Under the pieces are notes generated by a model. It was not told the origin of the DNA, did no database searches, and saw nothing but the letters and a program-made list of their open reading frames with translations. A DNA stretch of 64,000 nt from Camelus ferus. Lineage: Eukaryota. The translations under genes and the position numbers were made by a program. The stretch is from the NCBI RefSeq assembly GCF_009834535.1, contig NC_045696.1, positions 23,810,001 to 23,874,000 on the forward strand, given 5' to 3'. Below are positions 1 to 64,000 of the stretch, in pieces (position 1 is the first letter of the stretch; each line of letters opens with the position of its first letter).

Positions 1-689
1 TAAACAACACTGATAAGAACAGCCTTGGGCTAAATCTATATTATATCCATGTGATTAATTTTTTAGAAATGAGTATTCTGTCGAAAGAATAAGCATATTT
101 TAGAGAATTGTGATGCATATATATGGCCAAATACCATCCCCTTAATAGAAATGTGAAAGAAATTCTCACCAACAGGATAAAGCAACATATATTTTCACAA
201 ACTGGCCAAAACCAGGTTTTGATGTTTTGATGTAGGCAGAAGTGAGGAATTTTAGTTGTTATTTAGTTTATGTTGGGTGAGGGAAGAGCTGGGTGTGAGT
301 GGGTTTTTAACAAACATCATTTGAGACTAGCTTTCTTTGGTCCGGTTTAAAGGATCAGAACTCCTTGGGTTTTTTTTTTTTTTTCTAAATGCCTGGTAAG
401 TATTTGTCAAATTTAGTTTACTGCTTTTCACTCTTGAAAGTTATAGGCTGTTTCAATATTCCTTAAGCTCAGATGTCAGAAATAGACATCCAGATGCATA
501 GTGTAATCTATCTTGTGTTACATAATGAACAAGGATTGGATTTGAATTCTTCTCGCTGTCTCTGCTGTTAAAACTGTGAGGCTATGTTGAGTCATGTAGC
601 TTCTTAGTAAGCTACTAAACTATATAAGCAGTTTGGCTGTTTACCACAGTGTCAATTTTCAGTTATTCAGAAGAGTTTTCTGTGGATGG

Positions 690-1390
690 CTGTGCCAGTA
701 ACTAAGCAAATGTCTCTCAGCTCCAAACCACGCTTCTATAGCTGCTTTGTGATGCTGAAGCCGGGACTCTGCTAACCTTATTTCTATTTTCCAGCTGACT
801 CACTGTTAGACTCTGCCACAGGGGGCGGAGAAAGGAGACTGTAAAGCTGGAGAAGAAAGCAGGGACTCTGCCCTGCTGTGTGCTCCTGTCGGCTTCCTGT
901 CTGCTCGCAGATCCAGTGAGCGTCACCTTGGCAACGCTTCTTCATCCCCGCAGCAGCAGTTCTCCCCTGGGTAGCAGCCGCGGAGTTCAGTTTGCAGCTT
1001 TCCAACACTTGTGGAATAAGCCTCACTGTGTCAATTTTACAGTCACCGACATCACCCAGCAGTGTCCCAGCCTCTGAGGTCTGAGTCCCAGCACCTTGGG
1101 GTCTCTCCTTCAAGCTCAGAGACACTACACACCCACTGAACACTAAACCAGTACCCTCTCCTCAAAGACCTGAGTTTCAGTTCTTTAGAACTGGTCCCCC
1201 CCGCCCCTTCCCAAGTTTCTAAGTTCTAATAATTCCAGCCTTCTCCCTTTATTCTTTCAACCAAGGGGTTAGTATCTACTTCCTGCAGTTGCTGCCTCTG
1301 TGCTACATTAAGGTTTTCTTTTTGTTTTGCAGTTACTTAGTTCACAACTTTACATCTAGTAGATGATTTCTAATATTAAATTCTCTCTGA
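690..1390 (-). mobile_element. ERVL solo LTR, LTR33-like
   Basis: Blocks such as 'gttagactctgccacagggggcggagaaaggagactgtaaagctggag' and terminal 'ttaaattctctctg' resemble LTR33 as remembered; boundaries approximate. Confidence 0.55.
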
Positions 1391-2419
1391 AGTTTTGTAC
1401 CAAGTATACAGTGAAACCAAGAGTTAAATTTTTTTAAGAACAAAGGTTATCTGCTATAGTCACCCAGCACATATGTGACTCCCTAGAAGAAATTCATGAG
1501 ACAGAAGAGGATGAAGAGAACCAACAGGTGAAGCAAATTGTTAACAAGTGTGGCTTATAAAACATGCCCGTACACTACTGCTTCCACCGCGGAGAGCCAC
1601 TGGAGAGCTCCTTGCATTTTTTCCTCCAATGTCACGAAGTCACATCTCCCAAGGATGGATTTTAATGATGGGGTCTGGCTAATAATGGGTAGTTTGCAGA
1701 ACTGGGGTGTTTCAGTGACCTGAGGCTATTCTAGAAGCTGCAATTACCTAAAGAGAATAATTGTAGAAACTCCTGTTTGGGGGAATTCAGGGAAATGTCA
1801 TGGAGGTGCACCTTTGAAATTGCCGTATGTTTAAGCTGTGGTTGAGAGAAAGATTTCAGCATTGAGATAGAATTCCTATGTGCAGTAACTGTGGTCATAA
1901 CAGATTCTTCTCTTTTGATCCTCATTTCCTATAAAATTTCATGGTTCTACAATTTCAAGTTATCCATTCAAGCTCAACGAGGTTAAATAAGTCTTGAGGG
2001 CCAAGATCATAGTTGTTCCGAAATTCAAAGTGGTTGGAAAGCTGTTTTTTAACTATGTTCTAGTGAAACAAGCTGGTTGACAAATTTATAGGTACAATTC
2101 CTTTTGTGCAATTAGTTCAAAGCTCTATCCGGTCAACTGTAACCATCTGAAAGTAAACTCTATCAGATTTTCTAAGTTATTGATCATTATGAATATAATT
2201 TCATCTAGTTCTGAAAAAAAGTCACCAACATATTTCAAAATCATTTTTTTCCCATAAAAGTATATATAATGTAGCATCAAGTGCAAGATGGATGGCTGCA
2301 GTAACACTTTTGGTAAATTTAAAGTTTCCATATAAGCTAGATTTGAGGACTTTACATAAATAATCATACGGATTGCAAATAATCACAGTTTTGTTTTGTT
2401 CCTGCTAATTATTTTCCAC

Positions 2420-2575
2420 ATAATTCTTTGGGTCTAGTACCTCCAATGCAATATTGAATCAGAACGGTGAGAGCGAGAGTACTCATCTCATATTTGATTT
2501 TATGGGGAGTATTTTTAAAGTTTCACTATTTAATGTATTGTTTCCTATAATCTTTTGATAAAAAGCCTATTTACC
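2420..2575 (-). mobile_element. Old L1 ORF2 fragment
   Basis: 'acctccaatgcaatattgaatcagaacggtgagagc...tttcactatttaatgtattg' matches antisense L1 ORF2. Confidence 0.55.
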
Positions 2576-2579
2576 CATA

Positions 2580-3340
2580 TATCTATCAGAATTTAGTGCA
2601 GAAATCAGAAATCATTTTAGATATTACAAGGAGGAAGAAATCTAACAGGCACTTGAAAAATTATTGGAAGGACTGAAGGACAGCATGACGGGGGCGGGGT
2701 GAGTGTTGATGCTGAAATTTGGTTTCAAGGTTGCTCACCACAGGTGTAATCAGAGGTCAGTAAATTTGCTACCATTGCCACAGCTTTCTCAAACCACACA
2801 CCTGGTACCAAAAAAGAAAAATAATGAATAATGAATCAACAAACCATGTTGGTTCTTGCTTGTCAACCACCTCTGCCAAAGGAAGATGATCTCCTCTTGT
2901 GTCAGTCAGGGTCTAGCAAAAGCCACAGTAGGTATCTGAACAGATATAATTTAATATAAAGATGTTTAAGTTAAGTGTACAGTTGTTAATTCATTCAAAA
3001 GAAAAAAAGAAACCACTAAAAGTAGAAGTTATGGAAATAACAATTTCAGGAAGCAGTGACCACTCCTAGATCCTAGGTGGACAAAGAAGAGGATAGAATT
3101 ACTAAAACTTAAAAGCTTTAAGGGGAAGACTTGCGGAGGTGAAACTCACACATCTGGGGAGATAGAGCTGGTTGCATGGTGCCTGGTTTCTCTTCAAAGG
3201 TTGTAATGAGGCTATTTCTGCAAGTTTGAGTGGGGAAAATCCAAACAAGAAGTAACTGCAGCTGTGGAAAGAAAATGCCTCAGCTGGGGTTTAGAAGCAG
3301 TGCCGGAGTGACTGTGTAGGAATGAGTTAATACAGAAGGT
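2580..3340. mobile_element. Old LTR fragments (LTR78/79-like)
   Basis: 'tgtgtcagtcagggtctagc...aggtatctgaacagatataatttaatataaag' is a typical old LTR terminus; family uncertain. Confidence 0.35.
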
Positions 3341-3344
3341 CTGA

Positions 3345-3930
3345 TCTTGCTCTTTGAAGGACGAGCTCCTGGGGCTGGCACTTAAAAACTTGACTTTGGA
3401 ATTTTCCGTATATTACTAAATAATAAGGCTATTTTATGTGGCTTGGCCACTACACCCTGCTGTACCAGTCTACCTAGGTTGTTTGTGCAAACAATGTGAT
3501 TAATGGTAAATACGTGCTTTAACATCATGGGGTCTGGAACTTTGGAAATCAAGGCTGGTTATGTAGGGGAAAGTGCCGATGTAACCAGCCCTCAGTGAAA
3601 ACCCTGGACTCAGAGTGACATCAACATCCTGGAGGCACAAGACATCTCTCATTTTTGTCCCCTAACTCAACAACAAAAATCTGGCCTCTATCCATTGACA
3701 AAAGTGCCTCTGTGAGACCTCTGGGATCCAACACCATATGCCAAGGGAACTGGGCAGAGTCTTGACTACCCATGCATTGGCCGATACACAGATAGATCTT
3801 GGGCCTGGTTTTGGATCCTGCAGTGACATTTGAACCAGCTCCAACCCCTCAGCTGTGGTCTGAGAGTCCCTGGAAAGCACTGTCTGAGACAGTCACCCAC
3901 AGACAAGACATCCTTTGTAGAGGCTCAGCT
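3345..3930 (+). mobile_element. MER21-like ERVL LTR fragment
   Basis: 'tttgtgcaaacaatgtgatt', 'gggtctggaactttgg' and 'gtaaccagccctcagtgaaaaccctggac' are MER21-group motifs. Confidence 0.55.
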
Positions 3931-4334
3931 TTCCAGAGGAGAAGTTCCAGCACATTGTTGGAACAAAAAATTCTAAGTCTGGACACAAGGATTGGGTAAG
4001 AGGAACAGTTTGACTTTACTCACATCCCCCTTTCTCCAAGACAACACAGCTCATGCCAAGAGCTTCTTGGCCCATGTTTTCTCCCACAAGGGACAGAGGG
4101 AGCATGTGAGAGAGCACCCGGCTTCCTCAGCTGCACCAGATGTTGCCAAAGGAGCTCATTTCTCCCTCTCCCCATCCACATTACTAAATTATGAGCTGCA
4201 TGATTGGCGGGCAGGAAAAGGCTTGGAGAGCAGCAGATAAGACTCTTGGAGAGCTTTAAAAGAACATGAATCCTACTAACTGCATCATAGATTCCACCAG
4301 GAAGTCCACCCATGAGCCACTGGGAACACTTCAT

Positions 4335-5390
4335 CCACGGATCCCCTCAAATTAGTCACATGAAGATAAACAACACCCTGGTAAAGGTAAGTTTATAGGC
4401 AAGTTCAGAATACTCTAACATTATAATACGATAACAAGTAAAACACTTAACTCTAGTATAAAGGTTAAAGGGTGAGATTAAAAATAATTTGCTACAGTAA
4501 TTTATTAATGAATACCAGTAATGAAAAAAGGTAAATTGTGGCATCAAAAACATAAAGGAGGCAAAAATGTGAAGTTTTTGTATGGAATCGAAGTTCAGCG
4601 TAAAATAGACTGCATTATAAGATGTAAGCCTTGTGGTAACCACAAAGCAAACACCTACAACAGATTCACAAAAGATAAACAGAAGGGTGTCAAAGCACAC
4701 AACTACAGAAAATCACCAATTCACAGAGGGAGGGAGCAAGAGAGGAAGGAGAAACAGAGAAACTACAGAACAGCCAGAAAACAATTAATAAGATGACATT
4801 AGCAAGTTCGTTCCTATCAATAATTCTCTAAATGTAAATAGATTCAACTCTCCAATCAAATGACATAGAATGGCTGGATGGGTAAAAAGCAAGACCTGAC
4901 CATATGCTACCTACAAGAAGCTCAAGCTTTAAGGGTACAGTTAGCTCAAAATTAAGGGAAAGGAAACGATAGTCTTATGTAAGGGGAAACAAAGAGAGCA
5001 AAGGCAGTTACACTCACATCAGACAATACAGACTTTAAGCCAAAAATAGTAACGAGTGAAAAAGAGAGTCATTATATAATGATAAAATTGTCAATTCATT
5101 CAAAAGGATGTAACAGTTATAAACTGGAACACATAAGTCTATTAATCAAATGCACACAGATTTGAAAGGAGAAATATACAACACTAGCATAACTAGAGAA
5201 CCTCAATGCCTCACATTTGGCAATGAGTAGATCAACCAAACAGAAAAACAACAACTAAACATTGGGCTTGTATTTCAACCAGACTTTAGATCAAATGAAC
5301 TTAATAGACATATACAGTATTTTCTATTTAGCAGCAGCAAACTATTCATTCTTCTGAAGTGCTCACAGAACATTTTCCAGGATAGATGGT
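4335..5390 (+). mobile_element. Degenerate L1 fragment: inter-ORF region and ORF2 endonuclease N-terminus
   Basis: From about 4792 it reads, with frameshifts, like L1 EN 'LSIITLNVNGLNSPIKRHRVAEWIKKQDPTICCLQE'. Confidence 0.85.
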
Positions 5391-5830
5391 ATTCTGAGAT
5401 TCTGTTCATTTTTCCTTAGTCTTTTTTTCTTTCTGTTCTTCGAAGTGGATAGTTTATATTGATCTATTCTCATGTCCACTAGTTATTTTGCTCTAATTTG
5501 CTATTGGGTCTATGTAAAATTTTTATTTTAGTAACAATAATTTTCAGTTCTATACTTCCTCTAGATTATCTGTTGAGTCATTGATATCATTTTTCTTCAA
5601 TTATTTAAGCATTGTTGAATGTATTTATAACAGCTACTTTGAAATCTGCCTGTCAACCCAATATCTAAGACCTGTTTCATTGACTGCCTTCTTTTCCTGA
5701 GTATAGCTTCATGCCTCCCTTTTTTGTATATAGATTAATTTGAGGTTTAAATATGCATCTTATAGACAATACATTGTAGTAACTTTAGATTCATCACATT
5801 CTTCTGAATTTGGAGTTTTGTTATGCTATG
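5391..5830 (-). mobile_element. Old L1 fragment, ORF1 side
   Basis: 'ctgagattctgttcatttttccttagtctttttttctttctgttcttc...tattgatctattctca' is typical antisense L1M. Confidence 0.55.
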
Positions 5831-8594
5831 GTGTTTGGTTGCCTGGATCAATCCGCAGAGTCTTCCCACCTCCCATTCCCCATGATGCACAGCTGCTTAT
5901 CTACCAACACTGTTCTCTTGTCTTCCCACTGTTGCTTTTTCAGCCTGTTTTCCTCTTGGTTTCCTCTATGTCTGCCAAATTTGGGCAGGTTGAGGATCGG
6001 GGCAGAGGTTAGGATCATCTCTCTCTTGTTTTCCTAGTTTTAGGGATTTTCCTAATTTTCAGCTGTTCTGTAAAATTTACCTTAATATTAGACACTTCAA
6101 GCTTTTTCCCACCCAGACTACACATGGTTGGAGAACGCATTCGCTAAAGAAAAGCATCCAACTCACACACCTGGATCCACATCATTCTGTCTACAGGAAG
6201 GAGATTCCTCTCTGCTTTCTGCGTGCTTTTTCATAATCCTCCCTCTGGTTTTCAAATTCTTGAATAATTTTGCCAAGGATTTGGCAGTTTATCCTTTGAA
6301 TTAGGGCATCACTCTCAAATTTGGAACTAGAAGCTCCTTCCCACACATTCATATTACTCCCTAACTCTACTTCTTTCCTCAATTTAACATCATGGTAAGT
6401 ATATACCTGGAAAGGATCTTAGAAAGAGTGTCATCACGTCATTTTATGTTAGAAGCACCAGAAGCCTTGAAAAGTAAGGTGAGTGGTCCAGGGTCACAGA
6501 GCCAGTTAATGGCTTGGTTTCCTGATTTTGTCTTGACGAATTGCCCTGATGCCTATGGTTCTAGTGCAATTGGGCGGTGCAAAAAAAACCAAAAGATATC
6601 ATTCCAGCCCTCAGTGCACTCATATCTTTTTTAGGGAGATCAAATACACACAGTAAAGCAAACTGTGAACGATTACAAAGCCAGCATAGCTTCTAGTTCA
6701 AAGTCTAACTAAACATAGCCGGGAGAGCAACAGGGCGACAAGCTCAGGCAACAAACCTAACGTGCATTAATTAGCCTTAAAGCCCCAGCAAAGGGAAAAT
6801 TTTAATAATCAAAAATCTGTGTAGTATTACTGAATTTCTTCAGACTCTGAATGTACAATAACAGTAAATGCTCCTAACAGTAAAGGCTTCTGAAACTTAG
6901 CCAAGTTAATTTTTTTTAAGTGCGTAGCTTTCTGTGTCTCTCTCTATTGTGAATCCTCTACAAATCTCTTGTGGTAGGACACTGGATCCCATTTCTAGGT
7001 ATATAAGATATAAGGATTAATTTTCAGGAAACTTCAGTTTTCTCTTCATCCTTGGACCTTTGTATCTATTAGTAAGAAAGGCATAATTTGTTTCTAGAGG
7101 ATTCCAGTGTATTATGAATGCTCTTGTTTGTGTATGAAGAATGGAAACTTGTTTTACTTATCCATTTCATGTAACCTCCTTTTCATAATGAAATGGCATA
7201 GACATAGAATTTAATTGGGCTACTAAAAAAATCTAAATTGATAAATTATGTAAGGAAAAAGATAAGTAAAAAAATATAATTTTATGTAAATGTTTAATAT
7301 TTGTTAATTTGCAGCATGTAACGTAATTTTATTTAAGACCAAATTTATATTCAAGGCCAGTTGCTATTTTTACAGATATGCTCCATTTAGTTTTTGCTTA
7401 AGGCCTTTGAATGCCTTTTAATGTGAACTGGTTTAAAGTAATTAGCATATTATAAAATAGTGCTTTTCAAACTCTAGGAGCAATTAAATTCGTGTTATTT
7501 AATGAATTATTTTATTTAAATTAAAATCTTTATAGGTTAAGAATTAAATTTTCCAATGCTTTTGCAAAATTTCTCCCTACTTTCAGATAGATGTCAAGCA
7601 GGCAGCATTTTTTTGTCAAGTGGTCAAATAAATCTTTTGACTCACAGAAATGGAAAGAACCTATCTTACCATCTTCTCCCTCCAAAATGAAGGGAAGAAT
7701 TTTGAAGCTAGAAATAATGTTTTGGGTCTGATAGATTGAGCCAAAAACCTTCTTTGAAGTGTAATTTTTAGGCAAGCAGAGAATTGTGGAGATCTTTACA
7801 TAATAAATTCTGCAAGTGGCCACAAACTTATTTAGGTAAACACTAACTGAAATTAATGTCTATTGACTGGGAAGTAAAGAGATTATGGTGGTCACATGGG
7901 TCTGAAGAGAAGAAACTTTCTTGTAATCACGTCCAGAGCTCAGAAAAAAGGAGGTTGATGATGTTTTTGACAGTTAATAGGTAAAATGAAAACAATATCC
8001 AGGAAAAGGAAATATCTCATGCAGATGCAAGAACCCATGTTTGATATAATCTTCACAAAAAGACCCATAATTGATAATATGCCTATTGGTTTGTCTTGTG
8101 GCCATTGGTTTGGGAATGTGGTTCTTAAATATCCACATTTCAAAGTGAGTCTTACTTTCTGGGAGAGTAGAAAGCTAACTACATTACATAATTCAAGAAG
8201 CAGAAAGAGTTCATTAAGGTACTAAGTATCAATACCTTCCCCACTGGCCTCCCTGACGTTCTTACCATGACCGTGGATTTGTGGTTTTTAACCATCTTCC
8301 CCCCAGATGTTACAAGGAATAATCTGTTTATCTGTGCAAATATTAATTTGGGAGGTAGTTTAGTTTATTATACTGACTGGGGACTTGATGAAGTGAGATA
8401 CAAAACAGGGAAATTTTGATGAAATATGAAATGAGTCAAGTCTAGATGGCACAGTGTGGCCTGGGTGATAATTGTTCCTGGAAGAAAGAGGAGAAAGGGA
8501 AGATACTAATGATGGATGGGCACACTGTTTTGCCTTGAGTCTGCAGAAAGGGATATTTGGATAAAGATAAGTCACTTAAAAAAGACAAGCTGAT

Positions 8595-9403
8595 TGAGTC
8601 AGAAGACCTGAATAGACATTTCTCCAAAGAAGACATACAGATGACCAATAAGCACATGGAAAGATACTCAACATCACTAATTGTTAGAGAAATGCAAATC
8701 AAAACTACAATGAGGTATCACCTCACACCAGTCAGAAATGGCCATCATTAAAAAGTCTACAAATGATAAATGCTGGAGAGGGTGTGGAGAAAAAGGAACC
8801 CTCCTACACTGTTGGTGGGAACATAAATTGCACAGCCATTATGGAGAACAGTATGGAGGTTCCTTAAAAAACTAAAAATAGACTTACCATATGATACAGC
8901 AATCCCATTCCTGGGCATAAATCTGCAGAAAAATATAATTCAAAAAGATATATGCACCCCAATGTTCAAAGCAGCACTAGTTACAATAGTCAATACATGG
9001 AAATAATCCAAATTTCCAACAGATGACTGGATAAAGAAGATACGGTGTGTGTGCATGTGTGTGTGTACATATATATGTATGTATATATGTATATATATAT
9101 ATACATATACATGTATATATGTGTGTGTGGAATAATGGAATAATACTCAGCCATAAAAAATAAAATAAAATAATGCCATTTGCAGCAACATGGATGGACC
9201 TGGAGGTCGTCGTTCTAAGTGAAGTAAGCCAGAAAAAGAAAGAAAAATGCTATATGATATCTCTTTTATGTGGAATCTGAAAAAAAAACACAAATGAACT
9301 TATCTATAAAACAAAAACAGACTCACAGATATAGAGAACAAACTTATGGTTACCACGGGGTAAAAGGGATGGGAAGGGATAAATTGGGAATTCAATAATT
9401 GCA
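8595..9403 (+). mobile_element. 5'-truncated L1 (ORF2 C-terminus and 3' UTR) with an internal (TG/TA)n tract
   Basis: ORF 8557-8751 gives [45 protein letters not shown], which is L1 ORF2 C-terminal; L1 3' UTR follows. Confidence 0.95.
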
Positions 9404-9545
9404 CCTCTTCAGGAGTAATGAAAATATTAGCTATCTTGATTGCGGCAGTAGTTTTATTGTTGTATACGTCTATCAAAATTCATCAAATTGTACATCTAAA
9501 ATATATATAGTTTACTGTACAGGAACCATACCACAATAAACGTGT
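9404..9545 (+). mobile_element. Older L1 (L1MB/MC-like) 3' end
   Basis: 'tatcttgattgcggcagtagtttt...catcaaattgtacatctaaaa...accacaataaa'. Confidence 0.65.
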
Positions 9546-9644
9546 TTTTTTAAAAAAAAATCATGCTAATGTCACTCAGTGAAAGTTAGAAAATTCATTG
9601 AAAAATACATATACATATATATTTATATTTAAAAAAAATTGTTA

Positions 9645-9807
9645 GGGGGGAGGTTATAGCTTAATGGTAGAGTGCCTGCCTAGTATGCGTGAGCTCTTGA
9701 GTTCAATCCCCAGTACCTTCATTAGAGAAAAAAAAAAGATAAATCAATTAATAAACTAATCTAATTACCTCCTCCCTCAAAAAATTAAAAAAAAACCCCC
9801 AAAGTTT
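9645..9807 (+). mobile_element. tRNA-derived SINE (Vic-1-type, camelid)
   Basis: GGGGGGAGG start, Pol III A box (TATAGCTTAATGG) and B box (GAGTTCAATCCCC), A-rich tail, degenerate TSD aaaaaaattgtta/aaaaaaatggcta. Confidence 0.85.
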
Positions 9808-10012
9808 AAAAAAATGGCTACCAACATCTCTGCTATACAGAAGTTCATTCCATCCCTTTTGTCGCAATTTAAATTTTATTTTGATATTATCAGTGTTATA
9901 TATGTTGTATATTTTGGTGTAATTTTGGTATCATATAGTTATTTGTGAGAACAAGTGCTTGACATTCAAATGTTTCACAGCTTTTTTTTCAAGTAAACCC
10001 CTGATAAAAAAA

Positions 10013-10448
10013 TGCCAACAAAAAATTACTTGACCTAAGAAAGATATGAAAAATTTTATTTGAGCCAGATTGAGGATTATAACTCAGGAACAGCATCTCA
10101 GATAGCTCTGAGAACTGTTCCTCTCATTTGAAGTCACAGCACAGTTATAGAAGTTTTTTGAGACAGAGGGCTATATGTTAAATGATGTATTATTGGCAGT
10201 TTACACAATTCAGATCTAAAAGTCATAATGGCTCCTTACAAGATCAAGAGGCACTGTTATGTTTAAGGAGTTGTCGTGTTGATGCTAAGGAAATGTTGCT
10301 CTTTATGGTTGAGTAGGTATTTCTGCCAATGGGGAGGGTTGGTCAATGCATAATGCACAGCAGGGGGAGAGAGGAGGTCAAAGGGCAGAGAAAATTTTTT
10401 TTATGTTGAATGTTTTGTCTTGCCATAAAATGTGAATTTTATTTCACA
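10013..10448 (-). mobile_element. ERV1-type solo LTR
   Basis: TG...CA ends; 'aaattttatttgagccagattgaggattataactcagg...gatagctctgagaactg' is typical of antisense ERV1 LTRs. Confidence 0.65.
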
Positions 10449-12585
10449 AAACTATATTTTTATATTTCTAAAACAAACAGACTTATGATGGATCATTTTT
10501 CTTACATTAATTACACAGGTTATAGCTTCTTAGTTGGAGTTTAAGTGACAGACACATAACCAATGTCAGTTTATAGATAAATGGCCTTAAAATCTCGATG
10601 TAGAAGATCTGTAGAAACGACATGTGCAACCTCAAGTTTTTAAAATGGCCTCTGTGCTAGTTTCAAATGGAGACCAAGAAAGCAAGGTCATTTTTAATCT
10701 CTACATGCATCTTGCTTTCCTGGCTCAACACTAATCGTTCGTTGTGTTCTGCATATTGGAAGGGAGAAGATGAAGGATATAGAAGAATTCACTTTGAAAA
10801 CATGTACTCAATGTTCCATATCCAAACACTCCCAGGGGATTAAATAATCAGAAAGCCCCACATCATTTGCATTTTAATGGATAAAAATAAGAGTTGAAAC
10901 ATTTCTTTACACTTAAACTACCATGAAAAATCATGTGTAGTTAATAGGACTGAAGTGGTGGGGAGGGGAATAAGAAATGGGGACTCTATAAAATTTAAGG
11001 GAAATTTATTTCTTTTACAGAATTGGAGCTGGGTTGATTAAGTCAAGGTGCCTGCCTCTAGAGACATTTTCCTAATGAAAAGTACTGTAACTTCAGACCT
11101 TTCACATTTTCCACGAATAGATGTCATTACTCATTATCACATTTATCATTACTTGTAAAACAGTGAGGTGGCAGCAGGGGAAAGGACTAAAATAGAGTTG
11201 AAAAAAATTTGGTTCTGGCTTAGGTAATTTAAATGAAGGCTTTTTTGCAAAAGCAAACACATCCTTACTCCATCGTACCTTTGGAAAACTGACACAAGGT
11301 AGTGGACCATTTTATGAAAAGAAAAGTGACTACAGACTCTCTCCACCCTCCTCTGCTTCTGAATTAGAAATGATAAAGAGCTTGACTGGTTAAATTCTGA
11401 AACAGATAATGAGTTTTTAAAGTGGTAATTACTGAATCTCCTTCTTTCTAGAAACCCATTAACAGGTATCTCTTTAGTCATACAAAAAAATCTTCATAAA
11501 TATTGAATTGTGCTATCACATGTACAAGTTTCTTTCAAATTATTGAATCTGACTAGTTTCACAGGAACTATTTGCTATTAATTGGTTTTAAGATTTAATC
11601 AAGTAAAGACATCATTTATTAATTCCAGTTCGAAATGCCGGGAAAAAGATGTAACCTTATTATCTTTCATCAAACCTCTTCAAATGTTCATATTGGTTAG
11701 AAATTGAAAACAAAAGGTGGCTCTCTGCCTTGTGAATTTCTTCAGGTTCAAAGAACAGAATTTATCAATGGGAAGCTACAAAAATGCTCAGAGTGAAATC
11801 TCACTGCCTAACTATAGAATGAAGAGGGTTGGACCAGACTTGCAGCAAGGACACAATGGCTGTTTGTTGAACTCTTAATTAGTGTAGTAGGTAGGAAGAG
11901 GAAAGTAAACCCTGTATTACTGTCAAAGTCAAGCAGCTTCACATTTCCAGTCAAGAGTATATCTTGACTGTGTTCTTCAAGTACCAAGCAGTAATGAAAA
12001 GATGAAGAAGCCCCAGATATACAATCTTAGATGTTAAAAAGTAGGAAGCCTTGTAGATGGGGGCGTCCCATAGCTGGCTGAGTTCTGTCAGCTGCCTAAA
12101 GTTCTATCAGCTGTTGACAAAGTCCCCATTCAGAGAACATAGACGTTTCCAGATGGAATTCTTACATGTTACCTGCCACCAACTGCTCAGGATTGTGAAT
12201 TGTATCTCAGATACTACAGAAGTTGAGAATGTATTGCACCCATAAACAGAAAACATACTATAAATCTATAGATTAGATTCATTTTCCCATTAGGAAAATG
12301 AATGCCTTAAGTCAAGAAGTTGTTATGTATAAAATAGGCAAATAAAGATTTCTCAAATTATTATGAACAGATTTATTATTAGAAACAACCCTGTTTATAA
12401 TGTAGAGTATTTTTATAAGATGAAATCTGACTTAAGAAATGTATTTTTATTAACTTTCTCTGTAAGTTTTTTGATGGTCTACATTCTATTTCCCATCTTA
12501 ACTGCTGGACTCTTTTCTAACTTATCTGTTGCTAACAATTTTTCAATAAAAACATAACAGATGAAATTTTCAGATTGTATTTTTT

Positions 12586-12917
12586 TATTATTTTTTTTAA
12601 CACTTTTTATTGATTTATAATCATTTTACAATATTGTGTCAAATTCCAGTGTAGAGCACAATTTTTCAGTTATACATGAACATATATATATTCATTGTCA
12701 CATTTTTTTCTCTGTGAGTTACCATAAGATCTTGTGTATATTTCCCTGTGCTATACAGTATAATCTTGTTTATCTATTCTGCAATTTTGAAATCCCGTCT
12801 ATCTCTTCCCACCCTCTGGCCCCTTGGCAACCACAAGTTTGTATTCTATGTCTATGAGTCTGTTTCTGTTTTGTATTTATGCTTTGTTTGTTTGTTTTTG
12901 TTTTTTTTTTTAGATTC
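12586..12917 (-). mobile_element. Young 5'-truncated L1 3' end
   Basis: Poly(T) head, L1 3' UTR, exact 15-bp TSD CAGATTGTATTTTTT at 12571-12585 and 12918-12932. Confidence 0.93.
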
Positions 12918-13306
12918 CAGATTGTATTTTTTAATTATTCAATTATTCAGAAGGCTGAATGGAGATAGGAAATCAAATTTATTAGCAAGCATTCTTATTA
13001 AAGACTATGATGGTGTTCTGTAGCTTTCTATTTTTTTTAATGATCTTGAACATTATTTGAACTGAAGCTATTCAGGTAAAGGGGCAGTAACTTTTCTTTC
13101 TCTTCATGTTATTTACATAATCAAATTAGAAGACCCTGTGTCACGTTTGTGGGGTTACCAGAAGGTGGAGTGATAACGAGGACCACATTTTCTCTTCCTG
13201 GTTCCCCATCACAAAGTCAGGATATCATCAAAAAATATCTAGACTATTGCTAATCACAACTCTAGCTCTGGGAAACCTTGAAGAATTGAGATTAAAGATT
13301 CCATAA

Positions 13307-13856
13307 CATGGATGCTCCTGGAGAATGTCATTCTAAGTGAAGTAAGCCAGAAAGAGAAAGAAAAATACCATATGAGATCGCTCATATGTGGAATCTAAAA
13401 AACAAAAACAAAAACAAACAAACAAACAAAAACAAAGCGTAAATAAAGGACAGAAATAGACTCACAGACAGAGAATACAGACTTGTGGTTACCAGGGGGG
13501 TGGAGGGTGGGAAGGGATAGACTGGGATTTCAAAATTGTAGAATAGACTACACTGTATAGCACAGGGAAATATACACAAAATGTTATGATAATTCACAGA
13601 GAAAAAAATGTGACAATGAGTGTGTATATGTCCATGAATAACTGAAAAATTGTGCTGAACACTGGAATTTGACACAACATTGTAAAATGATTATAAATCA
13701 ATAAAAAATGTTAAAAAAAATAAGAAAAAGAAAAGAACCCAGTGGACAAACGATAATAAGAGGTAATTCAAAAGAAATGGTAACTGAAATAGTCAAGTGA
13801 CACACGCAAGGTACTACCTGATAGATTTTAAATAAATTTTAAAGTGTGAAAAAAAA
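13307..13856 (+). mobile_element. Young 5'-truncated L1 3' end with a 3'-transduced tail
   Basis: L1 3' UTR to about 13735, then about 110 bp of other sequence and a second poly(A); exact 13-bp TSD AAAGATTCCATAA at 13294-13306 and 13857-13869. Confidence 0.93.
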
Positions 13857-14083
13857 AAAGATTCCATAAATTATCAAAAAGCAATGTTTACTGTAAAGGC
13901 ATTGTTTTTGATGTCATTTTCTCCTCAAAATATGGAAGTGTTGGTCCAGGAGCAAAGATTGTCATACTCAATCTAAGGCCATGCCATGTATGCATGTTCC
14001 ATGGAGAGTCCCAACAGAAGAATCTTTAATATATAAGTTATAGTTAAGGACTTTGGAATTGAAACCTTAGAAACAATGTATAG

Positions 14084-14592
14084 TATGGAAGGCTGGATAA
14101 TGCCTCTCCTCACCCCCAATATGTGTCTATTTTAATCCGTGGAATTTAATCCTTGAAACAGCATATAAACTGCTGTTTTATATGCAAAAAGGCCTTTTTA
14201 GATGTAATTAAATTAAGAATTTTTAAGAAAAGATTAAGATTATCCTGGGTTATGTGGGCAGGTCTGATGTAATGTAATGTCACGCTCCTTACAGGGGAGA
14301 CCCAGGAGAGATTAAAGTCAGCGGAGAAGGCAGTGCAATGACAGAAGCAGAGCCTGGGTGCTACTCTTTGTAGACAGAGGAAGGGGCCACAAGCTAAAAA
14401 ATTGTGGATGCACGATAGAAGCTGGAAAGGAAAGAAAACTGATTCTCCCCTCAGAAAATCCAGAAGAAACCAGCCCTGCTGACCTCCTGACCTCCACCCA
14501 GTGAAACTCATTTTGGAGTTTGAACCTCTAGAGCTATAAATGAATAAATTTATGATTTTTTTTTAAAGTTTGTGGTTACTTGTTACAGTGAT
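14084..14592 (+). mobile_element. MaLR LTR (MLT1D-like)
   Basis: 'gatgtaattaaattaag', 'agattatcctgggttat', 'gattctcccctcaga', ending 'ttgttacagtgataaaaggaaactgatac'. Confidence 0.85.
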
Positions 14593-15489
14593 AAAAGGAA
14601 ACTGATACTTGTGGAAAGGACAGAAGAGGGCAGAGATAAACCCAGAGGGAGGACTCGCCTCCAGAAATAATAGTAGGAGAATGTTCTAGTGCAGAAGATA
14701 CCAGAGCAAAACCAAGAAAAAGTGGATTCACAGAAACCAAGAGAGAAAATATTTCTAGAATGGGGTTATTGGTAAGAGCTAATTAGAATTGTAGTTCATA
14801 GAACCTAAACTGGATGGGGAAGTAAGTTGTAACAAGAAGGGATGAGAGATTAGAGAGACTGCAGAGGCTGAGTGACTGGAGGTCATGTGGAGAAGCAAGA
14901 CTGACAGTGGGAGTAAGGGACTGTGACCTCTGGATGGATGTGCTTGTTGTGAGCTGAAATATGATATTAAAACATAAGAATCTGGAGGTGGGTGGTGATT
15001 CAGCAGAGAAATGTACGGGGGAGGACTGGAGCTGAGCTGGTCCACGTGCGCACTCAGCTCCAGTGTGATGGTGGGGCTTAGTGCTGAAAAGGAGGCTTGC
15101 CTTTGAGTGCCCGATTTACTGAATTTGTTTTCTTATGGAGTTATTTTACAGAGGGCAGGAATTTTCTTCTGCTTTTAAGTGGTATATTCATCTTTTCCTC
15201 TAAGATGAAGTCTTATCTTTTCATCTTGCTTAAATGCGAGTGGCTGGGTTCAAATTTTTAATTTCCTTTAAAAATTCAAGTGGCTGGCACTACACTACAC
15301 TTTCCCGATCCATTTTTCTGCACCTCCAAGCTAGAGTCTGAAAGGTGAATATTTTATGTTCTAGCTAATTTTCTGTAGTGAGGCAGTTGGGAGGAGTGAA
15401 GGTGATTATGCACACGGGAGAGCTCAGAGAAAGTGGCACATAATCCTTTTTAGAACTCAGGGCTCTGCCCTCTGTCCTGTGCCCTGAGC

Positions 15490-15551
15490 CCTCTGCCCTA
15501 TTCCAGGGTCACTCCACCTAGTAACTGTGAAACCCTGGAATAGGGCAGAGG
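15490..15551. repeat. Perfect 20-bp inverted repeat with 22-nt spacer
   Basis: CCTCTGCCCTATTCCAGGGT (15490-15509) and ACCCTGGAATAGGGCAGAGG (15532-15551). Confidence 0.95.
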
Positions 15552-18134
15552 TATCCTGTTGTTCATTTTCCCTGACTTCACCCACTTTTCTCCTGGAGTA
15601 CCTTCCATTAGTGCTCAGTCAGAAGAAAAAGATAACAATTGGATTGTCTTTGCACCATTTATACTATATTAGGGCGCACTGACAAGCTCTTTCTGAGGCT
15701 GAGGGCATAAATGAGAGCCCTTCATTCACTTCTTCCCTCTCCTCCAGAAACATTCGTTTCTTTCTTTGGACTAGTGTATTAATTTGCGTTATATTATTAT
15801 TCTCTTGTTCTTGTTTCACGACTGTTGGTGAACATTTTTTGATTTGCTTTTATTTGTGGGTTTTTTTTTTTTTTGCTCATTCTGTTTAATTTTATGGGAG
15901 GAAAATTAAACAATGCAATTGTAATGCACCATCTTAATCCAAATCCTTGTAAACAATATTTCACTGATTACTTTTACTCATTATTTAAAAAGGAAGTCCA
16001 TCTACCAAAATTATACTTGGGTTGTAGGATTAATTATTTTTATGAAGTTGAATTTATTACAGATACAGCTAAAACTAACTTGTGTTTTTAATTTCCTTAA
16101 AGTGCCTCGATTGTGTAGTGATAGTAGCAATAAACATCAAGTATACATAAGTACTTGCACCTGACAGATAATTTATAAATATTTTACATGTATTGGGAGC
16201 ATGTTTATTTATGTACAGATAATACATAGTCAGACTATCTCTACAAATAAAAATGCTGACCATACAAAGTTGTAATTCAGAGGTATTACATGTCTCTTCT
16301 CCCTTGGTTTATATTCCTCTGCATCCTTTCCCGTAATTATTTCCTTAACTCATGGCTGTCAGTTGTACTTTAAGACAAAAGCCAAGAAAATGCAGCTTCT
16401 GGTTTTGTGCCAGAAAGATTTTTCTGCCTCAGAGAAAATAATATTTCTAGCTGTATATTACCGTTTGTATCATTCTGATATCTCTAAGTTAAAAACAATC
16501 ATCTTATTCTTACTAAATTTTACATAAGCATATGTGAAATGAAAAGCTAAGCAGAGAGGTTACAATTACAGTATTGCATTAAAAATAAATGCCCAAGAGA
16601 GTTAATTCAGATGCCAATACTGTGTACAATCCATATTTAATTCAACTCAAGGTTGCCATTTAATCCTCTTTTAGTTGATTTCCCCTAGAAATGTGTGGAC
16701 GTTTCAACAAAAATTCAGTGAGACTCAAAAGAGGCTATCTGATAGGATCGTAATGAAACAAAACTATATTGTGTGTGCATGCATGTGCACACACACACAG
16801 AGTAAATAGAAATCAGCGTGGTTGGGTGACTGTGATCTTGGCAATGACTTATAGCTTGTAAGTGACTGTCATTTTGTCCTGCTTCCTCTCTTAGCACAAA
16901 ATTCTATGCATTCTAATATCTTATTCATTCTACAAAGGAATAACTAATACAAACGTTTTTCATTTATTTTTGTTGTTACAAGAAGCAAAAGAACTGCAAG
17001 ACAGCCTGATTTATTTCATTAAAATTATTTTAAATCACACTAACCAACATTAAACTGACAGCATGCGTGAGCCATAAAAAAAGATCATAAGTCATTTGGA
17101 TTAAGGTTACTTTTAAAATCCCAAAGCAGGCTCCTTCTTCCTTTATTCTCTTGGGACAGAGAAGCATTTTGTTCCTGAATATACCATCAGTACTATTTAA
17201 GTGATGCTATGCATAATAAGATGCAATTTATAAACATTTGTACCTTTCTGTCTTAGAGTATTGCTAAGTCTGGTGGAAATACATTAGTTCCTGTGCCTAA
17301 GTCCTTTGAGATCTGTAAGCATTGGTACATATGAAGCATGTTTTTATGTGGCTCTTCTATTCCTTAGGTGTGGCTGGAACACACTTAGATATGATAACCT
17401 GTGTCAGCCATAGCCAGGACTGCTGTAATTGCTCTGAAATCTTTCTGTATGCACAAGTTACTCACGTAATGTTTTGCAAATTAGAGAGCTGTAGAAAACA
17501 TTGAGCGCTATATATTGTCACTAGACAATTGATTTGAGTTTTCAGTATCCTCTGCTTGTAAGGCAATAGCCAAGTCAATGTTGAAATGTCCATCAACCCT
17601 TTCTACTTTATCCTGTTACCATAAAGCTGCGATGCCTCATTATACTGTGATCCAACATACCCCACAAATTTCTCCAGGTCAGTGCTGGATAACTGAGGGG
17701 TAAATTCACACAACTTAAGTAAGTAAAATAATTGTGATGATTCAAGATCAACTTAGTGGTCCATTGGAGCAGGAGTTGGAATGGCTGAATCCTGAAAAAA
17801 CAAAGGGAACATCTAGTTTGCTTCTATTTATTAATTAAGCGGCTACTTATGTAATTGGATATTGCACTAAGTAGTCAGTGAAATCACCTTATGTATTATC
17901 TTACTTCTAAAAGCGGTGTAGACATTGACTACTAGACTAGGAAATGATTTTGCATTTTGCTTACTAAGGTGTAAACAAAATTTCTTGCCACTTCAGTGAG
18001 TGTTTGTTTATCTAACTGAATAGTCGTATTATTTCAGCAAGAAAGGTCTACTGACCATTTCTTAAGAGGGCTTAAATATTGTAATACACGAAAACCTCTC
18101 TAGTTTACACCCAATTTGTCACTTTGACCATATT

Positions 18135-18290
18135 CTTTTTTAATACTGTTATTGAAGTATATAACTTGCATGAATTTGTAAGTGTATAGCTTGACAGAAC
18201 TTTACATATGTATACATTCATGTAACCACAAGTCTGATCGAGGTATGTAACATTTCCAGCAACCCAGAAAGTTGCCTATTTTGCAATTCC
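18135..18290 (-). mobile_element. Old L1 3' end fragment
   Basis: 'ttattgaagtatataacttgcat...gtgtatagcttgac...catgtaaccac'. Confidence 0.7.
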
Positions 18291-19077
18291 TCTGAACTTT
18301 GGAGAACAATGAGTGATAATGGGCTTTTTCTAACTCATAGGTAATTGTGAAGTCAAATGAAATTGAAGTTAAAATGTCATTGGAAAATTACAAAATCCTG
18401 CCAAAAGAGAAAGGTTTGCAGTAGCAGTAGTAATAGTTGTGAAAGATTTCCCCCAATCCAAAGATCATTCTTTCACACATTGTCTTTTTTATTACATATA
18501 AACTTGCAAAGCCTCATAGTTTAACCCCGAGTAGATCGGATCTTTCAAAACTAGATTTTCAAAAATAACAAATTTGAAAATTATGTAGAAGCAGTCAGAT
18601 TATTACCACAGGCATAGTTCATTAGCCTTTCATCTATAAAGTGTAAGCTGTTAAAAGTATTTAATTACTGCCTCTCTTCTCATGCCAACTTGCATACATG
18701 TTTGGATGTGTACAAAAAACATTGCTAAAGTATGAAAAATGATTAACATCCACCAGTGACAAACCAAGCAGTAGACTTGTGCGGTTAATGAAATTGACAT
18801 AATTTAAAGTAAAAACAAAACAAAGACAAGTCAGTTGTTGCTATTTTCTTTAAGGATTATTAGCATAGTACTGGGGTATTTTTTTAGTTTTTGTTTTTTA
18901 AACTAGGGTTAATTGTCATCATTATCACATTTTATTTTTAGGATTCTTAAAGAAAATCTGAGTAAACAGAACAAGTCAGCAGGTTGGAAAACTGTACAAT
19001 TGTTTTGAAGATTGATGGATTTAATTGGACTATTGGCATGCATTCTCTTCTTGCGTGTACTCAGTCTTACACATATA

Positions 19078-19453
19078 CAGTTGACCCTTGAACAACGCAG
19101 AGGTTGGGGAACCCACCCCCTCCCTACCCTCTCCAGAGGTGAAAATCTACCTGTAAGTTTTGACTCCCCAAAACTTAACTGCTAATAGCCTGCTGTTGAC
19201 TGGAAGCCTCACTGATAACAATCAATTAATACATACTTTGTGTAAGTATATAAATATATATACTTTTTATGAATTCATGACATACCTACCTTTTTCTGAA
19301 TTTGTTTTTTGATATTTCTAGGCTCCCCAGTTCATCTGCTAGTTTTTTCAAATTGTTGCAAAGCTCCAAAATTTTTTCCAATACATTTATTGAAAAAATT
19401 TGTGTATAAGTGAACCAGCATAGTTCAAACCTATGTTATTCAAGGATCAACTG
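19078..19453. mobile_element. Tigger2-family non-autonomous DNA transposon (TcMar)
   Basis: TIRs CAGTTGACCCTTGAACAAC ... GTTATTCAAGGATCAACTG flanked by TA on both sides (19076-19077, 19454-19455). Confidence 0.92.
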
Positions 19454-20284
19454 TATAAATAAACAAACCCACTAATTTTTTTTAAGGAAATGAGTTTATC
19501 TCCTTTACAGCGATCCATTATTTTACTGCTCTGTATGGAAAATTGTCTGTTCAGCCTCAACAAAGCATTTCACCAAATGGCAGTTTTAGCTAATGTTCCT
19601 GGGACAGTCATACATTTTTCAGCAGGTAGCTGCAGGTAACTCCAAGAGTGAAACTGCTGTGTCCCTGGCTCACCCGGGGAATCAGGTTGCTCATGATTAG
19701 ATTTATTGACATCAGCTTTCCTTTTTTCAGAGCTCCGGGATTGAACAAATATTGACGCTAAGTGTACTGAAAACATTCGCACCAAATTACAACTTACAAC
19801 TTACATAGGAAAGGATTATTGTGACAATCATGTAAAGATGATAGTTTTGAAGCAAAGCTGTTTTGTTACTCTAGGGTTATCTTTGATAATTTAAGTAGAA
19901 AGACTAATATTTCCTAAAAAAATTTAGATCTAAATTTAGTGCATATGAGAGTTGGAGTTAGTAGCATTAGTTTGAGTGTCATAGCTAGGCTGTTTGGATC
20001 TTCCTGCCCTGACTTCTTTTAATGCCCTTCAGGCCTGGCCTGAACACCCAGTCCTTGGCTTTCTGCAAGAATGCAGACTGTTAATCTTCACTAAATCTTT
20101 GCCAGTTGCTGTCAGGAGAAATGTCCACAAAGTAGAGTTATGCCTCAATTATTTAAACATATTGAAAATGATTTTAGAATTTTGACTTCCTCATAAAATT
20201 ATTTAAAATGTTAAGATAGATCATACTTATCATAGATAAATGCCACTCATCGTCATGGTTGTTATGGTTGTTATGTTAAAAAAA

Positions 20285-20460
20285 AGCCTGTATGTATTGG
20301 AGAAGCATGAAGTATTTATAGGTGAAATGTTACAATGATTGAGATTTGCTTTAAACATGTGTGACTCGGGAGATAGATGAAATAAAATTGACAAGATGTT
20401 GACACCTGAAGTATTCTCTCTACTTTTGAGTATGTTTGAAAATTTCCATAATAAAAATGT
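20285..20460 (+). mobile_element. Old L1 (L1MC/ME) 3' end
   Basis: 'gaagtatttataggtgaaatg...gagatttgctttaaa...gtatgtttgaaaatttccataataaaaa'. Confidence 0.7.
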
Positions 20461-23400
20461 GAGGAAGTTGATGATTATGATACATACAATGACGTGGATA
20501 CTATCACCTTTGGGTTCTAGATACAATGCAAACCATAATGGATGGATAATCTCAGAAGAGAGGAATTCTTTAGGTATATTATGCTCTTCCATTTAACAAA
20601 TAGAGAAGTAGCAGGTGAAATGCCTTTCTTAGGATCACAGAAAGTGGGGTCAAGGGCATTCTCTTTTTAAATTTCAGCCAATATATACTGAGCATCTTCA
20701 ATGTGCCAGGTCAAATAGTGGGTCCTGATCATACCAATGTGAATAGGGCATGTTGCAGTCCAGGGTGGAAACCACTTACACAAACAGCTACTTATAAAGT
20801 AATGTCACTAACAGGAGGGGAGGCTGTAGCATTTTTTTAGATACTGTGAATGACACGAGCAATAGTATAATGAACAAGAAATAGAATATAGCGTTAAAGG
20901 AAAAACAAGTGGTTGAGTGCTGCTAGAGTTTCAAGTGCAATGTGGGAGGAAATGAGAGCCAGTGGTGGAGAAGCAGGCAGGGAACTGAATTCTGTGGATG
21001 GGTTTTAAGGAGCGGCAGTTGGGTGGAGGATAGGTTTGAGCAGATAACACTGGAATCAGAGAAGACTGAGAGATGCCTTGGTTGTCAGTCAGGTGAGAGA
21101 CAACAGGGACTTGAACTAGATCCAGACTTTGTTGGGGGCGGGGGGTGGGGATGGGAAGAAAAGGCGATTTCAGACCAGAGTAATTTCGTAGCAATAAGAC
21201 AGTGGTAGAATGTTTATCTTCTCCTACTTCTCTTATCCTTCCTTCTCAAATCCTCTTTTTTTCCCCTTCCTTTTCCTGTCCCTCTCTTACCTTCTCCTTA
21301 CTGACTTTCCTTTGTTGGATCTTGTGCAAAGATTTAATTAAAAAAAGTTGTTTTGAAGAGTTAATATATGCTCATGGACATAGGACTCAAAACGCAAAAA
21401 GTACATAATAAAAAATGTCTCTCTTCTGCATCCCTTGCTCCTCACTGCCCGTTTCTCCTCCCTCGAGGGAGCAGCCATTGTTCCACCCGAGGCTCTTGTG
21501 CATTGCTGCAGAGTACTCTCTGCACTTACGGTTGTAAATACCCACTTGCGAAGAATTTTAGAAATAACTTGTGTGGAAATTTGTGTACATACTTGACAAG
21601 TTAATTAGCATGATAGCTGCATTAGATTAAAATCTTATTAATTAATTTGATGGGCCATTTGATTATACAGCTCTAAAAGAAAATGTAGACCTTCCAGTGC
21701 AGACAACAATGAGGTCACCAAGGATGTTCACATGACTACTCTCCATTGGAAGATGAAAAGTGTTCAGTCAAACTAGCCGAGCCCTTTCCTTTGTAGTGGA
21801 TATGAAGACTGTTAACCTAGTGTCTGTCTGGAGTCTTGATTAATTTTCAGAAAACTTCAGCAAACCGTCCTATAGCATATTAAGAAATCTGCTTGTGTAA
21901 CACCATATTACCTTGTGAAAAGGCCCCCATCTTAACTCAAAAATTAGTGAGATCATAATTTGTTTTTAAGTTTGTTTTTAAAATTAGAGACAAAGTCTTT
22001 AACGTTTATTCAGGAGTAGGTTGTGCAATTTCACAGAGTCAGACAATCCAGGTTCTATTTTCCTCTCATGTACACCACAGTGAAACCTTTACTGCAATCA
22101 TTCCTGGAAGAGCAGAATATATGATGCTTTCATAAATAATATTAGTGCATTAGTCTTCTTCCAGCTCAAGCCAGATTTTCCTGGCTGCTTATTTCCCCAG
22201 GTGGCCAGAAGAATACAATCCCTGATTTAAAAATCTGCTGGGCTTCACATACATATCTGATCAGAAGTGATGCTCTCAACTGCATAATGTTCTTGAATTT
22301 CTGCTGGTGAAATATGGTGTAGTGATTATCTAATAGGCATTAGAAAATAACCTCATACATGATTAAAATCACTGTGTCTTAATTTGTGGTTATATTTCAC
22401 TTACAAAAAAGTCTTCCTTAATAAATACTTGCTTAAGGAATAAGTCCTTTAACTCCATAACAATTTAGACCAAAAGTAATGATTATGATTACGCCATGCT
22501 CATATTCTGGCATTTTATTATGATGATTTACAGTCCTAAGCACCTAGAAGCACACTGAGAGAATTAAAGAGAATGTATATTCCTAAAAATATTAAGCACA
22601 AAATTGTTGAATTATACTTTTTCCCCCAATAGGAAGCTAGCTAGCATACTCCAGGATGCCGTAACTTTCTTATATTTCAAGTGGAAACACTCCAATTTAC
22701 TGAGTAGTCAAATAATGTTAATGATATTTTACAAAATCACTCTGTTTTTAATATGTTGGGCCTGAAATTATATTTTTAAACTTTATATGCTATGCTGAAT
22801 TATTTAATAGTACCCTCTGCACCAATTTTCTAGAATATACGTTTATCTGTTTTCTTAACTACTGTATCCCCAGCTTAGAACACGGGGAGCGCTCAATAAA
22901 TATTTTTAAGTGAACAAATACAACATTATCTATGACTATTTCTACTGGAGCACTTCTTTTTCTGTTAGAGTATTTTCTTCATCACACATTGTACATCCTT
23001 TTTCAACTTTGATTTTTTTTTTCCTTTGTTGATATAAAATAAAAACTACGTAGCATAAGGTAAGAAATAAGATTGAAAAAGATTTCGGCTTGATCATCTC
23101 ATTATATTCCAGCTGCATGAAGCCTAGCATAGAAAAATATTAACAATTTCATGGTTTCATTATTTTCTGTACCTTATTCCCCTGGTTCAAGTTGACTGTA
23201 AATATGGAAAAGCTGTAAACTGCAGCCACTCCCCAGCTCCATGTAAGAATGGATCCTAAAAAGAAAAAAAGAGAGAAAGAGTGAGCTAGGCCATTAGAGA
23301 CAGAGAGACAGAGGCAGAAGGAGATGGACCAATCCTGGAGAGAGTCCTGCCTATGTTAATAAGATTGCCATTAACGGGCCTTTTCATGCAAAGTGCCCTA

Positions 23401-24244
23401 CACTACTCTGTACAGTTCATCATAAGCTAATGAAAGAGGTGCTTTAATTAGGAAGATGATAATTGATTCAGAGGATGAGAGAAAAGGGAAAGATTCCAAA
23501 CCATCCCATATCTATACATGGAGGGACAGCTGCCAAGTGAGGGAAGTCTTGTGGGAAAGGCTAGAGAGCTGCATGACCTTACAAGTAGGAATGAAAGGAG
23601 GTGACAGTGATCTCAGTGAAGAAGCACAGCCTAGAATGTTAAGGTACCAGGGGACCTCTGCTGTGAGATATGGTATTAAGACAATTTAGCCTCTTTCAAG
23701 TTTTAGAAGAAAATCAGGTTATCTCAAATTTTAGAATCAATCACTAAAATAATCTTACACTGTTTGTCAACACTGTTGGTTTAGTCTTAAAATCTAGGCA
23801 TGGCATCCCTTAGAGAACGAAAGGTCTGTCATTTGAAATTGGGGAAAAAGAACACTCCTGCTCCAAAGGAAATATTACCGACCGTTTTGACTATCAGGAT
23901 GCTGATTACTAGCAAGAATCGTGCTTGCTTAGAATGAACAGACAGAAAATGGGATGCAGATATTACATGTGACTATAAATCAATGATACAGCATAATTCC
24001 TAGGACGCCCTTCTTTTTCATTTTGTCATTCCTTGTACTTTCTTCTCCTGGAGACCCAGAAAAATTACCTGGTACAGGAAGATACAAATATAAAGGCGAG
24101 AGGCATATAAACAAAATTTCTACTTTGGAAGGGAAGTATTGATTTTCATCTACACTTTAGTTTTATTATTCCTGCTGCAAAACAAAGGTCTCCATAGGAA
24201 TTAAGAGTGAAATTCTAGAAGTATGTTGGAGGAAGACCACTAAG

Positions 24245-24530
24245 CCAGGGCGGTTCAGAGTGTGATTCACAGCCTGGTGCCTGTCCCTCAGCTGTTACTG
24301 AGTTGCAGTGAGATAAGTACTGAGAATCAACATTTAGAAATGTTCGTAGCAATTTGAAAAAGTAAAATTTTTTTGCCTGTTGAATTTAGTGATAAAAATT
24401 TGACAATTTTTCATGGATGTCTTTTATTTCATTTTTTTTCAAGTTTTTTTTTTTTTTTTTTGCATAAGTACTGGTCTTTGATGGGTAAGAAATTAGAAAT
24501 AAATCTTTTGCCATGGATAGTTTCATAGAT
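24245..24530. mobile_element. Degenerate hAT-like DNA transposon fragment
   Basis: 'gttactgagttg...catttagaaatgtt...gcaatttg...gtactggtc...gccatggatagtt' resembles old Charlie-type MITEs. Confidence 0.35.
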
Positions 24531-24646
24531 ACTCAACTAAACTACTTTGGGGGAAAAAGTGCTTATATAATTCTTCAAATTTCATCTGAACACTTCTAAA
24601 TACTTAAGGCTTTGAGTATTATAAATTTCTATTTCTTCAGTAAGTA

Positions 24647-24975
24647 TAATGGTGGTTACATGGGCCTAGGGTTTAGGGGAAATGGGGAGGTGTTGGTCAA
24701 AAGGTGAAAACTTTCAATTGTAGATGAATAAATTCTGGGGATCTAATGCATGATGACTCTAGTTAACAATACTGTATTATATACTTGAAAGTTAGTGAGA
24801 AAGTAGATCTAAAATACTCTTACTACAAAAAATGGTAATTATATGAAGTAATGGAGGTGTGAGGTAATTCTCTGGTGGTAATCATTTTGCAATATAGGAA
24901 TGTATCAAGTCAACGTGTTGTACACCTTAACTTACATGATGTCAATTATACATCAGTAAAGCCGGAGGGAAAATT
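24647..24975 (+). mobile_element. L1MA/MB-like 3' end
   Basis: 'atggggaggtgttggtcaaaagg...gaataaattctggggatctaatg...tacttgaaa...tacaccttaa'. Confidence 0.85.
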
Positions 24976-26795
24976 AGAATCTCTGAAAAAAATTTTTGTG
25001 TCTTCTCTGCTGTTTTAAAAAAAATAAATATATTTTATGTCTGAAATGCCTTCATATATTTTGGAAAAATTAAAAAAAAATTAATCTTATGAAGTTCAGA
25101 ATTGGAACTTAGCCTGAAGGCAACATTTCACTTTTGTAGTAATAAACTTTTGTAGGCTATTGTTGCTGGAGATGGTAATAGAAGAATGGAAGACATTTAT
25201 ACTATTCTTAGTAGATGACTTGGTCATAGATTAGCTCATGGACAAATATCAACAGAGTATGTCAAGAAAAAGCTCAGCATGCTTAGTCATTGGAGTGAGT
25301 ATTGTGTCAAGAGAAGCAAACAAAACTGCAAATAGTTGGAAACTAAAGTGACTTAATCAAGTTTAAGCCAGAAATATGGGTATTTGAGCAGAAGGAAAAA
25401 TTTCAGTAGCTCATCATCGTATACCAGGTGATGAGGGAATGGATACATTTTAACAGGAAGTTTGAGAAGCCTTCAGTATCTACAGATTAACTGTCTAGTC
25501 CCGGGACCTCCGTCCCAGCCAGACTCAGGCTTGAGAGACCAGGTAGCAGATCACCCGAAACTGCTAGAATATGTTTTTGAAAACCCTGCATCCTTCCTGC
25601 CACCCTTGTTGTCCTTCATCATGTATCTTCCTATTCCTATTTTTCCTGTTCCCCTCTTCCTATTTTTGGCTCATTTTTCTCCCCGACCCAAATTCTGATG
25701 TATAAACTCACTTTTACTGTGTCCTATCCAGCATAAACAGAAATCTCTCTTTTCACCCTCAAATTCCTCATTAGGCCTCTTTACCCTGCTTCAACAGAAA
25801 CCCAACTCTTCCATATAAACGTGACTTTTCAGGTCAGGCTTGCTTTTTCCCAGATTCCACTTATGCCGACCATCTTCCTCTATTCTCAGTTCTCTGCTTT
25901 TAAACAGCATTGCATAAGCCTTATGTAGAAACTCCCACGACTTTGAGATTATTCCATCAGGTAACATCATCCTCTAACCTTGATTGTGACCATCATGTAC
26001 CAACTTCTGGGCACTTACTCTCATGCCTTCGATGATTTAGCATCCAACTCATTTTTTATACTCTCTGCTTCACACTGTGTTTGACCCTTAATTGCTCTAT
26101 TCCTTGATTACTTCATTTCCAGCCATGTTCATCTACACCTCTCTCTCGTAATCCAATACACCTAGATGTTGTCATCACTTGGAACTGTACCACTTCTGAA
26201 ACATTAAACCTGAATGCCCCGGTCTGACCACAGTTCTCCACCCACAAGCTCTCTCACTTAGTCATTCTCAGCATCCCTCTCTGACTACCTGGGGCTGGCA
26301 GTCCGTGATCCGTCTCCCTTGCTCTGTTGGTTCCTTCTGGTCATCTTTTCCTTTTCTGTCTTGCTTTGCTATCATGGGATCTCATTTCAACAATCTTTTG
26401 TCATTTTTTTTTACACCCTAGTCCCATTGCCTTTCTGTTCATTCTTCTGGCAAATGCCCGGTCCAAGCACTCCATTTCTCTACATCTTATCCCAGACGGC
26501 TGAGCTTTATTGAAGATGATCCCACAGCTATACACGCTGATGCCCAAACTCAACTTGGCCTTTAATACCTTTTCTATTTCCCTAGTGAGCTTTTTCCACT
26601 TTCTCCACAGATATTTCATTCTGTTGTACTCACCATTGGCTGATAATCTTGCCAATTTGTTCAGAGACAAAGCATAATTCCAACTTCCTACCACCAAACC
26701 TACAAACGGGTGTCCCAGGAAAGAGAAGTTATGTCCCTGGTTGAAGATTAATTCCTGTATCTGTACATGTAATCCTATCTCCTGCTTCCTAGGAT

Positions 26796-27143
26796 ACTTG
26801 ATATGACCTGAATGTTTGTGTCCCTCCCAAATCATATGTTGAGGAAATAACTCCCAGTGTGTTGGTTTTAGGAGGTACAGCCTTTAGAAGGTAATTAGGT
26901 TTGAATGAGGTCATGAGACCAGAGCCCCCATGATGAGATTAATGCTCTTATAACGCCCCTCTTCTCTCATGTGAGAACACAACAAGGAGGCTGCTGTCTG
27001 CAAGCCAGGAAGGAGGCCGGGCACCAAATCTGCCAGCACTGTGATCTTGCCTTCCCAGCCTCCAGAACCCTGAGAAATAAATGTTTGTTTATAATCTACC
27101 CCTGTCCACAATATTTTGTTACAGCAGCCTGAGCTGACTAAGG
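26796..27143 (+). mobile_element. MaLR LTR (MLT1A-like)
   Basis: 'tgaatgtttgtgtccctcccaaatcatatgttga...tgagattaatgctcttataa...ttttgttacagcagcctgagctgactaag'. Confidence 0.9.
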
Positions 27144-28139
27144 TAATAACCTGTCCTTTATCTTCAAGCTTCCCTTTCCTTTCTTCTCTTTGTCATCACT
27201 CAATAAACAATTAAATGTTCTCACATTCTAAAACTTTGCCTCGTACCTTTCACCAGGCACTGTCCTTTACAACCACCGCCTCACAATTAAATCTACTGAA
27301 GGAGTTGTCCATATTTGCTGCCTCTTGTTTCAACTTCACCCATCCTCCAAACCTCTTAAATTTGGCTTTTGCTCTTGCCATCCGTAGAAACCATCCTTGC
27401 CAAAGCCAGCAATGACTGGCTTCCTTGTTGCTAAATCACTGCAGTCTTCCCTTGTCTGACCTCTGCAGAGAGGTCCTCTTCCCACTGCTGACCATCCTCT
27501 TTTGTTCCTTAACCCTACACTTGTTGCACTTCATCTCATTGATTGAAATCTCAGATTTCTCTGCATAATCCCCAAACTTTGGTATTTCTCACGATTCTAT
27601 CTTAGATTGTCTTCTCATTTCAATTTGCACACTTTCTAGGAAAAGTCTCCATCATTTCCTGTTGTGGCTTTACTAATCCTCTGTCTCTATGTTGATGACC
27701 CCCAAGTTCGTCTTTCTAGAGGAAACCTCTCTCCTAAATTTTTGGCTTAAAACTCCTCCTTCCTGCAAGATGTCTCTTGGATGTTCCATGACCTCATCAA
27801 AATCAACAGTTGCAAATCTGAGCTCACCTTTTCTATAAACCTGCTCTATCTCTCCTTCCACCCACTGGTTAAAACTGGAAATCTGAGAATTTCTGCCCAG
27901 TCTGCTCCTTTTCCTTTACTTCAGAATTCCGAGGTATTAATCAAACCATTACTTCTTTCTTTATCCATGCTGTGACTCACCTAATTCAGTCCATCATCTT
28001 ATTTTTAGTAGCCTCAAAAGGGATCTTCTTTCCCTAGTCAGATCTCCTTTCAACTTACTCTCCACACTGCAGACAATGATTTTTCCAAAATGCAAATCTT
28101 AAGCATGTATTGCTACTATGTTCAAAAATGCTCACTCTC

Positions 28140-28616
28140 TTTTTTTAAAATAACTAGTCTCCATGCTGTATATTACAACCCATGATTTGTTTATTTTATA
28201 ACTGGAAATTTATACCTTTTGATCCTCTTCACCCATTTTACCCATCCTCACCTCTTGCCTCTGGCAACCACTCTTCTCTCAGTATCTATCTATGAGCTTA
28301 TTTTTTTCTAGATTCCTCATATAAGTTGAGATTATATGATATTTGTCTTTCCCTGTCTGACTTATTTCACTTAGCATAATACCCTCAAAGTCCCTCCATG
28401 TGGTCACAAATGGCAAGATTTCATTATTTTTTATAATTGTGTAATATTCTATTGTATATATACACCATATTTTCTTTATCTGTTTATCCACTGATGGACA
28501 CTTAGGCTGCTTCCATAACTTGGCTATCATAAATAGTGCTGCAGTGAACATACGGGTGTGTATAACTTTTTGAGTTTGTGGTTTCATTGTCTTAGAGAAA
28601 TACCCAGAAGTCAAAT
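28140..28616 (-). mobile_element. L1 fragment (ORF2 C-terminus and 3' UTR)
   Basis: ORF 28279-28614 contains MFTAALFMIAKLWKQPKCPSVDKQIKKIWCIYTIEYY, which is the L1 ORF2 C-terminus. Confidence 0.92.
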
Positions 28617-28749
28617 TAATGACTCTTTATTACACAGAAGGTAAAATCAAAATTTTTGAACAGGCCCCACATGATCCCTTATCTTCCAGACCCTCTTCAC
28701 CATTCTTCCTCTTGCTTTTTAATATTCCGACCATTTAGAATTTAAAATA

Positions 28750-28902
28750 GCTTCCTTCTTCTCTCCTCTCCTCTCTTCTTTCTTCTCCTTCCACCCTTCT
28801 TCTCCTCTTTCTCTCCTCCAGGTCTTTGTACAGCCTCTTCCTTTTGTGTTGAATTTTTCACTACACAGGTGCACACACACACACTTTCACACACTGTCTC
28901 TT

Positions 28903-28934
<32 letters not shown>

Positions 28935-28940
28935 TCACTC
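28750..28940. repeat. CT-rich low complexity plus (CA)n/(CT)n microsatellites
   Basis: Directly visible. Confidence 0.85.
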
Positions 28941-28974
28941 TATTACATGCTTTCTCTGGCTAAATTATACACAT

Positions 28975-29570
28975 GCAGTTGATGGGAATGTAAAATGGTA
29001 TACCTAATATGAAAAACAGTTCAACATTTGCTTAAAAATTAAAAATACAATTATCATGTGATCCAAAAGAATTGAAAGCAAGATTTCAAAGACATATTTG
29101 AACATCCATGTTCAAAGCAGCATTATTTACAATAGTCAAAAGGTGGAGCAACCCAATTGTTCATCTATGGGTGAGGTATATACATACAATGGAGTATTAT
29201 TCAGCCTTGAATAAGATGGGGATTCTGACATACGCTACAATATGAATTAACTGTGAAGACATTATGCTAAGTGAAATAATCCAGTCACAAAAAGACAAAT
29301 ACTAGATGAGTCCCCTTGTATGAAGTGGACCTAGAATAGTTAAATTCATAGACAGAGAAAGTAGAATGGTGATTACCAAGGGTTGGTGGGAGGCATGGGG
29401 GCGAAAGAGAAATGGGCATTTGTTGTTAAATGGATACAGAGGATCAGTTTTGCAAAATGAAGAGTTCTGGAGATTGGCTGCACAACAATGTGAATGTATT
29501 GAACTGTATACTTAAAAATAGGTTTGATGGGAAATTTTCTGTTATATGTTTTTACTTAAATAAAAATTAA
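28975..29570 (+). mobile_element. L1MB-like 3' end
   Basis: 'gggaatgtaaaatggta...catgttcaaagcagcattatttacaatagtcaaaaggtgg...gagttctggagattggctgcacaacaatgtgaatgta'. Confidence 0.9.
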
Positions 29571-30194
29571 ATTACATAATTAAAAATATTTTATGGATTC
29601 CCAGAATGGTAATCAACATGTCTTCCTATTAAAGATAAACATTACATGTAGATATCAAAGAATTGTATGGTGATACTAAAAATAAATTAAAAATTCCTGG
29701 TGTCCACTGCACCATAAAAAAATATAGAATTTTTAGGAGAAAAAAATATCCTTTGCTTCTTCTTACAGGTCTTCAGTAAGTAAGTAACTTAATTGATTTA
29801 TCATTTTCTAAAAAGGAAAAAATTTAAAGGGCACTAGTATACATCTACCATAAGTGATACAAAAGATTGTGATACTATTCCCTTAGGGTATTCAGAAAAT
29901 AAATGTAGAATGTTATTTAAGATGCATTGTGTATAATTTTTCTCAGTAACATAGCCATATTTACTCCAATATTTGTTTTTTAGGAATTATGGAATTCTAC
30001 TATAATCATATTTTAGCAATGAATGCATGAGTACACTCAGAACAATTATGGGAATTGACTAGTCAACCAAGTAGGTAGAGTGAAATTTAAGATTCACTTA
30101 GCTGTCAGAGAATATAAATTACCTAAGATTTGCATGAGTCACTGTAGCTACTATACAGGTGCTCATCACCTTAATTCTTGTGCTGTAGAATGTC

Positions 30195-30750
30195 CTATAG
30201 TAGGCAGTCCCACGATGGCCCCAGTGCTCTTGGTCTCCTGCTTTTCATGTCCATGTATAATCTTCTCCCCTTGAGTGTGGGCTTCTGATGAATAGAATAT
30301 AGTAGAAGTGATAAGATGTCGCTTCCTAGATTATGCAAAAGAAAACTGGCTTCCATCTTGGATAGCTTCCTTCTCTGTCTCTCTGTCTCTCTCTATCTGT
30401 CTCTCTCTTTCCCTCTCTCTGCCTTTCTCTGGGAAACAAGCTGTAGTACTGTGAGTACCCTGTGGAGAAGCCCACGTGGCAAGAAAGTAGTATTTGGAGG
30501 TAACAACTCCTGAGGATCTAAGGCATGCCAAAAGCCACACCAATGAGCTCAGAAGTGGATCCTCCCTGAGTAGAGATGAGTGTAGTCCCAGCCACCCACT
30601 GACTACGTCTTAGAGAGATCCTGACTCAGGCACCTGGCTAAGCTGTGCCGACATTTCTGACCTACAGAAGCTATGAGATAATAAATCTCTCCTGTTTAAA
30701 GCTGGTAAACTAGGGGCTAATATGTTATACAGTGATAAATAACAAATACA
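30195..30750 (+). mobile_element. MaLR LTR (MLT1E/F-like)
   Basis: 'tccccttgagtgtgggc', 'gcccacgtggcaag', 'gaagtggatcctccc', ending 'tgttatacagtgataaataacaaataca'. Confidence 0.85.
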
Positions 30751-31179
30751 TTACCAAATGTTTCAAATATAATAAACTTTTAAAAGTAATGTTTGCATAT
30801 AATTTTCATACATTTTTAGGTAAAGCTACACACATACATGTATACATCCTTGTCCTAGTTTCTATTCCCCTTCCTTGTCCCCAGTCCTACACTATTAGGT
30901 TGGTCTAGCTTCTGATGCTTGGATCATACATGGTTAGCCTGATTTAATTGGCCCATTATTCTAGCCTTGTTTATAATCTTTTCAATGTTCTTAATAATCT
31001 CTTTTTCTCTCTTCCCAATCTGAATTAGAATACATATATATTTTTTCCTGTCTGCTTCCAATTATTTAAGAATGCCAGGAAAAAATAGTACCTATTTATG
31101 AGCTAAGGGGTGCTTAGGTGATGTAGTTAATTAGGACAATTCATATGTGGCTGGGTCCTCAAAAGCATCAGTCAGCAAT

Positions 31180-31825
31180 ACAGCGAATCCTTTGGTTTAT
31201 ATTGAGAATTTGTTTCTCATCATCCAGAATCACTATTATCACTTACCAAGATTATGCCAGTAGCCTCCTAATTGGCCTTCATCTTTCTACTCTTACTTTC
31301 CGTCAGTCTATTGGTTTTTTTTTTTTTTTCACTTTTTTTTAGATATCACATGTAAGTCCAATCTTTTAATCTTATAACCATGAACTTCTTGTCTATATCA
31401 CCAGGCCTCATCTCCCTCCAGCTACATCCTTATCTTTGCTCCCATTTTCCAGGGACACTCCCACTTTAGGGCTTTTGCTCTGGTGATAGCCATTTGCCTG
31501 AAGGGTTCTTTGCTTAAATATGCTCTTGGTTAACTTGTTACCTCTTTCAAGTCTTCATTCACAATTCAGCTTCTCAAAGAGACTCACTTTGATCTTTATT
31601 GTAAGTCCCTATGCCCTGCCCCAGACTTCAGAATTCACATCACTTGTCATCATCTTCTGATCTACAAAAAACTGACTTATTATTTGTTGCATTTATGGTT
31701 TGTTTTCTTTTGCCATTGGACTGTAAGGTCCATAAGGAAGGGATCTCTGCTTTGTTCACTGTGGTATCTCCATCACCTTGACCATTACTAGGCATATAGT
31801 AGGTGCTCAGTAAATATTCACTGCA
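31180..31825 (+). mobile_element. L2 3' portion
   Basis: Ends 'gactgtaaggtccataaggaagggatctctgctttgttcactg...atagtaggtgctcagtaaatatt'. Confidence 0.8.
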
Positions 31826-32529
31826 CTAAACTGCGAACAACTTGAATTGATTTTCCCTTTAGCTCTTGAAATATGAAAAATGGTAACAAAATATTGATGA
31901 TAAGTAAGTAAAAATGCTGAGAAGTTTTACTACTGAATAAAGGAAAACACTCTAGCCGCAGAGTCCTTATTTCCCCTCAAAACAAGGAAACTGATGAGCA
32001 TATTAACAAATAGGGCCATGATTTATTCATTACCATTTGCAGCATCTTGACTGAGAAAATTAAACCATTTTGTAGGTGCTTGATACACTCTGGGACCTTT
32101 TCAATTTCTTGACTGTTCTTCTCTCGTTCATTTTTCTTGTTTTCTTTAAAGGACTGTAGGCAAGTAAGCAATATTCTACTCCTCTAGCAAATAATTGATC
32201 ATTTGGCCTCTTGAACTCCTTCACGGAGCATGTCTTCACAGGTTTACTTAGCATCCTGAATGGGGTGATGAAATTAGAGAGAGATTTCTTACTGGAAACC
32301 ATGTAAAGAAAAAAAAGAGTAAATGCTTCTTATTTTGGCCGCAGTGCAAAATGAAACTGATTTGACCAGCAAAAGGCACTTTCCAACATCCTTTTTAAAA
32401 AATATATTTTACTGGTCTTCATTGTCTTGGGAGGAAAGATGCTTTTCCTCTCATCCTTCCTGTTGCTGTTCATATCAGCATTAATATCAAATCATAGATT
32501 TGGAATAGAAAAAGGCACATTGGTGAATT

Positions 32530-32645
32530 TTTTTTTACCATTGAGATATAATTCACATACAACACTGTGTTAGTTTTAGGTGTACACGGTAATGATTTGG
32601 TGTATGTATATACTGTGAAATGATTACTACAGTAAGTAAATCCAC
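32530..32645 (-). mobile_element. Short L1 3' end
   Basis: 'attgagatataattcacatacaacactgtgttagttttaggtgtacac...tgaaatgattactacagtaagt'. Confidence 0.75.
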
Positions 32646-33128
32646 TGCTAAAGACATCTTTTTTTAACCTCTGGGCTTCATCTTGAAATTATTAACAGTG
32701 TAGTTAGATTTCACATTATAATAGAAACCACTGTTAGGTATCAACTTGAGATGAAATATTTCCCATGTACATATTATTTTTCATCATATTTTCCGTTAAA
32801 CAAAATCCTCCTATTTTAACCTATGTAGGTTGACCTTCAGAGATCTCATAATAAGTTATAGTAAAACAAAGCCATGATGATAATGAAGAAGAAAGAAAGA
32901 AAAAGACACATTAGTCTCTAAGTTTTAAATGAGAAAGTAGATTATAAAAATCAAAACCAAATTCCTTTGTGTTTCATCTTAGGTAAAGCCTTATTGAAAC
33001 ATTATAGATTGAATCCTTTCTAAAATATCTTTATAATAAAAAGGTATATATAATAAAAACATTTCCAAACCTTGGCTTGTGATCTAATAATTGTAAGTAA
33101 TGATATCTAATGCAACCAAATTCTAGAC

Positions 33129-33331
33129 CAGGAGTTAGCAAATTTATTGCCTCTTTTGGTAAATAAAATTTTGGGGAACATATGTGTGTCCATTCTTTTT
33201 CATACTGTCTGTAGCTCTTTTGTGCTACAACAGCAGAGTTCAATAGCTGTGACAGAGATTGTATGGTCTACAAACCTAAAATATGTACTATCTAGCCCTT
33301 TACAGGAAAAAAAAAAATTGCTGACCCCTTG
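33129..33331. mobile_element. MER58A-like hAT-Charlie MITE
   Basis: CAGGAGTTAGCAAA ... TTGCTGACCCCTTG termini; 8-bp TSD TTCTAGAC (33121-33128) and TTTTAGAC (33332-33339). Confidence 0.9.
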
Positions 33332-33842
33332 TTTTAGACAAATAAAAAACTGGGGCAGCTTTTTATATTTCTTTACACTGAAGTTAACCTCAGATTCCCT
33401 TCTATCACTAAAGAGGGAAGGAGAACTTGGAAAAATTTCGGAGTTTTCTGGCTGTGAGTAGTTGGTAAGAATTGACCAGGAAAAGACAGAAAGAATATTG
33501 GCCCACATCAGCTTCTGAGGCTGGCCACTTTCACGTCCCCATATTCTCCCTCTGTCCTCTGTTAAGTCCTCCCACTGTGTGCCTAAGACACATGAGTCTT
33601 CATGAGCTCTTATCTTTAACAAAAATATTTCTTTCCATCATGACCTTCTGACTTTCTTCCTTTCCTAAAGTGATCTCTCTCACCCAAGTGTAGTTGGGTG
33701 CACTTGTCCACTGGTTTGACCTAGATGTGTCCTATGATTCCGTGGGCTACTTTGCCCCTCATTGCTGGGTGCCGAGATTCTGACTCTTAGTCTTGATTCT
33801 TAAGCCTTAAATTTCAATTACATGTTTAGTGTCTGATTCCTA

Positions 33843-34010
33843 TTTTATTTTTTAATGAAGTGTAGTTGACTTACAGTGTTAGTTTCAGGTGTACAGCAAA
33901 GAAATTCAGTTATACATATACATGCATATATATAATTTTTCAGATTCTTTTCCATTATAGCTTATCATGAGAAATTGAATATAGTTCCCTGTGCAATACA
34001 GTAGATCCTC
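33843..34010 (-). mobile_element. Short L1 3' end
   Basis: L1 3' UTR with degenerate TSD AGTGTCTGATTCCTA (33828-33842) and AGTTTCTGATTCTTA (34011-34025). Confidence 0.85.
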
Positions 34011-34084
34011 AGTTTCTGATTCTTAGATTCTGATCGCAGGCTGCTCTTCCTGTTCTGTTCCCTGATCAAACAAGAGACAGTGAG

Positions 34085-34452
34085 TATTAGATAGTATTAA
34101 CAGGTCATCAGAGGAAAATCACAGGAACCAAAATTACTTATTCTTAAGAAGAAAGGGCAAATAGAAAATTAAGACTGCTAAATTCTGAAGTTCCTCAACT
34201 AGGTTCCATATGGGGAAAGGGAATCAATTATTTTGTATATTCACAGAAAGATAGGTGTGAACAAATTTGGTAAACATGAGGATTGGGATAAAACAGTACG
34301 AAAAAAATTTGCCAAGAATAATAAAATTGCAAGGTGGAAAAATTCTGTAAACAAGATAGATCTCAATATCTTGGGATATAGAATAAACACTGAAGCTTAA
34401 AATCAGGGGACAATGTTGGTGACTTATAAAATGTCCTCAAATTTTATGATTG
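34085..34452 (+). mobile_element. Possible CR1/L3 3' fragment
   Basis: Ends in an L3-like terminus 'tgacttataaaatgtcctcaaattttatgatt'; highly diverged. Confidence 0.4.
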
Positions 34453-35359
34453 AAGCAATAGCTCTCACATTATTTTTACTGAGAAAAGGCTGGAGGCAAA
34501 ACAGAAAAGCTGTATTTCACAACATTAAAAAAAAAAAAAACTACCATGAAAAAATACTGTTATATAAGCAAATTCTTTAGTATTTTCCTTTAGATCATCT
34601 AATATTCAGGTTACACTAAGAGGGTTTTTTCTTTTACTCTAAAGTAATAAAAACAATTTCCTATGTTCTTAAATATTTTTACTTTCTAGCGTTTAAACCA
34701 TATGAGATTTCCTTTGTCTGACTTTTATTTTTCAAATATTTACTAGCTTTTCTGATCCTTTATCTCATTCTTATTTGCTGATTTCAAGTACTGACTTGAG
34801 CATTTCTAATTCCTTGTATCATTCATGGACTTGACACAGATCCACTGGTCTGTATGAAACCTTATATATGTCCACAATACTGTTTCCATTATGAGAAGTA
34901 TAATTCACTATCTGTTATAGCAAGTCTTCTTCATTTACCTTTTCATTCAAAAGAATCCGGATTTTTATCCTATCTATATTCTTCTTGATCAACTTTATAA
35001 TATATGTAATTCAATTTTATAAAATATACATGCATATTTTATGTATACATGGCATACAGGGTTTATAAATGCTCTGAAAAAAATCTTGCAAGCAACCATC
35101 AAACTGGTAATGTTGGCTTTCTGGAGAAGGAGGAAAGGATGATGGTCATGGGATGGAAGGGCAGACTTCTCCTTGCCTTCCTAGATGTGTTCTTTCTCCC
35201 CACTACCTTTTCTCTGTTTGTGGTTATTTCCAATTCTCAGTTATTTTGACCCCTTATCACTAGGGGGATGGTAGATTGTTCTTAAGTATTTCTTGCAAAG
35301 GGGAGGAGGACATATTGCAAATACTCATACATGAATAATTTTTATCTTTGATAAAAAGG

Positions 35360-36960
35360 AGAAATGCAATTAGAGACTATTATCACATGGTGGTCATAGG
35401 GATAGAGAGGAGGGATGGATGTGAAAGTAACATCGGAAAGAGAGTCACAGAAAGTGGGCTTTCAGCATAGAATGACAGAAATTGGATACTAAGTGGAAAA
35501 AGTGGAGGTTGGCTAGAAATATTCTCCATGTTTCTAGCTAGGAAATGGGATCATTGAGGGGTACTTTTGACTAAGCATGAGAATGCCACAGAAGAAGAAG
35601 AGTTAGTGGAAGCATAATGAAATCATCTTTGTAAAGGTTGATTTTAAAATGTTTTTGGTTACCTAAGAGGAGCTCTCCAAGGACAGATGGATAAATGAGA
35701 CTGCGCCTTAGAACAGTGGACTTGAGATTCATCAGCGTAAACATGATGGTTCAACCAGAGAATAGGACTCAGAAAGCTGAGGAGAAAGTGGAAGATAAAG
35801 AATGAGACAGAAGACCAAGAGTTTCCGAAAGACTGCAAAAGTTAGAACAGAGAAGTGGGTGGAGAAGAAGCAGGTGACGAAGGAAAACGCTTCATGTAGA
35901 AAGTGTCAGACATTACAGAGGGGTTGAGAACCAAACGTGCTAAGAAGTGGAAATAGCAGAAAGAGTCTTAAGAATTGTGCATTGCATTTGACCCTAGTAA
36001 GGAGCTATTTCAGTGGAGATGAGGATGGTAGGCTGATTAGTAACAGAGGGATAGACTATTCTTTCAATACTGTTGTCAATGAGGAAAGATACTGTGCTGA
36101 AATGGGAATCTAGAAAGTAGGCTGGCCTTAGTTTTAGGTAAAAGGGGCTGTGGATGAGAAACCTATCTTCAAGAAGACCAAAAAAGAAGTCTTATCGTAA
36201 AGGAGAACCAGGGTTAAGACACAGCAGGTGGATGGAGGGAAAGCTGGTGGATGGAGCACTTGAATGAAAGGGGGGATTTATTTATAGTAGAATGAGGGTT
36301 CCATATGGCACCGCAGAAATACTTTAATATGATTCTCTAGCCATATGTGCTAGGAACTGGGGGTGGTAGGGAAAGAAGACATTGTTCCAGCATCCACGAA
36401 GCTAATGGCTGGTAGAGATACTCATCTAGTTAACAAATATTTAATAACAGGCTACTGTGTGCTAAGACACACTGTTCCAGGCACTGAGGATAGAGTAGGG
36501 GACACAAAGCAAGGCCTAGGCCCTCAGAAAGATTGTATTCCAGTGGAGGCAGACATGTAAAGAAAGTCCTTAACCATGTAAAGAGCTATGATAGCTGCCT
36601 TGCCCCTTAGAATTGACAATTTTCTCCACCTTTGCTCCTATTAAACCCTACATAGGAAGCAAAAATGGAGGGACTTGTCAGTTCTATGGAGCAAGGCAGC
36701 CAGGAAAATGCAGGTGGAGATTCTCCTTTGCAAAGAACGGGATGATGATTGAGATGAGTCTTAAAAGAAGAATGGATATTCACCAGATGAAACACGTAGG
36801 GAAAGGCAGAACAGGCAGAGGGAGCGCCGTGAGCAAAGGCTAGGAGTTTGACCGGAAAATGGAGTGGGAATAGGAGGATGACTCATCAGAGAGGAACAAA
36901 GAGGGTGAGCATCAGGATGTGAGAGGACAGATGCCTGTTGGAGCGTGCACTTTGGGTGGA
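35360..36960 (-). mobile_element. Degenerate L2 fragments
   Basis: Purine-rich antisense L2 ('gagattcatcagcgtaaacatgatggtt', 'gagctatttcagtggag', 'aacaaatatttaataacaggctactgtgtgctaagacac'). Confidence 0.7.
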
Positions 36961-37049
36961 GGCCAAGGATGGCAGGAATGAAGAGCTTTGTGGGATTAAG
37001 TGGCCCCAAGGTTCTGAAAGACTCTGGCTTAGAGTGCTGTTCACCCTGG

Positions 37050-37422
37050 CACGAAGAGAGTCATGACCGGTGATGTAGTCAGTGGCCCAGCCCAGTCAGC
37101 AGGCATGGTCAGAGTTCCAAAATGGAAGCCTTGGGAAAGTGCTCCGTGCTTCTGCTGAGCTTGGCCCAGCTTGGCTGGAGGGACAGTGGTGAAGTAAGTT
37201 CTTAGACATGATGAGATCGTATGGCAAGTGAAGGACTCCTCTATGGCCATGGATGAACAGTATGTGGAAGCATCTGGGTAGATCCTCCCACAGGTCCTCT
37301 ATCAGGCGACATCACCATGGGCAAGGGAGTCAGTTTCCTGTAAGGTCCCGATCTTGTCCAATATGAAAGGAGTGAGAGTCAATGAGCCCTTAGGTCACTT
37401 CTGTCCCTGAAATTCTAAGAAT
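37050..37422 (+). mobile_element. CR1/L3 3' fragment
   Basis: Ends 'atgagcccttaggtcacttctgtccctgaaattctaagaatc', an L3/MIR3-type 3' terminus. Confidence 0.5.
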
Positions 37423-38049
37423 CTTGCTTGTGAACAAAACTTGAGATCAGGAAATATGCTTTCCTTGTTTTTCTAATTTTACTTTGGAACAACTCTTTTC
37501 TCAAAAACAAAATGAAACCTTTTAGTAAAGGACTCAACACAGTGCAATCAATGTGTAATCAATTGATTCATGCCATATTGGCAGGAAATTTCTATTCTTC
37601 ACATTAGAAGGTAACCAGTTTTTATAAGTAAGGTCCAGGTGCAAATCATATAAATCGTATTTGCATTATCATTTTGTTCTCTTTGTGTTTTACTTCAGCT
37701 GTCTGACTACAAATGCTTCCAAGTTTTTGTCCTTTCTGATTTTTCAGCTGGTAAAGCTGCATGCAAATTAAGCTACACCCAAAGATCTCGGTCCTGAAAG
37801 CGGGAGGCCTGGGGAGAAAAATATTTTTACAAAGCTCTTCAAATTGAAGAATATTTATTATCCTGAAGTCTATCAGTACTGTGTTCAAATAAACACGGGA
37901 GTAGCCATAGAAAACTTGAGAGATGATAAAGTGTCAGGGAAACTAAATCGTTTGAATTTATCTGCACGAGTGCTCCAAATCTTTCAGTTTGGGAAGAATG
38001 TCTCCCTGTTGCTTTCTCATCTTTATGATAATTTGTAGTTGGTTTCCTC

Positions 38050-38720
38050 CTTCCATAGCTCCAGCATTCCGTTGACCCAATGTGATTTCTCTTTTATTAA
38101 TGTTTACCCTCCTTCCTACTGAGTCTGCCGCGATTTCGTTCATGAGCTTTTTCATTTCTTTGTAGATAATACCCGTACTGACCAAAAATGAGCTCAAATC
38201 CTGACTCATGGAGGCCCCCCGGACACTCTCCTATGGAAAACTCGGCTCCGGCTCCTTGATTGCGCTGCCATTTGTCACTATTCTTTGTTTACAGTCCTTG
38301 AGCCAGTTTTCAATCCATGCGATAGCACTTCTGTCCAAATCCATTTGTATTAATTTTTCGAGTCAGATTTCGCAAGGCGCTGCATCCGATGGATTAGGGA
38401 GGTCCAAGCATATTACACCTATCTGTTCCCTGCATACAGTGATTTTGTAATTGGATTTATTTTATTTTTTTTAAGTGAGGATGGGGAGGCGATCGCGTTT
38501 CGGCGCGATCTTCCAGCGCTGTGGCAGTGCCTGGTGAATATTCATGGCTGGAGGCATTGACGAAGGCGCGAGTTTAATATCGGTGATGAAGTGAGGATTT
38601 TTTTTTTTTAATGGGACTGAAATGCCAGCTGCTCCTCACATTCCTCGCACTGGATTGTCTAACGAGGCGGCCCCCTTTTCAGCAGTTCCAGCCAGGAATC
38701 TTTGAGTCATTTTTGATCCT
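38050..38720 (-). mobile_element. Ancient CR1-clade LINE reverse-transcriptase remnant
   Basis: Minus-strand translation of about 38450-38245 gives ITKSLYAG/QIGVICLDLPNPSDAAPCEI*LEKLIQMDLDRSAIAWIENWLKDCKQRIVTNGS. This is colinear with CR1 RT '[34 protein letters not shown]...GLD...WIKNWL.GR.QRVVVNGS'. Flanking similarity is weaker and the outer limits are uncertain. Confidence 0.8.
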
Positions 38721-40074
38721 CTTTTATCCTTTGATCAACATTTGATCTGTGGAACGAAGCCAAATTGTGAGAGTCCATCAAAGTCCCTCTCCCTGGCGCC
38801 CTGCTTCCCTGTCTTCTTCCTGCACCAGGCTATTAACGCTCCCATAGCCCTGGACTCCTTTCCAACCAGCTGTACCTCTGCACTTCTTTGTTCTTTGGTA
38901 GAAGGTGGCCACTGAGCTGTTTCAAATTGTTTTAAAAGTCAGCTGGTCAAGTCGACCCTAGTGCACCAGCCTCATTACTCAGGCACCTCGCCTTCTTAAA
39001 GTTGTTCAGAAGCCTTGGCTCCTGTGGTCCCCCATCTTCAGAGGGCTGGGAGCAGAGGCAGCTGTCTGGAATTTGCTGCCACTTTTTCAGGTCTTAAGAC
39101 ATTTAATCTCAATAAAAATCGAGCGGCTTTTGTGTATTGGTGGTCGAGGCAAAACGGTGGGCAGGGGGAAACATGGAGTTCTTGCCTGGGCTATCTAAGA
39201 GTATTATCATTTTAATAGTTCTCAGAGTCTTGTGCTATTTTAAAACAAAAACAGTTCTAGTCTAACTCTCTGAATCTGCCAATTTTTTCCCCCCTGCAAA
39301 TCACTCTGATGCAAACTCTCAAAAAGCTAAAAAGCAGCACTGTCAGGAAAGGATTCTAAGTATTATGTGTAACCCTTCGTTTGTATTTTAATGTGTCTCT
39401 CCTTCTCCAATGAGAAGTCACTGGTTTCTCACTTTGCCTCATTTCTTCAGTGCTTTGCTCCCATCTGACTGTCTGAACTTTGCACTGTGCTGCCCTCTCA
39501 AATCTCTGCCACCCCCCAAATGAATTTTATAATATTTGACCTTTTAATCTAGCAAATCAGGCCCTTCTGTAATTAAATTAAACTTTTCATGGGATGAACC
39601 CAACTATCAAATGTCATCTTATCTTCAGCGGCAGAAGTTGAAAAAGAAATATCAGACACGTAGACAAGAAGGAGTCAAAACAGATCATTAACACCAGACT
39701 AAATGCCTCTAGACTGTTTTACAATGATTTCATGCTTAGCTGTTGAAAATAAGCTGTCAAAAACTATGCTGCTGTCTGTTCAAGGAATTCGAAGTAATAA
39801 ACCAAATACATTTGCTTGGAAGACTGTCTGAAACAGCTCTGAAAAACATTAACAATTTCGTGTGGACATATGAATGCTGGAATGGATGGAATTGCTGTTT
39901 TTGAGACAGGAAGCGCTAAATGTGGACGTGCTACATGATGTTCATAAGAATGTCCTTTGCTAGTAAGCACTAATGGAAAATGAGAAAGAACCAATCAGAA
40001 TATACAGAACAACAATAAATATTAGAAGATGTAGCCCAAATTGCCATTAAATACTAACATAAATTTTAACTCCC

Positions 40075-40169
40075 TCTTAAAAACACTGTAAACATGTATT
40101 TAAACTTACAATTAAAAAATCTTAAAAACACTGTCAAAACGTATTTAAACTTACATTTAAAAAAATCTT
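40075..40169. repeat. Tandem duplication, 45-bp period, about 2 copies
   Basis: tcttaaaaacactgtaaacatgtatttaaacttacaattaaaaaa repeated with few differences. Confidence 0.9.
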
Positions 40170-40589
40170 TCAAAGCATGTGAATAATGAATAAATGAAGC
40201 TCAGTCCTCATTTTCAAACTTCAAAAATAAGTGTTGTCTTATTCTGGTTCCCCGAAGATGATTAATAAAATGGCTGGGACTTACTTGCTGCAGGGAGTTA
40301 CCTATGTTGTCCTGTGAGATCAGGAAGCAGATGGTGATGCCCTGTTACTCTGAACGGTAAAGGAAAGATGCATTGTGTGCAAAGCTCCTATTGCTGTGCC
40401 TGTGCATAGCAGGTTCTCAACACATCCCTTTCCATTATCTAAACCCGTTCAAAGTGTGATCAGGTTTGCTTTTAACATAGGACAATTGGTCTGACCTCTA
40501 GAACTTAAAACGTTTGCTTCTTCAAAGTTCAGGAGAGCATAGATGTGTTCTGGGTGAGGCTAATGCAGAATTTTGTTACTCATTCTTGA

Positions 40590-40830
40590 CAGTGACAAGC
40601 GTGTGAGAGATTTGCAGTTGAGTAGACCTGTTTTCTAACTCAGTCCATAGTAGATGTATGACTTCACATCTCTTTGAGTTTTTTTAAATTAATTAATTAA
40701 TTTCATCTGAAATATAGGGATAATACCGCCTGCTTCCCAGGGTGGCTATGAGGATGAAAGGGAGCCATGTCTCTAAAATGTCTATCAGATAGGCTGCTTC
40801 ACAGCAGATGTTCATTAAATGTAATTTTCC
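40590..40830 (+). mobile_element. MIR SINE
   Basis: 'agacctgttttctaactcagtcc...ttcatctgaaatatagggataataccgcctgcttcccagggtggctatgaggatgaaa'. Confidence 0.75.
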
Positions 40831-41224
40831 CTTCCTTTGAGGATGAGAGTTGATGAGAATCAGAGTGTTAAGGTACTAGCTGAGCAGGTAGGAACCACAT
40901 TACGAGGACTGAGGCAACATGACTGGGGATAGGGAGGATGTGAGGGAACACACTCTGGCCCTGCCAAGAGTTCAGGTTAAGAGTAGAAAGATTAAGTTCG
41001 TCAGTTCCTGGTAAGGCTGCCTTATCCCTGTAGGGTCCTACAGAGTACCATAAATGGTGATCAAATATCAGTGTGAGTAGTAAAACCACCCAGGGAACTC
41101 GGTAAGCAGACAAAGGCCCACATCCTATCTGTCTTCTATGAATGTGGGCATCTGTGTTCCTTGTTAGCTCTCCAGATATTCGGATAAACTTTAACATTTG
41201 TGAACCACTGCTAGGTAACGTGGT

Positions 41225-41662
41225 TGTGGTAGATGTGGCTGAAATTTATCCTCTGGCTCCAGACACTTCTGGAGTAGAGTTCCAGAGTGCACTCCAGTTA
41301 TCTAACAGTAAAGTCTTTGGCTTCTGCCCCAGGTCTCCTCCAGTGCCAAAGACTGTGGCCAGAGTGAGTTTCAGCAGGGTGGTGCTTGACCAATGGGAAT
41401 ATAAGCCAATGGATCAATATTCTTCATACTGGGGTGGAAAATTCTGAGGCATTCTCTGGCTTCTCAGGAGGTCCCAGTGGAATAAGACACCATTCTCCAC
41501 AGCAGCAACCTCAAAATCACTCTCTCATATTGGTTTTATCCCTTTATACATCCTGCATTTCCTGCAACTTCACTCTTGTTTCCTGGAATCATCTTCCAGA
41601 TGAACATTTGCAGGCAGGTGCTTAGCTCAGGTGCTACTTTTGGGGCAACTTAGGCTAAGGCA
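41225..41662 (+). mobile_element. ERVL LTR16-like solo LTR
   Basis: 'tgaccaatggg', 'ggaggtcccagtggaat', 'tcctggaatcatcttccagatgaac', ending 'tttggggcaacttaggctaaggca'. Confidence 0.75.
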
Positions 41663-42007
41663 ATAATGCCGTGGCCAAAAATGCTCAGGAGAGAACAGTG
41701 TGTCTAGCTTCCAAGTGGAAACCTTATAGTTCATGCAACAGAGAGTGAATTAAAAATGGGTGATGTTGAGAAGGGCAGGGGGTTGTTTGTTCAGGAGTGT
41801 GCCTAGTGCCACACCATGGAAAAAAGAGGCAAGCACAAAACTGAGCCGAGTCTGCATGGTCTGTTGGAATGACAGACAGGTTGGCCCTGGATTCTCTCAT
41901 GTAGATGCCAACAAGGGCAAAGGCATCGCCTAGGAATAGGAGACATAGCTGGAGTACTTGGAGAATCCCAGAAAGTATGTCCCTGGAACAGAAACTATCC
42001 TGGCCAG

Positions 42008-43021
42008 TGTGCAGTAAAGAATTAACCTTGCCCAAAGAGAGATTTGACCTTTGTCCTCAATTTTGGGAAGTAATCTCCAATCCTTTGGAATGTCTGCCTC
42101 ATAAGAGTGTATTTGCTGTTATATTGAGTGAAGTTAAGTCAGACAGAGAAAGACAAATATATGTTATCACTTAAATGTTGAATCTAAAAAAAAGCGATAC
42201 AAACTCTGTTTACAAATCAAAATCAGGCTCATGGACATGGAAAAGACAAATTATGGTTACCAAAGGGGAAAGGGTGGGGAGGGATAAATTAGGGGTTGGG
42301 GATTAACAGACACATATTACTATATGCAAAATAGACACACAACATGGACCCACTGTATAGCACAGGGAACTATATTCAATTTCTTGTAGTACCATATAGT
42401 GGAAAATAATCTGAAAACAAACTATATATTTATAATTGAATCACTCTGCTGTACACCTGAACTAATATTGTAAATCAACTGTACTTCAATGAAAAAAAAA
42501 AAGTGTATTTTTTCACCTGGAGGCCCTGGGCCATGCCAGATAGTCTAGGCTAACAATGTGATTTATGGTGGAGGGGCTTAGGTAATATGGTATCACTCCA
42601 ACGCTTGGAGGGGCTGGATGCTAAGGTTAACCATGTGGAAAGTCAATCACGTCGATGTGTCAAAACCCCAGCAAAACTCAGGACACCAAGGCTTGGATGA
42701 GCTGCTCCAGTTGGCAGTACACCATGTGTATTGTCACACATCATTGCTAAGAGAAATAGAGAAATAGGCCCTGTGGACACCACTCCCCCTGGTGGGGACA
42801 ACCAGAAGCTCTGCACCTTGGTGTCTCCTGGCCCTGCTTCATGTGACTCTTCCCTCTGTTGATTTTAGTCTGAATCCTTTTGTTGTGATAATCCAGAATT
42901 GTGAGTAAAATGGCTTTTCTGAGTTTCAGGAGTCCTTCCAGCTAATTAGCAAACCTGAGACCCCCGAACTTGTAGTTGGTGTTAGAAATGAAAATGGTCA
43001 TGGGGACTTCTGAACCTTCCA
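42008..43021 (+). mobile_element. ERVL solo LTR (MER77/MER68/MER21 group) inserted in the CYCS pseudogene
   Basis: TG...CA termini, 'agtaaagaattaaccttgcccaaagagag' start, about 620 bp once the nested L1 is removed, 5-bp flanks GCCAG and GCTGG. Confidence 0.85.
42115..42501 (+). mobile_element. 5'-truncated L1 3' end nested in the LTR
   Basis: L1 3' UTR, poly(A), TSD AGTGTATTT at 42106-42114 and 42502-42510. Confidence 0.92.
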
Positions 43022-44007
43022 GCTGGCATTAATTAAAAAGGAGAAAGGGCAGACTTGATAGCTAATTTAAAAAATGCTACTAACAAGTAATGGCCACTAC
43101 CTTATTTATTGCAAGATAGAAATGTCTCATGACATTTTTAAACCAGGTGCTATATTGCAATTGATCTGATGAACCAGAATTCAGGTCATGAATGACTGAT
43201 AGCATATTCTTGTAGAACATTCCCGATTTAAATAAAATTGTCTGGTGGTTAAATAAATATAATCATGCTTTTTGGTTTTTGATAGTAATTCTGGTTCAGT
43301 AACTGCTATCACTATTTCCCCTTCTAAAGACAGAATTGAAATTGAGGCTAGCTTGGATTAGTTATGTCCAATTTTTCACAAAGGTGTTGATTACCATCTC
43401 ACAACGCAGGGAAGGTTGGTTTTACAGTTAGATGTATGTAACTGGTTATATGAGTATATTTAAACACAGAAGAAATCCCTTCACAGTTTCTTAGAGCAGA
43501 TTAAAACTTACCTGTGTTGAATTTGTGTTCATCAGTCTGTCTAAAGACAAAGGCTGGAGATGAGATAGCAAAGGCCACTGTATTTTTAAATTTTTTTTGT
43601 CTTTCCTATGTTAAGCTCATTAAAATTCCCTGTATCTAAAATGTTGCTTTTTAATATGGTTTATATAATCTCAGATAAAGAGTATTAACACTTCCCACAT
43701 TTTACAGATACCTATTAAGTTAGATGCTTTTCAAGGAAGAGAGACAAGACATGAGTTAAAATCTACTTTTGACTTATTTACTATCCAAGTCACAGTAAGT
43801 TGTAATTCAGAGTTGTTCTTTAATAGCTATTCAAGAATGCATAAAATTGTGGGAAGGTTGTATATACACGATTGGCAATGGTGGTTTTACAAATTCATTA
43901 GAAGGACTAAAGTAGAAGAGATGTACCATCTGCACAGACTTGTAAATCATATCATTCTAAGGTTTAAGATAAATTTTAAAGAATCATTTGTAAAAAGGAT
44001 GCATGGT

Positions 44008-44475
44008 ATGGTAGACAGTTCCTGAGTGGGTTCCCAATGATCGCTGCTCCCTAGTTATTCACATCTTGTTCAATTTCCTCCCCCGAGTGGGCGCTGGACC
44101 TAATGCCTTGCTTCTCAGGGACGTCATCTCCAAGATTAGGTTCTCAAGGGCCGTGACTTCCATTTTGCTACATTCTTTCTGGGGCTCTCTTGTTTGCTCA
44201 TCCTGGAAGGCCCACAGGGCAGCCTCCAGGCAACAGCCTGCAAGGAACTGAGTCTTTCAGATCAATAACCAGTGAGGAACGGAATCCTGCCAACACCCAA
44301 GTAGGTCCACCCTCAGTTGAACATTGAGGATTTCCTGTGATTCCCTCCTTATGAGAAACCAGAGCCAGAAGACCCAGAAACCACAAGGAAGCCTCCCTCA
44401 GAAACTGCGAGATCAGTGTTTTATGCTGCTATGTTTTAGGATAACTTCTCATGTAGCAATAGATCATTAATACAC
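44008..44475 (+). mobile_element. MaLR LTR (MLT1-type)
   Basis: 'tcccccgagtgggcgctggaccta', 'gcaaggaactgagtctttcag', ending 'gtagcaatagatcattaataca'. Confidence 0.8.
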
Positions 44476-44680
44476 CTGGGCTTAAATCTCAGCTTCATGC
44501 CTTTGTAGCAGTGTGATTGTTTGTAAATTACTGCAGCTTTTTATGCCTTGATTTAGTTACTTGTAAACTTTAGGATAATAGTAGCACCTACCTTACAAAG
44601 TGATTGTGAAAACAAATACAGTGAATTAACCCATAGTAGGACCACACAGCAGGAGCTCAGGGCATCTTAACTCTTATTGA
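44476..44680 (+). mobile_element. MIR SINE
   Basis: 'cctgggcttaaatctcagct...ggataatagtagcacctaccttacaaagtgattgtga'. Confidence 0.7.
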
Positions 44681-45056
44681 CTTTGGCCTAGGAACAGTGT
44701 GGGAACTGAAGTGACAGCTCCTGGCAGAGGCTGTGGCAGGAGGGTTTACCAAGCTGAGACTGAATCACTTCTTTAGTGATGGCCTCTGACGTAACTACCA
44801 GCTGAATGCGATAGTTTCTGAAAGATTAAATCAGAAAATTTAAACAAACAAAAAGAATATGCTGCAATTGAGTGCTCAGTTTCCTGTTTAGAACCAAAAT
44901 GCTTAAAGTATAATTGTAAAACCTGACAGATACACTATGCTCTTAAGGTGTAGGCATCCCACTTTGAAGGTAGGCAGAAGCTGGAAGCCCATATTGGTGA
45001 TAATTAGAAACTGTATAAAAGGAACTTAATATTTTCCCCTATCGTTAGTTTTGCCC

Positions 45057-45652
45057 TGTGGACTTGATAGAGCAGGCAGATAGCTAGATATGAGCAGAGA
45101 AACGGGGACAGAAACCAAATGGCCGGAAAACATACATCATGTAAACCAAGGGAGTCCTTGGACAGAAGAGAAAAGCAGAAACCTCAGAACTGATAAAAAA
45201 TCACACATTTTGGGGTGACAAGTGGCCTGGAGGCCAAAAAAACAAAGGTGAGAAAAGACAGGAATCTCCAGTGTCCAAATGTAACCTTTTGCTCATTATG
45301 CCCTCATTTCAATAAAATTAGCCTTGCAGATTAGAAGTACCCATCATGCACCGACGCCATGACACTTCTGATCCAGACTAAATAAGGACAAAATCCCTCC
45401 TCCCCTCAGGAAGGTGGAACTGGGAAGAAAACTAGGGAATATGACCCCAAACCCCTCCTTCTCCAATGACTGTTCTACCCATTTATTTTTACATCCTATA
45501 TAACCCACTTGCCAAAGAAACTCAGGGCTAACCTGAGCCTGCCCGCTTTCCCCTTGAGAGTGTACTATCCATCCTTTAATAAATCCTCACTTTACTTTCT
45601 CAATCTCCATGTCTCATCTCTGAATTCTTTCTGTGACAAGGCTAGAACCTAA
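45057..45652 (+). mobile_element. ERV1-type solo LTR, relatively young
   Basis: TATATAA at 45497-45503, AATAAA at 45578-45583, U5-like 'tctgaattctttctgtgacaaggctagaacc'; exact ends and TSD not resolved. Confidence 0.7.
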
Positions 45653-46753
45653 ATACCAAGAGACTCTTTAGGCAGCCAAGAATTGTGAATTAGGATTGAT
45701 GTTTGTCACAAAAGCAAATAACATAAGTTTATTGTAGTTATCAGATTATCACCTTCCTCTAATAATTAATTAAAATATAGCCTACTAAAAGTTTGTATCT
45801 ATAATTACCACTCAGTAAGTATTAAATCAAGTCTGTGGTACTCTTGTTAAGTTCAGCTACACAATCTGAATACGCTCCCGCCCTCAAATCCTTTTTCTGG
45901 CCATTTCTCTTTTCAATATGCATTTTCTTGTGGAATTTTTTAAAAAGCCAAGTCATGCATTTGGGAGGAGTATAGAAAGCCAAGATTATGAGGACTGTTA
46001 GGCTAGGGTCCTTCCAACATAATTTAATTTGGGGGCTCTAGAGTTCCAGAAGCCTCTCGACTTGGGTAGAGAGGCATTTTAGGAGGACATGATTGGCAGC
46101 ACTTGCCTGAGTAATTTGTATTCTCTTTCCAGCCAAGTGCAGTAACATCAGCCTGAAGTGATAAGGATATTGCTAAATTTGCTTTAATTAATGTCAGGTC
46201 TCTGAGTAATAAATCACCATTAATTTGTGAGTTAGGTTTTTGGAAATGGCCTCGTCTTTTTGGCTGTCACTGATATTTGGCTGCAAAAGTCTGCCACTTG
46301 TGGAGGCCTGTCTGCTCAATCATTTTTTCTGCTGTTCTTAGTTTTTCAAGGTGAGACTTCATCGGAGTTGAAGGGATATATGAGATTACTCTCATTTTCT
46401 TAACTAGAATCCCAGCAAAAACTTCTTGACCTTGTCAACCCTTCATGTAGACTTATATCTATTAGAAGAATTATTAACTACTTTATTTTAGACATTTTAG
46501 AAGTTTTAATACACTTAAATGCTAATGTGATTTTTTTTCAGGAAAACCCTGCAAAGAACAGAATTTCATGATACAACATGAATTTTGAAAAAAAAAAAAA
46601 AAGATCTACATGGTAGAAAATAACTGAACTTCTCAACTTCATTTCTTAACATTTTCTTGAGGTGGCAAGAGGATACTCAAAACCTGTATCTTCTTCCTCT
46701 TCTGTCCCTAAAATTTAGAAATCTATTGATTGGGTCACATATTTTTAGAAGAG

Positions 46754-46756
<3 letters not shown>

Positions 46757-46798
<42 letters not shown>

Positions 46799-46800
46799 TG
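46757..46800. repeat. (TG)n microsatellite
   Basis: Directly visible. Confidence 0.95.
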
Positions 46801-47379
46801 TTTGAAATTTTCCTTGCTATTTAGTATGCCCTCCTTTTATTCAGTTTCTTTGTGCTGTTTGGTCTGGTCTAGTCTGGCTTTGCAAAGAACTCCCTTCTCA
46901 ACTTCAGATCATTCCTCTAGAATCTCTTCTTACCTCTCAGGGCTCTGTTTCCTAGGGCTCCATTTTTAGTTCAGTTTTGGCCTGTAGCTCATGCTGCTGC
47001 TGGTTGACTTTATTCTCTTGTGTAGTTTGCACTAGCACATGCATACAGGTCAAACAGGGGGAAAACCCTGGTCTCCGCTGATCCTACAGAAGTTTGCTAT
47101 TTGTGTAATTATGTCTCCCTAATATTTAACTGTAAGATCATTTCACATTTTGTTAACTTTAAAGGACACCAAATAATATTACTGATCAGTTCATTTATGA
47201 GTTCTAGAGTCTCCTTAATACTTATAATATGTGTTTTCCAGATTCTCCAAAAAATGTTGTCTGACTCAGGGTAAAAAGGAAATTGTTTTCTTAATGCACT
47301 ACATTGTCATTCAGTGAATATGCTAGGCTACCATATTAGGAATCTGGCCAAATTATCGAGTCCATTTTCAGTCAATTTG

Positions 47380-47560
47380 GTGGGAGGCAGTGGGCTGAAA
47401 GAGAACTGGGCTGAGTGTTAGAAAGCCCAACACTGACATCTGACACTCACCGCAGACAGTTTACTGAACCTCATTTTCACATCCCTTTATTCAGTGAGAA
47501 GTGGACGGTTGGATTAGGGAGTTTCTTAAATCCTTTCCATTGCTCACACCCTGTGAATCA
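47380..47560 (+). mobile_element. MIR/MIR3 SINE
   Basis: 'gggaggcagtgggctgaaagagaactgggctgag...ctgaacctcattttcacatc...aaatcctttcca'. Confidence 0.6.
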
Positions 47561-48164
47561 TCTTTAATGTCCACCTATATCCAATGCACTTGCTTATCAA
47601 TGTCTGGAGGGAGCAGATGTGAAGTAAAGGTACAAAGAATTCAGCTGGTCATGTTTTTTTTCCTTCTAATGTCTGGCATGTGAGGTAAGATTTGAAAGAA
47701 AAGTTAAACCATTAATGAAAATAGAAAAGGCAATTATCCGTGGATTTGTGAATTTACATGGCATCTTCTAAGTTTTTATGGGAAATGTAGAATTGGATAG
47801 TCTTTTTCATCGAATTGTTGCTAAACAGATGCATATTTTTCTTTCTTCTTTGACTACAGTAATTTGGGTACTGTCCACGTAGTCATCACTCCTTCTAGTT
47901 CTTGTGAAGCAACTAGCTGCTTAAAAGTTTTCTGTTCATTTACCCCTTGACTGTGATTATGACATCCACATTTACACCCATTTAAAAGCACATCAATTCC
48001 AGTGTCTTATTATACTGGAACGATTTGCTGGCTTCACCCAAGCAGTGATTTTTGTGGGATAAAGGTGGAAATCACTGAAGAAAAGAAGACCAAGAAAAAT
48101 TATGTAGCACTGGATAAGAATTCATAAATGTGGATTGTTTTAATTGCCTCTTCTTCACCCCATT

Positions 48165-48635
48165 GGTGACTGAGGGGTTCCAACCCTAGGGTTATGGGGA
48201 TGGCCAAACACACAGCACCTGACACTGGACAGAGGAGACAGTCAGCGGTTTATCAGTCACCTATACTCACAGGCTGGGAGAGGAGGACACTAGATGCCGT
48301 GGGTGGACATGTGGGGGTTCCACGTGGGAGCAGAGTGAACAACAGAAGCTGTGAGAGGCAAGCTTCGTAGTATCGAGAGTGAGGTACTCTGTTTCCCCCT
48401 GGAAGGATGTAATTGGCTTGTTGGAATAATGCAGTCTGGCAAGGAGCTGAAAGCTGGGATCAGGGATAAGCAGGAGCTGCCCCTGGTCCCCTCAATAGGA
48501 AGGGTGGTTTGACTGGGGGACCTCATTCACAGGAGCAGAGAGCAAAGGGGAAGTTGGGAATCGGCCATTCAAGGCTCTCCTAATTTTAGCAGCCGTCAAG
48601 CAGCAAATAATATTGAACCAGATCTTCAGTCCTGA
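48165..48635 (-). mobile_element. ERV solo LTR, family unresolved
   Basis: 'cacctgacactggacagaggagacagtcagcggtttatcagtcacctatactcacagg' has the layout of an antisense LTR. Confidence 0.5.
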
Positions 48636-49295
48636 CAGTCCATGGATCTATGAAGATTTTCTTTTTCTAAAGCAAAATGATGAGAATTAAGAGGATCATA
48701 TTTAAATAGAATGCGAGGAACTTTTATCAATGAGAAACATAGACTAATTTTTTGGAATAACATGTCAGAAGATAAATGACATCCAAATCCAAGGGGAAAC
48801 TATTTTGTTTGGGCAGAAAGAGCTGGGTGCTTTTTGGATCTTTTCAGTTTTAAGCTTTTTAGTTTCAGTGGGTTTTTTTTTTTATTACCTGTTTAATGAA
48901 TACTGCTTGTCTTTCTCATAGATACATTAATAAATATCTTTCTGGTTTTAATTTCCCTTTCTAAGGTCTTTCATCCTCCAGTGACCGAAGCTCTTTTTGC
49001 ATCTTATGAGGTTGAACTTGGCTTTTCTAGTGTTCATTTTCCTTGGCTTTCACAGGGAAAATTTGTATCTGTGATTTTAGGTTTGCTCAGCATCTTTTCT
49101 ATAGAAGAAAATGCTTTGTAAATGGCAATTCAATAGATTGATTCATAAGCAGTGTGTACAGAACTGACAACAAGTTTTAAATGAGAAGAAACTGTTCAGG
49201 ATCATAGTATTAGTGATAAACCTAATGCTATTGAAAGGTTATTTTTCGATAAATACTGCCATACGTTACAATCTTCTATCATGGGAAAAGTATTC

Positions 49296-49404
49296 AGAGT
49301 GGCCAACTCATTCCAGTTTGCCTACGACTTGTTTTTAAGCACTAAATTTCCTGCATCCTCAGACAGCCTTTGGTCCTGGCGAACCGGTATAGCCGGTCAC
49401 CCTA
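49296..49404. mobile_element. MER81-like hAT-Blackjack MITE
   Basis: TIR-like ends CAGAGTGGCCAACT ... GCCGGTCACCCTA. Confidence 0.75.
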
Positions 49405-49984
49405 GTTGTGTTCCTATTAGAACTTCTGTTTCAGCAGGTCAGAAATAGACACAAGGTTACTGGTAATAATTTCATAAAAATATTTTATAGATTGTTGTAT
49501 CCCTGTCTTAAAACATTTCTAGGTACATAGTAGGTTTTCAATAAATATTTGATAACAGAATAACTGAAGTATAGCTTACCGGTGTCTAACTAACGCAGAA
49601 GGAGAAGATGTATCTCACTGGTAGATCATCCTACACTGTTAGGGACCATCTCTTCTAATGCACATGAGGTAAAATAGCTCTCCGTCTGCAGGATGTGCGG
49701 ATGCACCAACAAAGTACGCTGAATCAACCAAAGGCACGGGCGTTCCAAAATGTGAACATGAGTCAATTTCTGCTAAGTGTTGTTGAAACTTACTCCCGAG
49801 TTAAAAAAGTCAGATTGCTTGTTTATTGGGTTACTCAAAGCGTCTTTCTGACATACCCAAACTTCTGTAATTACCAACTTCACCAAGCCCCTAATGAGGA
49901 TTGTACATGTACACCCAGCTCTGATAAAGCAGGAGAGGAAATGCATGCTTGAGCAGGGACTCCGAGGCTACCTGCGCAGTCAAT

Positions 49985-49999
49985 CCAGCAGAGGGCGTC
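49985..49999 (+). promoter_or_regulatory. Candidate CTCF site
   Basis: CCAGCAGAGGGCGTC fits the CCASYAGRKGGCRS core; GCGCAGT just upstream resembles the upstream module. Confidence 0.5.
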
Positions 50000-50387
50000 G
50001 GTGTACCTATGCAAAGACCAGGGCTCACCTGGGATGAGCGGGGATGGTCAGAGAGACGCCCAGGGCCTGTGTGTAAGTGCTGAAAACTAACAACAGTGGG
50101 AAAGTATTTCATGCAGAAAAGCGCTGAGACCATCTGATACAAACGCAACACCATCTTGCAAAAGTCGTGGTGACCCGGTGAACTCATAAATGTATGAAGT
50201 CTGAGAAGTTTATTTTAATGTAAAATAAAGCAAAAACAATACTCCAGTAAGCTGTCATTCCTGAGGACCAATGCACCGCAAAGCTCATTTTAGAAAAACA
50301 CCGTGTACTCCAAACCAAGAAAAAGAATGACTGTATAAAGTCTAAAGATGTATCTAAAGACAATCTCAATTATTTATCTAACTTCTA

Positions 50388-50466
<79 letters not shown>
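50388..50466. repeat. Compound (GAT)n(AAT)n microsatellite
   Basis: Directly visible. Confidence 0.95.
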
Positions 50467-50690
50467 GTAACATATTAGTGCCTTAAAGTTTCCCAAACTT
50501 ATACTCACAATATTTTAAATATATTATCCCTTTAAGGAGTTAAGACTCTGGCTACTACTAATGTTTTACATGTAAGGTACCTATGGCACAGACAATTAAG
50601 TGATTTATTTAAGGACACCTCGCTAGATGAATTAGAGCCAGTAATTCTGAACACAAGTCTATTTCTTTTTATCTTCTGTACTTACCTATG
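50467..50690 (-). mobile_element. MIR SINE
   Basis: 'ttttacatgtaaggtacctatggcacagacaattaagtgatttatttaaggacacctcgctag'. Confidence 0.7.
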
Positions 50691-52329
50691 GCGTTCTTCA
50701 ATTACATACCAAATGTTAAAAAAGCACATTATATTTATCATTAATTATTATCATGCTTTTAACCAAAGACACACACTTCTTACAAGTATTAAGATAATTT
50801 CAGGAAGACTAACCTTGATATATAATCTGATTTTCATACTAAAGTGTCACATTGCCCTGAAAATATTAATTCAGAAAGAATGAGTGAAGTTTCCCAAAGA
50901 GCAAAATTCTTTGTGCAAGAATGAAACACTATTTCTAGATTTCATTAGACACTGTTTTAGTACTTTAAGAAGACACAAAGCACCTTGGAAATGAGAAGGT
51001 AATGGTGAAATCAGGGAAGTTCCACGCTCACCAATGATATTTAATTTCCTTTACTGAGAATGAGGAGGAGGATGAGGTCCCTAGGGCAGCTTCTGACATG
51101 CCTACGGCAGTGTGACATTGCTGAATGCTTTTTCTGATTTCCATTTTTTTCAAGGTAGTGACAGCTGTGTGGCTTCTCCCACCGGACCCCAAAGTTATTT
51201 GCTGCCCTACAGCAAAATCTGGTTGATCACAGTGAGGGAAAAATGGGTTCTGTGACTTTACATTTACATTCTGCCCTGGTGCTGCTGGGCTGTGTCATCA
51301 AAAGACTCTCAAGCGATCTTCCCTTCACTTCTCCAGCCCTGGAAGCTACACGGCAAATCCGCAGCAAAGCTGTTTGAGGGGATGTTTGCTCGTGAGTACA
51401 ATGTGGCCCATCTTCCATCAGAATACATCTTCATCCAGCACAATCATCTGGCCGTCTAACAGGTGGGCTGGTAGGCTAAGCTATCAGGAGCTCGATGTAT
51501 TTAATTTATTTTATTGTGTGTATAAATTTAAATTGTTATATTGTGTGTATATTTATTGTATTGTGTGTATAACTTATTACATATTTAATTTTCTTAGATA
51601 TATAATTTAAATAAATTATTTAACTTGTTTGTATTTAATTTATTTAATTTACTATAATGTGTGTATAAATTGTACCTATGCATCCACATATGAAGTGCCT
51701 AGAAACAGAGCTCAGCTGTAACAAAAGTGAAATCCTTGTGCTTCCTCCCCTCCTTTCCAGCAATGACCAATTAAAGGGAAAAACCTACACCAGCATTGAC
51801 CCCTGTTCCTCTTATTCTCTGAGTATGGAGATTTTCATTATGAAAATGATGAAACTTAATACAATTAAATATAAATAAGTCATCATTGGCCGACTTGCTC
51901 TGTGCTTTTTTTTATGTTGAGCAGCCTCAGTGTAGTCACTTCCACAAATATGGGCAAATGTGCTAATTGAAGAATTCTTCATCTCTCTGTTTGCAATTTT
52001 TAGAGTTCAGACTTTAAAATTTACCCCTTTGTTTCAGCTGAACTTTCCCGGCTTGTATTTCTGTTCTTATTTACTACTATGCATAGCCCTGCAAGGGCTG
52101 GAAATGTCAAATTGCTCCATTTCTGTGCATGTGCCTACTGCAATTCTGATTTTATGATTCCTTCTCATGTCTACTATGGTAGCCCTTCAAAATTGAAATT
52201 AGGCCCCGTCTTATGTTTGTCCATAGCACACTGGACTTGTCTTCTCACGGCACTAATCCAACTGTATGCCGATTATTTATCTACTTATTTTTGTTCTCTG
52301 CTAGATTGTAAGCTACCTTTAGTTATTCA

Positions 52330-53600
52330 GTCATGCAACAAGTTGTTTTCTTGTGCCTTCATGCTTCAACTATTTCTTGAGCATCTACTATGTGCAAGAT
52401 ACATCTCTTTCTATCTCTCTCTCTCTCACACACACACACACAAACACACACACTTAGGATCAAAGCAGGCATTTTCCTTGTGCCCATCAGGTAGTCATTG
52501 AGATTATAGCCTCAGAGGGCAGGCAGACATTAATCAAATAATCAAGCAGGTAAAATGCATAATCACTAAATGCAATGAAAGAAGGAAAGGTATTTAGGAA
52601 TGTGAAATTAATTAAATTTAGTCTGGGAGAGAGGCAAGTGGTCAGAGAGAAGAATTCTCTGAGAAACTGACTTCTGAGCTGAAATCTGAAAAGTGACTGA
52701 GTTAATTAGAGAGAGACGTTGGAAAAGAGCATTCCAGGTGCAAAGCATCATGTCCAAAGTCCCAAGCCAGAAAGAAATAGGGCGATTTATGAAATGGAAG
52801 AGGAGCATTGTGGTTGGATCACAGAGCGTGAAGAGAGAGGTGCAGTAATGAAGCTGGATAAACAGGCATGGAACGAATTGTGCAGGGCCTTGGAGCCATT
52901 TTAGAAGTGTTAGCTTCTGTATTTTAAACAATTTTTTTTTTTTGCATTCTTTTTATTGAAATATAGTCAATTTACAATGTTGTGTCAATTTCTGGTGTCC
53001 AGCATAATGTTTCAGTCTTACATATACATACATATATTTGTCTTCATATTCTTTTTCATTATAAGTTACTACAAAATATTGGATATAGTTCCCTGTGCCA
53101 TATACTGTATACTGTATAGTAGAAACTTGTTGTTTATCTATTTTATATATAGTAGTTAGTATCTGCAAATCTCGAACTACCAATTTATCCCTTCCCACCC
53201 TCATCCTCCCCATAACCATAAGTTTGTTCTCTATGTCTGTGAGTCTGTTTCTGTTTTGTAAACAAGTTCATTTGTGTCTTTTTTTAGATTCCATATATAA
53301 GTGATATCATATGGTATTTTTTGTTAATTTTCTGGCTTATTTCATGTAAAGCTTCTGTCTTAAGAGCAAGGAAAATCCACTGGAGTGTTTTAAGTGGGGG
53401 AACCACATGATCTGGAGTGAAATTGCTCTGCCTCCAGTGTGGAGAATGAGTTGGATGGGATCTGAGCAAATACAAAGAAGTGTTATGGTGGCTCCTGCAG
53501 CAATCCAGGCAAGAGATGACAGAGTTTATCCTGGGATGATGGCAGTAGAGATGGAATGAATAGGCATTGCCAGAGTTGTGGGATGAAACTAGGTCCACAT
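52330..53600 (-). mobile_element. L2 3' portion interrupted by an L1
   Basis: 'tcaactatttcttgagcatctactatgtgc...ctgagctgaaatctgaa...gagcattccagg', resuming after 53350. Confidence 0.8.
52921..53349 (-). mobile_element. 5'-truncated L1 3' end
   Basis: Poly(T) and L1 3' UTR; AGCTTCTGT repeated at 52912-52920 and 53350-53358 as part of the TSD. Confidence 0.92.
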
Positions 53601-54216
53601 AGCTTTCTGCAAAGAGGATAACATCTTTTCAGGAGGGAATGGTTACAAATGATGAACATTACCTAGATTTTCCCTACTGTGTCCTGGTCATCATTGCATC
53701 TCTAGTACCTGGCATGGTGTGTGATAGTTCTTAATATATGTTTATTCAAGGAAAGATAGAAGAAAGGAAAAAAAGAAAGGAAGAAGAAAGTAGATGAACT
53801 TTCCAAGTTTTTAGTGGAAAGAAGCGTATCTTTGAAAGTGTCTTGAGGATCATTCAAAATTCAGAAATCCTTTGCTGATCTTCGATATAAAATAGCTTTT
53901 AAATCAAATGCAAAGATTGATGATTGACTGACTGACTGGTTGATTGATTTGTGTAGTGACTACTTTTAATAAGGGGCTGAAAGGGATGCTGGGGCCTTGT
54001 CTGGTTTCCAAGGAAAGGAAGCTGCACTCCTTGAACACTGTCTGCCATTGGTGTGCCGAGTAGAGAAGGGGGTAGACAAAGCACCACGTACAGCTTCTTC
54101 TATGACTTATGCTCTAACTGCTCGTGTGGCATCGTGACAGAGACTCTGTCTGCCCTCCCTGAAAGTTTCTTTCTGCTCACCTATTTTACGCCTCCTAATA
54201 CTTGTGTTATGTGAGT

Positions 54217-54218
<2 letters not shown>

Positions 54219-54260
<42 letters not shown>

Positions 54261-54278
54261 CATATACACACACACACA
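54219..54278. repeat. (CA)n microsatellite
   Basis: Directly visible. Confidence 0.95.
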
Positions 54279-55169
54279 TTTTGATATTGTTGTTCTTGTC
54301 TCAACTAGAATCATCATTCTTATGAAAATGACAGTTCAGTCTACAACAATGATTTTACTTTGACCACATTATCTGTTGATTCACTCTTTATAATGGATCC
54401 AAATGGTTAACTCATTTTTTTTTTAAATGGGAAAAGGTGGAACAGATTCAAGGGCCCATGAATTTCTATTGCCTTCCAAAAGCACCATTTTGGGATTGAG
54501 ATGAATCAATGTCTGTTTGTTCCACGTTCCTACCCAACTATCGATCCATTGCCTCCTCTTCCAGCAGCTTTTTTCCTACCTCCATAGAAACCTCTACTTC
54601 ACCGATGATCTGAACGCTACTCCTCTCCCTGCGGTGGGTAGATTCTCAGACCTAATCCATGATGATGTAAAAGCTCTTCCTATGAGTGCTGGAGAAGGAG
54701 TTTCTTTTTCTCCTCCACTTTTTGTCTTCAGGGATCTCTCAAGAATTGTGTATTTGGCCCCCAGAGTTCAGAAGTTCAGACTGCCATCTGAACCTTTCAG
54801 TTTATTCTATCAACATAGCTAACACACAGAGTTAATTCCCTCTGTCATTAAAAGATGACATTAATTGCTCCCAAATTCCCAGATGCAAGGAGACTGAACA
54901 GAAGTGAGCAAAGCTAATCTCCAACAGCCCCTGGATACTAAAACTTAACAGAAAATCCCAGAAGAAACCACTAGGCCCTTAGCAGGCTCCATTTGCCCCA
55001 GTACAACAATGTGGAGCATCAAATGATGAAATTCAGAGCAAGAATTATGCTACCATACTGCTTCTGCCTGGGAATGTATTGTTACTTTGCAGTCCAGAAG
55101 AATGAATGAATGAATATTTACTGGAATAAGAAATAGCAGAAAATACATAGTGGAATAAAATAGAAAGAA

Positions 55170-55595
55170 ATGTGCTGGAGGATTCTGGTGCTTACCCTTA
55201 GCTGGTTATTTTCTTCTTTCTGGCACAAAGGGAGAATTTGTACTTCTCTGCCCATACAATTAGGCTGTACCATGTGACCAGTTCCTAGAAAAAACATTGT
55301 GGAAAATATGATGTGTTCCCACTTCCAGGCCACAGCATTTAATTGCTGCTGTGAGCATTCCCACTCCCCGTCACATTGACCCAGACACTGCTTGCTACCA
55401 CTGATACAGCCACAGTGTGGTGGAGACAGACTCATCCGAGACCGCCAGGTGACTGTGTGGACAACAGTTGTTCTAGAAAGTCATCAGAAAACCACAGCAA
55501 AATGTACATGATTAGGAAATAAGTGTCTGCTGTGCTAAACCACTGACATTTGAGGTTCGCTCCCATAGCGTGACCTTCTCTCCCGCTTAATGCAG
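55170..55595 (+). mobile_element. Old MaLR LTR (MLT1H-J-like)
   Basis: 'ccatgtgaccagttc', 'cacttccaggccacagcatttaattgc', 'tgtgctaaaccactgacatttgagg'. Confidence 0.75.
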
Positions 55596-55817
55596 AAACC
55601 TTAGGAAAATTGTTAATTTCTTACCAAGGGCAACAGTACTACCAGATTTTGGATGGTTGCATCCAATACTAAAGAATTGTGAAAAGTTAAAATAAATAAT
55701 GATAATCTACATCTATTCCCCTGATTGTGTCTTGGTTCTGTGTAGGGAAGTTTGGGTTTGGAATGAGCTACCCTGCAGGTGGGGGGGGGGGTGATCTCAG
55801 ATACACTGCATCATTTT

Positions 55818-56765
55818 CTTTTAAAGTCAAGCTTATTGAAGTATAATTCACATGTGGTAAAATTCACTCTTTTAAAGCACAGAGTTTTATAAATTTTGAT
55901 GAATGTACATAGTTGTGCAACCCCTACTTCCATCAAGATATAGACAGACTATTCCTATCATTCCAAAAATTCTCCTTGTACTCCTTTGTAATCAGTCCTC
56001 TTCCTCCATCTCCAGCCCCCTGGCAATCACTACTCTGACTTATGTCCCTTTAATTTTGCTCTTTCTAGGTATTAATATTAGTGGAGTCACACAGTATATA
56101 AATCTTTTGTGTCTGGCTTCTTTCAGTTAGCATACTGTTTTTGAGATTCTTCCATGTTATCACCTTCATAGTTCATCCAGTTTGCTGCTGAGTAATATTT
56201 CATTGTCTGGCATTATCACAATTTGTTCATGAATTCACCAGCTGATGGACGCTTGGGTTGTTTTTGCTTTAGGGTAATTATGAATACAAAAATCTGTGTA
56301 CATTTACATACAAGTCTTTATGGGAACATGTGTTTTGTGTGAACATAATTTTAGGGAAATACTTGGAAGAGATATTGCTTGATCATAAGATAAGTGTATG
56401 TTTATTCTTCAAAATTATGTTTCAAAGTGTTTATACCATTTTGTATCACCATTAGTGGAACATATAGGAGTTTCAGATGCTCCACGTCCTCATCAGCACT
56501 TTGTATTATCAGTTTGAAACATTTTATCCACTCTAGGATGTGTAAGGCAGTACCTTACCTTAATTTTTAATTGGCTTTTCCCTAATGACTAATGATGTTG
56601 AACATCTTTTGATATACTTACCATTTAAATCTCTTCCTTGGTGAGTTGTTTGTTCAAATTATGTGCTCATTTTAAATTTTTTTGCCTTCTTCTTATTCAG
56701 TTATAGTGTTATAGATCTCCTAGAGGATATATTCTAGACACAAACCCCTTACCTGGTATTTCTTT
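55818..56765 (-). mobile_element. L1MB-like 3' fragment
   Basis: Antisense L1 3' end with 13-bp TSD ACTGCATCATTTT at 55805-55817 and 56766-56778. Confidence 0.9.
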
Positions 56766-58351
56766 ACTGCATCATTTTTTAATCAGATAAATTTAGGTTG
56801 AAAAAAAATGTTCTGAGGGATGAGAATATTAAATGGCAGGGGTAGAGTGCCAATCTGAGAAAACAATGGGGAGTAGTTTATCCCTCTGCTTTTCTGGAGC
56901 TCTGGGGAGAAGAACAATGCATAGAGGCAATATCCATGGCCTCACGCTTTCTTACGTATAGGTGGTGTAACTTCTCCATCACCTTTTTCTTTTTTTACCA
57001 TTATAACCACTTTGGGGCAGCATCCAGCCACATGTCCCAGATCTCTCAAGGTTTTGTCCCAGTTCAGGGTGTCTTCAAGACTGCTTTTGCAGGCACTCTT
57101 TTGTACAAATGTATGATTAAAAGATTTCAGCATTTTCTCCCACTATACATCTTATGCTATTCTCAGATAAAGAGCTTCCTAAAATTATATTTGATCTTGA
57201 TGGATCGTTGAAAAAAAAAAACCTTAGTAAATAGGAAAAATTGGTCGTCTTCTGGAAATGTTGTCTGCAGTTTCACTTTAAGTTGGTTGTTTTCCTTAGA
57301 ATCAAAGGTGTTCATCACAAAATTACTTATGATAATGAGGAAGCAGAATCATTCAGGTTTTTTTTTTCTCAAAGATACTTTGTAACCTCATTCTGAAAAT
57401 TGTGGTAACCTTATTTTTTATATTAATTTTTAATTTTTTTTACAGACACTTTCTAGGTTTGAAAAGTATTACCTCTGTAAGGTAAATAACTGAGTAACAA
57501 AGGAGCTCTGATACTTAGTTTGTAATTTTACATATAATGTCTATATTTCTGCTCATTTTCTTTTGGGTTAGGAAGAGCTGCACTCTAGAAGTTTATTTCC
57601 ATATATCATTGATAGTATTTATAATAATACCATTACATTTCATTTATTATTTATGAATATTGACAGATGAAGAATTTCTTCCATTGGAGTTGATAAATAT
57701 GTTAAGATTATGAGATTAATCACTGAAACTCTACCCTAAAAATGTGTTAAAAAGAATATGGTGAATTTAAAAACTATATTGAATTGTCAAGAGCATCAGA
57801 GGAAAAGTATTCATTGTACAGAATTTAAATCTCCTCAACCCTTCAATGGAACCCTACTTCCATGAAGAAGCATTATATTCTTTTCACTGTGCTTGATTCG
57901 TATCACACAAAATAATCCCCCTTCCCTTTCTATTATTCATAAAATGATTTTTAAGTTCTTTATTCTGTGCCAACAAAATTCATTTCCATGTAATGTCAAT
58001 ACGACTTAATATATGATGAAAGTAAATAGTGATTGAAATAGAATTTGTAAAATGCAAAAGGAAGATATGATCCTTAAAACCAATAAAGACAAAGCAAGAG
58101 ATAAAAACTAAGGCTGGCAGAGAATCTCTTGGGTTCAAGTCTTTTATTTCTTAACAGAGTAGAAGAAATTATAAGCAGCATTTTTGGTTTAGGACATCGG
58201 AGCCCTTAGGGAGCTGGGTCAAATCGAATGAAAAGGGACATGAAGGAAATAAAGCAGGAGCGGCTTTACTGCTTTGCAGCAGTAATAGCCATTTTTATTG
58301 AACATTTACTACATGCCAACCCTTTGTTTTTTGCTTTACACATGCTAGCTA

Positions 58352-59785
58352 CAGACAGCCCCTGACTTACAAATTGAAAGCTCAACCTACAATTTGTTAT
58401 GATGGTGCAAAAGCGATAGACATTCAGTAGAAAACTACTTTGAATTTTGATCTCTTCCCAAGCTAGTGTATGCGGTACAGCACTCTCCTGTGGTGCTGGG
58501 CAGCCAGCTTCAGCTCCCAGCTAGCCATGAGATCATGAGGGAAACAACCAGTACACTTACAACCATTTCAACCACTGTACCCGTGTAACAGCTCTGGTTT
58601 TCGCTTTCAGTCCAGTGGTCTATAAATTACATGAGATATTCAAATTTTTATTGTAAAATAGGCTTTATGTTAGAAGATTTTGCCAAACTTTAGGCTAATG
58701 TAAGTGTTCTGAGCACATTTAAAGTAGGCCAGGCTAATCTAAGATGTTCAGTAAGTTAGATGTGTTGACCTAAAACAAATAAATTGCCAGATATTTTCTC
58801 AGCAAAGATAGATTTATTCAGGATCAGCAGAGTTGCAACCTGGGGTCTACAGCTATGCTGAACCATGTAAAAGTACCTGCAGGGCAAGAGAACTCAAAAA
58901 ATTTTATAGAGGGGAAGAAGGAAGTTGGGAGGGATACAGTAAATGAAGAGAACATGGTTTTTTAATTCGCTGAGTCCTTTCCAGGAAAAAAGAGGAGTCT
59001 TTCTTCTTCCTGTTGGTCTCTGCTATCATTCTTCTGGGCTTCCAAATCTATTTAATTGGGTTTCCTGTTGATTTATTTTTTACATTTTCCCCTTTTGATC
59101 AGAACCTTTCTTTGAAGAGTCAGGTTTTATAGTTTCAGTGGCTTTTTGTCACTCAATGCCAGGAGGGACATTTCCTAGGGGTAGTGTCTTGTATTGGAGG
59201 GAAAGTGCACAGATTGGAAACCTACTGAGGTCATATTCAAGTAACAAGGAACGGTTGGAAGAAGAATTCTCAGGCACTTTTTATCTAAAGTCTATATGTT
59301 ATTAAAATCATAGACATTGGGGGATCATAAGAAGCAGTATGTCATCATCAAAGATTTAGTGACAATCTTCCAATGGACCTGGTCTGGATATCTTGGGAAA
59401 GCTGTCTTGTAATATGTCACCTGCTTCAATTTCAGGAAATCTTTACTTTCATGTCAGCAGCAGATGCACAGGTCCAATCTGGGTTCAGTAAATCTTTAGG
59501 ATTTACTTAGGTAAATCCAAGGGTCTATTTTTTAAAGTTTGGTGGCACAGTGTTGATTAGCAGTACCTGATGGGGCCTGCCCGGTGAGGTTGAAGTGAGT
59601 TCATCTGGAGGTGTCTTTTCCAATGGACAAAAATCTCCAAGTTGCAAGACATGTAAGCTATTTAATTGGGGTTTCTGTTTATTAATTTTTTACAAGTGTA
59701 TTAAATGCATTTTTGACTTACTATATTTTTCAGCTTACAGTAGATTTATCAGGGAGTAAACCTATCATCAATTGAGGAATCTCTA
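58352..59785. mobile_element. Tigger3 (Golem)-like DNA transposon split by an ERV1 insertion
   Basis: TA|CAGACAGCCCCTGACTTAC start and 'tttatcagggagtaaacctatcatcaattgaggaatctc' end; the two halves join across 58763-59694. Confidence 0.85.
58763..59694 (-). mobile_element. Internally deleted ERV1 provirus
   Basis: 3' LTR 58763-59084 (TG...CA); polypurine tract AAAAGGGGAAAA (59085-59096, minus strand); integrase C-terminal remnant HVLQLGDF/VHWKRHLQMNSLQPHR/GPHQVLLIN...IDPWI; 37-bp 5' LTR stub at 59658-59694. Confidence 0.88.
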
Positions 59786-61064
59786 TAGTTTAATCCTTAC
59801 AATGACACAATGAGATTGATAATATTCTTAGACCCATTTTACAGATTAGGAAACCAAGATTACACAGCTAGTTTTATCCAGTAAGCTACGCTACCTCTCA
59901 CTTAAGTTATTTAGTAGCTCAAAATGATCCTATCTCATAATTTATTATTATAAGTAGTAGTATTTGTATTAAGTGTCACTAGCCGAAACTTTGTAAAGAA
60001 ATCTGATTTCTGTTTTCAGAGAATTTTTAGCCAATGGGTCATCTACAGATTGGATCTATAAAATAATTTTAATAATTAAAAAAATACAAAAACATATAAA
60101 TTCTAATGTATATTGCCCTCAGGGTGGTCACCTTAGAAGATCTTACATTCTGTGCAAACATGCCATCATTGTTCAAAATATTTTTACATTCTCTTTTTGA
60201 GTTGTCTTGGAAAACTGGACATTTTTTGAGTGCTTATAATGGTATATAATTAAGTCTTTTAAACGTAGATTTGAATGCTGGAAATAAGTAGATAAAAACT
60301 GAGGTCATCTAATTAAGATAAAGATCCAAACAAGAATGAGTTCTTGTTGTGACTTGAGCTGGCACTTATTTCAGATTTAAAATGTTTAGAGAAGGGGGGG
60401 TGATGGCGATTCTGTAGTTCACCTAGTCGTGCCGCTTACTAAGGTGAGTACAACCTTGAAGGAGCAGCATCTGGTAATGCACGATTTGATATGCTTTATT
60501 AGAGCAGACAGTAATAACAGCTTACAGATCTGTGCTTAATATCTTGCTTTAACTCCTAAGTGGCTTGGATGTTCCTGAGTTAATAATAGAACCACTGCTT
60601 GAATGTTTCACACTGAACCTAACAGTAGGAAGGATTAATCACTATTGTTTATACTATTCAGTATAGAACAGAGATTTTTCTCTAAGTTAACTTTATTTAT
60701 GGATATCATATATTTCTCTATTAAATTCTGTTAAAAAGGAATTCAATTTCTCCTTTCTGAATGAAATGTGCAAACTCCTGCCTATTCTTGAATAACAGAT
60801 AAGTGAAAGGGAAAGCACATTTCGAGCTATGTTCTTTTTGTCACTTTGTATGGTCATGTAGGCTGCGCCATCTAAAACTGCACACACTAGGAAAGTGTCC
60901 CATTTATTCATTATTATGGGCTGAAATGAAATAAAACATTTTTATTTTTAGTAATATTTTCAGGGCACCAGTGTTAGCCAAAGAAATAAAAAGCATAATT
61001 TAGATAAAGTTTAGTGTTTCAGGATAATTTCTAAGAGTCCCATCTAGCAATATTTGATGTAGAC

Positions 61065-61261
61065 CAGTGGTTCTCAACTAAGAACAATTCCTTGACCCTG
61101 GGAACATTTGACTTGTTTGTTGTCATATCTGAGGGGAGTGTTACTGGTATCTGAGGGGTAGAGGCCAGGGATGCTGCTAAACAACTGATGATAGGATATC
61201 AAAAGGATGCACCAGGGTATCCAGCCCAAAATAGCAGTCGTGCCGAGGCTGAGAAGCCTTG
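61065..61261. mobile_element. MER20 hAT-Charlie MITE
   Basis: CAGTGGTTCTCAAC start, 'gggtagaggccagggatgctgctaaaca', end 'gccgaggctgagaagccttg'. Confidence 0.9.
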
Positions 61262-61374
61262 CTTTGGAGTAGGTGAACTGATAATGAAGACAATAGCAAT
61301 AGTAAGTTAAAATGTTTACATGGGGATACAGACACAAATGTAAGGTAAACAGGTAATCTTTAAAATAAGTTTCT

Positions 61375-62105
61375 ACTCTAATTCAAAAAGACACCTGCAC
61401 CCCAATGTTCACAGCAGCACTATTTACAATAGCCAAGACATGGTAACAAACTAAATGTCCATCCACAGATGACTGGATTAAGAAGTTTTATATATTTATT
61501 TAAATATATACACACATGCACACACACACACACACACACATACACAGAAATACACACAGACACATAAATACATACACATATATATACACACACATACATG
61601 TATATATACACATACATACAGGTATGTGTGTATATCTATATCTATCTATCTATCTATCTACACAATTTAATACTAGTCAGTCACAAAAACAAATAAAATA
61701 ATGCCATTTGCTGCAACATGGGTGAAACTGGAGATCGTTATTCTAAGTGAAGCAAGCCAGAAAGAGAAAGAAAAATACCATATGATATCACTTATATGTG
61801 GAATCTAAAAAAAAAGACACAAATGAACTTACCTGCAAAACAGAAACAGAATCACAGACATAGAAAACAAACTTATGGTTACCAGGGGGGAAGAGGATAG
61901 AAAGAGATAAATTGGTAGTTTGAGATTTGCAGATATTAACAACTATATATAAAATAGATAAACAACATTTTCTACAATATCTTGTAGTAACCTATAATAA
62001 AAAGAATATGAAAAGGAATATATGTATGTATATGTATGACTGAAACATTATGCTGTACATCGGAAATTGACACAACATTGTAAATTGAATATACTTCAAT
62101 AACAT
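61375..62105 (+). mobile_element. 5'-truncated L1 3' end with internal CA/TA/TATC microsatellite
   Basis: 'tgcaccccaatgttcacagcagcactatttacaatagccaagacatgg' through 'aattgaatatacttcaataa'. Confidence 0.93.
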
Positions 62106-62212
62106 TCTTTCTCAAAATTTAAAATAAATTTTTAGAATGCCAAATGTAGTATCACAGTATTACCTTTTCAACATTCAAGATTCATTTAGGATAGTAGTTC
62201 TAAATCACCTAC

Positions 62213-62602
62213 TATAGTGAGTTGAATGATGGTCCCCCGAAAGATACGTCCACCTGGATCCTGTGGATGTGACATTACTCGGAAAAGCCATCTTTGTAGA
62301 TGTAATTGAATCAAGAGTTCTGACATGAGATCGTCCTGAATTACCTAGGTTGCCCCCAAATTCAATGACAAGTGTCCTAATAACACATAGAAGGAAGAAA
62401 GTCCAGGAGAGACACCCCTATGAAGACAAAGGTAGAAACTGGAATTATGTAGCCACAGGCTGAGGAAGGCTTGGACCCACCAGAAACTGGAAGAGGCAAA
62501 GAAGGATTTTCCTCTAGAGTTTTCTAAAGGAGCACAGCCTTGCTGACAGCTTGGATTTCAGACTTTGGTTTCCAGAACTTTGACAGGAAAAAAAAAAAAA
62601 AA
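62213..62602 (+). mobile_element. MaLR LTR (MLT1C-like), 3' end missing
   Basis: 'gttgaatgatggtcccccgaaagatacgtccac...ccaccagaaactggaagaggcaaagaaggattttcctctagag'. Confidence 0.85.
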
Positions 62603-64000
62603 CACTTCATGGACACAGGAGGCCTGGGATAGTTGAAAAGGTCAGAGTGGCCCTATCAGAACTCTTAAATCCCGCCAATAGGATGGGCCAAAAGAATACT
62701 GAGCCAACGTAGTCTCTCTGGGAGCCCTCTACTGGACATTATGTTCAGCCAGACGCAACTGGCCATGAGGGATGAGCTCTATATAGACACTTGTCCAAAA
62801 GCCAAGACCAGAACCAAAATACACTTAAAAGGTCAAGGCCAGACAGGTGAAGTTTATTAGGACACTTACCCAATGGCTTCATCTCATTGTGAATGTGAAG
62901 AACATAGTGTAGTATGTAGCACATCCGGACAGAAATAAGCCCGCTTGCAAGAGAATTCTTTCAGGATTACATTCTACCTGTTTTTCTCTCTTGGGAACAG
63001 CAGAATCACAAGGCTAGTATGGAGCACCTACTAAGTCTAGGATTCACTCATCCAGCAAATACTCATTGAATCTGATGTTCTAGATGTCTGTCCATGGAGC
63101 CCCACTGTGGGTTCTTTAACTCAGGACTTTATGACATGGACAAATGGATGTGCTGATAGTGACTGACCCAAAGATTAATAATGAGAGCCATGTAGAGTTG
63201 GTCATGTGCCTCCCTGGACATGAGAAACTATATGCAAATATGGCATTGGTGTTTGCCACTCCATTTCCTGTAGAATAAGAAGCTAGGAATAATCTTTAAC
63301 CAGCATGGCTGAAAGAGAAGTGTTCTTTTTTCCTATTATTTTTTCCCTTACAAAGTCAGTTTTGAGATTTATGCTCCTTTCTTTAAAGAGCTTATTATCA
63401 ATCAAACTTACTCATTGTACATCCTTATTCCAAATGCAATATCTAATTATGTATATCTTCACTTGATTTTTATTAGGGATTTGTTTTTCTTCATGATTTC
63501 TTGGAGATTTCTGGGTGGAGCTTGGAGATCAATTCTCAGTGCTACACATACTTTATTGGGTGACTGTTGGATTAGCATTCTTATCTCTGGAGTGGTATGG
63601 AAAGGGTGCTTTAAATCCCCTTTGGTGAGAAAATTACTCCTTGCTCAGAAAGCGATGAGCAAAGAGACTCGCTCTTGGTCAAAATCTTGGGTGCCATGAT
63701 GCTTCCTGTTTGACAAAATTGACTGTCTCCTGAGCATTGGCTTATCAGCCTTCAGCATTCAGGGGTGATTTAAGCAGAAGCTGTACAGGTTAGTCACTTC
63801 ATAGCTAACCGTTTTCATGGGGTACAAAAGCATTGCTGTGGCTTTGGGGTGAAAAGGGTTGTGCTTTAGGAAGTCTTTACTAACTCGCTTGAAGTCTTAG
63901 GAATGTATTTCATAATTTATACTTTTAAAAAACTCATTGGTTCACTTATTTAAAAAATCAAAATAGTTTTCTAACCCTTGCCTATAGTTGTGTATACTTA

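What the first reader, a model, noticed from the sequence alone, without database searches (positions are those of the whole stretch)
38050..38720. CpG-rich ancient CR1 reverse-transcriptase remnant: candidate exapted conserved element
Seen: the minus strand keeps about 65 colinear codons of CR1 RT (VICLDL...LEKL...WIENWLKDCKQRIVTNGS), with weaker matches upstream (RHCHSAGRSRRNAIA, compare QHGFTKGRSCLTNLIA) and downstream (EIAADSVGRRVN, compare KFADDTKLGG). The supplied ORF track does not show this core. CpGs are visibly denser here than in the rest of the window. Known: CR1 activity in the placental lineage ended very early, and neutral copies lose CpG and recognisability, whereas X-LINE/CR1-derived conserved elements are frozen by selection. 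Inference: this copy may be a constrained regulatory element such as an enhancer. It is unlikely to encode a protein, since it has a stop, a frameshift and a degenerate catalytic motif.
Basis: partly seen in the sequence, partly recalled or inferred. Interest (0 to 1): 0.72.

Follow-up and report, generated by a model that had tools for sequence, protein, structure and literature searches.

The report
Old LINE fossil beside motif cluster
A broken scrap of an ancient retrotransposon's reverse-transcriptase gene is really there and has counterparts in other genomes, but it is only mildly conserved, and the best-kept sequence is an 85-base cluster of Wnt-type and AP-1-type binding motifs beside it, so this looks like an ordinary, untested distal enhancer.

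Summary
The fossil is real: 54 colinear codons (minus strand, 38422-38261, one stop) match CR1-like reverse transcriptases. CpG excess is real (28 CpG, o/e 0.81 against 0.21). Translated counterparts from five sequence groups in other assemblies, read as orthologues, break the frame at different places, so it is non-coding. 'Frozen by selection' is not supported: the core is only 54-70% identical in amino acids (about 0.25 substitutions/site), the CpG-densest part diverges fastest, and codons touching this genome's CpGs differ more often than others. The best-kept piece is 38691-38775, mostly outside the given coordinates, with no detectable CR1 homology; it holds an AP-1 site and three TTTGATC words, one a full TCF site. 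Best reading: a modestly constrained distal enhancer with a TCF/AP-1 core and a CR1 fossil as its CpG-retaining shoulder, probably in the NRIP1-USP25 desert (inferred). Exapted CR1 pieces number about 20,000 in human (PMC3428314). No nucleotide orthologues, chromatin or RNA evidence were obtained. No earlier scan note matched it.

The parts
38261..38422 (-). CR1-like LINE reverse-transcriptase fossil, supported core: 54 colinear codons with one in-frame stop
   Evidence: pooled divergence to counterparts 0.25 (0.22-0.28)
38051..38260 (-). Downstream continuation, probably the decayed rest of the RT; profile match reaches 38174, catalytic FADD motif not recognisable above chance
   Evidence: profile to 38174; p 0.26 and 0.14; divergence 0.37
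38431..38600 (-). CpG-densest and fastest-diverging zone (11 of 28 CpGs); holds an A/T run and a weak QHGF-like motif
   Evidence: (0.58; inflated by indels)
38601..38690 (.). Moderately kept linker, origin not shown
   Evidence: divergence 0.25; no CR1 profile match
38691..38775 (.). Best-kept block; candidate enhancer core
   Evidence: 62 of 74 aligned columns identical, divergence 0.09 (0.05-0.15); 24/28 and 22/28 in the two counterparts that span it
38703..38709 (+). AP-1 motif TGAGTCA
   Evidence: motif as in PMC2943592 abstract; residues of the 5 counterparts that cover it are compatible with its retention
38728..38737 (+). Full TCF/LEF motif (CCTTTGATCA); the only CCTTTGATC in the window
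   Evidence: fits the extended TCF4 motif of PMC2943592; residues identical in the 2 counterparts that cover it
38712..38747 (+). Three TTTGATC words within 36 bases (38712, 38730, 38741); the outer two are one mismatch from the TCF core
   Evidence: 0 of 150 order-3 Markov windows reach three within 45 bases (word chosen after seeing it)

Best explanation
A CR1-like LINE inserted here before the lineages sampled split, and decayed; a 54-codon piece of its reverse transcriptase is still readable (shown). It makes no protein (shown for this genome; inferred generally). It lies inside a roughly 750-base stretch (about 38050-38780) that is modestly slower-changing than its edges (partly shown), whose best-kept part is an 85-base block with one AP-1 site and a TCF/LEF cluster (motifs shown, binding inferred). 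Most likely the stretch is a distal enhancer: beta-catenin/TCF and Jun/Fos bind the block, and the fossil forms a weaker-constrained, CpG-retaining shoulder that escapes some germ-line methylation because it flanks an open site (inferred). The likely target, from position only, is a gene bordering the desert, NRIP1 or USP25 (inferred from two unchecked scan notes and recalled human coordinates).
For: RT homology. Counterparts share non-CR1 sequence on both sides (37879-38883), as orthologues would. Stops and frameshifts differ among them. Divergence by zone: block 0.09, core 0.25, linker 0.25, edges 0.48 and 0.55; core slower than the rest at p<0.05 in 5 of 7 counterparts. The block was not in the query, so it was not selected by the search; it is slower than the rest in P0003 (p 0.001) and P0049 (p 0.0003). 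AP-1 plus TCF is a known composite in beta-catenin-bound regions (417 of 2168; PMC2943592). Highest CpG density of the window. No Pfam domain in 203 of 206 frames of 62 aa or more that were scanned.
Against: All divergence comes from amino-acid letters of ORF calls in unnamed assemblies; no nucleotide orthologue was obtained (3 loci, 28-38% identical, none orthologous) and the species, hence the neutral rate, are unknown. The core was the query, so its slower rate is partly selected. Only two related counterparts (61% identical to each other) span the whole block, and after allowing for scanning it is borderline: 2 of 120 uniform-rate simulations at 0.25 reach P0003's best window, and 15 of 120 at 0.25 or 1 of 120 at 0.33 reach P0049's. 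A search aimed at the block found no further counterpart. Each edge estimate rests essentially on one ORF. Whole-length divergence of the group I take for primates is 0.34-0.37, about the neutral camel-primate distance as I recall it. No chromatin, binding or RNA data.
Confidence: 0.45

Rival explanations
1. Only the 85-base block is functional; the CR1 fossil is a neutral bystander that keeps some CpGs because it lies beside a hypomethylated site. It is then not exapted.
For: No CR1 homology in 38480-38900 (best real score -1.5 bits, shuffles up to 4.0). CpG-touching codons change faster. The core's slow rate is partly selected by the search. About 95% of annotated human CR1 bases are not conserved (PMC3428314).
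Against: The linker 38601-38690, not in the query, is as slow as the core (0.25), so slower change seems to reach from the block towards the fossil.
Confidence: 0.3
2. The whole stretch is neutral: an ordinary old L3/CR1 copy; rate differences are noise and search bias, and the TTTGATC words are a decayed short tandem repeat.
For: Whole-length identities of 52-63% for the long counterparts match uniform divergence of about 0.22-0.33, within recalled neutral distances between placental orders. Block significance is borderline after scanning.
Against: CpG o/e four times the window's; block 84% identical against 43-45% at the edges.
Confidence: 0.13
3. The stretch is a promoter or exon of a non-coding RNA; a plus-strand exon near 38476-38533 has a strong pyrimidine tract with AG and a GTGAAT donor-like word.
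For: Sequence as read; weak CpG island at 38471-38700.
Against: This is the fastest-diverging zone; the donor-like word is a poor match to consensus (recalled).
Confidence: 0.08
4. The RT core was, or in some lineages still is, a domesticated coding exon.
For: 8 of 12 counterpart ORFs, from 4 of 5 groups, carry the core in one open frame; replacements are slightly more conservative than neutral (p 0.04-0.36 in 4 tested).
Against: Stop in this genome; frame broken in 4 of 12 counterparts, in 3 groups; the library holds only ORF calls, so open copies are selected; frames on either side of the core differ among counterparts.
Confidence: 0.04

Closest known systems
Conserved non-exonic elements exapted from CR1 LINEs (Lowe and Haussler 2012, PMC3428314; passages seen)
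   Same: Old CR1-like fragment, non-coding, with signs of slower change; 19,644 such elements among 60,731 human CR1 fragments.
   Different: Constraint on the CR1-derived bases themselves is not shown here; the best-kept block is not demonstrably CR1.
Anciently conserved TE protein fossils (Frith 2022, PMC9004415; outline, section 10 and passages seen)
   Same: Protein fossil of a CR1-like RT in gene-poor DNA; 204 pre-amniote CR1 fossils are counted there.
   Different: Those show extreme conservation and non-mammalian orthologues; this one diverges about 0.25 in the core and no non-mammalian orthologue was identified. The main text does not name chr21, NRIP1 or USP25; supplements were not searched.
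Human CR1-clade Repbase families L3, L3b, CR1_Mam, CR1L, X1/X2/X5-X8/X17-X21_LINE (Kojima 2018, PMC5753468; passages seen)
   Same: The fossil probably belongs to one of these.
   Different: No nucleotide consensus library was available, so the family is not assigned.
TCF + AP-1 composite Wnt-responsive elements (Bottomly et al. 2010, PMC2943592; abstract and passages seen); clustered-TCF enhancers CREAX and c-Myc-335 (PMC8421206; passages seen)
   Same: AP-1 motif 19 bases from a full TCF motif, with two near-matches.
   Different: Motifs only: no binding or activity data; only one of the three words is a full TCF core.

Membership tests
Non-LTR retrotransposon RT fossil | Significant protein homology to RVT_1-bearing LINE ORF2 | tested here: met
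CR1 clade (L3 / CR1_Mam / X-LINE) | Closer to CR1-clade RT than to L2, Crack, Jockey, RTE or L1 | tested here: inconclusive
   Named hits are bird, turtle and frog RTs, 17-25 identities over about 53 residues; that these are CR1 is recalled; no labelled clade panel or tree was run
CR1 clade (L3 / CR1_Mam / X-LINE) | Nucleotide match to a Dfam/Repbase consensus, and the CR1 3' tail | not testable with these tools
   no such library
Active or domesticated RT gene | Open frame with the FADD/YADD catalytic motif | tested here: not met
   stops; FADD segment p 0.14
Exapted conserved non-exonic element | Orthologous presence across mammals | tested here: inconclusive
   counterparts in five sequence groups share both flanks, but species and synteny beyond 1 kb are unknown
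Exapted conserved non-exonic element | TE-derived bases evolve slower than neutral | tested here: inconclusive
   core 0.25 against edges about 0.5, but the core was the query and the neutral rate is unknown
Ultraconserved / 'frozen' element | Near-identity across placental mammals | tested here: not met
   31-39 of 57 core columns identical in six full-length counterparts
CpG island (200 bases, GC at least 50%, o/e at least 0.6) | Sequence criteria | tested here: met
   marginally, 38471-38700 only; the whole finding has GC 45%
CpG island (200 bases, GC at least 50%, o/e at least 0.6) | Unmethylated in the germ line | not testable with these tools
   no bisulfite data
Wnt-responsive enhancer (TCF/AP-1) | TCF core and AP-1 motif close together | tested here: met
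Wnt-responsive enhancer (TCF/AP-1) | TCF/beta-catenin binding and Wnt-dependent activity | not testable with these tools
   needs ChIP and reporter assays

The most novel reading that the evidence does not exclude
The unit is a Wnt- and mitogen-responsive long-range enhancer of NRIP1, in the desert that carries the bowel-disease risk variants, built from two parts: a TCF/AP-1 core and a CR1 reverse-transcriptase fossil that serves as a CpG-rich platform whose CpG density, not its letter sequence, is what is kept, with single CpGs turning over among mammals.
Probability: 0.1. Interest if true: 0.58.

Novelty: new member of a known kind. Interest (0 to 1): 0.27.

Why it matters
As one more CR1-derived fossil with mild conservation it matters little: about 20,000 are catalogued in human (PMC3428314). 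The useful result is the relocation of the signal to a short TCF/AP-1 block, a cheap and precise target for lookup and reporter tests. If it regulates NRIP1 it would tie Wnt input to a nuclear-receptor co-regulator in a desert whose disease variants are reported to contact NRIP1 (PMC9002814, one passage seen). It is also a caution: a readable CR1 RT and high CpG do not by themselves show constraint.

Tried and rejected
Direct Pfam scan of the fossil and six frames: 0 of 7. Solved-structure search: best E 0.55, chance. Word-index search for longer proteins: none of 154 candidates. No whole genome held, so copy number elsewhere in the genome is untested. Metagenome scan: 3 of 259 candidate stretches confirmed, 28-38% identical, no orthologue. 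Search aimed at the conserved block: 0 of 1 candidate. Sequencing runs: 20 of 24 rows hold the stretch or part of it; no RNA holder listed, which is no evidence on expression. No read evidence was obtained, so splicing, transcription and polymorphism stay open. CR1 origin of 38480-38900: not detected. GC-biased conversion on this genome's own branch as the source of the CpGs: not supported, 4 weak-to-strong against 9 strong-to-weak among 23 branch-specific columns (low power). Rfam: only a tRNA-like SINE head at 9650-9721; ARAGORN none. Three microsatellite frames of the 206 were not scanned against Pfam. Literature: 7 searches listed no paper on this element, judged from listings and the passages read; the element has no name to search by and no supplements were opened, so this does not show it is unannotated; it may well be in UCSC/ENCODE tracks.

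Full report
Setting. The window is AT-rich (GC 37%), CpG-depleted (o/e 0.21) DNA with dispersed repeats that look like L1 3' ends and a tRNA-headed SINE at 9650 (the names L1 and camelid Vic-1 SINE are recalled). None of 203 scanned frames, of 206 with 62 aa or more, has a Pfam domain. Unchecked scan notes call the genome a camel's and place the KCNE1/KCNE2 region 14.2 Mb before the window and a ROBO2 intron 2.5 Mb after it. With recalled human coordinates this puts the window near human chr21 15.3-15.9 Mb, the NRIP1-USP25 desert. That placement is inference, good to a few hundred kb at best.

The observation. Pfam does not see it (0 of 7), but phmmer over 1.84 billion proteins returned 35 hits: 8 closer ones without any Pfam domain, and 27 others of which 24 carry RVT_1. 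Named hits are bird, frog and turtle RT-bearing proteins; that these are CR1 ORF2 is recalled, not tested against a labelled panel. The two core segments lie at offset 0 from each other and beat 300 of 300 shuffles; four other segments, the QHGF-like and FADD-like ones among them, do not (p 0.14-0.68). The supported fossil is therefore 54 codons, 38422-38261, with a profile tail to 38174. CpG excess is real: 28 CpGs, o/e 0.81, reached by 3 of 1267 sliding windows; island criteria are met only at 38471-38700.

Counterparts. The closer hits (8, 2 more, plus cluster members) are ORF calls from unnamed assemblies. They align to the window far beyond the CR1 core, from 37879 to 38883, through changing frames, and fall into five groups by pairwise identity. 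I read them as chance ORF calls over the orthologous site in other mammals; species and wider synteny are unknown. The core is open in 8 of 12 and broken in 4 of 12, at different places, and it has a stop here. Since the library holds only ORF calls, open copies are over-represented. Replacements are slightly more conservative than neutral (p 0.04-0.36 in 4 tested), too weak to argue for coding.

Is it constrained? No nucleotide orthologue was obtained, so I estimated divergence from residues of 10 counterparts under a neutral HKY model (pooled columns are not independent, and P0039 was left out of the pools as redundant). By zone: 37879-38050, 0.48 (one ORF); 38051-38259, 0.37; core, 0.25; 38431-38600, 0.58; 38601-38690, 0.25; 38691-38775, 0.09 (0.05-0.15); 38776-38890, 0.55 (mostly one ORF). 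Simulation shows that the pipeline is roughly unbiased (identity 0.59 at 0.25, 0.51 at 0.33). The core is slower than the rest at p<0.05 in 5 of 7 counterparts, but it was the query. Whole-length values for the group I take for primates are 0.34 and 0.37, close to the neutral distance as I recall it. So the fossil is at most moderately constrained, not frozen.

The CpGs. The zone with 11 of the 28 CpGs diverges fastest (partly through indels near an A/T run). Codons touching this genome's CpGs are identical in 64 of 159 columns, against 462 of 779 for other C/G-bearing and 270 of 450 for A/T codons (the difference is not significant within the core or within that zone alone). At several sites most counterparts show the TpG or CpA product. 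A GC-biased burst on this genome's branch is not supported (4 against 9); in the five other groups weak-to-strong changes exceed strong-to-weak (60 against 34 pooled), but ORF calling favours GC-rich copies. The simplest reading is reduced CpG decay with turnover, as beside a hypomethylated site, rather than selection on single CpGs (inference).

The block. 38691-38775 was not part of the query, yet 62 of 74 columns are identical. It is slower than the rest in both counterparts that span it (p 0.001 and 0.0003, zone drawn after the fact); allowing for scanning, 2 of 120 simulations at 0.25 reach P0003's best window, and 15 of 120 at 0.25 or 1 of 120 at 0.33 reach P0049's. These two are related, and a search aimed at the block found nothing more, so this is moderate evidence. 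The block holds TGAGTCA at 38703 and TTTGATC at 38712, 38730 and 38741; the middle one is the only CCTTTGATC in the window; 0 of 150 simulated windows cluster three such words (word chosen after seeing it). The AP-1 word and the middle word fit the AP-1 and extended TCF4 motifs that co-occur in 417 of 2168 beta-catenin-bound regions (PMC2943592, abstract and passages). No CR1 homology is detectable in 38480-38900.

Mechanism. Best reading (0.45): a distal enhancer with a TCF/AP-1 core, in which the CR1 fossil is a weaker-constrained, CpG-retaining shoulder. Shown: the fossil, its broken frame, the motifs, the CpG excess. Partly shown: rate differences. Inferred: binding, activity, hypomethylation, target gene. 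Rivals: block functional and fossil a bystander (0.30); all neutral (0.13); non-coding RNA promoter or exon (0.08); coding exon in some lineages (0.04). No read, chromatin or methylation evidence was obtained.

Comparison with what is known. Human has 19,644 conserved elements among 60,731 CR1 fragments, covering about 5% of their bases (PMC3428314 Table 1), so exapted CR1 pieces are common and most readable CR1 sequence is not conserved. Frith counts 204 pre-amniote CR1 protein fossils (PMC9004415 section 10); this one lacks the extreme conservation described there. The Repbase family (PMC5753468) could not be assigned. Variants in the NRIP1-USP25 desert are reported to contact NRIP1 (PMC9002814), and an NRIP1 upstream enhancer is tabulated in PMC12628035; neither is shown to be this element. 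Seven paper searches listed no study of it; supplements, where lists of fossils would stand, were not opened.

Verdict. Observation partly confirmed, interpretation partly supported. New member of a known kind; interest 0.27.

Noticed in passing
window 49240-50310: Second CpG-retaining stretch (27 CpGs; 200-base island criteria met at 49991-50190), with a TGAGTCA at 49759; no Pfam hit in its frames. Possibly another regulatory element.
   Followed up: partly
window 12582-13729: Two L1-like 3' ends in inverted orientation (185 bases 91% complementary, and 125 bases 81%), about 500-780 bases apart.
   Followed up: no
window 9650-9790: tRNA-headed SINE (Rfam tRNA 38 bits); resembles the camelid Vic-1 SINE (recalled).
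   Followed up: no
window 38455-38540: Plus-strand pyrimidine tract ending in AG followed 58 bases later by a GTGAAT donor-like word: possible cryptic exon inside the CpG-densest zone.
   Followed up: partly
window 38202-38208: A second AP-1 word inside the fossil's downstream part; 14 such words occur in the window.
   Followed up: no
window 50388-50466: Compound perfect microsatellite (ATG)12 followed by (ATA)15.
   Followed up: no
window 40075-40169: 45-base tandem duplication, 90% alike.
   Followed up: no
L001-L003: Three metagenome contigs with distant RT-like matches (28-38%); not orthologues, not examined.
   Followed up: no
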